Below, piece by piece: positions 1-64,000 of a stretch of DNA of 64,000 nt (positions are counted from its first letter, which is position 1; the number at the start of each line of letters is the position of its first letter). The notes beneath the pieces are model-generated. The model was not told the origin of the DNA, ran no database searches, and worked only from the letters and a program-made list of their open reading frames with translations. Source of the DNA: Thermoplasmata archaeon (GTDB taxonomy: Archaea; Thermoplasmatota; Thermoplasmata; RBG-16-68-12; JAGMCJ01); NCBI GenBank assembly GCA_023136265.1, contig JAGLRN010000002.1:667-64666 (forward strand). The letters run 5' to 3'. The translations under genes and the position numbers were made by a program.

Positions 1-62
1 CAATACTATTAAAGCCCGGTCGGGTATTTGTTTCCAGAAGGTAACACGGGAGCTATAGCATC

Positions 63-1232
63 GTGAAAATCCTCCAGTTGTGCGTCAGGTTTCCACCCGC
101 CCCTGGGGGCGCTGAGACGCACGTACACTCGATCTCGAAGGAGCTAGTGAAGAGGGGTCACGACGTCACCGTGTTCACGTCGGATCTCTACACGGAGACG
201 CCGTTCGTTCGACTGACCGAGGTGCCTGACAGAATCGATGGCATACCGGTCAGGAGGTTCCGAGCCCACACGATGGGTGGAGAGATGCACTACGTCCTCG
301 TTCCATCCCTCTTGCGGGAATCGATCAGAGAGAAGGTCGATGTCGTCCACGCCCACTCCTATGGATACTTCCACGTCAATGCCGCCCTCCTCATGAGAAG
401 ATTGCGCGGTGTCCCCTTCGTTTTCACTCCTCACTTCCATCCAGAGTGGTCGATGTGGGGCGGGAGCAGAAGGAGATTGCTGAGGAGGATCTACGACAAG
501 CTGCTTGGACCGACCATTCTCGATTCCGCGGACAGGATCATCGGCGTCTCGAAGGCAGAGATGAGCCTCATGAACGGGGGTCGCTTCGCGGAGGGAAGGA
601 CCACGATTATACCGAACGGGATCTCGCCCGAGGACTTCGACCCGCCTCCAGACGGTCGACTTTTCAGAGAGCGCTATGGATTGGGTGGGAAGGTCGCCCT
701 CTTCGTCGGGCGTCTTGCGTCCAACAAAGGTCTGGACACGCTGGTGGATTCCATTCCAAAGGTAATCACTGAGCAAGATGACGTCAAGTTCGTCCTCGTC
801 GGGCAGGATGAAGGAATGAGGGAGAGTCTGCTCAAGAAGGCAGATTCTCTGGGTGTTTCGGATGCCCTTGTCTTCACAGGCCACATCACCGATGACCGCC
901 TGTTCAGGAGCGCATTCGCCTCCTCTGATGTGTTTGTGCTTCCCTCCGAGTACGAGGCTTTTGGAATTGTGCTACTGGAGGCGATGATGTGCGAGAAACC
1001 CTGCATAGCGAGTGCCGTGGGTGGAACGTCGGAAGCCGTTGTTCACAATGAGACTGGACTTCTGGTCGAGTACGGGAACGCTGACGAGCTCGCAGATGTG
1101 ATATCTGGAGTCCTGTCAGATCCCCAGAAGGCGAAGGAGATGGGCAAGAAAGGGAAGGAACGGGTTCTCAGGAAGTTCACATGGGAACGCATCGCGACTG
1201 AGATCGAGAACGTCTACGAAGAGCTGGTCTGA
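63..1232 (+). CDS. Glycosyltransferase family 4 (GT-B)
   Basis: GG.E start motif, LFVGRL, PS.YEAFGIVLLEAM (E-X7-E) motif. Confidence 0.93.
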   Translation: MKILQLCVRFPPAPGGAETHVHSISKELVKRGHDVTVFTSDLYTETPFVRLTEVPDRIDGIPVRRFRAHTMGGEMHYVLVPSLLRESIREKVDVVHAHSYGYFHVNAALLMRRLRGVPFVFTPHFHPEWSMWGGSRRRLLRRIYDKLLGPTILDSADRIIGVSKAEMSLMNGGRFAEGRTTIIPNGISPEDFDPPPDGRLFRERYGLGGKVALFVGRLASNKGLDTLVDSIPKVITEQDDVKFVLVGQDEGMRESLLKKADSLGVSDALVFTGHITDDRLFRSAFASSDVFVLPSEYEAFGIVLLEAMMCEKPCIASAVGGTSEAVVHNETGLLVEYGNADELADVISGVLSDPQKAKEMGKKGKERVLRKFTWERIATEIENVYEELV

Positions 1233-1332
1233 GACCACTTGACCTTGCGACACGACAGCGCGGTGTACCGACCGGAATGCCTCATCTTTGGCAGCTTGTC
1301 AATAATCGAATCCAAACGCTCGGCGATGTCTC

Positions 1333-2505
1333 TCATCCTCGCAGAGCTTTGTGATAGAGCTCAACCAGTCTTTCCGTCGAGCTCCGCCAACTATAGTCCT
1401 GCGCCGATTCGAGCGCTCCTGCTCTCAACCTTGCTGCCAGGTCTGAATCCCCCAGGACGCTCAGGATCGCTTGGGCCAGCCCATTCGGGTCACCCGCCTT
1501 GACCAGGAGACCGTTCTCGGCATGCCGGATGATCTCTCTCGTCGAGGGAACGTCACTCGTTATCACAGGCAGTCCGCATGCCATGTACTCGAAAATCTTC
1601 AGCGGGGAGAAGCCATAGTCTACGTGAGGATAAGGTGCGACCGCCACATCGCTTTCCACGAGGATGCGCGGGATTTCCTTGTGCTCGACCCTGCCAAGGA
1701 AACTGACCCTATCCGTGATGCCAAGGCTCTCTGTCTGTGCTATCAGATGGCCGATCTCGTACTCCTTCGCACCACCGACGAGCAACAGCCTCATGTTGGC
1801 TTGCTTGGCAAGAGCTATCGGAAATGCCCGTAACAGCTGATCAACGCCGTGCCAGGGCCCCAGAGCCCCGACGAAGCACACAATCGAGTCGCTCCCCGCG
1901 TTTAGCCTGTCACGAATGCCGAAGGGTTCGACTCCAGGACTGAAAAGGTCGAGGTCCACACCGTTTGGAATGACGTCGACCTTGTTCGCATCCGCTCCCC
2001 ATTCATCAACCGCAACTCGCCTAAGGCTCTCACTCACGGCAAAGGCATGATTCGCCCTCCGCAACGTCCGCTGACACCACCACAAAGCCATTCCCCGATA
2101 AAGTCTCGTGGCCGCGATTCTCGAAACCAGGGCTTCCGTCCTTATCCAGTCATCATCGATTTGGAGGACCGTGGGTATCCCTGCCTTGCGGGCGATGGAA
2201 ATGCCCGACCCGCCGAAGAGATAGCCGCGGTCGTGTACGATGTCGAACTTATGCTCCCGCAGCAAGGTCTTGACCTTGCTCTTCGCGTTCCACGTGAAGA
2301 ACAGCCTACTCAACGGAACATCTTTCGAGAACACCCTGTGGTATGTAATCCCTGTCTCGTGGGAGGGACTGTTGTCGTCCCTTCGGCAGATGAGATGGAC
2401 CTCGATTCCCATTTCAACGAGGTTCTTCGCGAATTCGAACTGATGAACGGACTGAGCCAACGGCTCAGGAATCTTCACCGAGGGAGCCACCATGCAGACG
2501 CGCAT
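1333..2505 (-). CDS. Glycosyltransferase family 4
   Basis: IPNGVD, FVGAL..WHG, SPLKIFEYMACGLPVI; ATG 2505 chosen (ORF opens at 2520). Confidence 0.9.
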   Translation of the reverse strand: MRVCMVAPSVKIPEPLAQSVHQFEFAKNLVEMGIEVHLICRRDDNSPSHETGITYHRVFSKDVPLSRLFFTWNAKSKVKTLLREHKFDIVHDRGYLFGGSGISIARKAGIPTVLQIDDDWIRTEALVSRIAATRLYRGMALWWCQRTLRRANHAFAVSESLRRVAVDEWGADANKVDVIPNGVDLDLFSPGVEPFGIRDRLNAGSDSIVCFVGALGPWHGVDQLLRAFPIALAKQANMRLLLVGGAKEYEIGHLIAQTESLGITDRVSFLGRVEHKEIPRILVESDVAVAPYPHVDYGFSPLKIFEYMACGLPVITSDVPSTREIIRHAENGLLVKAGDPNGLAQAILSVLGDSDLAARLRAGALESAQDYSWRSSTERLVELYHKALRG

Positions 2506-2568
2506 AATTTCATGTGACAAGTTACCGCATCTCTATTTACTTTTTGCCCGTGCCTGGACCGCGAATCG

Positions 2569-3768
2569 CTAGGAAGCCTGGGCTTGCTGGGAAACGCGCC
2601 GATAGACCCCCAAGGTTCGAGTGGCCATTCTCTCCGCGCTGAACCTCTCCAGGCTGATCTTCCGCGCATTTTCTGCCATCTTCAAGCGAATCTCATCGTC
2701 GGACAGCAACCTCATCAGATATGAGACAAGAGCGCTGATGTCCCGAGGCTCGAATAGAAAGCCGGTCTCTCCATGCGAGACCGCAGCTGGAGTTCCACCG
2801 ATGTTGGACGAGATAATCGGCAGGCCAGATGCCAAAGCCTCGGCCAAGACCAGAGGGAACCCTTCCACGTGAGTTGTCGGAAACACCAAGACGTCGCTGG
2901 AAGCATACAGAACAGGGAGGTCCTCCTCAGGCACGAAACCTGAGAACACGATGTTTTCGGAGATGTCGAGACTGTTCGCCAGTTCCTGGAGATGATGGAG
3001 ATACGGACCACTGCCCGCCACGACCATCACCACATCGCCGACGTCCTTGATCACATCGGCAAGGGCTCGAATCGCATATTGGGCGCCTTTCTCCTCGACC
3101 AGTCTTCCGACAAACAGAACCATCTTGCGATCTCCAATAGAGAACTGCTTCCTGATCTGTTCACCATCCAAGGCGGGGGTGAAGATCTCTGTGTCGGTCC
3201 CGTTTGGGACCACGGTCACTGCATCAGGTTTCGCGAACTTGAACCTCACCAGATGGTCTCTTATCTGGGAACTGACTGCGATTACTGCTTTCGACGACTT
3301 GTAGACAGAGTAGTGATGCGGAAGATACATTAGCGTTCCAGCCATGCCCACTGGTTTGCTACGTAAATGATGCGTGACTATGTGCGTCCTCGTATCGCTG
3401 AGCGGCGTTCCGTGACAGGTGGCAACCACCGGTATTCCGAATTCCCCAGCCAACCCCAAAGAGGAATATCCGCCTATGCTCTGGCTATGAATGACGTCAT
3501 AGGGGTTGGCTGACTGCAGATCCCGAACCGCCTTCTTGCTGGCCCTCCACCACTCGATCGAATACTTGCCAGGTTCCGTGCCCCCCAGGTACATAATTCT
3601 CTGATTCTCAACTTCGCCATCCTCATGCCTACCATGAGGATGTGATGTCGTGATGATGTCAACCTCGTGACCGAGCTTGCAGAGGCCATCACAAAGCAGG
3701 CTCGTTTGTCTTTCCATGCCTCCAACCTGGTGAGCCATCACAGACCTTGTGAGAAAACATATCCGCAT
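2569..3768 (-). CDS. Glycosyltransferase family 4
   Basis: GGMER, VPNGTD, FVGRLVEEKG, EGFPLVLAEALASG. Confidence 0.92.
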   Translation of the reverse strand: MRICFLTRSVMAHQVGGMERQTSLLCDGLCKLGHEVDIITTSHPHGRHEDGEVENQRIMYLGGTEPGKYSIEWWRASKKAVRDLQSANPYDVIHSQSIGGYSSLGLAGEFGIPVVATCHGTPLSDTRTHIVTHHLRSKPVGMAGTLMYLPHHYSVYKSSKAVIAVSSQIRDHLVRFKFAKPDAVTVVPNGTDTEIFTPALDGEQIRKQFSIGDRKMVLFVGRLVEEKGAQYAIRALADVIKDVGDVVMVVAGSGPYLHHLQELANSLDISENIVFSGFVPEEDLPVLYASSDVLVFPTTHVEGFPLVLAEALASGLPIISSNIGGTPAAVSHGETGFLFEPRDISALVSYLMRLLSDDEIRLKMAENARKISLERFSAERMATRTLGVYRRVSQQAQAS

Positions 3769-3875
3769 GTCCGCTTCGTTATCGCCACTGAATATAATAA
3801 CCTACCTCGCTGCCGAGAGGATGTTCCAATCGGCACCCAATAACGTTAAGAACCTCCTTATGATTCCAAGACCAA

Positions 3876-5564
3876 ATGAGGAAGTCCATTGCTTCTGCAC
3901 TCCTAGCTGTGTGCATATTCTCCATGTTTCTTAGGTTGTTCCCCTTAACGAGGTTCCTGTTCTGGGGAGCGGACGTCGGTGAGTACTACTACATCAGCAC
4001 GCAACTCATGGCGGATGGGTCGATATCTGGGACCTACGCCGGATGGGGGTTTGCATATCCGCTGTTCCCGGGCATGGAGACCGTCGTGGCAAGCACGTCA
4101 CTGCTTGGGATGGACGCCTCGATGGCCCTATCGCTGATGATCCCGATTCTGGCATCCCTTATCGTGTTCCCAATCTTCATGATAGCGACCGAAATCACGG
4201 GCGATGCCAGAGCTGGACTGATCGCAGCGGCGTTCATCGCAGTGGCCATGCCCCACGTCTATGCCACCTCCCATCCAATGCCGGCAGCCATGGGAGACCT
4301 GCTCTTCGCCACATGTCTGCTGCTCTTCCTGAAGTGGCTGAGGAATCCCAAGTTCGGGTTCCTGCTGTTCCCTGTCACTCTCGTCCTCATCGTCACACAT
4401 CACCTTTCAACGTATTTCCTTCTCATCTCTCTCATATTCGGAGTGTTCCTGGTCCAGCTTCTCAGGAGCCACACCTCGAAGGAAGTGCTGATGAGGGAGT
4501 TGACGTATGTGCTCTTCACGGCCGTCACCGCCGCTCTCTTCTGGTTCGTTGCGGCACCGGGTTTCGCCGAAGGAGTGCTCTCCAGCGAGAGCGCCTTCCT
4601 CTCTGCCGTCCTCTTCGGTTTGCTCGTGCTCGCGCTGGTCGCCGGTTCTCTCATAGTGTATGCGAGGAGGAAGCTCCTGCCGAATCTCGTGCTCAGATAT
4701 CCGACGTTCAGAAGGGCGGTCGTGACCTACGTCGCCGTCTTCGTGGCATCCCTCTCGATACTTCTCCTGAACGCGCTTGTCTTGGTTCCGGGCACAACTA
4801 TCAATCTCACACCAGTGATCGTCATCCTTTTCTTGCCCCTCGTTCTCTTCATATCCTTCGCGGGTCCCGGTTCCCGCCCAATCGGCTTCAACCGCGGTGG
4901 AACGTACCCGTTGGCCTGGACTCTCGCCATATCGATTTCCACTCTCGTTGGTGTGGCTGCCTCCAGCAAGGTCCTGCTCCCCTACCGTCACTTAGAGTAC
5001 CTCATGGTCCCAATCGCGGTGCTCGCGGGCGTGGGGACCGTCCATGCGTTCGGTCTCATTCACTTCGCGGAAAATCGTCGCCGAGCGGGGGTGGCCGTGG
5101 CGGTTGCCCTCGGTCTGATTGTGACGAACGCTGCCGTGGCTTACCCTCCGAGAGACCTCATGGGAGGCTGGGAAGAGGGCATGAAGCCAGAAGCGGTCAG
5201 TCTCGCTCTGTGGACAGGTGAACATACGGACGGCTTGGTCGCGGCGGACCATCGGGTCTCCACGATGCTGTTCGGCTTCGGACGAGTAGACGCGACATGG
5301 GACACGGTGACGCTCATCTTCCATGCTGAGGACTTCGACGAGGCCCGGGAGGAGCTCGAGAGCGTGGACTCACCCTCCGGGAGACAGAGGGCCGCCTACG
5401 TGGCGTTCGATAGTGATACTGTTACCGGTGTGACTCGGTATCCTTGGGACCCCGCCGAGCCGATGAGCGATGAGGCTGTCGAGAAATTCGAGACCGCCCC
5501 ATTCCAGAAGTTGTACGACGATGGCTATTCCAGTCTTTTCCTGATTAACTGGGGTCTGACGTAG
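3876..5564 (+). CDS. Multi-pass membrane protein, possibly GT-C-like glycosylation protein
   Basis: More than 12 hydrophobic segments, G.DV..Y loop after TM1, THHLS motif, soluble C-terminal domain; next to GT4 genes. Confidence 0.6.
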   Translation: MRKSIASALLAVCIFSMFLRLFPLTRFLFWGADVGEYYYISTQLMADGSISGTYAGWGFAYPLFPGMETVVASTSLLGMDASMALSLMIPILASLIVFPIFMIATEITGDARAGLIAAAFIAVAMPHVYATSHPMPAAMGDLLFATCLLLFLKWLRNPKFGFLLFPVTLVLIVTHHLSTYFLLISLIFGVFLVQLLRSHTSKEVLMRELTYVLFTAVTAALFWFVAAPGFAEGVLSSESAFLSAVLFGLLVLALVAGSLIVYARRKLLPNLVLRYPTFRRAVVTYVAVFVASLSILLLNALVLVPGTTINLTPVIVILFLPLVLFISFAGPGSRPIGFNRGGTYPLAWTLAISISTLVGVAASSKVLLPYRHLEYLMVPIAVLAGVGTVHAFGLIHFAENRRRAGVAVAVALGLIVTNAAVAYPPRDLMGGWEEGMKPEAVSLALWTGEHTDGLVAADHRVSTMLFGFGRVDATWDTVTLIFHAEDFDEAREELESVDSPSGRQRAAYVAFDSDTVTGVTRYPWDPAEPMSDEAVEKFETAPFQKLYDDGYSSLFLINWGLT

Positions 5565-5610
5565 GGCGGCAAGACAAAGGTTTATTTCGGAATCGGCAAT
5601 CCCACTGTGT

Positions 5611-6813
5611 ATGGATGTCTCCGCCATAAGGAAGGATTTCCCGGTGCTCCAAGGTGACGATGCACCGATATTCTTCGATAGTGCTTGCACGACACTGAGG
5701 CCCGCTCAGGTCCTCGAGGCGATGAGCGACTACTACGAGAAATATCCATCCTGCGGCGGGAGAAGCATACACAAGTTCGGAACCCGCGTGACCCTAGAGG
5801 TCGACGAGGCCAGGAAGAGTATCCATCGCTTCCTCAACTCGGAGAGACGAGAGGAGATCATATTCGTGAAGAACACGACGGAGGCGGTCAACATGGTCGC
5901 CTCGTGCCTCGGCTTCGAGCGGGGCGATGTCGTGCTGACAACGGACAAGGAACACAACTCCAATCTCGTTCCCTGGCATGAGCTCTCGAGGAAGAAGGGC
6001 GTGACGTACAGTGTCGTGAGGTCCAACGAGGACAACACGTTCTCCATGGAGAACCTCAAGGAGATGATGTCCAAGAAGGTCAGGCTCGTCAGCATGGTTC
6101 ACACTTCCAATCTCGATGGCCACACCATTCCAGCGAAGGAGATCGCGGAGGTCGTTCACGACTACGGCGGGCTGTTCATGATGGACGGTGCGCAGAGCGC
6201 GCCTCACCTGCCGGTCGATGTCCAGGACCTGGATGTGGATTTCTTCGCGTGCTCCATACACAAGATGTGTGGTCCGAGCGGCATGGGTGTGTTCTACGGG
6301 AAGTACGACCTTCTCGAGGAGCTCGACACGTTCATCGTTGGCGGGGATACGGTCTCGGATTCGACGTACGAGGGGTGCGAGATCCTGAAACCGCCCCACA
6401 AGTTCGAGGGGGGGCTCCAGAACTTCAGCGGCATCATAGGAGCCGGCGCGGCGGTGGACTACCTCTCGAACATCGGCCTCGTGGAAATCGAGGAGCATTC
6501 ACGCGCGCTCAATAGAAGGGGCACGAAACTGCTGGAGAACGTCGCCGGTCTGGAGATCCTGGGGCCGGACGTGGAAAACCGCGGAGCGATCCTGCCCTTC
6601 AACATGGAAGGACTCGATCCCCACGACGTCGCCATGATACTGGACGAGGTGGCAAACATAATGATCAGGAGCGGGATGCATTGTGTGCACAGCTGGTTCA
6701 ACGCCCACGGTGTCAAAGGTTGCTCGAGGGCATCTTTCTACATCTACAACACCGAAGAAGAGGTCGACATCCTCGGCGAGCAGATCGCCAAGATATCAGA
6801 GCAGTTCTCCTAG
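5611..6813 (+). CDS. sufS: Cysteine desulfurase, SufS-like (class V PLP enzyme)
   Basis: FFDSACT, EHNSNLVPW, DGAQS.PH, SIHKMCGPSG, RSGMHC. Confidence 0.9.
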   Translation: MDVSAIRKDFPVLQGDDAPIFFDSACTTLRPAQVLEAMSDYYEKYPSCGGRSIHKFGTRVTLEVDEARKSIHRFLNSERREEIIFVKNTTEAVNMVASCLGFERGDVVLTTDKEHNSNLVPWHELSRKKGVTYSVVRSNEDNTFSMENLKEMMSKKVRLVSMVHTSNLDGHTIPAKEIAEVVHDYGGLFMMDGAQSAPHLPVDVQDLDVDFFACSIHKMCGPSGMGVFYGKYDLLEELDTFIVGGDTVSDSTYEGCEILKPPHKFEGGLQNFSGIIGAGAAVDYLSNIGLVEIEEHSRALNRRGTKLLENVAGLEILGPDVENRGAILPFNMEGLDPHDVAMILDEVANIMIRSGMHCVHSWFNAHGVKGCSRASFYIYNTEEEVDILGEQIAKISEQFS

Positions 6814-7047
6814 CCTCCTGATGTAGACGACTTTCTGGCGGGCGTCCTCGAGTTTAATCCTCTCAACCACGACATCGCTGTTCTTGAGCTTGGAGAGCGC
6901 AAAACGCAGCGTTCTCGGACCCAATCCAGTCTCTTTGCGAAGCTCCTTGTGACTCATTGGGCCATTGTACAACAAAACTCTATAGACTAGCTTGGCCGAG
7001 GGAGGCATTCCTTCGAGGGCAAAGACCCGCCCTGTCGTTCCGGACAA
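6796..7047 (-). CDS. Small archaeal winged-HTH transcriptional regulator
   Basis: PPSAKLVY.VL...GPM...EL...T.L..RT.R.AL..L; alternative start ATG 7008. Confidence 0.75.
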   Translation of the reverse strand: MSGTTGRVFALEGMPPSAKLVYRVLLYNGPMSHKELRKETGLGPRTLRFALSKLKNSDVVVERIKLEDARQKVVYIRRLGELL

Positions 7048-7113
7048 GGTTCCTCATAGTTTTTCTCCTCCAAACCGATTATCAGCGGGGATGCAGATAA
7101 CTGTTTCGGAGGC

Positions 7114-7533
7114 TCAGTCGATTGAGAGGAACAGATACGCGCCGGAACCGCCGCTTCTGACCTCTAAGTGGATATCCCACGTGCCGCTAGACACCCTGAG
7201 AGAGCCGTCGTTGGCGGTCATTCTCAGCCCGTAGTCCTCCAATGTGAGATATCGCGTGTCCTCACCGATGAACCTGAACCTTATCGAGGCGCACAGAGGA
7301 GAGTCCAGCGGTCCCCCGAACTCGACAAAGTCTATGTGACGCAACACGCCGTCACGAAGCCTGACGGTGATGTCCGCTCGACCGCCCCCCGCATCGAGAT
7401 ACAGAACAGAGATGTTCACGAACCTGGCTATCTCGTTGACCAGATCATCCTCGGTCCTCAAACGGTCATACGTCTCGAACGCGGAAAGAATCATGGGAAC
7501 AGATATGGCGACGACGACGGCGAACAGAAGCAT
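7114..7533 (-). CDS. Pilin-like secreted protein; frame extends upstream to ACG 7587
   Basis: Hydrophobic N-terminus; in-frame upstream codons read SRSANNGGG-SVGLSTN. Confidence 0.55.
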   Translation of the reverse strand: MLLFAVVVAISVPMILSAFETYDRLRTEDDLVNEIARFVNISVLYLDAGGGRADITVRLRDGVLRHIDFVEFGGPLDSPLCASIRFRFIGEDTRYLTLEDYGLRMTANDGSLRVSSGTWDIHLEVRSGGSGAYLFLSID

Positions 7534-7590
7534 GTTCGTTGACAGACCGACCGAGCCGCCACCGTTATTCGCGCTTCGAGAGAGCGTGGG

Positions 7591-8052
7591 TCACACCCTG
7601 ACCACGGGAAAGGTTCTTGTCAATTTGATGTAGCCAGATTTCTCCACAAGTATCTCCAGATGGCCTATGGGCGACCCGCCATTTGGAAGGAACGTATCCG
7701 AGACATCGATACGAGCCTCACCGTCCTCATTCGTGGTCTCGTATTCCGACACCCCACAGCCTTGGACGACGACGACCGCTCCCGCCAACGGGTTCAGGCC
7801 TTGGTCGAACACGATAACCGTTATCCTCCTGGGCGAGACTTCCCCTTCCTCCGGGTCATACTCCAATGTGTCGATCTGTTCGCCACCGTCGGTGATCTGA
7901 ACGGACCGAATCGATTTCGGAGGTTCCAAGGATGACATCCATCCAAGGACCATCGCAATCACTATTCCCGTGATGACCACCGCTATGAGCAACTGAAGTG
8001 GCAGACCCTCGACAGAGCCGCTAGAACCCATCCTGATGCCTTTCAACCTCAC
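7591..8052 (-). CDS. Pilin-like protein with class III-type signal peptide and Ig/carboxypeptidase-regulatory-like domain
   Basis: GGAGG SD then GTG 8052; MRLKGIRMGSSG-SVEGLPLQLLIAVVI; the longer track ORF overlaps the tRNA. Confidence 0.65.
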   Translation of the reverse strand: MRLKGIRMGSSGSVEGLPLQLLIAVVITGIVIAMVLGWMSSLEPPKSIRSVQITDGGEQIDTLEYDPEEGEVSPRRITVIVFDQGLNPLAGAVVVVQGCGVSEYETTNEDGEARIDVSDTFLPNGGSPIGHLEILVEKSGYIKLTRTFPVVRV

Positions 8053-8129
8053 TGCATCCCTCCGGATGTTGAAACGCCCTTCAGAGTATTCAAGCTTCGT
8101 TCGATTACAATTGTGATTGTGCTCGCAAA

Positions 8130-8202
8130 AGCCACCGGAGAGATTCGAACTCCCGACCTGCTGATTACAAGTCAGCCGCTCTTCCAACTAAGCTACGGTG
8201 GC
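8130..8202 (-). tRNA. tRNA-Thr(UGU)
   Basis: GCCACCG acceptor stem, GCTGA-CTTGTAA-TCAGC anticodon arm, GTTCGAAT T-loop. Confidence 0.97.
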
Positions 8203-8304
8203 GCAGTGTGTCTCAAGCCCAGGCGGCTAATAAAGATTATGGCCTATTGAAAATCACATCACAACAAATATATAAGCCCCCTATTATCGTCGAATCGTGA
8301 TATA

Positions 8305-9906
8305 ATGGTGGATTGCCCCAGGTGTGGTGCATCCTTGCCAGACGACGCAGAGAAATGCGCGATCTGTGGCGGGGATATGAAGGAGATACTCTGCCCTGAG
8401 TGTGAGAAGCCACTGTCATATTTGGCTGAGCATGAAAGGTACTACTGCTATGAGTGCGAGACCTACGCACCGAAGGGAATAGAGATACGCGACGAAGAGA
8501 GGAAGTGCCCGGAGTGCGAAAAATACCTGACGTATGTGTCCCAGTACGACAGATGGTACTGCTTCAACTGTCAGACCTACGCGCCCAAAGAGGAGGTGGA
8601 AGAGACGCCAGAGGAAGAAGAGCCGGAAGAGCCCGAGGAAGAGGAGAGACCAGAGCTGACGGAGGAAATCGTGAAGGCTTCGAAGCGCGACGATCTTGTA
8701 GTGCTCTGCAGGGCCTACGGGCTGAGGGTTGGCGGGAAAAAGAAGGCCCTCCAGGACAGACTCCTTGCCTACATGGAAGAGCAAGAAGAAATCCAGCCAC
8801 CTGAGGAGGAGGCTCCTCCGGAGGAAGCCGAGGAAGAGGTTCCTGAAGAGAGGGAACTACCTGAACCGCCCGAGGAAGAGCCGCCCGAAGCAGAGGAAGA
8901 GACCGAGGAGGCGCCCACCGAAGAGGCTCCTGAAGAGGAGGCCGTTCCAGAAGAGGCGGACGTCGAAAAGGAGATGGAAGAAGAGGGCGTGGAAGAGATT
9001 CCAGAGCCCCCTCCCGAAGAAGAAGAGCCGCCCGAGGTCCCGCCTGAGGAGAAACCTCCCGTTGAGAAGAAGGTCATGCCCGCGGTGGTGAAGGCTCCGC
9101 CAAAGAAGGAGCCCCCAGAGATCGAGAAGCCGAAGGTCAAGAGATGTTCCACGTGCGGGGAACCTCTAACGTATGTCGCCAAGTACGAGAGGTGGTTCTG
9201 CTCGACGTGCAAGAAGTATGCGCCTGAAGCCAAGAAGGCGGAAGTCAGGGTCAAGAAGTGCCCCACATGCGGGGAGGCTCTAACATACTACTCGCAATAC
9301 GACAGATGGTACTGCCACACGTGTAAGGAGTATGCGCCGAAAGAGGCCAAGAAGCCCGAGGTGGCGGTCGCGGAGGGGGTATGCCCGAGGTGCCATGGCA
9401 AGGCCAGTTACATGAAGAAGTATGACAGATGGTACTGCCACACATGCAGGTCCTACCTGCCCGCCAAGAAGCCAACGGTGGTCGTGAAGAAGAAAGCGGC
9501 AAAGAAGTGCCCGACTTGTGGGGAGGACCTCACGTACGTCGAGAAGCACAATCGGTACTACTGCTACGTCTGTGCGAAGTACGCTCCAAGTGAGGCCCCG
9601 GCCAGGGCGGCTCGTCCAGCCGCAGTCGCAGTACCAGTGGGGAGATCTGGAAGCGCGAAGGCCGGGATTGCCATGATAGGGACGGGAGCCGCGTTCTTCC
9701 TGGTTTCCGGACTCCTGACACTGTTCATCGCCATGGGAATGATCTCTGAGTTCTCCTTCTATGAGAGCTCCGGTCGGATAATCACGCTGTACGGCATGTC
9801 TCTTACTACGGGTTTGTTCGACCTGTTCCTGTTCCTTGGCATCGTCTTCGTTCTGTTCGGTGTCGTCGCGGGTCTTGTCGCTACAACGAGCCCCAAGAGG
9901 AGATAG
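8305..9906 (+). CDS. Membrane-anchored protein with 7 zinc ribbons, SAP-like motif and Glu/Pro-rich linker
   Basis: Six C-x2-C-x4-(T/S)Y-x5-(W/Y)(Y/F)C-x2-C repeats, an N-terminal ribbon, KRDDLVVLCRAYGLRVGGKKKALQDRL, two C-terminal TMs. Confidence 0.8.
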   Translation: MVDCPRCGASLPDDAEKCAICGGDMKEILCPECEKPLSYLAEHERYYCYECETYAPKGIEIRDEERKCPECEKYLTYVSQYDRWYCFNCQTYAPKEEVEETPEEEEPEEPEEEERPELTEEIVKASKRDDLVVLCRAYGLRVGGKKKALQDRLLAYMEEQEEIQPPEEEAPPEEAEEEVPEERELPEPPEEEPPEAEEETEEAPTEEAPEEEAVPEEADVEKEMEEEGVEEIPEPPPEEEEPPEVPPEEKPPVEKKVMPAVVKAPPKKEPPEIEKPKVKRCSTCGEPLTYVAKYERWFCSTCKKYAPEAKKAEVRVKKCPTCGEALTYYSQYDRWYCHTCKEYAPKEAKKPEVAVAEGVCPRCHGKASYMKKYDRWYCHTCRSYLPAKKPTVVVKKKAAKKCPTCGEDLTYVEKHNRYYCYVCAKYAPSEAPARAARPAAVAVPVGRSGSAKAGIAMIGTGAAFFLVSGLLTLFIAMGMISEFSFYESSGRIITLYGMSLTTGLFDLFLFLGIVFVLFGVVAGLVATTSPKRR

Positions 9907-9946
9907 CCAAGCATTCTTGTCTCCGCAGTGTATTCGAGTGCGTGCA

Positions 9947-10960
9947 ATGACCTTTGAGGATGTCATCAAGCGGCTCAGGAAGCCAGGCAAAAGGAGTCCC
10001 GAGAGGTTCATATCGACCTGGACAGAGCAGGAGGTCTTGGACGGCGAGGCAACGGAGTGCTACGTCGTCGTTCTTCGGACAAAGGGCTGCTATTGGTCCA
10101 GGACGAGCGGGTGTTCCATGTGCGGATACATCAACGACTGCGCAGAGGAAGCCCCTTCAGAGAACATACTCGCACAGTTCGAGGAAGCCATGAAAGGCCA
10201 TGCCGGACAGAGGTACGTGAAAATCTACACGTCGGGGAGCTTCCTGGACGGTGACGAGATCGGGGTCGATGCGGCTCAGAGGATGCTGACCGCTGCGCTC
10301 GCCAGGGCCGATAGGGTGCTCATCGAGAGCAGGCCGGAATTCGTCTCCAGGAAGCGCCTCGAGAGTCTGCCCGAGCCGAACAGAATCGAGATAGCCATGG
10401 GCCTCGAGTCGGCGAGCGATGTGGTTCTCCGGAACTCGATCAACAAGAAGATGGACTTCGAGGACTTCAGGAAAGCGTGCGAGCTCTGCCAGGAGTTGGG
10501 GATGGGGACCCGGGCATACGTCCTGGTCAAACCCCCGTTCCTGACGGAGAAAGAGGCTTTGATGGACTCTGTGGCGACGGCGCGGTCGGCGTCCAATCTC
10601 ACCAATACCATCTCCCTCAACCCTGTCAATGTTCAAAGGAACACGCTCGTGGAGTTCCTCTGGAAGAGGGGCGAGTATCGACCTCCTTGGCTGTGGACCG
10701 TCCTGGAAGTCATCGAACGGAGCAAGGACATGGACTCGCGCATCGTCGTTTCAACTGTGGGAGCCGGCAGCAGGAGAGGTGCCCACAACTGCGGCGGGTG
10801 TGATTCGGCGATCATCGATTTCCTCCGCGAGTTCTCGTTGGACGGCTCGACGAGCCCGCCAGACACTGGGTGCGATTGTCGGGAGCAGTGGCTCGACCTC
10901 CTAGACATACAGGGACCCATGCAGTGCTCGGCCGACCCACACTCCTTCTTCGACAGATAG
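9947..10960 (+). CDS. Archaeosine biosynthesis radical SAM protein RaSEA
   Basis: LRTKGC.W....GCSMCGY, KIYTSGSFLD, ESRPEF, YRPPWLWT, RGAHNC. Confidence 0.88.
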   Translation: MTFEDVIKRLRKPGKRSPERFISTWTEQEVLDGEATECYVVVLRTKGCYWSRTSGCSMCGYINDCAEEAPSENILAQFEEAMKGHAGQRYVKIYTSGSFLDGDEIGVDAAQRMLTAALARADRVLIESRPEFVSRKRLESLPEPNRIEIAMGLESASDVVLRNSINKKMDFEDFRKACELCQELGMGTRAYVLVKPPFLTEKEALMDSVATARSASNLTNTISLNPVNVQRNTLVEFLWKRGEYRPPWLWTVLEVIERSKDMDSRIVVSTVGAGSRRGAHNCGGCDSAIIDFLREFSLDGSTSPPDTGCDCREQWLDLLDIQGPMQCSADPHSFFDR

Positions 10961-10992
10961 CTTTTTTTGGCGGGATTCCCCTTACTCCCCTC

Positions 10993-11304
10993 ATGCGCCA
11001 CTATCCTGTCAAGAGGGGAAACAAAGAGAACTTGCAGCCGGACAACCTTCGCGGCCTTGTGGCGGAGAGCTTCGGCGACTGCTCGGAGGAGGAGGGCAGA
11101 TTCACCGCGTCCTTCGGTGCCCTGAAGCAGATCTCCGCCTGGACCGATGGAAAAGACCTGATAGTCGACACGGAAATGGATGCGTCCGTTCCGGATGACG
11201 TTGCGATGGAGACCATAAGAAGATTCAACGACTTCCTTCTCAGGACGACCGGCTACAGGAGCAAGGAAAGAAAGAAGAGGGCGGAGAAAGAGCACAAGAA
11301 GTAG
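10993..11304 (+). CDS. DUF5611-like archaeal protein
   Basis: MRHYPVKRG start, ASFGALK, FNDFL...TGY.SKER. Confidence 0.7.
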   Translation: MRHYPVKRGNKENLQPDNLRGLVAESFGDCSEEEGRFTASFGALKQISAWTDGKDLIVDTEMDASVPDDVAMETIRRFNDFLLRTTGYRSKERKKRAEKEHKK

Positions 11305-11389
11305 TGGCTCATCAGCACTCAAGATCTTTGTCATCGCCCTCAGGCTCAGGCCACCTTTCTCATCACGATTCCTGAGCGTGGATCGACGT

Positions 11390-11435
11390 GCCTAGCCCCG
11401 CCGGAACTGCAGCACGGAGCTGCAGGGAGCTAGGC
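11390..11435. terminator. Nested hairpin at the 3' end of the ribosomal operon
   Basis: GCCTAGC/GCTAGGC outer stem and CTGCAGC/GCTGCAG inner stem between convergent genes. Confidence 0.4.
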
Positions 11436-11746
11436 TATCCGAACAGTGCTCCCAGACCGGCGGCCGCCTCTTCTTCGCTGACCTCTTCCTTCTTCTCCTT
11501 CTTCTCCTTCTTCTCCTTCTTCTCCTCTTCCTCGGGCGCTGCGGCTTCAGGCGCTGCAGCGGCGGGAACGGAGAACGCGGTTGACATTGCCTCTTCGATG
11601 TCGACGCCTTCGAGCGATGCGGTCAGAGCTTTCACCCTGGTGGGGTCCGGCTTGACACCTGCAGCCTTCAGGACCTTTTCGACGTTGTCTTCCGTTATCT
11701 CCTTTCCTACCGAGTGGAGGAGCATTGCTGAGTATACATATTCCAT
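11435..11746 (-). CDS. rpl12: 50S ribosomal stalk protein P1 (L12)
   Basis: [11 protein letters not shown]...GLGALFG. Confidence 0.97.
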
Positions 11747-11765
11747 TCGTTCACCTCCGTGATCC

Positions 11766-12767
11766 TCATCCGAAAAGCGCTCCGAGGCCCGACGCGGCAT
11801 CTTCCTCAGAGACGTCCTTTTCTTCTTTCTTCTTCTCCTTTCCCTCGTCGGGCTTCTCTTCTGGCTCGCGCTTCTTTCTTGTTGTGAGCTTCGCCTTGAG
11901 CTCATCGTCGAGAGCGTCAGGAATCCGCGAGGACAGGCTTAGCATCTGCCCGTGAGCCTTCTGCAACAGAAGCTCCGCCGTCTTCTTCGTCAAGATTCCA
12001 GAGGCCATGGCCACATTCAGCGCTCTCTGTTCCGCCTGCACTATGAGGGGTTCGATGGTCCGATCCGTGATGTAGTGTATGAACATCGCCAAGTTCATCG
12101 ACCCGCTTATCGCGTCGCACAGGCGCGACATGAATTCGACGTCGTCGATCCTGAGGTCCTCCGGCGAGAATATCAGGCCGTTCTCATAGACTCCCGTCAG
12201 GTTCAGTCCCACGATGATGGGATAGATCTCGAGGCGGGTGAGAACCTGAGCCACTTGTTTGGGTATCTTCTCCCCTTCCTTCACGAGAATCGTGTCCTTC
12301 TTTATGACCACCTTGCCTCTCTCGATCGAGGCGGGCAGTCCTGCTCTCTGGAGCTCGCTCATGATCGGTCCTGGCTTGAAGGGCGTGTCACCCTCTTTGA
12401 CGAGAATGTCCTCGGGGCATACTTCTCCACCCCTGGCGGGCGCTTTCGTCTTCGTGGACTCCATCTCCTTGAAGAGCTTGAAGGGATTGAGATCCGTCAG
12501 TACGAATGCCACTTGCCCGCTCAAGTGGTCCGCGAGCTTTTCGATGCCCTCTTTGCTCTCCGAGAGTTTCGTCAGTGAGTGATGGATCAGGCTCTTCTTG
12601 GAGACTATTATCCTGGCCCTCCCTCTCAATCTCTGGCGAATGTGCTGGAGCTGCGGAGCGGGGATGCCCTTGACGTCCGCAATCGCAACCACAGAGCTCT
12701 CCGTGACCGCGGTGGTAAGTTCCTCGACTTTCCGGACTTTCCATTCAGACACTTCCGCCGTAGCCAT
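11766..12767 (-). CDS. rpl10: 50S ribosomal protein L10 (P0)
   Basis: GDTPFKPGP insert, C-terminal GLGALFG. Confidence 0.97.
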
Positions 12768-12771
12768 CACC

Positions 12772-13410
12772 TCACATAATCTTGACAGCAGGTCCCATCG
12801 TCGTCTTCACATAAGCCGATTGGATGTTGTCCCTTCCCCTCTCGAGGCGTGAGACCAGCCGCTTGATGATCTCGTCCAGATTGTCGGCGAGGTCCTCGGG
12901 CGACATGCTCTTCGTCCCCACCGGGGCGTGGAACGTTCTCCTGTCCTTCGTTCTTATCTTCACAGTCCTCTTCATGTTCTCGATTATCGGTTTGGGATCT
13001 GCCCCTGGCGCTACGGGCTTGGGCATCTTCCCCCTTGTTGCTAGTATCACTCCGAGGCGCTTGCCTATCGTGGGCATGAGCGGGGCCTCCGCGAGGAAGA
13101 AATCAATCTTCCCTGCAATCTTTCGCGCCCTCCTCTTGTCGTCCGCCAGATCCTCGATGTCCTCTGGCCCGAATACCATGTCCACAGAGCCTTTCGCCTT
13201 AACGGCGAGTTCCCCCGTGGCGAAGATCGCTATCCTGACCTGCCTGCCCCTGCCCTTCGGAAGAAGAATCTCCTCCTCTATCCTGTTCTTGGGCACAGAG
13301 AGGTCCACATCCTTGAGATTGACCGCGATTTCAACGCTCTCCTCAAAATTCCTCTGCTTGGAAGCTTCGATTGCCTTCCCTATCGCCTCAATCGTTCCTT
13401 TCTCGACCAA
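12772..13410 (-). CDS. rpl1: 50S ribosomal protein L1
   Basis: RNFEESVE, RGKMPKP, KTTMGP. Confidence 0.98.
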   Translation of the reverse strand: MVEKGTIEAIGKAIEASKQRNFEESVEIAVNLKDVDLSVPKNRIEEEILLPKGRGRQVRIAIFATGELAVKAKGSVDMVFGPEDIEDLADDKRRARKIAGKIDFFLAEAPLMPTIGKRLGVILATRGKMPKPVAPGADPKPIIENMKRTVKIRTKDRRTFHAPVGTKSMSPEDLADNLDEIIKRLVSRLERGRDNIQSAYVKTTMGPAVKIM

Positions 13411-13421
13411 ACAGAGACCTC

Positions 13422-13452
13422 CCGTAGTGCCAGCGGCGTTTGCCTCCTACAG
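13422..13452 (-). promoter_or_regulatory. Putative L1-binding autoregulatory mRNA leader
   Basis: CUGUAGGAGGC-AAAC-GCCGCUGGCACUACGG mimics the 23S L1 site (GGAGGC...GCCG...AC). Confidence 0.65.
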
Positions 13453-13478
13453 TGGGAAACTGCATATCCAGTGCTCCG

Positions 13479-13490
13479 ATATAAGTCTTT
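13479..13490 (-). promoter_or_regulatory. BRE/TATA promoter for the L1-L10-P1 transcript
   Basis: AAAGACTTATAT about 27 nt upstream of the leader hairpin. Confidence 0.55.
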
Positions 13491-13496
13491 GGATTC

Positions 13497-13985
13497 TCAA
13501 TCGCCCATGAGCACGCCGTCGTAGACGCCCTTCTTGATATCCTTCTGCATGTCCTTGGGGTCCTTTCCTTCCACGGTGACGCCCACGGAGACACACGACC
13601 CGATAATCTCGAGCGTCCTATCCTTCTCCCTCTTGCCGAGCATTGACGATTTCTTCATCTCGGCGATCTTCTTGATCTGCTCGATGGTCAGGTCACCAGC
13701 TTTCGTCCGAGTCGTGTCCCCGGACCCCTTCTCCACTCCCAGCTCCTTGAGGATCAACGCTGAAGTCGGGGGCGTTCCCACTTCCACCTCGAAGTCCTTC
13801 GTGGACGTGTCGACCGTGAGCGTAATGGGGACCTTCATCCCCTCGAACTGTTTCGTCTTCTCGTTTATGGCGTTGATGACTTCCATGATGTTGACGCCCA
13901 TCGGACCAAGAGCCGGTCCAAGAGGCGGTCCAGCAGAAGCCTTTCCTCCATCAACGAGAACCTTGAGAACCTCGGCCAATATCAC
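13497..13985 (-). CDS. rpl11: 50S ribosomal protein L11
   Basis: [29 protein letters not shown]. Confidence 0.98.
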
Positions 13986-14899
13986 TCCTCCCTCTCTTCC
14001 TTCTGGATGACCCGTACGCTGTCTCCCCTCACAGTGACCGGTATGGGAACGACGGCCTCGAAGAGCTCGACCGTGATCTCTTCCTTGCCCTCATCGATCT
14101 GCTGGACCCTGGCCTTCTCACCCTTGAACGGTCCCGCGATGAGCTCGACGATATCACCTTCGACTATCCCTGACACGAGGGGCTTCGGTTCCAGGAAATG
14201 ATCGATTTCGGAGAGCGACGTCTCCCCTTTCACGATTCCCCGGGCCCTCCGGATGCCCTTCACCATCTCCTCGAGCCTGTCAGGGTTTATCGTCTCAACG
14301 AGCACGTAGCCCCTGAGGGTCGTCGGCGATAGGACGGAGAACACCCCGGTCTTCGGGGACTTCGCCCTCGCCGCGATGGAGTCCGCGACGCTCTTCTCAT
14401 GGCCTATGGAAGTCTTGACGGCCATCACCATCTGCCGGACGGTAGTGGTAATCGTCTTCATGTCGGAAAGGGCCGGATCTCCTCTTGATGTGGCAATGAC
14501 CACGACGTTCAGACGGTCACCGTACTTCGGTCCCCTCGGGGCGACCACGTTCAACGTGAACTCCTTCTTCTCGTGCGAGCCCGTCTCGATCTCCCTTTCG
14601 GTCAGCTCGGTCAGCGTGACATCCCACACGTTCTTGAAGAGCCCCTCGATCTTGACGGTCCACTCAGAGTGCTCTCCTTCCTCCTCCTCGGTATACATGA
14701 GGTCGAGCTTGATCTGAACGGTGTCCTCGGCGTCCCCGAGGTTCTCCAGCGTCATCTCGAAGTCGTTGGACGAGCCCGACGTGACCACCCGAGTGGTCTC
14801 CTCGCACGTGAGTGCGATTCCGAAGCGCTCGGGACGTTCCTCGGGTTCCTCGGGTTCCTTCTCTTCCTCTTCCTCTTCCTCTGCTTCAAAAACTCCCAC
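13982..14899 (-). CDS. spt5: Transcription elongation factor Spt5 with an N-terminal extension of about 155 aa
   Basis: C-terminal NGN (LRGYVLVE) and KOW ([16 protein letters not shown]) domains. Confidence 0.93.
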
Positions 14900-14916
14900 T
14901 GAATCAATCTCCCTAG

Positions 14917-15141
14917 CTATGCATACATCTTTGGAAGCTCTACCATGATGAGGAATATGAGAAAGCCCACCGCACCAATCAGGATTATGCCGAGACCCGT
15001 GATTTGAAGAACCCTGATGTACTCGTCCGTCGTCGGTTTTCGAGCCATCCTCAGGATCCTGCCGTACTTCCCCCTGCCGATCCTCTTGGCCTTCTCCTCA
15101 ATCTTCCTCTGTATGTCCCATGACTTGTCAACGATGTCCAT
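14917..15141 (-). CDS. secE: Protein translocase SecE/Sec61-gamma
   Basis: RMARKPT.DEY, C-terminal TM; conserved secE-spt5-rpl11 order. Confidence 0.92.
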
Positions 15142-15154
15142 TGGTCGCACCGAA

Positions 15155-16264
15155 CTACTTGATTAAGTCAATACCGCCTACTTCAGCTTTTCGGACCTCT
15201 TCTCGGCCCAGAATCTGTCTGGACTTCACGCCCGTCAGAATCACCATGACCCGCATGAGGTGCTCCAGGGACGGTTCCACCGCGGCTCCCCAGATGATCC
15301 GCGCGTTCCGGCTGATTCTGCTCTGAACTATCTCGGCGACCTTTTCCGCTTCGCTGACAGTCATGCTATTACCGCCGGTGACGTTGACCAGCGCGCCTGA
15401 GGCCTCGGTTATGTCGACATCGATCAGAGGAGAGTTTATTGCCTCCTCGACAGCTTCCTCGGCCCGGTTATCGGAGTCGCCCTCACCGAGGCCTATCATC
15501 GCCACGCCGCCGCCCTTCATTATCGTCCTTATGTCGTTGAAGTCGAGATTGACCAGGCCGGGTTTCGTGATGACCTCAGTGATTCCCTTGATCGAACGCA
15601 TCAGAACCTCGTCGGCCACCTTGAAGGCAGCGTTGAGCGCCAGTCTCGGGACCAGCTCGATAAGCTTGTCGTTCGGGATCACTATCACCGTGTCAGCGTG
15701 GTTCCTCAGCTTCTCGAGCCCATACTCCGCGTTCTCCATTCTGATCGTGCCTTCTGCCCTGAACGGAAGAGTGCATATCGCGATCGTGAGCGCCCCGACC
15801 TCCTTGGCCAGGCTCGCAATGTAGGGTGTTGCGCCCGTGCCCGTGCCGCCTCCGAGACCGCACGTGACGAAGACCATGTCCGACCCTTGGAGCATGGCTC
15901 GCAGCTCCTCCTCACTCTCCCGGGCGGCTTCCTCGCCTATCTGCGGCAGGGCTCCGGCCCCCAGACCTCTCGTGGACCTCTTGCCCAGAAGCAACTTGTG
16001 GGGCGACCGGATGGTCAGCAGGTGCTGCGCATCGGTGTTCGCCGCGTACAGTTCCGCGCCCAGAACACCGGCACCCACGAGCCTGTCTATCGTGTTGGAC
16101 CCTCCACCGCCCACACCTATGATCCTGATGTTCGTTTTCAGTCCCGCTAGAATCCTCTCGAGCTCTTCATCATCGGCACTGAACCCGCCGAGTTCAGTGG
16201 GCGCTTCCCGAGCAACAGTATCTTCACCCGCTCGAGATAGAACTTCTTCTACTACAGATTTCAT
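15155..16264 (-). CDS. ftsZ: Cell division protein FtsZ (copy A)
   Basis: [24 protein letters not shown]. Confidence 0.98.
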
Positions 16265-16335
16265 CTCGAATCCTCCAAATCAATCCATGGATACAAATGG
16301 GTTGAAGGCTTTCGTTCACGTAAACCACACAAGGC

Positions 16336-16349
16336 TATAAAAGGTTTCG
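16336..16349 (-). promoter_or_regulatory. BRE/TATA promoter between the two ftsZ genes
   Basis: CGAAACCTTTTATA on the minus strand. Confidence 0.55.
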
Positions 16350-16408
16350 GTAGGATGGCTGGCGGTCGCCGGATGTCTGGCTATGACGATTTTCTCGCGT
16401 TGGAGGGG

Positions 16409-17515
16409 CTATCTTACGACGTCCACGCCCATCTTCTTGCCGACGGGTGAGCTGGTCTTCCCGAGTATCTGCTTGGACCTCACTCCGGTGACGATGAGCA
16501 TCACTTTCAACGTGTGCTCGAGTGTTGGATCGACGCTGGCGCCCCATATGATGCGCGCATTGGGGCTGACCCTGTCCTGTATCTCCTCGACCACCTTCTC
16601 GGCCTCGGACACTGTCATGTCGTTCCCTCCCGTGACGTTGACGAGAACGCCTCTCGCATCGCTCACGTCCACATCGAGCAGCGGAGACTCGATCGCTTCG
16701 GTGAGGGCTTCGACGGCCCGGTCCTCGCCGACCGCATCGGACTCACCGAGCCCGATCATCGCAACTCCCGCGCCCTGCATTATCGTTCTGATGTCGTTGA
16801 AGTCGAGGTTCACGAGACCCGGCTTGGTGATGACCTCCGCAAGGCCCTTTATCGCCCGCACAAGCACCTCGTCGGCGAATCGGAACGCAGCGTTGAGAGA
16901 GAGCCGTGGAACAAGGTCCAGGAGCCTGTCGTTAGGTATCGATACGACTGTATCGGCACTCTGCCTGAGCTTCTCGAGGCCCCACTCGGCGTTCTCCATC
17001 CTCAGCAGTCCCTCGCCCTTGAAGGGAAGCGTAACGAATGCAACGGTCAGAGCTCCCGCGTCCTTGGCGAGCTTCGAGATCACATGGCTTCCGCCGGTAC
17101 CTGTTCCGCCGCCCAGACCGCAGGTCACGAAGACCATGTCGGAACCGTGCAGGAACTTCCTGATGTCCTCCTCGTTCTCGCGCGCCGCTTCCTCTCCGAT
17201 CTGTGGTAGGGCACCCGCTCCCAGACCCTTGGTCACCCTTCTTCCGAGGAGTATCTTCTTCGGTGCAGGCGTCGCCAGGAGGTGCTGAGCATCGGTGTTC
17301 GCCGCGAAGAGCTCTGCCCCGGTTATGCCTTCCTCCATCATCCGAGCGATGGTGTTGCAGCCGCTGCCCCCGCATCCGAATATCCTCACCTTGGTCTTCA
17401 TCTCGGCGAGAAGCGATTCGAGTTCCGTGTCGGCTCTCATATCCTCATTAACCGCTGGCGCGGTGCTCACAGGCTTGTCGTCTCTTGAAAGTGCATCCTC
17501 TAATAGGGTCTTCAT
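16409..17515 (-). CDS. ftsZ: Cell division protein FtsZ (copy B)
   Basis: [24 protein letters not shown]; ATG 17515 after GGAGG. Confidence 0.97.
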   Translation of the reverse strand: MKTLLEDALSRDDKPVSTAPAVNEDMRADTELESLLAEMKTKVRIFGCGGSGCNTIARMMEEGITGAELFAANTDAQHLLATPAPKKILLGRRVTKGLGAGALPQIGEEAARENEEDIRKFLHGSDMVFVTCGLGGGTGTGGSHVISKLAKDAGALTVAFVTLPFKGEGLLRMENAEWGLEKLRQSADTVVSIPNDRLLDLVPRLSLNAAFRFADEVLVRAIKGLAEVITKPGLVNLDFNDIRTIMQGAGVAMIGLGESDAVGEDRAVEALTEAIESPLLDVDVSDARGVLVNVTGGNDMTVSEAEKVVEEIQDRVSPNARIIWGASVDPTLEHTLKVMLIVTGVRSKQILGKTSSPVGKKMGVDVVR

Positions 17516-17629
17516 TCTCAGACCTCCAGTATTTGTGAGGAATCCCATCCCACAAATCGGACGTTAATGCTGCTACGGATATTTAGAGATATTGGGTTGT
17601 ATCGGACGGTGCTTCTAGCGGTTTCTGGA

Positions 17630-18931
17630 TCAACCGAAAATGACCTTGGGCGCTGCCTTCCCGACCGCTTCCCTTGCTTTCGGAACACACGAAACGAGAA
17701 GGACCCAATCCGAGACCTCTCTCCTCCGCAGGGTCTTGCTCAGACCGCTCATGCGCCTGAGAGGTCTCACCTTCTTCCCGTCGAGGATCTTGACGTCGAG
17801 CTGGTTCATCCTCGGCTCGGTGACGAGGAGCTCCGGGCGGGGCATGTCCAGTATCACTTCCCCGCGCTTGGCGTTGGCTCGGTCCGCGATGGAGTCCTCG
17901 ACCGCCCGTCTCCGCCTCAGGTCCGAGAGCTCCGAGAGCGTCTCCCGCCTGTCACCGCTGAGCTCCTTCTCCTCTAGGATGTAGGCCTTCTTGAAGAGCT
18001 TCCTGTACTTGATCCTCATCGCCATGTCCCGCTGCAGTCCGCCTTCCGATATCAGCCAGGACATCAGCTCCGAGTCCACCATCCTCTGCATCCTCTCGTA
18101 GTCCGGCTCGGCGGCCCGCTCGACCGCCCGGGCGAGCATCAGTTCGGCGACCCGGACCGTCTTGTGGAAGTAGACCGATGAGTACATCAGCGCGCGAGCG
18201 ACGAACATGCCCTCCACCGAGCTGATCCCCTTCTTGTCCGTGACTATGTTGTTGTCGAATATCTGGACCGTCTGTATGAGCCGGTCGACGTCTATCACTC
18301 CGTGTGCGACTCCTGTGTAGTGGGAGTCCCGCAGGAGGTAGTCGATCTGGTCGACGTCGACGGAGCCGTGGATCATCTGCGATAGGTACTTCCTCGATTC
18401 CGACGGCTTCTGCCCGCCAAAGTCCGAGAGCTTGGAGAAGCCCAGCTCTCGGGAACCCATCACGATGTCGGAGACCAGCTTCGGGTCGAGCCCGTGCTTC
18501 TCGAGGACCTCTGGAACGGACGGGATGTCGTCGAACTGCTCCTTCTCCGGTCCGGCGATCATCTCCTCCTCTCCGCGTATCACCTTCTTCGCGAGTAGCA
18601 TGTGGTCCAAGCCGCTCAGCTCGGAGATGTGGTACTCCAGCATGTGCGAGAACGGCCCGTGACCGATGTCGTGCAGGAGGGCTGCGGCCGAGACGGAGAG
18701 TCTCTCCTCCTCGGGGAGATTGAGGATATCACTCATCCTCTGTGCCAGATGGCAGCACCCCAGCGAGTGCTCGATCCTGGTGTGATTGGCGCCCGGGAAG
18801 ACCAGGTAAGTCAGTCCGAGCTGCCTGATGCCGTTAAGTCTCTGTATCTCCAGTGTTTCCATGAGGTCCAGGAACGGTCTTTCGAACCTCATGCTCCCGA
18901 AGATGGTGTCCTGTATGATCTTGAAATCCAT
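17630..18931 (-). CDS. HD-superfamily phosphohydrolase (dNTP triphosphohydrolase-like)
   Basis: QRL..IRQLG...VFPGANHTR.EHSLG, LLHDIGHGPFSH, DVDQIDYLLRD. Confidence 0.88.
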   Translation of the reverse strand: MDFKIIQDTIFGSMRFERPFLDLMETLEIQRLNGIRQLGLTYLVFPGANHTRIEHSLGCCHLAQRMSDILNLPEEERLSVSAAALLHDIGHGPFSHMLEYHISELSGLDHMLLAKKVIRGEEEMIAGPEKEQFDDIPSVPEVLEKHGLDPKLVSDIVMGSRELGFSKLSDFGGQKPSESRKYLSQMIHGSVDVDQIDYLLRDSHYTGVAHGVIDVDRLIQTVQIFDNNIVTDKKGISSVEGMFVARALMYSSVYFHKTVRVAELMLARAVERAAEPDYERMQRMVDSELMSWLISEGGLQRDMAMRIKYRKLFKKAYILEEKELSGDRRETLSELSDLRRRRAVEDSIADRANAKRGEVILDMPRPELLVTEPRMNQLDVKILDGKKVRPLRRMSGLSKTLRRREVSDWVLLVSCVPKAREAVGKAAPKVIFG

Positions 18932-19031
18932 CGCTGAGCCATCCGCACGGGGATATTAATCACTTTTCGATGGGCGGGAGGCGTTGGAGAAACGTTCGAA
19001 ACCCTTTGGAGCGGTTGTCAAGGTCTCCTAG

Positions 19032-19381
19032 ACGGAGGTGAAACGGAGTGGGTACGGAGGAGTTACGGAGGAGAAACGGAGGATCTCTAGTGGGACATAG
19101 GAGAACCATAGAAGGAGCATAGGAGGCAAAGGTTTATGAGGGGTAACAGGCGGGCTCGGAGCTCATTCTATCACGGAGACACAGCGAATAGCAAGGATCC
19201 TGCAAGGAATAGCAAGGGAGGAGCAAGGATTCGGCAAGGAACCTGCAAGCGACCTGCAAGGATCTAGCAAGGATTCGGCAAGGATGTCTATGGTAAGTGT
19301 ATGGTAGGTCCCTAGGATGTCACAGGAAACCTTAGCGGGACTTTAGGGAAACCTCAGGAGGAGCCTAGGATTTGCCTATGA
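19032..19381 (+). repeat. About 11-bp-phased short-motif array I
   Basis: ACGGAG at 19032/43/54/65/76; CATAG at 19096/107/118; GCAAG x9 from 19191 to 19278; CCTAGGA-like units to 19375. Confidence 0.9.
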
Positions 19382-19575
19382 TTTGTCGTTCATCATATTG
19401 AAGGGCGACATCTTCTACGAGATGCCTCCTATGCGAGGAAAGCCAGCGCCCGCGGTGCGGCGCGCTCATGTTCACCGCAGCGGAGAGGTGGGAACGGAAG
19501 GATGCCTAGGCAAACCGATGAACTCCCACAAGAATTATAACGTCCCATACGAATCGTGACGGCGAGGGATAGCGG

Positions 19576-20367
19576 TTGAGGTGTCACAAGAGAATCATCC
19601 TTCTCGCAGTCTGCATCGTTGTCACATCTCTTCTCTTGCCGACCACGAGTGCTGGTCTCCTCCATTTTCGGGAAGTCACGGGCTCACTAATCGTCCAGAG
19701 CGACACGAACATCTCGTTGATGGTTGTGGATGTCTGGATATTCCTCAGGGAAGAGTATTCTGTGGGCTACGGCAACTTCACTCTGTACAACCGGGACAAT
19801 GAAACGGCTTCATTCACTCTGGGCTTCGATCCAGGGGGATCTATCGACACGGCAGCCGCCAAAGTGGATAACTCCTCTGTTCCTTTGCGTTGGGGCCGTC
19901 TTGACAACACCGAGATGCCCGTGTTCGACACTTCTATCGAGGCGATGAGCTTCCAGAATGTCTCGGTTTCTTGGATGGCGAGGTCGAAGTACTGGGACTA
20001 CTCCCGGAATCCCTTCATATCTGGAGTGGAGGCATGGGAGGCCCGCTACGACATAATAGGAACTCGAGCCTGGCCCGATGGCATAGAGAATGTGACGGTG
20101 AGGTTCGTCACCGACTGCGAGGCCTTCCGTGACCCCCGCTCACCTGTGCCTCCGACTCAGAGGTTCCTCGACGACAACGGGAGGGAGGTTCTGCTTTTCG
20201 AACGCGGGGGGCAATTCACTGAGATTGGCCTCGTGGTCACGGGAGACACGATCGAGGTTTGGGATCGATGGTGTTTTTTAGGACTTCTCATAGCAGCACT
20301 CGTTGGTCTCGCTGTTGTGTGGATAAGGAGAACGCATACCAGTGGCAAGCGTTTCTTCAGGCGGTAA
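19576..20367 (+). CDS. Secreted/membrane-anchored hypothetical protein
   Basis: Signal peptide, beta-rich domain, C-terminal TM plus basic tail. Confidence 0.7.
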   Translation: MRCHKRIILLAVCIVVTSLLLPTTSAGLLHFREVTGSLIVQSDTNISLMVVDVWIFLREEYSVGYGNFTLYNRDNETASFTLGFDPGGSIDTAAAKVDNSSVPLRWGRLDNTEMPVFDTSIEAMSFQNVSVSWMARSKYWDYSRNPFISGVEAWEARYDIIGTRAWPDGIENVTVRFVTDCEAFRDPRSPVPPTQRFLDDNGREVLLFERGGQFTEIGLVVTGDTIEVWDRWCFLGLLIAALVGLAVVWIRRTHTSGKRFFRR

Positions 20368-20574
20368 ACAACGAAACACGGCTCTTGATCGGATATGGCA
20401 TGGGATTCGCGGTGCTTTTCATCAGCACAGCATTACTCTGCAAGTTGTCGGACTCCAATGAGAACCACGACATTCCTAGCCCCCGTATCTTCACCAGCTC
20501 CGCGACCAGCTCTGAGGAGGCAATAATTGCCGCCATAAAAACCTTAAATATCCTCGAACACGATGGACTCTCGG

Positions 20575-20647
20575 GCCGAGGTGACAGAGCGGCCAATGTG
20601 ACCGCCTGCAGAGCGGTTTTGTGGGGGTTCGACTCCCTCCCTCGGCA
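20575..20647 (+). tRNA. tRNA-Cys(GCA)
   Basis: GCCGAGG/CCTCGGC acceptor, ACCGC-CTGCAGA-GCGGT anticodon arm, TTCGACT T-loop. Confidence 0.96.
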
Positions 20648-20661
20648 CTTTGGTGAAAATC

Positions 20662-22065
20662 ATGCTCGTCTACAACACACTGACGCACAAGAAGGAGGAG
20701 TTCGTTCCTCTCAAGGGCAACAGAGTGACAATGTTCGTCTGCGGCGTCACTCCCTACGATTACTCGCACCTGGGACACGCGAAGACGTACGTCGCGTTCG
20801 ACGCCATCGCGAGATACCTCAGGCACAAGGGGTACAACGTCCTCTACGTCCAGAACGTCACGGACGTGGATGACCACATCATCAACAGGTCGGCGGAGAC
20901 GGGCGTCTCAGAGCCGGAGCTCGCGGAGAAGTACTTCAAGCACTTCCGGGAGGACATGGAGGCCCTCGGCGTCGAGAGCATCAACATATTCGCGAAGGCG
21001 ACGGAGTTCATGGCCGAGATAATCGAGCAGATCAGCGGGCTCATCGAGAAGGGCTACGCGTACGATGTCGACGGGAACGTCTACTTCGAGGTCCGCAAGT
21101 TCAAGGGCTTCGGGAAGCTCTCTCGCCAGAAACTCGACAAGCTGAAGCCGGGGGCGAGGGTCGAGGTCGACGAGAGCAAGCGCAACCCGGAGGACTTCGC
21201 GCTGTGGAAGAAGCAGAAGCCGGGCGAGCCCGCGTGGGAAAGCCCCTGGGGGATGGGAAGGCCCGGCTGGCACATCGAGGACACCGCGATAGCCATGACG
21301 CACTTCGGAGAGCAGTACGACATCCACGGCGGGGCGACGGAGCTCATCTTCCCGCACCACGAATCCGAGATCGCTCAGGCCGAGGCCCTCACGGGCGTGG
21401 AGCCGTACGTCAAGTACTGGCTACACACGGGCATACTGAACGTCGAGGGGGAGAAGATGGCGAAGTCCCTGGGCAACTTCTGGACTATCAGGGATGCTCT
21501 GACCGAGTACATGCCCGAGGTCCTGCGGTTCTTCCTTCTGCACGCGCACTACAGGAGCCCGATAGACTTCAGCAAGGACCAGCTGGAGGAGGCGAAGAGG
21601 AGCTATCAGCGGCTGGTCGATTCGCTCGAGACCGCGAAGCAGTTCCTGCCGAGAGCGGGGAGCGGGGAGACCGATTCCGGAAAGCGGCTCGTGGAATCGG
21701 CGGAGAAGGCGGAGAAGCAGTTCGAGGAGGTCATGGACGACGATTTCAACACGCGCGAGGCCATAAGCCTGCTTTTCGAGCTCGCGAGAGAGCTCAACGT
21801 GGCGGTCGACAAGAATGCAGACAAGGATTCCGTCGAGAGGGGTCTCGGGACATTCACGAAGCTGGCGGGCGTCCTCGGGCTCTTCCCGGAAAGGGAGGCT
21901 CAGACCGAGGCAATCGACAGGATTCTCGAGCTGATTGTGGAGATCAGAGAGAGGGCAAGGTCAAAGAAGGACTACGAGACGGCGGACTGGATTAGGAGCG
22001 AGCTAGAGAAGCTGGGAATCCGTCTCGAGGACACCGGGAAAGGAGTTGTCAAGAAGGCCCGCTAA
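20662..22065 (+). CDS. cysS: Cysteine--tRNA ligase
   Basis: CGVTPYD.SHLGH, DFALWK, GRPGWHIE, FPHHE, KMAKS. Confidence 0.97.
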   Translation: MLVYNTLTHKKEEFVPLKGNRVTMFVCGVTPYDYSHLGHAKTYVAFDAIARYLRHKGYNVLYVQNVTDVDDHIINRSAETGVSEPELAEKYFKHFREDMEALGVESINIFAKATEFMAEIIEQISGLIEKGYAYDVDGNVYFEVRKFKGFGKLSRQKLDKLKPGARVEVDESKRNPEDFALWKKQKPGEPAWESPWGMGRPGWHIEDTAIAMTHFGEQYDIHGGATELIFPHHESEIAQAEALTGVEPYVKYWLHTGILNVEGEKMAKSLGNFWTIRDALTEYMPEVLRFFLLHAHYRSPIDFSKDQLEEAKRSYQRLVDSLETAKQFLPRAGSGETDSGKRLVESAEKAEKQFEEVMDDDFNTREAISLLFELARELNVAVDKNADKDSVERGLGTFTKLAGVLGLFPEREAQTEAIDRILELIVEIRERARSKKDYETADWIRSELEKLGIRLEDTGKGVVKKAR

Positions 22066-22227
22066 AGGGTCGTTTTCGCGGGACCATCATATTTAAGCCT
22101 TTCCCAGAAAAAACGTGGCAGAAAAGACACCATCCAGATAGTCCAAAAATCATTATATAGTCGACGGGCTATGGAGTAAGCGCGAAGAAATGGGATGCAC
22201 AGACGTTGAGAAATGGCTGAGGTTTAG

Positions 22228-24126
<1,899 letters not shown>

Positions 24127-24134
24127 GTGGTCGA

Positions 24135-26669
24135 TTGGAGGAGGAAGCAGAGACTAGGACCACAAAGAGACCGATAGAGAAGGAGATGGAGAGCTCCTAC
24201 ATCGACTACGCGATGAGCGTGATCGTCGGAAGGGCCCTTCCCGATGTCAGGGACGGTCTGAAACCCGTTCACCGTAGGATCCTGTATGCGATGAAGGACA
24301 TGGGGCTGGACTCGTCGAAGCCCCACAAGAAATGCGCCAGGGTCGTTGGGGAGACCCTTGGAAAATACCATCCACACGGAGACCAGGCCATATACGACGC
24401 CCTCGTGAGAATGGCGCAGGACTTCAGCCTGAGATACATGCTCATCGACGGTCACGGCAACTTCGGATCGGTCGACGGGGACGAGGCCGCCGCGATGAGA
24501 TACACGGAATGCAGGCTAGTGAAAATGGCGGATGAGCTGCTGACCGACATCAACAAGGAAACCGTGGACTTCGTCGACAACTTCGACGGCTCGCTGAAGG
24601 AGCCGACGGTTCTGCCCTCGAAACTCCCGAACCTCCTGGTCAACGGCTCTAGCGGGATAGCCGTGGGGATGTCCACGAACATGCCTCCCCACAACCTCTC
24701 CGAGGTGGTCGACGGCATAGTGCTCCTGATCGAGAATCCCGACGCGGACACGAGGGAGCTTCTCGAGGTCATAAAGGGCCCGGATTTCCCCACTGGCGGG
24801 ATCCTCTACGGGACCAGGGGAGTCGTGGAAGCGTATCACATGGGAAGGGGCGTCGTCCGCATTCGCGCAAAGGTGGAGATGGAGTCCGTCAAGAAGAAGC
24901 GATCCATCGTTGTCACCGAGATCCCGTACATGGTCAACAAGTCCACTCTCCTCGAGAAGATAGCCCACCTGGTCAGGGACAGGCAGATCGACGGGATCGT
25001 CGACCTGAGGGACGAGAGCGACAGGGAGGGAATGAGGATCGTCATGGACCTCAGGAGAGACGCCAATGAGGAAGTGATCCTGAACCAGCTCTACGCAAGG
25101 ACGCAGATGCAGTCCACCTTTGGAATCATAAACATCGCTCTCGTCGACGGGGCACCGAAGGTCCTGACGCTCAAGGAGATACTCCAGTGCTTCATCGAGT
25201 TCAGGGAGGAGATAGTCAGAAAGCGCACGGAGTTCGATCTGAACAAGGCGATGGAGAGGAAGCATATCGTCGAGGGCCTGATCACGGCCATTGACAACCT
25301 GGACGATGTCATCGCCCTCATCAGGAAGTCGAAGGACGCGGAGGAGGCGAGAAACGGCCTCATCGAGAAATACGAACTGACGGAGATCCAGGCCAGGGCC
25401 ATCCTGGAGATGAGGCTCCAGAAGCTGACGGGACTAGAGATAGAGAACCTCCGCAAGGAGATGGAAGAGCTCAAGAAGACGATAGAGGAGCTGGAGAGCA
25501 TCCTGGCGTCGGAGGAGAGGATCCTCCAGATAATCAAGGACGAGGTTCTGGAGCTAAAGGAGAAGTACGGCGACGAGAGGAAGACGGAGATAGACACGCA
25601 CCCGCAGGACCTCGAGATCGAGGACCTCATCCCGGTCGAGGATGTCGTCGTGACCATCACGAACACCGGCTACATCAAGCAGCTCCCGCTCGACACATAC
25701 AGGAAGCAGAGGAGAGGCGGCGTCGGCCTCATCGGCATGGAGACGAAGGAGGAGGACTACATCGTCGACATGTTCGTCACCTCCACGCACAATGACATTC
25801 TCTTCTTCACGACCAAAGGACGAGTCCACTGGCTGAGGGCCTGGAGACTGCCCAGGGGAGGGAGGCACGCGAAGGGAAAGCCCATCGTGAACCTACTCCC
25901 GAGACTGGAAAAGGGAGAGAGCATCAGTGCAATGATCCCGATCAAGGAGTACGACGAATCCCACTATCTCGTTTTCGCGACCCGCAGAGGGAAGATAAAG
26001 AAGACCGCTCTGACAGCCTACAGTCACCATAGGGTCACTGGGATATGGGCGATAAAGCTCCGGGAGGGCGACAGCCTCGTGGGCGTGAACCTGTCCGACG
26101 GAGGCAAGGAGATCGTGCTCGCCACGAGGCAAGGCAAGGCGGCCAGATTCTCGGAGAAGGAATTCCGCGCGACCGGTAGATACACGATGGGAGTCAAGGG
26201 CGTCACCCTGAGGGGGAACGACAGAGTGGCAAGCCTCGCGGTGGTCGACGAGGACTCCGTGCTGCTCACCATCACCGAGAACGGATACGGGAAGCGATCT
26301 CTGGTGTCCTCATATCGAAGAACGAGGAGAGGCGCGATGGGAGTGATAACGATAGTCACGAGCAAGAGGAACGGGCTCGTTGTCTGCGCCAAGAAGGTCG
26401 ATGAGGAGGACGAGCTGATAATCACGAGCGTCAAGGGGATGACCATAAGGATTCCGGTCGCCGGGATACGGGTGATGGGAAGGGCGACCATGGGAGTCAA
26501 GATGATGAGGATGAAAGGGAAGGACAAGGTCGAGGCGGTGGCAAGGCTGGTCACCGAGGAGCTGGCCGAGGTGGAGGAGCCCGAGGCCGAGGAACCCAAG
26601 TCAGTCGAGGGAGTCAAAATCGACTTCGACGCCCAGTCCCGGTCTTCCGGAGACGATGAGAAGGCCTGA
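24135..26669 (+). CDS. gyrA: DNA gyrase subunit A
   Basis: [24 protein letters not shown], GyrA-box QRRGGVG, acidic tail. Confidence 0.98.
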
Positions 26670-27671
26670 TTCGAACCCGAGCGCGCCCTTGGCGAAGTCA
26701 TTCGGGAACGTGAAATGGGAGTCTAGGTCCAGGAACTCGACCGTGCTTCCGGAGAGTGCCAGGTGGAGACCCGCCGCGATCGACAGGGCGGACTCGGAGT
26801 AGCACCCGACCTGCGTGCCGGCGTTGAATGCATCGCAGATGGAGTCTATCTTCAGTGACTCGGTTATCCCGCCGCATTTGAGGATTTTGATGTTCAGAAG
26901 GCGGGCAATCCCGCCCGCGAGCATCGAAGCGGCCTCCTGGGAGGTCTTGAACGACTCGTCTGCCATGATCGGGACGATGGAGAGGTCGCTCAGCTTCTTC
27001 AGAGAGGCGTAATCATTTCGGGACACTGGCTGCTCGAGATACGCGAGACCCATATCCCTGGTCCTCTTGACGAATTCAACGGCCTTCTCGTACGAGTAGC
27101 CCTGGTTGGCGTCAACGGAGAGCACGATATCACGGGGTACCGCCTCCCTCACGGCCATGAGTCTGGCTATGTCCTCGTCTATGTCAAGACCGATCTTCAT
27201 CTTTATGGCCTTGAAGCCGCGAGAAACGACTTGTGTCGCCCTCTCGAGGGTATGGTCGAAATCGATGATGCCAATCGACATGTCCGTCATCATTCTGTCC
27301 CTGCTCCCGCCAAGGATGTCGTAGAGAGGCCTGCCGGATGCTTTCCCAATCAGATCCCAGAGCGCGATGTCCAGACATGCCCTGGCGCAATTGCTTTCCG
27401 GGCGCGAGGAAGCCATCTTCTCGTTGAGAGCTTGAATCTCCGTCGCCTCACCTCCGATGAGCTCCTTACTCAGGGTCTGGAGGTCCTTGCGGATGCTGTC
27501 GGGCGTCTCGCCTGTGACGCTGGAAGGGCAGCAGCTTCCCAATCCGCAGAAGTCCTCGGTCTCGATCCTGGCGACGAAGTTGAGAGCCGATTTAGATGTG
27601 CCCGTGGCGATTGTGAACTCTTCCTCCCGCTCAAGGAGGACTTCCCTGAAGTCGATTCCTCTAATCCGCAC
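26601..27671 (-). CDS. Dipeptide (L-Ala-D/L-Glu) epimerase, enolase superfamily
   Basis: [31 protein letters not shown]. Confidence 0.85.
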
Positions 27672-28353
27672 TCTTCCCCCTCGCCGAGTCCAGTGGATAG
27701 CTGTCGCACAAGCCCGCAAGTTCGCAATCGTAGCAGAACGGGGCTATCGGTCTGCAGACGTCCTGACCGAACCTCACGAAGAGCTCGTTCAACCTGACCC
27801 AGTACCTCTCGGGAACGACGTTCGAGAGAGATTCCTCCGTCTGGTCGGGATTCTTCGTTCGCACGAGTCCCAGCCTGTTCGAAATCCGGTGCACGTGCGT
27901 GTCCACCGGGATGGCGGGCTTTCCGAATGCGTAGACGAGCACGCAGTTCGCCGTCTTCCTTCCCACCGCTGGAAGTTTCAGTAGGGAATCGAGGTCCTCG
28001 GGGACGTTGCCTTCATACTCGTTCACAAGAAGAGAGGCGACCCGCTTGATGTTACCCGCCTTCACCCTGTAGAATCCTGCTGGTTTGATGAGGCTTTCAA
28101 CCTCGTGAACGTCGGCGCCCGCCAAGGACTCCGGTGTCGGGAAGACCTCGAAGAGGTTCGTGGCGGCCCGGTTCGTGTTCTCATCCTTCGTCCTGTGCGA
28201 GAGGATTGTGGATATCAGCACGCGGTAGGGGTCCCTCATCTGACGGCTTATCGCCGTCCCTTTGCCCTTGCCTGGAAAGGCCCCAACGTGGTATCGGCGG
28301 GACAGAAGCCCCATCATCTCATCGATCCTCCCGCCAGCCTTTGATTTCGTCAT
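27661..28353 (-). CDS. nth: Endonuclease III
   Basis: HhH LPAVGRKTAN, VDTHV, C-x6-C-x2-C-x5-C 4Fe-4S motif; real gene is the 3' part of the 655-aa track ORF. Confidence 0.93.
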   Translation of the reverse strand: MTKSKAGGRIDEMMGLLSRRYHVGAFPGKGKGTAISRQMRDPYRVLISTILSHRTKDENTNRAATNLFEVFPTPESLAGADVHEVESLIKPAGFYRVKAGNIKRVASLLVNEYEGNVPEDLDSLLKLPAVGRKTANCVLVYAFGKPAIPVDTHVHRISNRLGLVRTKNPDQTEESLSNVVPERYWVRLNELFVRFGQDVCRPIAPFCYDCELAGLCDSYPLDSARGKSAD

Positions 28354-28437
28354 GAGGCGATGACAGTTATCCAAGCCAGAATGATAAAAGTATGCTTGGA
28401 CAACAAGGTATAAATGGAGGCAGATTAATCGCAACAC

Positions 28438-29637
28438 GTGCACCCCTCTGAAGCTATCCTGAGCGTCAAGAGCGACAAGCTCGAAGGCGAGACCATCGTG
28501 ATAGGGATAACCGGAAGCATTGCGGCCGTCGAGTCCGTCAAGCTCATTCGCGAGCTGATTCGACACGGCGCCGACATCATTCCCGTGATGTCCAAGGAAG
28601 CGGAGAGGATAGTGCATCCGAACTCCATCGAGTTCGCGAGCGGAAAGAAGCCCATCGTCGAGCTGGACGGCAGTGTCCCCTATGTCGGGCTCTGCGGGGC
28701 CAGTGGCACGGCTAGTGCGCTGTTGGTGGCTCCGGCGACGGCGAACACGATATCGAAGATCGCCTGCGGGATTGCGGACACGCCCATCACGACGTTCGCC
28801 TGCGCGGCACTCGGATCGGAAATCCCTGTTCTCATCGCACCATCGATGCACGAGTCCATGTATCGGCAGAAGATACTGAAGGAGAACATGAAGAGGCTCG
28901 CGAGACTGGGCGTCGTTTTCATCGGCCCGAGCGTGGAAGAGAACAAGGCGAAGATGGCGGGCATCGAGGAGGTCGTCTCCGCTCTCATCAGGACCCTGTC
29001 CGAGCCCGACCTGAAAGGGAAGAAGGTCGTCGTCATCGCTGGCTCCACGGAAGAAGAGGTAGACGACGTCAGGGTCATCACGAACCGAACTTCGGGCCGC
29101 ATGGGTGTAGAGCTTGCGAGGGACGCCTATGAGCGAGGTGCGACGGTCGAGCTCTGGATCGGCAAGGCAGAGGTGAGTCCCCCGCCCTTCGTCAAGGTGA
29201 GGAGGTTCACCTCGGTCTCGGACCTCTCGAAGCTTGTCAAGAACATCCGGTGCCACTACTGCGCCGTTCCGGCGGCGATATCCGATTTCCGCCCGAAGAA
29301 GGTCAAGGGCAAGGTAAGCTCGAAGGAGAAGTCGCTTACGATCGAGATGACGCCGACGCCGAAGATCATCGACGCCATCAGGAGAAAGAGCAAGAGGACG
29401 AAGATCATCGGCTTCAAGCTGGAATCCCGGCTCTCCGAGTCCGAGATGAGGGAGAAGGCGCTCGAGAAACTGAAGAGCGCGAAGCTTGACCTGATCATCG
29501 CGAACGATGTCAGGACGATAGGCCGAGACCGCGCCAATATCATTCTCCTGGACAAGTCCGGAACCTCGAAGAGCGTATCCGGCACGAAGGCAACACTGGC
29601 ACATCACATATGGAGCGCTGCCATACATGGCCTATGA
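28438..29637 (+). CDS. coaBC: Phosphopantothenoylcysteine decarboxylase/ligase
   Basis: GITGSIAA, APATANT, APSMH, VRVITNRTSG.MG. Confidence 0.95.
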   Translation: MHPSEAILSVKSDKLEGETIVIGITGSIAAVESVKLIRELIRHGADIIPVMSKEAERIVHPNSIEFASGKKPIVELDGSVPYVGLCGASGTASALLVAPATANTISKIACGIADTPITTFACAALGSEIPVLIAPSMHESMYRQKILKENMKRLARLGVVFIGPSVEENKAKMAGIEEVVSALIRTLSEPDLKGKKVVVIAGSTEEEVDDVRVITNRTSGRMGVELARDAYERGATVELWIGKAEVSPPPFVKVRRFTSVSDLSKLVKNIRCHYCAVPAAISDFRPKKVKGKVSSKEKSLTIEMTPTPKIIDAIRRKSKRTKIIGFKLESRLSESEMREKALEKLKSAKLDLIIANDVRTIGRDRANIILLDKSGTSKSVSGTKATLAHHIWSAAIHGL

Positions 29638-30517
29638 TGCCGTCGCCTTCTGTCCCGGGCACATCACGGGCATTTTCGAGGTCTGTCCTGACGAGGACCC
29701 TCACAAGATGGGCTCCAGAGGTGTGGGGATATGCATTTCCCTCGGAGTTCACACGGGCGTGGTCGCCACTGAGTCCGACGCGACCTCGGTCAACGTGAGG
29801 ATAAACGGTCAGCCATCCGAAGCGCCCGTGACGAAGAAGGCGATCGAGAACCTCCGCATCGAGCGGGACGTGCACATCGAGGTCAACAGCGAGGCTCAGC
29901 TGCCCGTGTCCCAGGGATTCGGGATGAGCGGGGCGGGAGCGTTGAGTTCCATGATCGCCGTCAAGGAAGCCCTGGGCTTGGAACTGCCCCGGGACGAGGT
30001 CGTGCGAGCGGCCCACAAGGCGGAGGTCGAATGCATGACAGGGCTCGGCGACGTTCTTCCCCAGTCCGTTGGGGGACTCGTCGTGAGGACGGAGCCTGGG
30101 GCTGCACCGCACGGAGAGGTCCAGAGGTTCGAAAGGGAGGGCGATGTCGTCCTTTGCGTCGTGGGTCCTCCGCTCTCCACGAAAGATGTCCTGTCCGATG
30201 AGGCGATCGTAGCCAGGATAGGCAAAGTTGGGCGGCAATATGTCAACACGTTTCTGAACGAGACATCCTTGGACAACTTCCTCCACCTCTCCCTCGAGTT
30301 CGCCAGGGAAGCGGAGCTCATCCCGGAGACGGTGGAAGAGGCTGTGGAGAACTGCAAGGAGTTCGGAGTGGCGAGCATGTCGATGCTCGGGAACTCGGTC
30401 TTCGCCGTAGGCGAGGCGGAGAACCTGAGATACAGGCTTCTGGATTTCGGCAAGACCTTCGTGTGCCCCATCGACAACGAGGGCGCGCGCCTCGTCTCCC
30501 CTACTCCAGAAGAGTGA
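29627..30517 (+). CDS. Pantoate kinase (GHMP family)
   Basis: FCPGHITGIF, GSRGVG, P.SQGFGMSGA, TGLGDV, SMSMLGNSVF. Confidence 0.9.
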   Translation: MAYDAVAFCPGHITGIFEVCPDEDPHKMGSRGVGICISLGVHTGVVATESDATSVNVRINGQPSEAPVTKKAIENLRIERDVHIEVNSEAQLPVSQGFGMSGAGALSSMIAVKEALGLELPRDEVVRAAHKAEVECMTGLGDVLPQSVGGLVVRTEPGAAPHGEVQRFEREGDVVLCVVGPPLSTKDVLSDEAIVARIGKVGRQYVNTFLNETSLDNFLHLSLEFAREAELIPETVEEAVENCKEFGVASMSMLGNSVFAVGEAENLRYRLLDFGKTFVCPIDNEGARLVSPTPEE

Positions 30518-30809
30518 AGAGCCTGTTGTCCCCTCCGGTCTCGAAGAGGCCCAGCCTGGCACCTGCGTCCAACCAACCGTGCGCGTAGTTGATGCACCCG
30601 TAGGCGTTCACGAGGTCCCCTTTCTCGTAGAAGTGGATCGCGTCCTTGAAATAGGAGGTGCTCATCAGAAGGAAGTCCTCGGCGACCTTTCGAAGGTGCG
30701 ATTTCTCGGGCGACGCGATTACCACCTTGTCAAGAGCCCTTCGCGTGATCTCAATGTCCTTTTCCACGAGGTCTGATCCGATCTCCAAGATGGACACCGA
30801 TGACCCCAT
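30501..30809 (-). CDS. DUF357 family protein
   Basis: SYFKDA.HF...GD..NA...INYAHGWLDAGARLG. Confidence 0.85.
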   Translation of the reverse strand: MGSSVSILEIGSDLVEKDIEITRRALDKVVIASPEKSHLRKVAEDFLLMSTSYFKDAIHFYEKGDLVNAYGCINYAHGWLDAGARLGLFETGGDNRLFTLLE

Positions 30810-30831
30810 TCCCAGAAGCGTATTAATCCTT

Positions 30832-32334
30832 TTAGCCCTCGATCACGTTGATGGACTTCCCACCGTGCTCGGACTCCCTTGACCTAACCTCGACGAAGAG
30901 TGGGGACGTTATGTTCCCTCCCACGACCAAAGCAACGCCGATCGGAAGCCTTTGGATCTCATCGGTCATTCCGGGTGTCAGGCCTTCCACGGACGCCACG
31001 ATGGCTTTCAAGTCGTTCGGGTTGGTCAGCTTCAGGATGATCTGGGTGTTGCACTGGCTCAGGACGTTCTTGTCGATCTTCGCGGCTCTCTGCGACAGAA
31101 CTAGCAGTCCGAGGCCGAACTTCCTCCCCTCGGAGGCGATCGTTCTCAGGATCTTGGAGGAAGCCGCCGTTCCCTGCTGCGGGCAGAAATTGTGCGCCTC
31201 CTCCATGACGAGCATGAGCGGGGGGATCTTGTTGAGTTTTCTGAGCTCGAAGAGCGCGGTCGCAAGCCTGTTGACTATGAGCTCCTGGATATCTGGAGCC
31301 GCACCCTTCAGGTTCATGATCGATGTACCGCCCTTGGTAATCAAATCATCGATCTTCGTGCCCTCCCTTGCGAAAATCTCGACCTCCTTCAGATACTCAA
31401 GCTCGTTGATCAGGCTCGAGTTCGACGGATCATCCTCACTATCCAGGATGGCAATGATGTCCGCCAGGTTGTAGTCCTTGCCCCCGTTCTTGAGGATATC
31501 GAGGGCTCTCCTCAATGACAATAGGTTGGCGCGGACGCTCTTCAGGTTCGTGAGGCCGATGATCTCCCTAGCGTCGAGATTCTTCAGGGTGAACCTGAGC
31601 GGCTTCGCGTCTGGGTTGACCTTCGTGTCAGGAGAGAACTCCATGATCTTGCTGCGATAACTTCTCGGGGACACGCCAAACCTCTTCATCGATTCCGTGT
31701 GTTCGGCGGGCATCTTCATGGACGTGTACTCACCATGGGGATCGATAATCACTGTCGTCACGTCGTGCTTCATGAATTCCTCGATCAGAACGCCCGCAGC
31801 GTAGCTCTTCCCCCCGCCAGTCTTCGCCAGTATGCTGACGTGCCTCTGCACGAGAGAGTTGATGTCGACAAGGATCGGGACATTGTGGCTGCTGAGCATA
31901 CCGAGGTATGCACCTTTCCTCTCGTCCTTGTTGAGCCCGATGACCTCGCAGATCAGGTCCTCGGCGGCCCGGTACACGGCCTCTCCTGCGCGGAAGGGTG
32001 TGTGGGGGACCTGCAGCAGATCCCTGTCGTCCCGGAAGCCGATGATGGAGATCACCGCGATGACCTTCTCCTCTATCTCGATGTCATGGCCCTCGGACAT
32101 CTGCTGGGCCCTCTCGATGGACAGGTCCGTCTTCCTTTGAATGTCGTCCACTTGACCCAGCACGTACCCGCATATCTCGTGGTGGATCTGAACATATTCG
32201 TTCTTTGCGAGGTGCTCCGTCACTGTACACCGCAGAGAAAGGCTCCCTACGTCGCCGTAGACAATTCCTACGGCTTCCGCGGGAGTATCCGCGTGGGATA
32301 TGGATTCTGCTACCTGATCAAAGGATGGTACCAT
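30832..32334 (-). CDS. HerA-like ATPase (HAS barrel plus DUF87)
   Basis: H.SILAKTGGGKS, IIDPHGEY, MEEAHNF, EGRKFG. Confidence 0.88.
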   Translation of the reverse strand: MVPSFDQVAESISHADTPAEAVGIVYGDVGSLSLRCTVTEHLAKNEYVQIHHEICGYVLGQVDDIQRKTDLSIERAQQMSEGHDIEIEEKVIAVISIIGFRDDRDLLQVPHTPFRAGEAVYRAAEDLICEVIGLNKDERKGAYLGMLSSHNVPILVDINSLVQRHVSILAKTGGGKSYAAGVLIEEFMKHDVTTVIIDPHGEYTSMKMPAEHTESMKRFGVSPRSYRSKIMEFSPDTKVNPDAKPLRFTLKNLDAREIIGLTNLKSVRANLLSLRRALDILKNGGKDYNLADIIAILDSEDDPSNSSLINELEYLKEVEIFAREGTKIDDLITKGGTSIMNLKGAAPDIQELIVNRLATALFELRKLNKIPPLMLVMEEAHNFCPQQGTAASSKILRTIASEGRKFGLGLLVLSQRAAKIDKNVLSQCNTQIILKLTNPNDLKAIVASVEGLTPGMTDEIQRLPIGVALVVGGNITSPLFVEVRSRESEHGGKSINVIEG

Positions 32335-32461
32335 CGGTGCACCCCATCGAATCTTAATGGTGTCAGCGAGATAAAAGCTTTTGGAGAGAGCGAGCCACGA
32401 ATATCACTCATGATTCCGGCAGAGCAGGCTTATTATATCTCCAAATCCTCTTTCTATATCG

Positions 32462-32629
32462 ATGCTCCTAGGCTCAGCGAAAGCCAAAAGAAAGGCACTC
32501 TTCGGAAAAGCCTTCCTCATCGAGCTTCAGCGAGGCAACACCGCGAATGCCACGCTGTTCGCCAAGGCATTCTTGAAACAGAACGATTTGGCAAACACCG
32601 GCGGAGCACACGGGTTCGCACAGAACTAG
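32462..32629 (+). CDS. Small basic 55-aa protein (not in ORF track)
   Basis: MLLGSAKAKRKALFGKAFL...TLFAKAFL...; TTATAT about 26 nt upstream of the ATG; synonymous divergence between internal repeats. Confidence 0.5.
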   Translation: MLLGSAKAKRKALFGKAFLIELQRGNTANATLFAKAFLKQNDLANTGGAHGFAQN

Positions 32630-33258
32630 AACTCGGATTCCAGTATTTTGACAACGTCCTCCTTGACATCGTCCAATGTCTGAGATGCGTTGACCACTCG
32701 GAACCTCTCCTCGGATTCTGACAGGCTCCTGTACACCCTGTCGACCTCGACCAGAAAGTCGAGCTTCTCGAACTTGGTCATCTTCGAGCGGTTCGATATC
32801 CTCTGCATTGCGATCTCGGGGTTGACTTGCAGGAGGAATGTGATATCGGGAACGAGCACGTAGGGCGCGCTCGCATTCTTCAACCATTCCACTGCATCCT
32901 CCATCCCTTCAGCCTGAAGTGAGGCTCCTTGGTACGCGAGTGTCGAGTCGATGTACCTGTCGGAGACGACGATCTTTCCCTCCGAAATCCACTCCTCAAT
33001 TTGGAGCGTGTGCTGGGCTCTGTCGGCCATGAACAGCAAGGCCTCCGTGAAGGCATGGACACCTTCGGAGAAGCCCCTTTTCACGGAGTCGCCGATCCAG
33101 GTCGTCGTCGGCTCCACGGTACGGACCACATCGAGCCCCTTGGAACGCAGCCACTCGGAGATGAACTTGGATATCGTCGTCTTGCCGCAACCATCGATTC
33201 CCTCAGCCGTGATAAAGCTACAGCGCCTTCTCTCCCCAACTCCCTCAAGCGGACTCAA
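32626..33258 (-). CDS. tmk: Thymidylate kinase
   Basis: EGIDGCGKTT, LFMADRAQH, DRY..STLAYQG. Confidence 0.95.
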   Translation of the reverse strand: MSPLEGVGERRRCSFITAEGIDGCGKTTISKFISEWLRSKGLDVVRTVEPTTTWIGDSVKRGFSEGVHAFTEALLFMADRAQHTLQIEEWISEGKIVVSDRYIDSTLAYQGASLQAEGMEDAVEWLKNASAPYVLVPDITFLLQVNPEIAMQRISNRSKMTKFEKLDFLVEVDRVYRSLSESEERFRVVNASQTLDDVKEDVVKILESEF

Positions 33259-33395
33259 CAGATGGTGAAGAATATCAGAGCTTATAAGGGTAATCGAAAC
33301 GACAACTGTGAGGGGCCGGACAGGGCGTTCACAAACGTTTTAATATCCTCCTCTCATTCCCCTCTCTGCAGGTTTCGTTGAGAGGGGGAAAGGCG

Positions 33396-33566
33396 ATGAA
33401 ACTGTGTCCAGATACTAGGGAATTTCCCAATGATGCTGATAGAAACGGCTCCTGCAGAAAATGCGGTTGCCGGTTGATACTTCTTCCGAGGGATAGAAGG
33501 AGCGGGTACTGTTTCGAGTGCTATGATCCGTTTCTAATCGAGGAGTCCGGCTTCGAAGCGGCCTAG
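33396..33566 (+). CDS. Small zinc-finger protein
   Basis: CRKC...CFEC pair; purine-rich SD upstream. Confidence 0.5.
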   Translation: MKLCPDTREFPNDADRNGSCRKCGCRLILLPRDRRSGYCFECYDPFLIEESGFEAA

Positions 33567-34027
33567 GAGTACTTGCGCTTCAGTTCATTCTCCTTTTCTT
33601 TTCTCTTCGCCTTCCACTCTTCGACATCCTTCGATATCCACGACTCGGGCCTGCCCTCCGCCTTCATGCCCTCGACAGGAGGCCCGTGAATCTTGTCCCA
33701 GAATTCAAGCTCTTTCTGGACCTTCTGCTTCGAATCCTTGGTGAGTCCCCTTCTTCTCGCGGGCGCACCTTCCAAGGTCTTGATCCAATCAGCGAGTTCG
33801 GAGAGGAAATCCGACTTCCGCTTCCCCTCCCAGACGAGCCGGGACTTCAGCGTAACGCCCCTTTCTTCGTCCCTGTCGAAATAAGCCGTGACCTTGTCGT
33901 CCCTTCCAATCCATTCGAAATTCCCCAGCGAGCCCTTCCACCTCAGTCCGTGCTTCCTCAGTATCCTCTTGAAACCATCCTTGTTGCGCGAATAGGTGCT
34001 TCCTTCGAGCTCGAACTCCTTCTTCAT
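33563..34027 (-). CDS. Hypothetical protein
   Basis: 154-aa ORF with GGAGA SD, co-oriented with prsW. Confidence 0.7.
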   Translation of the reverse strand: MKKEFELEGSTYSRNKDGFKRILRKHGLRWKGSLGNFEWIGRDDKVTAYFDRDEERGVTLKSRLVWEGKRKSDFLSELADWIKTLEGAPARRRGLTKDSKQKVQKELEFWDKIHGPPVEGMKAEGRPESWISKDVEEWKAKRKEKENELKRKYS

Positions 34028-34061
34028 CTCTCCTTCCCTAAACGCAGGAGACGAAAAGAAA

Positions 34062-34808
34062 CTATCTATGGTCCTTTGCTCGGATGCCGTACCTGACGAG
34101 GCTGAAGGCTGCGACCGCGAATATGATGGCGAGAGAGAAGCCGTACAGAACCGCCGTCGGGTCTTCGTAAATCAACTCGAAGGATGCGAGATAGTTGAAC
34201 ACGCCGTGCATGAAGACGGCCAGGAGATAATACGGAAGGACGGCGGCCCCTCTGAACAGCAGGCTCCGTCCTACACCATATCCCATGACGGCCGACGCGC
34301 TCGCGTGCAGCAGAGAGGAGGATATGGACCTCACGAGTATCAGGATGATCGACGCTCGGAAATCCTCAATCATGAGGTAAGCCGCGAGGCCATACAGCAC
34401 GTTCTCCGTGGCAGCGAATCCGAGACCGCTTGCCGCTCCGTAGACCATTCCGTCCTCGGCTTCCGTTATCGATTCTCTGACAGTGTAGACTCCGATGCCC
34501 TTGGCGAATTCCTCGACCATGGGCGCAACGACGGAGAAGAGCAGAAGAATCCAAATGGTAGACTCGGGTCGAAGCCAGTAGTATTGCCGCTGTATCGTCT
34601 CCCCGAGAACGTAGACCACGAGGGTGCTCAGTATGATCGAGACTACCACGGCGATGATCGCTCCCCAGAGGAAGACCTTCGCGATCTGCCTCCAGGGCTC
34701 CACCTCGAACCTCTCAGAGCGTCTGACCCAGATGACGTAGATTATCGCGGGTACGAAGGATACGAGGATTAGAATCGCTATCTCAAGTTCAGGCGGAAGC
34801 GAATCCAT
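34062..34808 (-). CDS. PrsW-family intramembrane metalloprotease
   Basis: VEEFAKG, GLGFAATEN, H in TMs (LLHA, FMHG). Confidence 0.9.
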   Translation of the reverse strand: MDSLPPELEIAILILVSFVPAIIYVIWVRRSERFEVEPWRQIAKVFLWGAIIAVVVSIILSTLVVYVLGETIQRQYYWLRPESTIWILLLFSVVAPMVEEFAKGIGVYTVRESITEAEDGMVYGAASGLGFAATENVLYGLAAYLMIEDFRASIILILVRSISSSLLHASASAVMGYGVGRSLLFRGAAVLPYYLLAVFMHGVFNYLASFELIYEDPTAVLYGFSLAIIFAVAAFSLVRYGIRAKDHR

Positions 34809-34833
34809 TGAATGGCTCCGTTAATCCGAGCCC

Positions 34834-37464
34834 TCAGGTTTCCTGAGACCTCATCGCGATTACGTACTCAGATAGGGGCTTGTGGGATACATGAGTCTTT
34901 TCCACTCGTTTTCCCTTTTTCCACTCGAATGTATGCACGGTCATCTTGAGCGGGTCCTGGAGTCCAGGTATGGAACGAATCTCCTTCAGCGTCATCGTGA
35001 ATATGTCCTTCTTCTTACTGAGTGCCCATTCCGTGGCATAAACGAACGCCCGCGTCTTGACCACGGTGTCCGGGTTGAGGGACATGCTGTTGATTCCCTC
35101 CTTCACCAGGAACGCCGCGATGGACGGCCAGTCCGAAGGGGCCTGTCCGCATATCCCAATCTTCTTCTTTTTCTTCCTCGCCGTCCGAACCACGCTGGAG
35201 AGCATCTTCTTGACGGCTTTGTGCCTCTCGTCGAAGAGATGTGAGACGAGCTCGCTGTCCCTGTCAAGGCCCAGAGTCAGCTGGGTGAGGTCGTTGCTGC
35301 CGATCGAGAAGCCATCGAATATCTCCGCGAACTCCTCCGCCAGGATGACGTTGCTGGGAATCTCGCACATGACGTAGACCCGGAAGCCGTCCTTGCCCTG
35401 CTTGAGCCCGTTCTCCTCCATCAGAGCGATGACCTTCCTTGCCTCCTCGGGCGTGCGACAGAAGGGGACCATTGCTAGGACATTCTTCACTCCCATCTCG
35501 CCTCTGACCTTGTGCAGCGCCTTGCACTCAAGAGCGAAGGCATCCTTGAACTCCGGTGAGTAGTAGCGACTGGCACCGCGATATCCTATCATCGGATTGG
35601 ATTCCTCGGGTTCGTAGTACCGACCGCCGATGAGATTCGCGTATTCGTTCGTCTTGAAGTCGGAAAGACGGACGATGACGTCGTGAGGATGGAAGCCCAC
35701 TCCTATACGTGCGATTCCATAGGCGAGCTTGTCGATGAAGTACTGGGCCTTGTCCTTGTATCCCAGGGTGAGCCTGTCGATCGTCTCGAGAGCGTCCTCG
35801 TAGTACTCCTTCTTCTCGCGGATCTCTTTCTTCTTCTCGGGATCCTTTCCGGCCTTCTGTAACTTCTTCTTGTAGCCGCCCTTGACAAATCTCGAGAGCT
35901 TCTTGTAGTCCAGTAGCGCTTGCGGATGAATCTGAATGTGCGAGTTTATGATGAACTCCTCTCTTGCCAGCCCCACACCGTTGTGCGGGAGCTGTCCCTG
36001 AGTGAACGCGAGCTCCGGGATGCCCGCATTGACCATGATCTGCGTCCGCGTCTTGGGCATCTTCTCAATCTCGAGGTGTCGGACATCGTAGTCCAGGAGG
36101 CCGTCGTAGACAAGCCCCCGTCCCTGTGAGCAGTCCGTTGTGACGTCAGAGCCCTGCCTGATGTTCTGGCTGCCGTTCTCGGTCCCGATTATGCACGGGA
36201 TCCCCAGCTCTCTGGAGACTATCGCCGCGTGGCAGGTCCTCCCGCCCGTGTCAGTGACGATGGCAGCGGCCTTCTTCATGATCGGTTCCCAGTCGGGGTT
36301 CGTCGAGCTTGTGACCAAGACCTCCCCGCCTTTGAAGCGGCCGATCTCCTTCACTGAGCTTATGACGTTCGCCCTTCCCTGACCTATCATCTCGCCGACC
36401 GCCTCACCTTCGACGACGACTTTTCCCTTCTTCTTCAGCCTGTACGTCACCAGGACGCTTCCGGATTTCGCAGCATGGACGGTCTCCGGCCTTGCCTGGA
36501 GGATGTGGAGATGCCCCGTTCTGCCGTCCTTCGCCCACTCTATGTCCATGGGCATTCCGTAATGCTTCTCTATCTCGATTGCCCAGGAAGCGAGCAACTC
36601 CGCCTCCTCGTCAGAGATTACAAATCGGATCCTTTGCGAGGGGGGAACGGTCCTCTCAATGGTCCCGCCGCCACGCGCGTAGACGAGCTTCTTGTCCTTC
36701 AGTCCGAGCTTCTTATCGATGACCTTCCCGGTCTCCTTGAACACGTAGAAGCTGTCGGGATTGACCGTGCCCTGGACGACGTACTCCCCCAGACCGTACG
36801 CTCCATTGATGTAGACGACGTTCCTGAAACCGGTCTCGGTGTCCAGAGTGAACAGCACTCCTGCGGATGCCAGATCGGACCTCACCATGAGCTGGACAGC
36901 GGCAGAGAGGTAGCTGTCGAGATGGGAGAAGTTCCTGTCCACCCGGTAGGAGATCGCTCTGTCCGTGAAGAGCGAGGCGAAACACTCCTGAACGGCGCGC
37001 ACGACGCTTTCGGATCCGCGCACGTTCAGATATGACTCCTGCTGACCCGCGAAAGAGGCGTCGACCGTGTCTTCGGCCGTCGCACTGCTCCGGACCGCGG
37101 TATCGACGTTCTTGACCCCTGACTCCTCGCAGAGCTTCTGATATGCATCCTTAATCTCCGAAACCAACTCAGGGGGCATCTTCGCGCGCACGATGGCATT
37201 CCTGATCTTCCTTCCCCTTTCCTGCAGGTTCTTGATGTCGTGCGTGTCGAGGTCGGAAAGCGTATCCTCTATGAACTTGTCCAGACCCGTCTTCTTGATC
37301 ATCAGTTTATAGGCGTTTGTGGTCACAGCGAAACCGTCTGGAACGGGAACGGTTGGCAGGTTCACGAGCATCTCACCGAGAGAGGCCCCCTTCCCGCCCG
37401 CCAAGTGAACATCCTCCTTCCTGATCTCTCTGAACCAGAGAATCATTTTCTCTTCACGTTTCAT
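34834..37464 (-). CDS. ppsA: Phosphoenolpyruvate synthase
   Basis: GGKGASLGEM, AVRSSATAED, GGRTCHAAIVSRE, SIGSNDLTQ. Confidence 0.97.
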   Translation of the reverse strand: MKREEKMILWFREIRKEDVHLAGGKGASLGEMLVNLPTVPVPDGFAVTTNAYKLMIKKTGLDKFIEDTLSDLDTHDIKNLQERGRKIRNAIVRAKMPPELVSEIKDAYQKLCEESGVKNVDTAVRSSATAEDTVDASFAGQQESYLNVRGSESVVRAVQECFASLFTDRAISYRVDRNFSHLDSYLSAAVQLMVRSDLASAGVLFTLDTETGFRNVVYINGAYGLGEYVVQGTVNPDSFYVFKETGKVIDKKLGLKDKKLVYARGGGTIERTVPPSQRIRFVISDEEAELLASWAIEIEKHYGMPMDIEWAKDGRTGHLHILQARPETVHAAKSGSVLVTYRLKKKGKVVVEGEAVGEMIGQGRANVISSVKEIGRFKGGEVLVTSSTNPDWEPIMKKAAAIVTDTGGRTCHAAIVSRELGIPCIIGTENGSQNIRQGSDVTTDCSQGRGLVYDGLLDYDVRHLEIEKMPKTRTQIMVNAGIPELAFTQGQLPHNGVGLAREEFIINSHIQIHPQALLDYKKLSRFVKGGYKKKLQKAGKDPEKKKEIREKKEYYEDALETIDRLTLGYKDKAQYFIDKLAYGIARIGVGFHPHDVIVRLSDFKTNEYANLIGGRYYEPEESNPMIGYRGASRYYSPEFKDAFALECKALHKVRGEMGVKNVLAMVPFCRTPEEARKVIALMEENGLKQGKDGFRVYVMCEIPSNVILAEEFAEIFDGFSIGSNDLTQLTLGLDRDSELVSHLFDERHKAVKKMLSSVVRTARKKKKKIGICGQAPSDWPSIAAFLVKEGINSMSLNPDTVVKTRAFVYATEWALSKKKDIFTMTLKEIRSIPGLQDPLKMTVHTFEWKKGKRVEKTHVSHKPLSEYVIAMRSQET

Positions 37465-37535
37465 CTTCGAATCCTCCTTACTGGAGCAACCAACCACACA
37501 TTTCGAGCACCTATTTATCTCTTGCTGAAGAAGTT

Positions 37536-38081
37536 CTAATCGAAACCGAGTTCTGCGATCCTCAAGGAGGCGCGGCTTCCCTCCATGAAGCGGTAGACCG
37601 CTGCATGCTTGCTTCCCTCCATGAGCATCTCGACGGCCTTCTCCGCTACCCCGAGCTGAACCATATCGCCAATCAATCCGACCGTATTGCCGTATATGGA
37701 GACGTCGACACCAGTGAGCTCCTCGACGAGCCTTCTTGTCTTGCCCCCCGTTCCGATCAACCGCGCTCGGACCTGCCTGACCCTCTTCGCGTTCTTGCCC
37801 GCGAAGTCCCTAACGTCGAACATCCTGAGGAAGATATCATCCTCGAGAAGGCGAAAGGCCCTTTCCTCGGAGAACCCCCTTCCGATGGCCTTGACGATGT
37901 CCTGGACCGTCAGCGCGTTGGATGGGTCCTCGGCCTGCTCCTCGTCAATGGTGACCTCACCGTTCTCGGAGTCGATCACAACCTTGACTCCCGTGGCATC
38001 TTCCAGCTTCTTCTTGGTCTCGCCATTCTCCCCGATGAGCACGCCGACTCTCCTCATAGGTATCTTGACATAGAGCATCAT
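37536..38081 (-). CDS. KH-domain rRNA-processing protein (Dim2/Pno1-like)
   Basis: GVLIGENG, GRGFS, RLIG..GK; downstream of rio1. Confidence 0.9.
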   Translation of the reverse strand: MMLYVKIPMRRVGVLIGENGETKKKLEDATGVKVVIDSENGEVTIDEEQAEDPSNALTVQDIVKAIGRGFSEERAFRLLEDDIFLRMFDVRDFAGKNAKRVRQVRARLIGTGGKTRRLVEELTGVDVSIYGNTVGLIGDMVQLGVAEKAVEMLMEGSKHAAVYRFMEGSRASLRIAELGFD

Positions 38082-38839
38082 TCACCCCTCACTCGCTTGA
38101 TGACGTCCTCGAGGTCTGCCTCCACTCCGAGCTTCACGAAGTACCTGGTGATGTTCGCAATGTCCCTCCGGAACCACTCCTCGGCCATCGCGTGTTCAAG
38201 GGGAACGCCTTGGCCCACATCGATTATCACGGGCGTGTCGCCATCCATCAGGATGTTGTACTCGCTCAGGTCGCCGTGCACGAGGCTGACCTCGTGAATC
38301 CTTCTGACGTTCTCCACAATGTCATCGAAGACCTCCTCCGGGGAGTCGACGAATACGTCTTTCAACAGGGGCGCTGGCATTTCTTCCGTCCCGATGTACT
38401 CCATCGCGATCATGTTGTTGAGACAGTACAGTGGCTTGGGGACTCGCACCTTGCCAGATGTCATCCTCTCGAGGTTGCGGTGTTCCTTCCTCGCCCACAT
38501 ACGGATAACCTTCTTGCGGTTCTTCTGGACACCGCCGAACCTGGGATCTCCCACGATGTACTTGGAGATGTGCTTGAACGTGGCCGTCGAGATCCTGTAG
38601 ACCTTCAGCGCGACGCTCCCGTCGGGCCCGGAACACTTGAAGACACTGCCCTCCTTGCCCGTGGATATGGGGAAGTCCACCGAATCGAAGATTCCCTCCT
38701 TGAACAGCTTGTAGACGGACATAAGGGTCTCCCGGTCGAACACCTCATCGAGGGTCTTCCGATCATCGGCATCCTTCACTCTCATCCGCCATGAATCGAT
38801 CTTTATGTCCATCCGTCTCAGTTTCTTCTCGTCCACCAT
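38078..38839 (-). CDS. rio1: RIO1 serine kinase
   Basis: ISTGKE, VHGDLSEYNIL, IIDVGQ. Confidence 0.94.
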   Translation of the reverse strand: MVDEKKLRRMDIKIDSWRMRVKDADDRKTLDEVFDRETLMSVYKLFKEGIFDSVDFPISTGKEGSVFKCSGPDGSVALKVYRISTATFKHISKYIVGDPRFGGVQKNRKKVIRMWARKEHRNLERMTSGKVRVPKPLYCLNNMIAMEYIGTEEMPAPLLKDVFVDSPEEVFDDIVENVRRIHEVSLVHGDLSEYNILMDGDTPVIIDVGQGVPLEHAMAEEWFRRDIANITRYFVKLGVEADLEDVIKRVRGE

Positions 38840-38929
38840 GGGGTTTGTTCCTGGTCATACTCAGACAATCTCTCGCTGATGAGAGAAAGCCAACGTATCT
38901 AACTTGATGAAAATATTTAAGCTATTGTG

Positions 38930-39253
38930 CTAGAAGATGTCGACAAGCTTTGGGATCTTCCCCCTTCGACTGAGGTGGGTCGACTGAGTCCTCGTGTATC
39001 TGTACAGTATGTTCGCCTTCTCATCCTGGAACTCCCACGGCAGGATGATCAGAAGATCACCCTCGCGTATCCACATCCTCTTCCTGAGCTTTCCCGGGAT
39101 GCGGCCGAGCCTTGACTTCCCATCCGCACACGCAATCCTAATCTTCGACGCGCCAAGGAGCTGATCGGCGATCGCGAACATCTCCCCGAGTCTCGCCTTG
39201 GGGAGCCTGAGCCTGCCCACTCCTTCAGAACCGTCTCTTCTGTGGAATCCCAT
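38930..39253 (-). CDS. eif1a: Translation initiation factor aIF-1A
   Basis: LLGAS...C.DGK.R..RIPGK, WIREGD. Confidence 0.95.
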   Translation of the reverse strand: MGFHRRDGSEGVGRLRLPKARLGEMFAIADQLLGASKIRIACADGKSRLGRIPGKLRKRMWIREGDLLIILPWEFQDEKANILYRYTRTQSTHLSRRGKIPKLVDIF

Positions 39254-39309
39254 TCGCTCGAAGTAAAGGCAATATGGCTATAAGCGTTTGGGTTATGACT
39301 CTGGCGGAG

Positions 39310-40068
39310 TCAGAGTTCGAAGAACCTACCGTCCATTACGGCGACCCCTTCAGGAATGGTTACTCGTGCATCCTCGACGTAGCCAAACCAGTAGACGACC
39401 AGTCCTTCCCCGAACATGGACCGGTAGGGTTGCAGCTGTTTCTTCACGTGCCGTTTGAGCTCAAACGGGTCCCCGAATGTTGCCTTGGACTCTATCCACA
39501 TCCGGTCGGAGCCGTCCAACCTGAGAGGTTTGCGGAAAAGGGCGTCCGGAGTCTTCTTGTACTTACCTCTAAGCTCCGCTTCGGTCCGGTACTCGATGTT
39601 CTTCTTGTCCAACCATTCGTTCAGTTTGGCTTCTCCCCATCTGCCCCTCTCCCTCTGTATCTCGATACCTTCTGGAGAGTAGACGAGATCGGCCTTGCAG
39701 GCATTCATGATGTCTTGTCTGAGCCTGTTGTCCCTGATGTCTTCAGGCTTAAGGGCCATCTTCCAGAACCGCTTCCGGGAGATCTTGTTCTCCTGCATAA
39801 TCAGCAAGGCAGTAAGAATGGGCGGGAATGAGAACTCTTCAGATATTTGACGAAAGGACTTCCCGCTCTTCCAGAGATAGAGCATCTTTGGTGCCCTTCT
39901 CTTGACCACATAGAACCTCCTCGTAGCATCTCTGACAACGTTCTGTGTGTAGAGCACCATGAGCAGTTCTTTGTCCAACCCGCTGTTCTTGGCGATGGAC
40001 TTTACGTCCGAGAGCTTTTGCAAGCGGCTGGAAAGTTCTCTGTATTCCCCGTACTTCATTTCTGGCAC
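39310..40068 (-). CDS. TPD-domain (C15orf41/CDIN1-like) PD-(D/E)XK nuclease-fold protein
   Basis: KTPDAL, WIESKATFGD, Y...FG.G.VVYWFG. Confidence 0.8.
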   Translation of the reverse strand: MPEMKYGEYRELSSRLQKLSDVKSIAKNSGLDKELLMVLYTQNVVRDATRRFYVVKRRAPKMLYLWKSGKSFRQISEEFSFPPILTALLIMQENKISRKRFWKMALKPEDIRDNRLRQDIMNACKADLVYSPEGIEIQRERGRWGEAKLNEWLDKKNIEYRTEAELRGKYKKTPDALFRKPLRLDGSDRMWIESKATFGDPFELKRHVKKQLQPYRSMFGEGLVVYWFGYVEDARVTIPEGVAVMDGRFFEL

Positions 40069-40170
40069 AGCCTAGAAGCTATGTAAGGCCAGATTACGCC
40101 ACCACCTATTTCAAGCTTCCGAGACGGTTCCAGATATCTCACCAGAAGCATGGGAAGATAGAAATAGTCG

Positions 40171-40974
40171 GTGAAGGATTTTCGAGAAGAGATGGCTAGC
40201 GAAATCACGCGGATGATATCCGACACCGCCTATCAGGCCTACGTCAAGAGGCTTGAGATGCAGGTCGAGAGCGGCAAGATCCCCAGACACATCGCGATAA
40301 TCATGGACGGGAACAGAAGGTTCGCAAGAGACCTAGGCATCGATCCCAACGTCGGGCACGAGAGGGGAGGAGACAAGCTCAAGGAGGTCCTTCAGTGGTG
40401 CCTCGATGTCGGCGTCAAGGTCCTCACGGTCTATGCATTCTCCACGGAGAACCTGAAAAGGAGCAAGAAGGAGGTCAGTCATCTCATGAGCCTCTTCGCG
40501 GAGAACTTCAGGAGGATCGGTGAGGACGAGAGAGTCCACGAGCACGGCATAAGGGTCAGGGTGTTGGGACAAAGGGAGCTTCTCCCAAAGGACGTGAGGG
40601 AGGCGATAGAGTATGCGGAGGAGATGACCAAGGACTATAACAACTACTTCTACAACATCGCCATCGCCTACGGAGGGAGGGAAGAGATCATCACTGCCAT
40701 CAGAAGCCTCGCTCAGGACGTGAAGGATGGGAGGATCTCGGTTGACAGCATAGACGAGAAGACCTTCGCGTCCAAACTGTACACTGCGGATGTTCCAGAT
40801 CCCGACCTTATCCTGAGGACCTCGGGGGAGGAGAGGATAAGCAACTTCCTTCTGTGGCAGCTGGCCTACAGCGAGCTATACTTCGTCGACGTATACTGGC
40901 CTGGCTTTCGAAAACTGGATTTCCTGAGGGCGATAAGGTCCTATCAGATGAGACAGAGGAGATACGGCGAGTAG
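40171..40974 (+). CDS. uppS: cis-Prenyltransferase (polyprenyl diphosphate synthase)
   Basis: IIMDGNRRFA, FSTEN, RTSGEERISNFLLWQ. Confidence 0.96.
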   Translation: MKDFREEMASEITRMISDTAYQAYVKRLEMQVESGKIPRHIAIIMDGNRRFARDLGIDPNVGHERGGDKLKEVLQWCLDVGVKVLTVYAFSTENLKRSKKEVSHLMSLFAENFRRIGEDERVHEHGIRVRVLGQRELLPKDVREAIEYAEEMTKDYNNYFYNIAIAYGGREEIITAIRSLAQDVKDGRISVDSIDEKTFASKLYTADVPDPDLILRTSGEERISNFLLWQLAYSELYFVDVYWPGFRKLDFLRAIRSYQMRQRRYGE

Positions 40975-41661
40975 TCAGATTATTATCGCATCCGACGGCC
41001 GGAGAACCCTTACTCTGGTCCTCAGCTTCCTCTCTCTGACCGCCTTCTGGAACTCCTCGGGGGTTCCAGGGGGTCGAACCTCGCTTTCCCCTATGCGAGC
41101 GGGGTGCCAATGGATGGGGACGGCGGACTTGGCCTTAAGGCGGGCCGCCGCGTCCGCGGCCTCGTCCGGATCCATCACGCTGCGTCCTCCACGGATTCTC
41201 CCGCCGACGGGCAGAAGTGCAAGGTCTATCTCATACGTGTTTCCGATTGCGGCCATCTTTTCGAAGAGGAGAGTCGGACCCGCGAAATACACGTTCTTGG
41301 CGGAGGAGAACAGAACGCCAAAGGACCCCCTCGTATGCTTGGAGGGGAGAGTCACCACCCTCATGTCCCCGATGTTGAAGGCCCTTCCCGACTGGACCTC
41401 GTGCACGTTCACGAAGCCGCGCTTTTTGAGTCTCTTCTCGGTCCCGCGGGGACAAACCACGGGAATGGTCCTTCTCACTGGCTCCAGGACCTGCCATGAG
41501 AGTGTGTCCACTCCAGGATGCGTTACGACTATTCCATCGAGGCGGGGAAGATCGTCAAGGCTGACGGCCTTCTGCGTTCTGGGAAAGCAAGGATTGGTGA
41601 TCAGATTCGTACCATTGTTCCCAACCACAACACAGTCCTGCCACACGAGTGTGAGTCTCAT
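40975..41661 (-). CDS. MBL-fold protein with degenerate metal site
   Basis: Recognisable fold pattern (D.ALLPVGG, A...K.K..VPIHW) but THPGVDT and FAGPT. Confidence 0.7.
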   Translation of the reverse strand: MRLTLVWQDCVVVGNNGTNLITNPCFPRTQKAVSLDDLPRLDGIVVTHPGVDTLSWQVLEPVRRTIPVVCPRGTEKRLKKRGFVNVHEVQSGRAFNIGDMRVVTLPSKHTRGSFGVLFSSAKNVYFAGPTLLFEKMAAIGNTYEIDLALLPVGGRIRGGRSVMDPDEAADAAARLKAKSAVPIHWHPARIGESEVRPPGTPEEFQKAVRERKLRTRVRVLRPSDAIII

Positions 41662-41712
41662 GTCTTCAGACCCTTGATGCTCTCTGAACCTAGTCCTCAC
41701 CAAGTCCAACGA

Positions 41713-42204
41713 CTACTTCTGCTTTTCTATGTCCTCCTCTTCCTTCCTGTAGGTTCTCAACCTTGAACCGCAAACTTCGCAGACGTCAGAGTGGTCCTCG
41801 TAGCTCCTTCCACAGCCCACGCATCGATACCGCCATGACACTCTCTTCGTGATCTCTGGAAACATGACACCCTTGTATTCGATTCCCAACACCATGGCGA
41901 GATTCTGAATCGAGTAGTCGTCGGTGAGGATGGTTGCTTTCTCGTCCAACGCGAGCGCTAGGAGTCCAGTATCCGTCTGTGACAGCCTCTCGGAATCGCC
42001 GCTTTCCAGGGATGCTTCCATCACCCGTCCCATTCCCTCCTCCGATGGTGAAGCGATCCTGATCTTCACCTCGATGAAGGAGCGGAGCTCGGATGTCATT
42101 CCCTTTTTCTCCAGTTCTCGAATGACATCGGGCGTTGTGAGCATCTCATCCATCTCTGGATACTTGCCCACGAGAAGGGCCGAGGAGTCCAGCACAGCTT
42201 TCAT
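41713..42204 (-). CDS. nob1: Nob1-like PIN endonuclease with zinc ribbon
   Basis: VLDSSA, LSQTD..LLALA, TDDYSIQN, C..C...C..CG. Confidence 0.9.
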   Translation of the reverse strand: MKAVLDSSALLVGKYPEMDEMLTTPDVIRELEKKGMTSELRSFIEVKIRIASPSEEGMGRVMEASLESGDSERLSQTDTGLLALALDEKATILTDDYSIQNLAMVLGIEYKGVMFPEITKRVSWRYRCVGCGRSYEDHSDVCEVCGSRLRTYRKEEEDIEKQK

Positions 42205-52033: not shown

Positions 52034-53122
52034 ATGGAACCATTCCTCTACGCACATCAGAACAGGGGCAAGATCATCTGGATGAGTCAGAACACGAACA
52101 TGCTTCCCACGACCCCCGCCATAGCAGAAGCTGTTCTTGCGGCAGTCCAGCAGAAGGAGTACAACCTCTATCCCTACAAGGGAGGCGTTTTCGGTCTCCC
52201 AGAGGCACTGAAGGAAGACCTAGGGGCACCGGACTACGACGTGCTCCTCACGAATGGCGGAATCGAGGCGCTGTACATATTGACAAGGGCGCTCCTCGAG
52301 CGTGGGGACGAGGTCGTTGCCTCGGACCCGAGCTTCCTGCCCATACATCACCAGATCTCTCTGTCCAACGCGAAGACGATAGAGATGCCGATCTACTCCA
52401 AGCCATGGAAGATGACGCCCGACCGCGTCAACGAAGCTATCACGAAGAAGACGAAGATGATCCTTCTCATTGACCCGCTCAATCCTCTGGGAAGCGGGTA
52501 CAGCAAGGACGAGGTCAAGGCGATCTCGGAGATTGCCATGGACAACGATTTGTATCTACTGGACGACATCACGTACAGGGATTTCGCGGACGAGCATCAT
52601 GTGACATCGGAGTTCTATCCGGAGAAGTCGATTCTCGTGTACAGTTTCTCGAAGAACTGCGGGCTGGCGGGGATGAGGGTTGGAGGTCTCCTCGCGGAGC
52701 CCAAGCTCATGGAATCGTTCCTCAAGTACAACACTAACGTGCTCTCGGTCAACATACTCGCGCAGAGGGCCGCGCTGGCGGCCCTGCAAACGAAAAGGGA
52801 ATGGATCTCAACCGTTGTGGGGACTTGCAGAAGGAATCAGGCGACGATCAAAGAGGCCGTCGAGAGATGCCCTGGAGCGTTCCTTCCGGTATACCCGTCC
52901 TACACGAACATGTTCATAATCGACGTGGGCAACACTGGAGCGGAGCCCGAGAGAATACAGGAGAAGCTCCTGCTCGAGCATAGCATTTTCCTGAGAGCGG
53001 GGAACTACGTGAGCAAGCAGTTCGGCGGGAGGTTCGTGCGTGCATCGTTCTCCATTCCGGAGGAGCAGTGCCAGAAGTTCGCGAAGGCATTCCCGCAAGT
53101 GATGGCAGAGCTTTCCGGCTAG
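52034..53122 (+). CDS. Class I/II PLP-dependent aminotransferase
   Basis: DPLNPLG, D.TYRDF, SFSKNCGLAGMRVG. Confidence 0.9.
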   Translation: MEPFLYAHQNRGKIIWMSQNTNMLPTTPAIAEAVLAAVQQKEYNLYPYKGGVFGLPEALKEDLGAPDYDVLLTNGGIEALYILTRALLERGDEVVASDPSFLPIHHQISLSNAKTIEMPIYSKPWKMTPDRVNEAITKKTKMILLIDPLNPLGSGYSKDEVKAISEIAMDNDLYLLDDITYRDFADEHHVTSEFYPEKSILVYSFSKNCGLAGMRVGGLLAEPKLMESFLKYNTNVLSVNILAQRAALAALQTKREWISTVVGTCRRNQATIKEAVERCPGAFLPVYPSYTNMFIIDVGNTGAEPERIQEKLLLEHSIFLRAGNYVSKQFGGRFVRASFSIPEEQCQKFAKAFPQVMAELSG

Positions 53123-53157
53123 GCCACTTGAACCGCGAAGAAACTGAGAGAATCGCC

Positions 53158-53370
53158 TCACTCGGCCTGTTCCTTGACCTTTGGCTGGCACTCTGTGCAG
53201 ACGCGTATCACGTCGATGTAATCCTTGGAGAGACCCGCCTTCTTCGAGCCCATGTAGTGTGTGCAGTCAAAGCAGATGGTCTTCCCGCACCACTGGCACT
53301 TCCTGAGCTTCTTCTCGTACTCGCTCATCTCGAATCCCTTGCCACAAACCTCGCACACTACTTTTTCCAT
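53158..53370 (-). CDS. Small 8-Cys zinc-finger protein
   Basis: Four CxxC pairs in 70 aa. Confidence 0.7.
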   Translation of the reverse strand: MEKVVCEVCGKGFEMSEYEKKLRKCQWCGKTICFDCTHYMGSKKAGLSKDYIDVIRVCTECQPKVKEQAE

Positions 53371-53383
53371 GGTCTCATTGCTC

Positions 53384-53773
53384 CTAGAAATCGAAAGGTG
53401 TCTCAGCTATCACTTCGACAAGGTCCGCGGCTGTGAAGATGCCCACTATCTCCTCTCCGTCCGCGACCAGAAGTCGCTTTATCTTCATGTCCTTCATTAT
53501 CCTGGCCGCCTCCCTTACGGTGAATCGCTGGTTCACCGTTATGAGCGGTTCGGACATGTACTCGGACACTTTCAGTTTGCATGCATCAGCTCCCGCGCAC
53601 ACGACCTTGGACAGGAAATCCCTCTCCGTGAAAATCCCGACCGGCTTCCCGTCCCGCGTGACCACAAGGCTCCCTATGCGGTTCTCCCCCATCAGCGTGC
53701 AGGCCTCGTCAATCGTTCCATTCTCATCGATCGTGACGATATTCGTCTTCATAACCTCCCCGATTCGCAACAT
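53384..53773 (-). CDS. CBS-domain pair protein
   Basis: Two CBS repeats (IGSL.V...GIFTERD; IK.L.V...GIFT..D). Confidence 0.93.
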   Translation of the reverse strand: MLRIGEVMKTNIVTIDENGTIDEACTLMGENRIGSLVVTRDGKPVGIFTERDFLSKVVCAGADACKLKVSEYMSEPLITVNQRFTVREAARIMKDMKIKRLLVADGEEIVGIFTAADLVEVIAETPFDF

Positions 53774-53814
53774 GAGAGGACGGATGGCGAAGACCGAAAT
53801 AAAGCTTCCCGAAA

Positions 53815-54327
53815 CTATGTGATATAGGTCACGCTTGACCTGTCGAAGCCCTCGACGAGTTCAAGCTCTGACTGCTTCGGTGGAATCCAGCCGAAAACCG
53901 GATACACGATGTAATCGAAGAACTTCGTGATGTCCTCAGCCATCTTTGTCGTCGGATGATCGGATCCAAACATCGTCCTGCTAATCTCCACCGCCTTCTG
54001 GCGCGTCTTTCTCTCGTCGATTATCCCAATCGTATGCAGGTACTCGTGGAGTAGTATGTGAAACGAGTACGATTTGGTCAATGATGGATTGGTCTCCTCG
54101 ATTAGCCTGAGAGATGTCTTGTTCATGACGATGATGTTGGATGACACTGGGTAGTATGCGCCGATCCAGCCGGAACGCGTCCCGCCGAGTTCGGAGAGGC
54201 CGAGCATCAGACCCGCTCTCTTCTTCCCCAATTCCCGCTCAACCGCCTTCTTGACGAGCTCGAAAATGTCCGGAAGCCCATTCGTGGCTTCCAGTTCCTC
54301 TGCATAGTCGGTCATCCTCATATACAT
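53815..54327 (-). CDS. HExxH zinc-metallopeptidase-like protein
   Basis: ILLHEYLHTIG; exact start uncertain. Confidence 0.7.
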   Translation of the reverse strand: MYMRMTDYAEELEATNGLPDIFELVKKAVERELGKKRAGLMLGLSELGGTRSGWIGAYYPVSSNIIVMNKTSLRLIEETNPSLTKSYSFHILLHEYLHTIGIIDERKTRQKAVEISRTMFGSDHPTTKMAEDITKFFDYIVYPVFGWIPPKQSELELVEGFDRSSVTYIT

Positions 54328-54642
54328 CCGAAGGTCTGGGATATTAGGCTTTTCGTCGTGGGGGATTGGAGTGATCCTTCGAATCACACGGGCACGCGTC
54401 CGCTTCTCGCTGTGGGTGGCGCCTCACAAATCGGACGTGCTGGTATGGACACGCATTGCGTGGAGTCCCGGCACCCATCACAGCCAACCCAGTTCCAGTA
54501 TCTCGCAACTTTCAAATAGTTGCCCAGTATAAGTTCGAGGAAGACGTCACATTCCCTCGTTTTGGGAGATGGGCGTCGAATGCGATAGACGACAGGAGCG
54601 AGAAGGGGGACCGATAGACCACGAAACATGCGAGGATGAAAA

Positions 54643-57318
54643 ATGCATGTCGGTGATGTTCTGCTGTGGGCGGCCTTTGCCGTCGGGATTCTTGCGGTGA
54701 TTCTCACACTGCTGAAGCTCTTCATCCGATTGGAGCTGAACACCAGAATCAGTTGGGCGCTTTCGTTCATCACATTCTTGCTTGTCTCGGCTCCGTTCTT
54801 CCTTCTGATCTACGGCTTCATGTCATCCGATATGACGATTGAGTATGTGCACTCCTACTCGGCGACAGACCATGAGTGGTTCTACAAACTGGCGGGAGTA
54901 TGGGCTGGTGGAAAGGGTTCGATATTCCTCTGGGCGTTCTTCATCTCCCTCTTCGCACTCATTCAGGTCACCGTCTGGAACCTCAGGTCTGTGAAGAAGC
55001 GATCGTCTGAGACATACCAGGACTGGCTCTTCCTGATTCTGATCGCCCTCACAACAGTGTTTGTCTTCATTGTCCTCAAACTGGAGATGTTCGCGCCAAC
55101 GCCGAGCGCAGGCCTGATATTCGCTCCAGATGGGATAGGTCTGAACCCGCTGCTTGAAACGCCGCTGATGGCAGTTCACCCACCCGTGGAGTTTGCCGCC
55201 TATGGGTTTGCTGCCATTCCGTTTGCCACGAGCGTCGCCTTTCTGGCGTCAAACGACAAGAGATGGAAGTTCGATGCCTTGACCTATGGGAGGATGTCCT
55301 GGCTGTTCATGAGCCTTGGCATCGTCATAGGCGCCCTCTGGGCGTATACAGTCCTCGGCTGGGGGGGCTACTGGGGATGGGACCCTGTCGAGACCGCGAA
55401 TCTGCTGCCATGGATCTCGCTAACGGCTTTCCTTCATGCGGCCTTCATGAACCGAAGGAAGGGGTCGTACGCGAATCTGGCTCCCCTGCTCGGAATACTG
55501 AGCTTCTCGCTAGTCCTATTCACCACATTCGAGACGAGAAGCGGCTACGTGGACTCCGTCCATGCGTTCGCGGGCGGTGGGGCGGCCCTTCCGTTCGATC
55601 CAGCAGACAAGCTGATCTATGTCCTCGAGGCCTCCCAGGAGAGTGCCTTCTTCCTCGCCATTTTGCTTTTCATTCTTCTCATCGGAGCCCTCTTCTTCCT
55701 CCGGAGATTCCTCAGACAGGAGAGAGGGGTCAAGGAGTGGAAATACGTCGGTTACGCATACATGCTCATCTTCGGAATCCTGCTCATCCCGATTGCTGTG
55801 GATATCACTGCGTTCCTTTCGGGCTCCTTCGTGGTCATGAGGGTGCTCGGACTGGGGAACCTGGTCGTCGGATTGGCAGTCGTGCTCCTACTCCTAGTCG
55901 GGATCCCGTTCATCTGGGTCCTCATGACCTCCGAGGCAAAAGAGGATGCAGAGAAGAAACCGGTTCTTTCCTCGGACTCCTGGATGATGATCACGATTCT
56001 CATCTTGTCCGTGTGGTTTCTGGCCACATTCCTCCTCATGATGCAGGGACTGAACGGCCTGAGACCGGAGAGCTTTGAGGACCGACTTCCTCTCATCCTG
56101 ATCCCCCTTGGCGCAATCCTCATATTGTGTATGTCATGGGGATACGTGAGCCCGGGATTCTCCTTCTACATCGCCGGCCTGATAGTCGTCACATCGGTTG
56201 CCGGCTTCGTAATCTTCGCGAACGGGTACTTCTTCGTCTACATCCCGATCTCCTTGGGAATCCTCGCTACGGCCGGATACAGGATCGTCAAGGTCTCGGC
56301 CAAGAAGGACACAAGCAGGAACTTGAAACTGGCCGGCCTCTTTCTGATATCCGCTTCTATCCTGGGGATGATTATGTGGGGATCGGGTCCTTCCCGGGTC
56401 TGGTTGGGTCCCGTCAGTTTCGAGACGACCCTCCCACTTCTGTTTCTCGGGTTCGTTGCTTCGGTCGTTCCCTTCATCGCGGGGATAAGCACGCTGAGGG
56501 GAGGGAGCTACCGCCTGGCACTCATCGGCGGGACTCTTGGCATTGCCTCAATAGGTTTCCTTGCAGGACTTATTCTCTCGGTGATTGCACTGATTCTGAT
56601 CGTCTCGGAATCCTCCGGGAGCTTCTCCGAGTCCACATCATGGAGCAAGAGCGTGAAGAGACCGCTCGTGACGGTGAGCGCACATCTCATCCACATAGGC
56701 GCTGCGCTGATCATCATCGGCTACGCAACGAGCACATTCCTGCCCACGAGCTATGAGTACGAATCCCTGAATGTGAACCAGAGCCACGACTATCCAGAGG
56801 GTTACCGATTCGAGATTATCGAAACGAGAGGGTTTGACACTCACAGTGATATCGGGTATGAAACGATGGAGGTCGTAGTTCGCATTTCGGACTCGAGCGG
56901 GGCCATCGCTGACGCACCCCTCAGAATGATCTGGGCGAAACCTGGAATAGGCGGGCTGAGACAGCAATACATGTCCGACGTCTTCGTCCACTCCGAACAC
57001 GCAGTTGACATCTACTTCATTGTGATCGCCTTCCACACCCAAGCTGATGGATGGATAGCAATAAACACCGAGATCGAGGACGACGAGAAATTCTCCAGCC
57101 CGACTGTGGATGAAATCGTGATGGGCATCAAGTTCATACCCCTTGTTGGGCTAATATGGGGCGGAGCATGGATTATGTCGACTGGTATCGTGGCCAGGGT
57201 AGCGACCGATCGTTGGCCGGAGAAACGGAAGGAGGTCGCGCGAGAGCCCGTCGTGAGACCAGACAAGGACTACGAGAGGATGTTGGAGACAGAACTCGGG
57301 GCCCTGGAGGGCAGTTGA
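54643..57318 (+). CDS. ccmF: Cytochrome c heme lyase CcmF (expanded)
   Basis: GLNPLL...M.VHPP, WAY..LGWGGYWGWDPVE, SVHAF, HLIHIG. Confidence 0.92.
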   Translation: MHVGDVLLWAAFAVGILAVILTLLKLFIRLELNTRISWALSFITFLLVSAPFFLLIYGFMSSDMTIEYVHSYSATDHEWFYKLAGVWAGGKGSIFLWAFFISLFALIQVTVWNLRSVKKRSSETYQDWLFLILIALTTVFVFIVLKLEMFAPTPSAGLIFAPDGIGLNPLLETPLMAVHPPVEFAAYGFAAIPFATSVAFLASNDKRWKFDALTYGRMSWLFMSLGIVIGALWAYTVLGWGGYWGWDPVETANLLPWISLTAFLHAAFMNRRKGSYANLAPLLGILSFSLVLFTTFETRSGYVDSVHAFAGGGAALPFDPADKLIYVLEASQESAFFLAILLFILLIGALFFLRRFLRQERGVKEWKYVGYAYMLIFGILLIPIAVDITAFLSGSFVVMRVLGLGNLVVGLAVVLLLLVGIPFIWVLMTSEAKEDAEKKPVLSSDSWMMITILILSVWFLATFLLMMQGLNGLRPESFEDRLPLILIPLGAILILCMSWGYVSPGFSFYIAGLIVVTSVAGFVIFANGYFFVYIPISLGILATAGYRIVKVSAKKDTSRNLKLAGLFLISASILGMIMWGSGPSRVWLGPVSFETTLPLLFLGFVASVVPFIAGISTLRGGSYRLALIGGTLGIASIGFLAGLILSVIALILIVSESSGSFSESTSWSKSVKRPLVTVSAHLIHIGAALIIIGYATSTFLPTSYEYESLNVNQSHDYPEGYRFEIIETRGFDTHSDIGYETMEVVVRISDSSGAIADAPLRMIWAKPGIGGLRQQYMSDVFVHSEHAVDIYFIVIAFHTQADGWIAINTEIEDDEKFSSPTVDEIVMGIKFIPLVGLIWGGAWIMSTGIVARVATDRWPEKRKEVAREPVVRPDKDYERMLETELGALEGS

Positions 57319-58877
57319 TGAAGCGTAGGATTACCCCGTTGCTTGTCATGAGTTTGCTTTTCGCAATGGCCCTGGGACCCTGGCAGACCGCAGGTGCAGA
57401 TGATGACTCGGCCTTTACGATTGACAAACTTGAGATTGATGTAGTCCAGATGACCAACGACACGTCCTTCCTGATCATCGAGAGAGTCTATTTGAATAAT
57501 ACGGGGGACACTGTGTTCAACGGGACTCTTCACCACTGGCTGTCCAAAGAATCTGAGGTTTTCTCAATGGCCTGCGTGAGTCAGTCAACCACGGTAATGA
57601 GAAGGGTGAACGCTTCCGGATATGGATGTTACAACTTCACAAGAGATATGGTTGATGAGAACATAATCGCATTCACGCCATTTGACGAGAACGAGTCGCT
57701 CTCGTATTACGGTCAGGAGGGCAACCTGATACTCAACGCGTCAAACGCCAACGGATCCTCCTGGCATTCGGTCCCCGTCAATATCACTGTCGGCTGGGGG
57801 AATCAGTCAAAGTCCTCACTGTCATCGGGACAGGGTCTGACCATGAACGTGAGTCTCGACCGCATGGAGGCCAAACAACCAGTAGCAAGCCAAATCGGCA
57901 TCACAACAAGTCAATGGTTGAACGTAACAAACGATTCTCTGTGGAATGAGACCGTGTCCCTCTCGGTTGGGGGTCTTCCTGAAGGATGGGAGGCTCATTT
58001 CTACAATGAGACATCTGAGAATGACACATTGGACCTGCTGCCAAGCGAGACCAAGGCCGTCAGATTCGAAATCGAATTGCCCCCGCATAGAATATCCATG
58101 GAGTTCCTCTACGTGTTGTTATTGGACATCTCAGGGGATGAGAGGAAGACCGTCACATTCGAACAGGTCTTCCTTCACAACGTCTCCGTATACAGCCTGT
58201 GGCTCTTCCCCAAGTCTGGTTCGACCGTTTCCTTGCCTGGGACTTATTCACACTCCGCCCACAATCCGGGAGAGTACACGTTCCCCAATTGGCTGCATTC
58301 CATCTACATCTTCGATGATCAATGGAGCCAGTACGAGTCCGACCTCCACGATATCCTCGGATCTCCGTCCGAGGGAGAGACGCTGCAAATCACGATTGAG
58401 TGGGAAGAGACGACTGGAGAGGAGTTACCATTGGGTGTTCTGCTGATAGCAATGGTGGCCATGATCATCGCAACTGCCATCTTCATTCTGCTGAGAACCC
58501 CGCGAAGACGAGAGGAGGATGAGCCTGAGGAGGATCCGGTCGATGAAGCCCATGTCAGCGAGCGTAGAGGGATGGAAATCGCAGAATCGCTGAGGGAAGC
58601 GGAGGCTGCGTTCGCGGCGGGGCATCTCTCGAAGGCATTCTACGAGGATTTGAGAGGGAAATACGAAAGCGAGATGGAAGGGATTGAGGAAGTACAGGAG
58701 GACCCCGAGGTTTCTGCACTCAAGGGAGAGAAGGATAAGCTTCTGAGAGCGATAAAGGCGCTGCGGACGAAACTTGACGAGGGCAGAATCTCCAAGAGCT
58801 CGTATCAGCAACTTGTCAAAGACTACAAGGAAAGGGCAATAGAAATCATGAGAGAGATCGACAAGAGGGCGTTATAA
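57318..58877 (+). CDS. Ccm-associated membrane protein (exported domain, TM, two G.(I/L)S...Y..L helical motifs)
   Basis: TGATG coupling to ccmF; signal peptide; TM; tails resembling CcmI/SHOCT-like segments. Confidence 0.65.
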   Translation: MKRRITPLLVMSLLFAMALGPWQTAGADDDSAFTIDKLEIDVVQMTNDTSFLIIERVYLNNTGDTVFNGTLHHWLSKESEVFSMACVSQSTTVMRRVNASGYGCYNFTRDMVDENIIAFTPFDENESLSYYGQEGNLILNASNANGSSWHSVPVNITVGWGNQSKSSLSSGQGLTMNVSLDRMEAKQPVASQIGITTSQWLNVTNDSLWNETVSLSVGGLPEGWEAHFYNETSENDTLDLLPSETKAVRFEIELPPHRISMEFLYVLLLDISGDERKTVTFEQVFLHNVSVYSLWLFPKSGSTVSLPGTYSHSAHNPGEYTFPNWLHSIYIFDDQWSQYESDLHDILGSPSEGETLQITIEWEETTGEELPLGVLLIAMVAMIIATAIFILLRTPRRREEDEPEEDPVDEAHVSERRGMEIAESLREAEAAFAAGHLSKAFYEDLRGKYESEMEGIEEVQEDPEVSALKGEKDKLLRAIKALRTKLDEGRISKSSYQQLVKDYKERAIEIMREIDKRAL

Positions 58878-58927
58878 CGCCGTTATGCCAGTTCCTTCGT
58901 GAGTAAGCTTTATGATATGTCGATGTT

Positions 58928-59881
58928 ATGGTATGTTGGCTTTATATGCTCACAGATGAAATCCCCGAACCCCCGAGCACGACTTCCGGCCACAGTTGGA
59001 TCAAGCCTCTGATTGCAGGCTTAGTCATCCTTGCCTTCGCAGCAACATACGCACTTCTTGAGACGGATTCCACCGAGGATGAGCTGGACTCGTATGATGA
59101 TTTCTTTGGGACCAGGAATGATGACTGTGGATCCTGTCATTTCTCGATAAACCAAACCCTTGCCGGCGGAAAGCATTCGATATGGGATTGCACGATTTGT
59201 CATGACCCTGCCGAGACCTCCCAACTTGTGCTGATCAAGGACTGCACCGAGTGTCACGGATCGAAACATGACTACAGCAACGCCACCGAGTGTGTGAACT
59301 GTCACGACCCTCATGCGACTGGGTTCCAGCACGATATATCCAATCAACTGTGCCAGGACTGTCACACGAATGAGACCGCGGAGCTTGACATGGGCCCGCA
59401 TGATTGGCAGGACTGCACCAACTGCCACGGGAACCACAGCGAACTATCCAATAGCTGCGCCACCTGCCATGGAGTCAAGCATGCTGATTTGACGCCTGGA
59501 GGATTCCAGTACCCAGAGTGTCTTCAATGTCATGAACCGATGAACACCAGCTTCAGGCACGACGTGTCGAATGATCAGTGTCAGGATTGTCATTCCTCTG
59601 AGTTTTGGAGGTTGCAGGAGGGAGGACACATCGGAGAGAACTGCACGGACTGTCACACCCATCATGAGGAGATCACGATTGCCTGTGATGAATGCCATGG
59701 ACAATACCACGGGTACTCGTATCCGAAGTGCTTGGAATGCCACGAGCCGATGAAGGGGACACCGGGACCGGGAGAGTCCGACCTATCACAGGAAGCCATA
59801 GCATTCGCTGTAATCGCGATTGTGGCGGCCATCGCGATTTCGTCATTGCTCATCATCCATATGAGACGGAAGGAGGACTAG
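58928..59881 (+). CDS. Dodecaheme cytochrome c with N- and C-terminal membrane anchors
   Basis: 12 CxxCH motifs counted; alternative start ATG 58946. Confidence 0.95.
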   Translation: MVCWLYMLTDEIPEPPSTTSGHSWIKPLIAGLVILAFAATYALLETDSTEDELDSYDDFFGTRNDDCGSCHFSINQTLAGGKHSIWDCTICHDPAETSQLVLIKDCTECHGSKHDYSNATECVNCHDPHATGFQHDISNQLCQDCHTNETAELDMGPHDWQDCTNCHGNHSELSNSCATCHGVKHADLTPGGFQYPECLQCHEPMNTSFRHDVSNDQCQDCHSSEFWRLQEGGHIGENCTDCHTHHEEITIACDECHGQYHGYSYPKCLECHEPMKGTPGPGESDLSQEAIAFAVIAIVAAIAISSLLIIHMRRKED

Positions 59882-59884
59882 TCG

Positions 59885-60640
59885 ATGGAGGGGAAGGTTG
59901 GAGGTCCGGCCTCGATTCTCACTCGCATCGGCGGGATCTTCACAAAAACCCGAGACTGGGTGCTTTCAAGGTCCGGCCTCGTAGAGTTCGTTGAGGAGAC
60001 TGAGAAGAAGAAGGTTCCCAAGCACGCGCTCAACCCCATGTTCTGCCTTGGTGGAGTGACACTAGTTGCACTGATCCTCTTGGGACTCACGGGTCTGTTC
60101 CTGGATTCATACTACGAACCATCCGCGGCAGAATTCACCCCGAACCAGAGCAGGGCAGCACATAGCATCGAGACGATTGTTGATACCGTCCCGTTCGGCG
60201 CCTACGTGAAGGGCGTCCACGGCTGGTCGGCCAACATCATGGGCATAACCATTCTTCTTCATACTTTGAGGGTCTTCATCACGGGATCGTACAAGAATCC
60301 CAGGGAGTTCACCTGGATGAGTGGCGTTCTCTTGTTGATCTTTACGTTCACGTTCATCACCACGGGATACGTTCTGGTGGACGATGCCCGGTCCGAGGCG
60401 ATCGTGGAGACGTTCTCCAACCTCATCAACGGCATCCAGAACCTCCCGCTCATCGGCGGGGCACTTGATTGGCTCTCCGCTTGGGTCAACGACACATTCA
60501 TAGGCTCCTCGATTACGGGTGAGGGCGTACTAGTGCGTGCACACTGGATACATACGACAACTCTTCCTCTGATTACGGTAGCTCTGCTCGTCGCTCACTT
60601 CTATCTAATCAGAAAGCACGGGATAAGTGGTCCACTATGA
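59885..60640 (+). CDS. Cytochrome b, b6-like N-terminal subunit
   Basis: FCLGG, H...H (VHGW/LHTLRVF..G.YK.PRE), H...H then HGISGPL. Confidence 0.92.
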   Translation: MEGKVGGPASILTRIGGIFTKTRDWVLSRSGLVEFVEETEKKKVPKHALNPMFCLGGVTLVALILLGLTGLFLDSYYEPSAAEFTPNQSRAAHSIETIVDTVPFGAYVKGVHGWSANIMGITILLHTLRVFITGSYKNPREFTWMSGVLLLIFTFTFITTGYVLVDDARSEAIVETFSNLINGIQNLPLIGGALDWLSAWVNDTFIGSSITGEGVLVRAHWIHTTTLPLITVALLVAHFYLIRKHGISGPL

Positions 60641-60993
60641 CTGAAGAACCAGAGGAGAAGCACGAGGAAGGGAGACAATTCCTACCCAATCATCTTGTGG
60701 ACGAGGTGGGAGTCGTCTTTCTCATCACTGGAATCGTACTAGTTGTGGCTTCGCTCCTCAAACCTGAGCAGGCTGGTCTCCCCCATATCTTCTTCGCGGG
60801 AGCCCTGGAGATGATGAGCGCTGTGGCTCCCTGGTTTGCCACTGTGGTTCTGTCATTTCTCATCATCTTTCTCTTTGTGCTTCCGTTCGTGGATAGATCT
60901 GAAGAGAGACATCCGATGAAGAGAAAGGTCGTTGTGCTGATCATCCTGGCCGCTATCATCATGTGGATAGCCTTCACGATACTGGGGTTCTAG
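60637..60993 (+). CDS. Cytochrome b6f subunit IV-like protein
   Basis: FLPNHLVDE, LPFVDR...HP..R, three TMs. Confidence 0.8.
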   Translation: MTEEPEEKHEEGRQFLPNHLVDEVGVVFLITGIVLVVASLLKPEQAGLPHIFFAGALEMMSAVAPWFATVVLSFLIIFLFVLPFVDRSEERHPMKRKVVVLIILAAIIMWIAFTILGF

Positions 60994-61278
60994 ATGAAAG
61001 CAAGAAGGTCTGGCGGAAGGAGACTGCTCCTGTCAACGCTGATAATCGTTGGCCTCACAGGTGTTTCTCTGACGTTGGCAATCCATTCCATCGGTCAGCT
61101 TCTCAAGGCTATTGACATCCTCTACATCTTCCTTCTGTTGGCCTCTTCGTATGCAACAGTCGTGGGTGTCTACTCAACAGCTACAATCTTCTACAGTGTC
61201 GACAAGCTGAGCGGGAGACAGAAGAGGACCGTGAAGTTTCTGGAGTTCCAAGGTACGAACGAGGAGGGTCGAAAATGA
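60994..61278 (+). CDS. Small two-TM membrane protein
   Basis: Starts directly after the subunit IV stop; hydrophobic. Confidence 0.65.
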   Translation: MKARRSGGRRLLLSTLIIVGLTGVSLTLAIHSIGQLLKAIDILYIFLLLASSYATVVGVYSTATIFYSVDKLSGRQKRTVKFLEFQGTNEEGRK

Positions 61279-61502
61279 AGATTCTGGATGAGAAGCTCAC
61301 TATTCTTTTCCTTGTGGTTCTGGCTCTGTTTGCCCTGAGCGCGATATCTTTCATCTACGGTCTCGTCCAGGCACTCGGCAGCAGGTATCATGAGAGCACC
61401 TTCTTGATCGGCGTAGGATTCATAGTCTTGGCGTTCGCAGTATTCACGTACAGAGCCCACCAATATCCGGACGAGAAGCCCCAGGCGACTGAGGAGGAAT
61501 AG
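61275..61502 (+). CDS. Small two-TM membrane protein
   Basis: ATGA overlap; hydrophobic. Confidence 0.65.
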   Translation: MKILDEKLTILFLVVLALFALSAISFIYGLVQALGSRYHESTFLIGVGFIVLAFAVFTYRAHQYPDEKPQATEEE

Positions 61503-61503
61503 T

Positions 61504-62118
61504 CTAGCTCGATTCTGCGCCGCCAAAGAGCCGCTCCCTAATCGTGTCCCTTTTTGAGTATCCAATATAGGATAGAATCCCGATACCAGCTGCGATTAGA
61601 GCCACGGAGAGGGTGGTAGTGATAATCGGATCCATGAGAGACATGGCATTGTCGATTCTCCGCGAAACGCCGTCCTCGTCCAACACCCCCACGTACGATG
61701 AAGCCACTCTCCCGCTTCTATCGATGAACAACGTATGGGGGACAGAGCCCACTCCGTAAGTCTCGATCAGATTCTCGCTGTCCGTCGCAAAGACCCAACC
61801 AGCTTCATGGGACTCACTGTACTGCCGCAGAACGGTGTTGTTGTCCGATAGGCTTACGGTTATGGATACAATCGTCAGATCGCCTTCGCTGTAGCTCGCC
61901 TTGACATCCTTGAATATCTCTGTCTGAGCGAGACACGAGGGGCAGGTCGTGAACATGAACTCCAGGACGACAACCTCCCCGCGATGGTCGGAAAGCTCGA
62001 AGGACTGACCGTACGCATCGACGACTGTGAAGTCCGGAGCGGGTTCCTCAATCAGAAATACCAGTGTCAGACCGAGAGAGAAAAGCACGAGAGCAATGAG
62101 TACTGCTTTCTTCATCAC
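61504..62118 (-). CDS. TlpA/CcmG-like membrane thioredoxin
   Basis: APDF, CPSC, VPHT.FID; TMs at both ends. Confidence 0.85.
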   Translation of the reverse strand: MMKKAVLIALVLFSLGLTLVFLIEEPAPDFTVVDAYGQSFELSDHRGEVVVLEFMFTTCPSCLAQTEIFKDVKASYSEGDLTIVSITVSLSDNNTVLRQYSESHEAGWVFATDSENLIETYGVGSVPHTLFIDRSGRVASSYVGVLDEDGVSRRIDNAMSLMDPIITTTLSVALIAAGIGILSYIGYSKRDTIRERLFGGAESS

Positions 62119-62141
62119 AACCGCCTGCGGGCGAATGGCAA

Positions 62142-62567
62142 TCAGTATCTAGACGAGCAACCAACGAGTATGTCGTTCGCGTCGACAACATCAATCTGGT
62201 AGGCACTTCCATTGTGGTGAAACAGACCCTTGACAACCACGTCCTTTCCGTTTGCAAACTGCGAGGGCACCGCGTTGTAGCTGATTACGATGTAGGTTGG
62301 GTCCTCCTCAGAGTACCCGGTGAGGTTGAATGCGCTCTCAAACGGAAGCCATGTCTCCACCGTTCCCCTGACCTCAACCTGTTTCCCCTCATACTTCGAG
62401 GGGTCCGCCATTACCTTGTCCACTGTATCGTACGGGTCGGCTGGAGCGGCGCTGAGGAAGATGACGACGAGTATGGCGATTACCGCTAGGACCACGACAA
62501 CCTTCAGAATCAGCTTCTTCTTCGCATCAGATTCAGGCTTCTGCGGCTCAGTCTCTTCCACCGTCAA
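62142..62567 (-). CDS. ccmE: Heme chaperone CcmE, CxxxY variant
   Basis: TM, OB fold (V.VRG.V; P..F..GKDVVV.G), C-terminal GCSSRY. Confidence 0.85.
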   Translation of the reverse strand: MTVEETEPQKPESDAKKKLILKVVVVLAVIAILVVIFLSAAPADPYDTVDKVMADPSKYEGKQVEVRGTVETWLPFESAFNLTGYSEEDPTYIVISYNAVPSQFANGKDVVVKGLFHHNGSAYQIDVVDANDILVGCSSRY

Positions 62568-62694
62568 TGACCTCCTTGAGGAGCTTGATCTCTTTCGTTA
62601 TCTTGCTTTGCCTTTGGGTGAGATATAGAACATAGAGGACTATTCCCGCCCAGATGATCAGGTATGCCCAGTAGAACTGCTCGACCCCTATCAT
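62548..62694 (-). CDS. ccmD: CcmD-like small membrane protein, 48 aa (not in ORF track)
   Basis: MIGVEQFYWAYLIIWAGIVLYVLYLTQRQSKITKEIKLL; ATGA overlap with the ccmC stop. Confidence 0.75.
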   Translation of the reverse strand: MIGVEQFYWAYLIIWAGIVLYVLYLTQRQSKITKEIKLLKEVIDGGRD

Positions 62695-63665
62695 TCCTCT
62701 TCCTCCAGCTTTTCCTTCAAGTCCTGAATCTCCATTACCGACCTCTCTATTGCAGTCCGCCTAGAAAAAAGTGTCGCGTAGACGAAGGTAAAGGCCAGAA
62801 CGCCCAGCATGAGAACGGTTCCCGCCTCGGAAGAGAGGTGTCCCGTGGAGGAAGCCACAACGTTGGGGTGTAGACTGGTCCAGATTCTCGATGAGATGAA
62901 AGAAATGGGAACTGCCGCGAAACCCAATACACCGAAAATGGCGGCAACCCTGGGGATGCTCTCATGCCTAACCGCTCCGCTGCGAATGGCGACGTATGCG
63001 ATGAATATCAGCCAGAGGACGAATGTCGAAAACAACTTCGCATCGTTCCAGTCCCAGTAGTAGCCCCACTCTGCCTTAGCCCAGAGAGCGCCGGATATGA
63101 CTGCGACCGTGTTGAACATCAGTCCGACTTCGGCAGACGACAGGGCCCAGATATCCCACTTCTGACCGCCCTTCAATAGATATGCAATGCTGCACCCAAG
63201 TACGACTCCGAACGCCAAGAATGACGTCCATGCGGCTGGGACATGGAAGTAGAATATCTTTGCCGAATATGGAGAGGTCCACCCCGCCGGTTCGTCTGGG
63301 TCATCAGCGATTTCGACTTCCTTCGCCGAGAAGCCATCATCCGGGTCGTATCGTCCAACGACATACACGGTGTCCCCGTCACTCGCCAAAGTGGAAAGAT
63401 CGCCTTCCCCAGAATATGTGACATTGATGGTGATGCCAGGGTCCGGACTCGAGATGTCCCAAAGGGAGAGGTCCTGCCCGCTGAGATCGTGCACGACACC
63501 TTTCACCCTAACGTCGTCACCAGTATAGTCAGATTCATGCTCTACGACGGTCAAGACGTCCACAGGCTCCAAGGGAGCGTAGTAGAAGGCAGCCAGAGTC
63601 GTGGCAGATACGAACACAACGGCCAGAATCACCAACACAATGTCGATCAACTTCCTTCTTTCCAT
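62691..63665 (-). CDS. ccmC: Heme exporter CcmC with an N-terminal OB-fold fusion
   Basis: FYFHVP, WWD motif WAKAEWGYYWDW, LHP. Confidence 0.9.
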   Translation of the reverse strand: MERRKLIDIVLVILAVVFVSATTLAAFYYAPLEPVDVLTVVEHESDYTGDDVRVKGVVHDLSGQDLSLWDISSPDPGITINVTYSGEGDLSTLASDGDTVYVVGRYDPDDGFSAKEVEIADDPDEPAGWTSPYSAKIFYFHVPAAWTSFLAFGVVLGCSIAYLLKGGQKWDIWALSSAEVGLMFNTVAVISGALWAKAEWGYYWDWNDAKLFSTFVLWLIFIAYVAIRSGAVRHESIPRVAAIFGVLGFAAVPISFISSRIWTSLHPNVVASSTGHLSSEAGTVLMLGVLAFTFVYATLFSRRTAIERSVMEIQDLKEKLEEEE

Positions 63666-63666
63666 G

Positions 63667-64000
63667 TTAGCCCTCCAATATATGCCCAAAGAGGAGATAT
63701 GCGAGAAGCAGGCTCAAGATGCCGAATCCACCCAGAATTCTGAGGTCTGGGGCGAGGTCCCCGCTTCCAATGACGACCGTAGAGGTCGCAACCACAGCGG
63801 GGATGACGACCGTAAAGACTATGAGCGGTATGAGAGCGATCTGCAGGAGGGACTGGCGGGTCCTTGCGCTCATCGTCATTCCTGATATGAGAGTGCCCAT
63901 CGCGACAAAGCTGAACGTGCCGAGCAAAAGGACCAAGAAGAGGGTCAGAATGTCCCCGCCAAAATCATAGGCGAAGAAGGCGATGATGAAGACCACCGTC
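63667..64000 (-). CDS. ccmB: Heme exporter CcmB (partial, runs off the window)
   Basis: GTLISGM.M.ARTRQSLL...L.PL..P.V; upstream of ccmC. Confidence 0.8.
   Translation of the reverse strand, partial: TVVFIIAFFAYDFGGDILTLFLVLLLGTFSFVAMGTLISGMTMSARTRQSLLQIALIPLIVFTVVIPAVVATSTVVIGSGDLAPDLRILGGFGILSLLLAYLLFGHILEG

What the first reader, a model, noticed from the sequence alone, without database searches (positions are those of the whole stretch)
8305..9906. Membrane-tethered SAP-like plus zinc-ribbon repeat protein
Seen: an N-terminal ribbon and two repeats, then a SAP/HEH-like motif (about 8680-8775), a roughly 130-aa Glu/Pro disordered spacer, four more repeats with basic linkers, and two C-terminal TMs. 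Established: SAP/HEH/LEM folds bind DNA or chromatin, and in eukaryotes LEM/HEH proteins tether chromatin to the inner nuclear membrane. Inference: a candidate archaeal chromosome-to-membrane tether. It would also be a speculative candidate reader of the phased arrays.
Basis: partly seen in the sequence, partly recalled or inferred. Interest (0 to 1): 0.62.

Follow-up and report, generated by a model that had tools for sequence, protein, structure and literature searches.

The report
Membrane-anchored SAP and zinc-ribbon protein
This is a real, conserved but unstudied protein of one order of uncultured Thermoplasmata archaea: a two-helix membrane anchor holds a SAP domain (a DNA/RNA-binding type) and six to seven small zinc-binding modules in the cytoplasm on a long floppy acidic linker, so it most likely ties the chromosome or another large partner to the membrane.

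Summary
ORF 8305-9906(+) encodes 533 aa, in this order:
- one short C4 ribbon
- two 28-aa ribbons
- a SAP domain that passes Pfam's own threshold
- a 115-aa Glu/Pro linker (net charge about -40)
- four more ribbons with Lys-rich spacers
- a C-terminal two-helix membrane hairpin

The gene is under purifying selection. It is present in 60 of 61 genomes of the window's GTDB order. The full architecture was not found in other orders of the class.

The SAP call holds by sequence profile and by predicted fold; LEM/HeH membership does not. The repeat is a C4 ribbon closest to ribosomal eS31/S27a. It is a mobile terminal module in about 2,500 protein clusters, joined to PRC barrels, membrane proteins, kinases, DnaA-like ATPases and IleRS.

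Throughout the order the gene sits directly upstream of RaSEA and DUF5611, with one in-frame fusion to RaSEA. It also lies 5-12 kb from a tandem ftsZ pair.

Best reading (about 0.4): a nucleoid-to-membrane tether. Rivals are a CdpC-like FtsZ anchor and an RNA- or RaSEA-linked scaffold. A role as dedicated reader of the 11-bp arrays is not supported, because those arrays are genus-limited. Nothing here shows binding.

The parts
8266..8277 (+). A/T-rich TATA-like box (AAATATATAAGC) about 28-39 nt upstream of the ATG. It implies a very short or absent leader.
   Evidence: Sequence read directly.
8305..9906 (+). Coding sequence of the 533-aa membrane-anchored SAP and zinc-ribbon protein (P0001).
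   Evidence: Orthologues in 60 of 61 genomes of the order. dN/dS 0.07-0.22.
8314..8367 (+). Short N-terminal C4 ribbon (aa 4-21, CxxC-x10-CxxC), seen only in close relatives.
   Evidence: Pfam DZR, Zn_ribbon_3 and Zn_Ribbon_1 hits at aa 1-25 and 4-51.
8392..8475 (+). Ribbon repeat 1 (aa 30-57).
8506..8589 (+). Ribbon repeat 2 (aa 68-95).
8593..8658 (+). Poly-acidic tract (aa 97-118, 64% Glu).
8659..8784 (+). SAP domain (aa 119-160): three helices, with the motif L..L....YGL...G.K..L..RLL.
   Evidence: Pfam PF02037 above cut-off. PDB profile hits to SAP domains. AF2 model with pLDDT 83.8. Foldseek top hits are all SAP domains.
8785..9129 (+). Glu/Pro-rich disordered linker (aa 161-275, net charge about -40).
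   Evidence: Acidic and Pro-rich in every family member, length 59-232 aa. It is among the fastest-changing segments, together with the membrane hairpin.
9145..9228 (+). Ribbon repeat 3 (aa 281-308).
9259..9342 (+). Ribbon repeat 4 (aa 319-346). It was the first sequence of the modelled alignment.
   Evidence: AF2 model with pLDDT 82.
9382..9465 (+). Ribbon repeat 5 (aa 360-387). Its Cys and Tyr positions are invariant across the family alignment.
9508..9591 (+). Ribbon repeat 6 (aa 402-429), invariant across the family alignment.
9661..9753 (+). Transmembrane helix 1 (aa about 453-483), preceded by an Arg/Lys-rich stretch.
   Evidence: Hydropathy scan. Conserved position in all relatives.
9793..9891 (+). 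Transmembrane helix 2 (aa about 497-529), followed by the tail SPKRR.
   Evidence: The C-terminus is fused to RaSEA in P0008.
9947..10960 (+). Downstream operon partner: the archaeosine radical-SAM enzyme RaSEA. Its ATG lies 40 nt after the stop codon.
   Evidence: TIGR01210, 327.8 bits against a cut-off of 212. Junction sequence. Same order and strand in about 25 loci.
10990..11304 (+). Third gene of the co-directional unit: a DUF5611 protein.
   Evidence: PF18446, 97 bits. Adjacent to RaSEA also in another family of the class that lacks the ribbon gene.

Best explanation
The protein is a membrane tether.

Shown:
- A C-terminal hairpin of two hydrophobic helices.
- Everything else is one long N-terminal chain: four eS31-like C4 zinc ribbons near the membrane, then a 115-aa strongly acidic Pro-rich linker, then a SAP domain and two to three further ribbons at the far end.
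- This layout is conserved across one whole order of Thermoplasmata and is under purifying selection.

Inferred:
- Both ends of the hairpin face the cytoplasm, so the whole chain is cytoplasmic.
- The SAP domain binds double-stranded nucleic acid, most likely chromosomal DNA. This would hold parts of the nucleoid against the inner face of the membrane.
- The acidic linker works as a long, self-repelling spacer that lets the SAP end reach tens of nanometres into the cell.
- The ribbons either add weak extra contacts (avidity) or dock a second partner.
- The operon position next to housekeeping genes suggests constitutive expression.
For: Anchor and topology:
- Domain anatomy.
- The flanks of the hairpin are positively charged and the loop is not.
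- The loop is only a few residues long in most relatives, so there is no outside domain.
- P0008 continues in frame from the second helix into the cytoplasmic enzyme RaSEA.

SAP:
- Passes Pfam's cut-off, in 19 of 21 family members.
- Profile hits to the Ku70, DEK, Hcc-1 and ERI1 SAP domains.
- The predicted fold superposes (TM 0.65-0.76, rmsd about 1 A) on SAP domains solved on nucleosomes (DEK, Ku70), on flap DNA (FAN1) and on an RNA stem-loop (ERI1).
- SAP is the slowest-changing part at longer distances (dN 0.07 against 0.28 for the linker).

Other support:
- SAP plus this ribbon recur together in a second architecture, coiled coil-DZR-SAP-ribbon, in L059 and L061.
- The ribbon replaces the DNA-binding domain IV in DnaA-like ATPases of some bacteria.
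- Conservation: 60 of 61 genomes of the order.

Established knowledge: SAP domains bind DNA or structured RNA. Membrane-DNA tethers exist in eukaryotes (LEM/HeH proteins) and in bacteria (Noc).
Against: - No binding data of any kind.
- SAP domains also bind RNA (ERI1) and proteins (PIAS1 binds p53), both among the structural matches.
- The ribbon cores are not consistently basic (net +1.0 +/- 2.3).
- The ribbon's other fusion partners (kinases, TPR, PRC barrels, multi-pass membrane proteins, IleRS) look more like a protein-docking or localisation module than a DNA binder.
- The tight, order-wide operon with RaSEA and the neighbouring ftsZ pair point to other partners.
- Relatives in other orders are soluble multi-ribbon proteins without SAP or anchor. 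The ribbon array therefore has a function of its own that does not need DNA tethering.
Confidence: 0.4

Rival explanations
1. Divisome anchor. The protein would be a working counterpart of Haloferax CdpC, which joins a membrane-binding end to an FtsZ1-binding C4 zinc ribbon through a long disordered linker. Here the hairpin is the anchor, one or more ribbons bind FtsZ (or another cytoskeletal protein), and SAP might couple the ring to the chromosome.
For: - CdpC has zinc ribbons at both ends of a 243-aa disordered linker and anchors FtsZ1. Its authors report remote multi-ribbon homologues in all classes of Thermoplasmatota (bioRxiv 10.64898/2026.07.16.738847).
- The window's gene has the same logic.
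- A tandem ftsZ pair lies 5.3 kb away (window 15155-16264 and 16409-17548, minus strand). The same contig proximity (5-12 kb) holds in at least 17 genomes of the order.
- The ribbon is fused to PRC barrels, a cell-division domain, in Thermoproteota.
Against: - CdpC belongs to DUF7093. No such Pfam hit appears for this protein even at E up to 10.
- I could not obtain the CdpC sequence for a direct comparison.
- The ribbon is common in Desulfurococcales and Pyrodictiaceae. By established knowledge these lack FtsZ, and the CdpC authors found almost no homologues in Thermoproteota.
- SepF, the known FtsZ anchor, is present in 30 of 31 genomes of the order.
- The ftsZ genes are on the convergent strand, inside the well-known ftsZ-secE-spt5-L11-L1-L10-L12 block. 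The proximity may be mere block conservation.
Confidence: 0.2
2. RNA or translation-linked scaffold. The SAP domain and the eS31-like ribbons would bind structured RNA (tRNA or rRNA). Alternatively the protein docks RaSEA (with DUF5611) at the membrane, so that archaeosine formation or ribosomes are held there.
For: - In about 25 loci at 26-85% identity the gene ends within about -15 to +50 nt of the RaSEA start on the same strand, followed by DUF5611.
- One contig carries an in-frame fusion to RaSEA.
- The ribbon's closest sequence relatives are ribosomal eS31/S27a ribbons. Pfam PF01599 scores 39.2 bits against a cut-off of 22.3 over six stretches, and eS31 chains are the best full-length PDB matches.
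- A SAP domain binds an RNA stem-loop in ERI1, which is among the best structural matches.
- The ribbon also occurs at the C-terminus of an IleRS.
- The genome has the archaeosine transglycosylase genes.
Against: - RaSEA is in 111 of 121 genomes of the phylum. In 70 sampled loci outside the order, no ribbon or SAP gene precedes it.
- RaSEA-DUF5611 is an older pair that exists without this gene. RaSEA therefore does not need it.
- The fusion is seen on a single metagenome contig. The closest complete genome (L015) has separate genes.
- No known reason to put a tRNA-modification enzyme at the membrane.
Confidence: 0.15
3. General docking hub, or another function not listed here. The ribbons would be protein-protein or self-association modules, the protein would gather several ribbon-recognising partners at the membrane, and SAP would play a minor or protein-binding role. 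A membrane-held transcription regulator released by cleavage is another such possibility.
For: - The ribbon is a promiscuous terminal module in 2,566 protein clusters.
- It is joined through flexible linkers to kinases, TPR repeats, PRC barrels, multi-pass membrane proteins, AAA+ ATPases and coiled coils.
- The number of ribbons varies from 1 to 7 within the family.
Against: - In the window's own genome the ribbon occurs essentially only in this protein. The one other weak match has stop codons in it. There is thus no set of ribbon-bearing partners to gather.
- SAP is among the most conserved parts.
Confidence: 0.2
4. Dedicated reader of the 11-bp phased repeat arrays of this window (19032-19381 and 51501-51836).
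For: Only the coincidence of a multi-module putative DNA binder and multi-site arrays in one genome. Earlier notes confirm the arrays are real.
Against: - Array II-like DNA is found in the window's genome and in 5 of 7 genomes of the same genus, and in 0 of 13 genomes of the other families of the order.
- The protein is in 60 of 61 genomes of the order.
- SAP domains are not known as sequence-specific readers.
Confidence: 0.03

Closest known systems
Eukaryotic LEM/HeH inner-nuclear-membrane proteins (Heh1/Lem2, Heh2/Man1, Src1)
   Same: A small helix-extension-helix motif of the SAP/LEM/HeH class sits at the far end of a long disordered linker, followed by two membrane helices. The DNA-facing part lies on the same side as both termini. 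The presumed job is holding chromatin or DNA at a membrane.
   Different: - The motif matches SAP, not the LEM or HeH profiles or structures.
- There is no winged-helix (MSC) domain after the second helix.
- Six to seven zinc ribbons are added.
- The family is confined to one archaeal order, so the likeness is convergent and not ancestral.
Haloferax volcanii CdpC (HVO_0399, DUF7093), membrane anchor of FtsZ1
   Same: An archaeal protein with zinc ribbons on both sides of a very long disordered linker and a membrane-binding end. Its authors report remote multi-ribbon relatives in Thermoplasmatota.
   Different: - CdpC uses an amphipathic helix, not a two-helix hairpin.
- CdpC has no SAP domain and only two ribbons.
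- No DUF7093 match here.
- Sequence homology of the ribbons could not be tested.
Ribosomal protein eS31 / S27ae zinc ribbon (Pfam PF01599)
   Same: Closest sequence relative of the repeat: CPxCG-x8-[YH]-D-R-x-Y-C-x-x-C, a C4 ribbon of the same length. The predicted fold is a plain zinc ribbon.
   Different: Here the ribbon is repeated six times in a 533-aa membrane protein. It carries extra conserved aromatic residues and a YAP tail. It is a mobile module fused to many unrelated proteins.
Bacterial nucleoid-membrane tethers (Noc of Bacillus subtilis)
   Same: Working analogy only: a DNA-binding domain joined to a membrane-binding element, bringing the chromosome to the membrane.
   Different: There are no shared domains. 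Noc is ParB-like with an amphipathic helix and binds specific sites.
Cren7-like zinc ribbons fused to CdvA-like coiled coils or FtsZ (Kaur et al. 2018, PMC5906684)
   Same: Archaeal zinc ribbons predicted to anchor DNA during division. Ribbon fusions to division-type domains exist in both cases.
   Different: A profile-to-sequence comparison of this ribbon with Cren7 finds no relation.

Membership tests
SAP domain (Pfam PF02037) | Sequence profile match above the curated cut-off. | tested here: met
   27.5 bits in the whole protein and 32.9 bits for the excised segment, against a cut-off of 23.9. 19 of 21 family members match, best E 1.6e-10.
SAP domain (Pfam PF02037) | Helix-extended loop-helix fold with conserved Leu, Gly-x-Lys/Arg and Arg-Leu positions. 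| tested here: met
   Invariant L, G, L and R columns. AF2 model with pLDDT 83.8 and helices at 9-14, 17-26 and 35-49. Foldseek top hits are SAP domains of DEK, ERI1, Hcc-1, Ku70, PIAS1, FAN1 and Tho1, with TM 0.65-0.76.
SAP domain (Pfam PF02037) | Binds DNA or structured RNA. | not testable with these tools
   Needs gel-shift or anisotropy assays with purified protein.
LEM/HeH inner-nuclear-membrane proteins | LEM or HeH profile or structure match for the N-terminal motif. | tested here: not met
   No LEM or HeH family among the Pfam hits at E up to 10. No LEM/HeH entry among the 50 Foldseek matches.
LEM/HeH inner-nuclear-membrane proteins | Motif - long disordered linker - two membrane helices. 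| tested here: met
LEM/HeH inner-nuclear-membrane proteins | C-terminal MSC winged-helix domain after the second helix. | tested here: not met
   The protein ends 4-7 residues after the second helix.
eS31/S27a-type zinc ribbon (Pfam PF01599) | Profile match above cut-off and C4 ligand spacing. | tested here: met
   39.2 bits against a cut-off of 22.3, six stretches. CxxC-x14-CxxC six times. eS31 chains are the best full-length PDB sequence matches, at marginal E values of 0.007-0.07.
eS31/S27a-type zinc ribbon (Pfam PF01599) | Is the small ribosomal protein itself. | tested here: not met
   It is a 533-aa membrane protein with six copies. The resemblance is at the level of the module only.
CdpC (DUF7093) FtsZ1 anchor | Match to the DUF7093 family. 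| tested here: not met
   CdpC is assigned to DUF7093. DUF7093 is not among the Pfam hits of this protein at E up to 10. HMMER's filters may hide very weak matches. A direct comparison with HVO_0399 was not possible.
CdpC (DUF7093) FtsZ1 anchor | Zinc ribbons flanking a long disordered linker, plus a membrane-binding element. | tested here: met
   The anchor is a C-terminal hairpin, not an N-terminal amphipathic helix.
CdpC (DUF7093) FtsZ1 anchor | Direct binding of FtsZ1 by a ribbon. | not testable with these tools
   No complex prediction or assay is available here.
Cren7 / Cren7-like zinc ribbons | Detectable sequence-profile relation to Cren7. | tested here: not met
   hhalign of the 113-unit ribbon profile against Cren7 gives probability 0.15%. 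The Cren7 sequence was verified against PDB 2jtm.
Partner of RaSEA (archaeosine synthesis) | Conserved gene adjacency with RaSEA wherever RaSEA occurs. | tested here: not met
   Adjacent in the order. Absent upstream of RaSEA in 70 loci from the rest of the phylum.

The most novel reading that the evidence does not exclude
One order of Thermoplasmata has independently built a counterpart of the eukaryotic LEM/HeH inner-nuclear-membrane tethers. A SAP domain on a long acidic spacer, held by a two-helix hairpin, pins the nucleoid to the cell membrane. The aromatic 'YxRWYC' zinc ribbon it carries would be an unnamed, widespread targeting module of archaea and some bacteria that brings very different proteins (PRC-barrel division proteins, kinases, DnaA-like ATPases, membrane proteins) to one common cellular structure, such as the nucleoid or the division site.
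Probability: 0.3. Interest if true: 0.75.

Novelty: new variant of a known kind. Interest (0 to 1): 0.55.

Why it matters
How archaea without a nucleus position and segregate their chromosome relative to the membrane is largely unknown. No archaeal chromosome-to-membrane tether has been described.

A conserved protein that joins a SAP domain to a membrane anchor is a concrete, testable candidate. SAP was found in none of 14 control genomes of model organisms, which include four archaea.

It also shows that the 'DNA-binding motif - long disordered linker - two membrane helices' design of the nuclear-envelope tethers can arise outside eukaryotes.

Separately, the ribbon repeat defines a sizeable module family without a name: 2,566 clusters, none with a specific Pfam model. 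Its partner, once found, could explain the localisation of many archaeal proteins, including PRC-barrel proteins linked to cell division.

If instead the ribbons bind FtsZ, the protein would be the Thermoplasmata counterpart of the newly described CdpC anchor.

Tried and rejected
- Cren7 origin of the ribbon: hhalign found no relation.
- LEM/HeH membership: no profile or structural match.
- Fold search with the ribbon model: only generic zinc ribbons (RPA, Rpb9/TFIIS, TFIIB, S27a, HVO_2753), all at E of 0.28 or more. It says nothing about function.
- RaSEA as obligatory partner: rejected as a general rule, because RaSEA elsewhere in the phylum has other upstream genes and pairs with DUF5611 without this gene.
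- Long 'open frames' in front of RaSEA in some genomes looked like further fusions. None of them carries a ribbon, SAP motif or membrane helix. I read them as stop-poor spurious frames, which is an inference.
- Missing FtsZ anchor: SepF is present in the order, so the protein is not needed to fill that gap.
- Reader of the phased arrays: the distributions do not match.
- Electrostatics of the ribbon cores: near neutral on average, so neither for nor against nucleic-acid binding.
- Direct comparison with Haloferax CdpC: its sequence could not be reached with the tools. Only its Pfam family name could be used.
- Literature: no paper in the held library describes this family or SAP domains in Thermoplasmata.
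Full report
**Observation**

The ORF at 8305-9906(+) is open and encodes 533 residues. A direct scan gives this anatomy:
- A short C4 ribbon at aa 4-21.
- Six copies of a longer ribbon, CxxC-x14-CxxC followed by YAP, starting at aa 30, 68, 281, 319, 360 and 402.
- A poly-Glu tract at aa 97-118.
- A helical segment at aa 119-160.
- A 115-aa linker that is 43% Glu and 24% Pro, net charge -41.
- A basic ribbon block at aa 276-428, net +19.
- Two hydrophobic helices at about aa 453-483 and 497-529.
- A KRR tail.

The gene is real.
- Relatives only 26-39% identical keep the same order of parts.
- dN/dS against four orthologues is 0.07-0.22.
- At the longer distances SAP and the ribbons change most slowly. 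The linker and the membrane helices change fastest.

**The SAP domain**

- Pfam SAP (PF02037) is matched above its curated cut-off: 27.5 bits in the whole protein and 32.9 bits for the excised segment, against 23.9. It is matched in 19 of 21 family members.
- A profile of the family's SAP segments (alignment A3) finds the solved SAP domains of Ku70, DEK, Hcc-1/SARNP and ERI1.
- An AlphaFold2 model of the segment has pLDDT 83.8 and three helices.
- Its 50 Foldseek matches are dominated by SAP domains. Several of these were solved on nucleosomes (DEK, Ku70), on flap DNA (FAN1) or on an RNA stem-loop (ERI1), with TM-scores of 0.65-0.76 and rmsd near 1 A. E-values are weak, as expected for 50 residues.
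- No LEM or HeH entry appears, and no LEM/HeH Pfam family was hit.

So the segment is a SAP domain. It is 'LEM-like' only in the loose sense of the shared helix-extension-helix class.

SAP is unusual here. The Pfam model hits none of 14 control genomes of model organisms, which include four archaea. It hits 38 of 121 genomes of this class.

**The ribbon repeat**

- An alignment of 113 non-redundant units from the window and related loci (A2) gives the consensus CPxCGxxLxYIxQYxRWYCYxCxxYAP.
- Its nearest sequence relatives are ribosomal eS31/S27a ribbons ([22 protein letters not shown]). Pfam PF01599 scores 39.2 bits over six stretches. eS31 chains are the best full-length PDB matches, at marginal E values of 0.007-0.07.
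- The AlphaFold2 model (pLDDT 82) is a plain zinc ribbon, and fold search returns only generic ribbons.
- A proposed link to Cren7-type ribbons (PMC5906684) was tested and not found.

A search of 1.84 billion cluster representatives finds 2,566 proteins with the ribbon at E of 0.001 or less, and 348 at 1e-10 or less. Some carry up to about nine copies.

Among the best 145 proteins, a motif-and-hydropathy screen sorts them as follows:
- About 30 have the SAP plus C-terminal anchor layout.
- About 18 have the anchor without a recognisable SAP.
- The rest are soluble multi-ribbon proteins or carry other domains.

Other fusion partners seen:
- PRC barrels, in Desulfurococcales, Pyrodictiaceae, Nitrososphaeria and Bathyarchaeia.
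- Ser/Thr kinases and TPR repeats.
- Cytoplasmic tails of multi-pass membrane proteins.
- DnaA-like AAA+ ATPases in which the ribbon stands where domain IV should be, in Clostridia and Elusimicrobia MAGs.
- An IleRS-ribbon-DUF835 protein.
- A coiled-coil-DZR-SAP-ribbon protein.

The ribbon is therefore a mobile terminal module, usually on flexible linkers. That is the typical behaviour of a docking or localisation domain. Its core is near neutral (+1.0 +/- 2.3).

**Anchor and topology**

- Arg/Lys residues flank the hairpin on both sides, and the loop is short or acidic. By the positive-inside rule both ends face the cytoplasm.
- In P0008 the reading frame runs from the second helix straight into RaSEA, a cytoplasmic radical-SAM enzyme. 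That requires a cytoplasmic C-terminus, and with two helices a cytoplasmic N-terminus.
- The fusion is on one contig only, so it is supporting evidence and not decisive.
- No extracellular domain exists, so the hairpin is simply an anchor.

**Distribution**

- The family profile finds the protein in 60 of 61 genomes of the window's GTDB order: 7 families, 10 genera.
- In other orders of the class, only ribbon-only proteins or short ribbon-plus-hairpin proteins are found.
- Soluble seven-ribbon proteins occupy the same upstream neighbourhood (SufS, pilin-like gene) in two MAGs labelled Thermoplasmata, L016 and L045.
- I infer that SAP and the anchor are additions made in this order to an older multi-ribbon protein.

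**Genomic context**

The gene starts 103 nt from a divergent tRNA-Thr and has a TATA-like box about 30 nt upstream.

It is followed after 40 nt by RaSEA (TIGR01210, 327.8 bits) and then by a DUF5611 gene.
- This trio is kept, with junctions of about -15 to +50 nt, in about 25 loci.
- RaSEA is almost universal in the phylum (111 of 121 genomes), but in 70 loci outside the order nothing ribbon- or SAP-like precedes it.
- RaSEA-DUF5611 is adjacent without this gene in another family of the class.
- The link to RaSEA is thus an order-specific operon arrangement, not a general partnership.

Convergent with the trio lies the classical block L12-L10-L1-L11-Spt5-(small ORF, no Pfam match; SecE by position only)-FtsZ-FtsZ. 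The tandem ftsZ pair is on the same contig, 5-12 kb from the gene, in at least 17 genomes of the order. SepF is present in 30 of 31 genomes.

**Reading**

What is shown is a membrane-anchored chain carrying one nucleic-acid-type domain and several docking-type ribbons on a long acidic spacer. That is the anatomy of a tether; the cytoplasmic orientation is inferred from the topology evidence above.

- Most economical partner for SAP: DNA, which gives a nucleoid-to-membrane tether. My confidence is about 0.4.
- Main rival: the recent description of Haloferax CdpC. That protein has a zinc ribbon, a 243-aa disordered linker and a second zinc ribbon, and anchors FtsZ1.
  - For it: the similar design, the ftsZ neighbourhood and the PRC-barrel fusions.
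  - Against it: the lack of a DUF7093 match, the abundance of this ribbon in lineages that by established knowledge lack FtsZ, and the presence of SepF.
  - I put it at about 0.2.
- RNA- or RaSEA-linked role: about 0.15.
- General docking hub or something else: about 0.2.
- Dedicated reader of the 11-bp arrays: about 0.03. Array II-like DNA is limited to the genus, while the protein is order-wide.

**Standing**

- No paper in the held library describes the family.
- Earlier AI notes from this scan describe the same family in other genomes and reach similar readings. They are not independent evidence.
  - the order-wide census;
  - the negative result for the rest of the phylum;
  - the ftsZ block;
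  - the CdpC comparison;
  - the eS31 likeness and the Cren7 negative;
  - the census of ribbon fusions.
- The protein uses known domains in a new architecture. I file it as a new variant of a known kind (membrane tethers built on SAP/HeH-type motifs), of moderate interest until binding is tested.

Noticed in passing
window 8130-8202 (-): tRNA-Thr (anticodon TGT) lies just upstream, divergent from the gene. The listed ORF 7591-8187(-) runs over it, so the first residues of that ORF are spurious. The real pilin-like gene probably starts further in, near MGSSGSVEGLPLQLL.
   Followed up: partly
window 7114-7533 (-) and 7591 to about 8030 (-): Two small proteins with N-terminal hydrophobic segments that look like archaeal pilins (class III signal peptides). 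No Pfam or NCBIfam family matches. Together with SufS (5611-6813) and a small winged-helix protein (6796-7047, -), they are conserved upstream of the ribbon gene in close relatives (L004, L005, L010). Homologues of the winged-helix and pilin-like genes also lie upstream in the more distant locus L025.
   Followed up: partly
window 15155-16264 (-) and 16409-17548 (-): Tandem FtsZ paralogues at the head of the block ftsZ-ftsZ-(SecE-like)-spt5-L11-L1-L10-L12. Genomes of the order carry 3-8 (mostly 4-7) FtsZ/tubulin-family matches each.
   Followed up: partly
L052, L054, L065 (Clostridia and Elusimicrobia MAGs); proteins P0020-P0028: DnaA-like AAA+ proteins (617-676 aa) lack the usual DNA-binding domain IV. 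In its place they carry one or two copies of the same ribbon on Pro/Glu/Lys-rich linkers, followed by an unmatched C-terminal domain of about 130 aa.
   Followed up: partly
L062:3084-7067 and L063:4839-8795 (Thermoplasmata MAGs): An isoleucyl-tRNA synthetase is extended at its C-terminus by the ribbon, a second short zinc ribbon and a DUF835 domain. The total is about 1,320 aa.
   Followed up: partly
L033-L044, L053, L066, L074, L076, L082, L083 (Thermoproteota): Small PRC-barrel proteins end in one or two copies of the ribbon. The PRC barrel was confirmed by Pfam for L033. A preprint on PRC proteins mentions PRC plus zinc-ribbon fusions only in passing.
   Followed up: partly
family alignment A1, just before the first membrane helix (window protein aa about 440-450): Most family members carry an H-x-H motif (HRH, HTH, HAH or HSH) followed by G-x-P-x-x-G-I at the membrane interface. 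The window's own genus has lost it (GRSGSAKAGIAM). This could be a metal or lipid contact.
   Followed up: no
L025, L048, P0011, P0013, P0007 (family members): Several ribbon units have lost the last cysteine of the second knuckle (YCYAEGKYAPK, YCYKEKKYA) but keep the aromatic residues. Zinc binding may be dispensable in some copies.
   Followed up: no
G000:C2:12795-12890 (same genome, outside the window): A second SAP-domain hit (29.3 bits) lies in an open frame of about 486 aa. It is conserved in congeners. SAP domains occur in 38 of 121 genomes of the class but in none of 14 control genomes.
   Followed up: no
G000:C76:1819-2126 and G000:C9:180-420 (same genome): Further copies of array II-like repeat DNA exist elsewhere in the window's genome and in 5 of 7 genomes of the genus, so the array family is multi-copy.
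   Followed up: partly
window 9947-11304 (+) and loci L108, L110, L114, L117-L123: RaSEA and a DUF5611 protein are adjacent both in this order and in another family of the class. This suggests that DUF5611 is the real conserved partner of RaSEA.
   Followed up: partly
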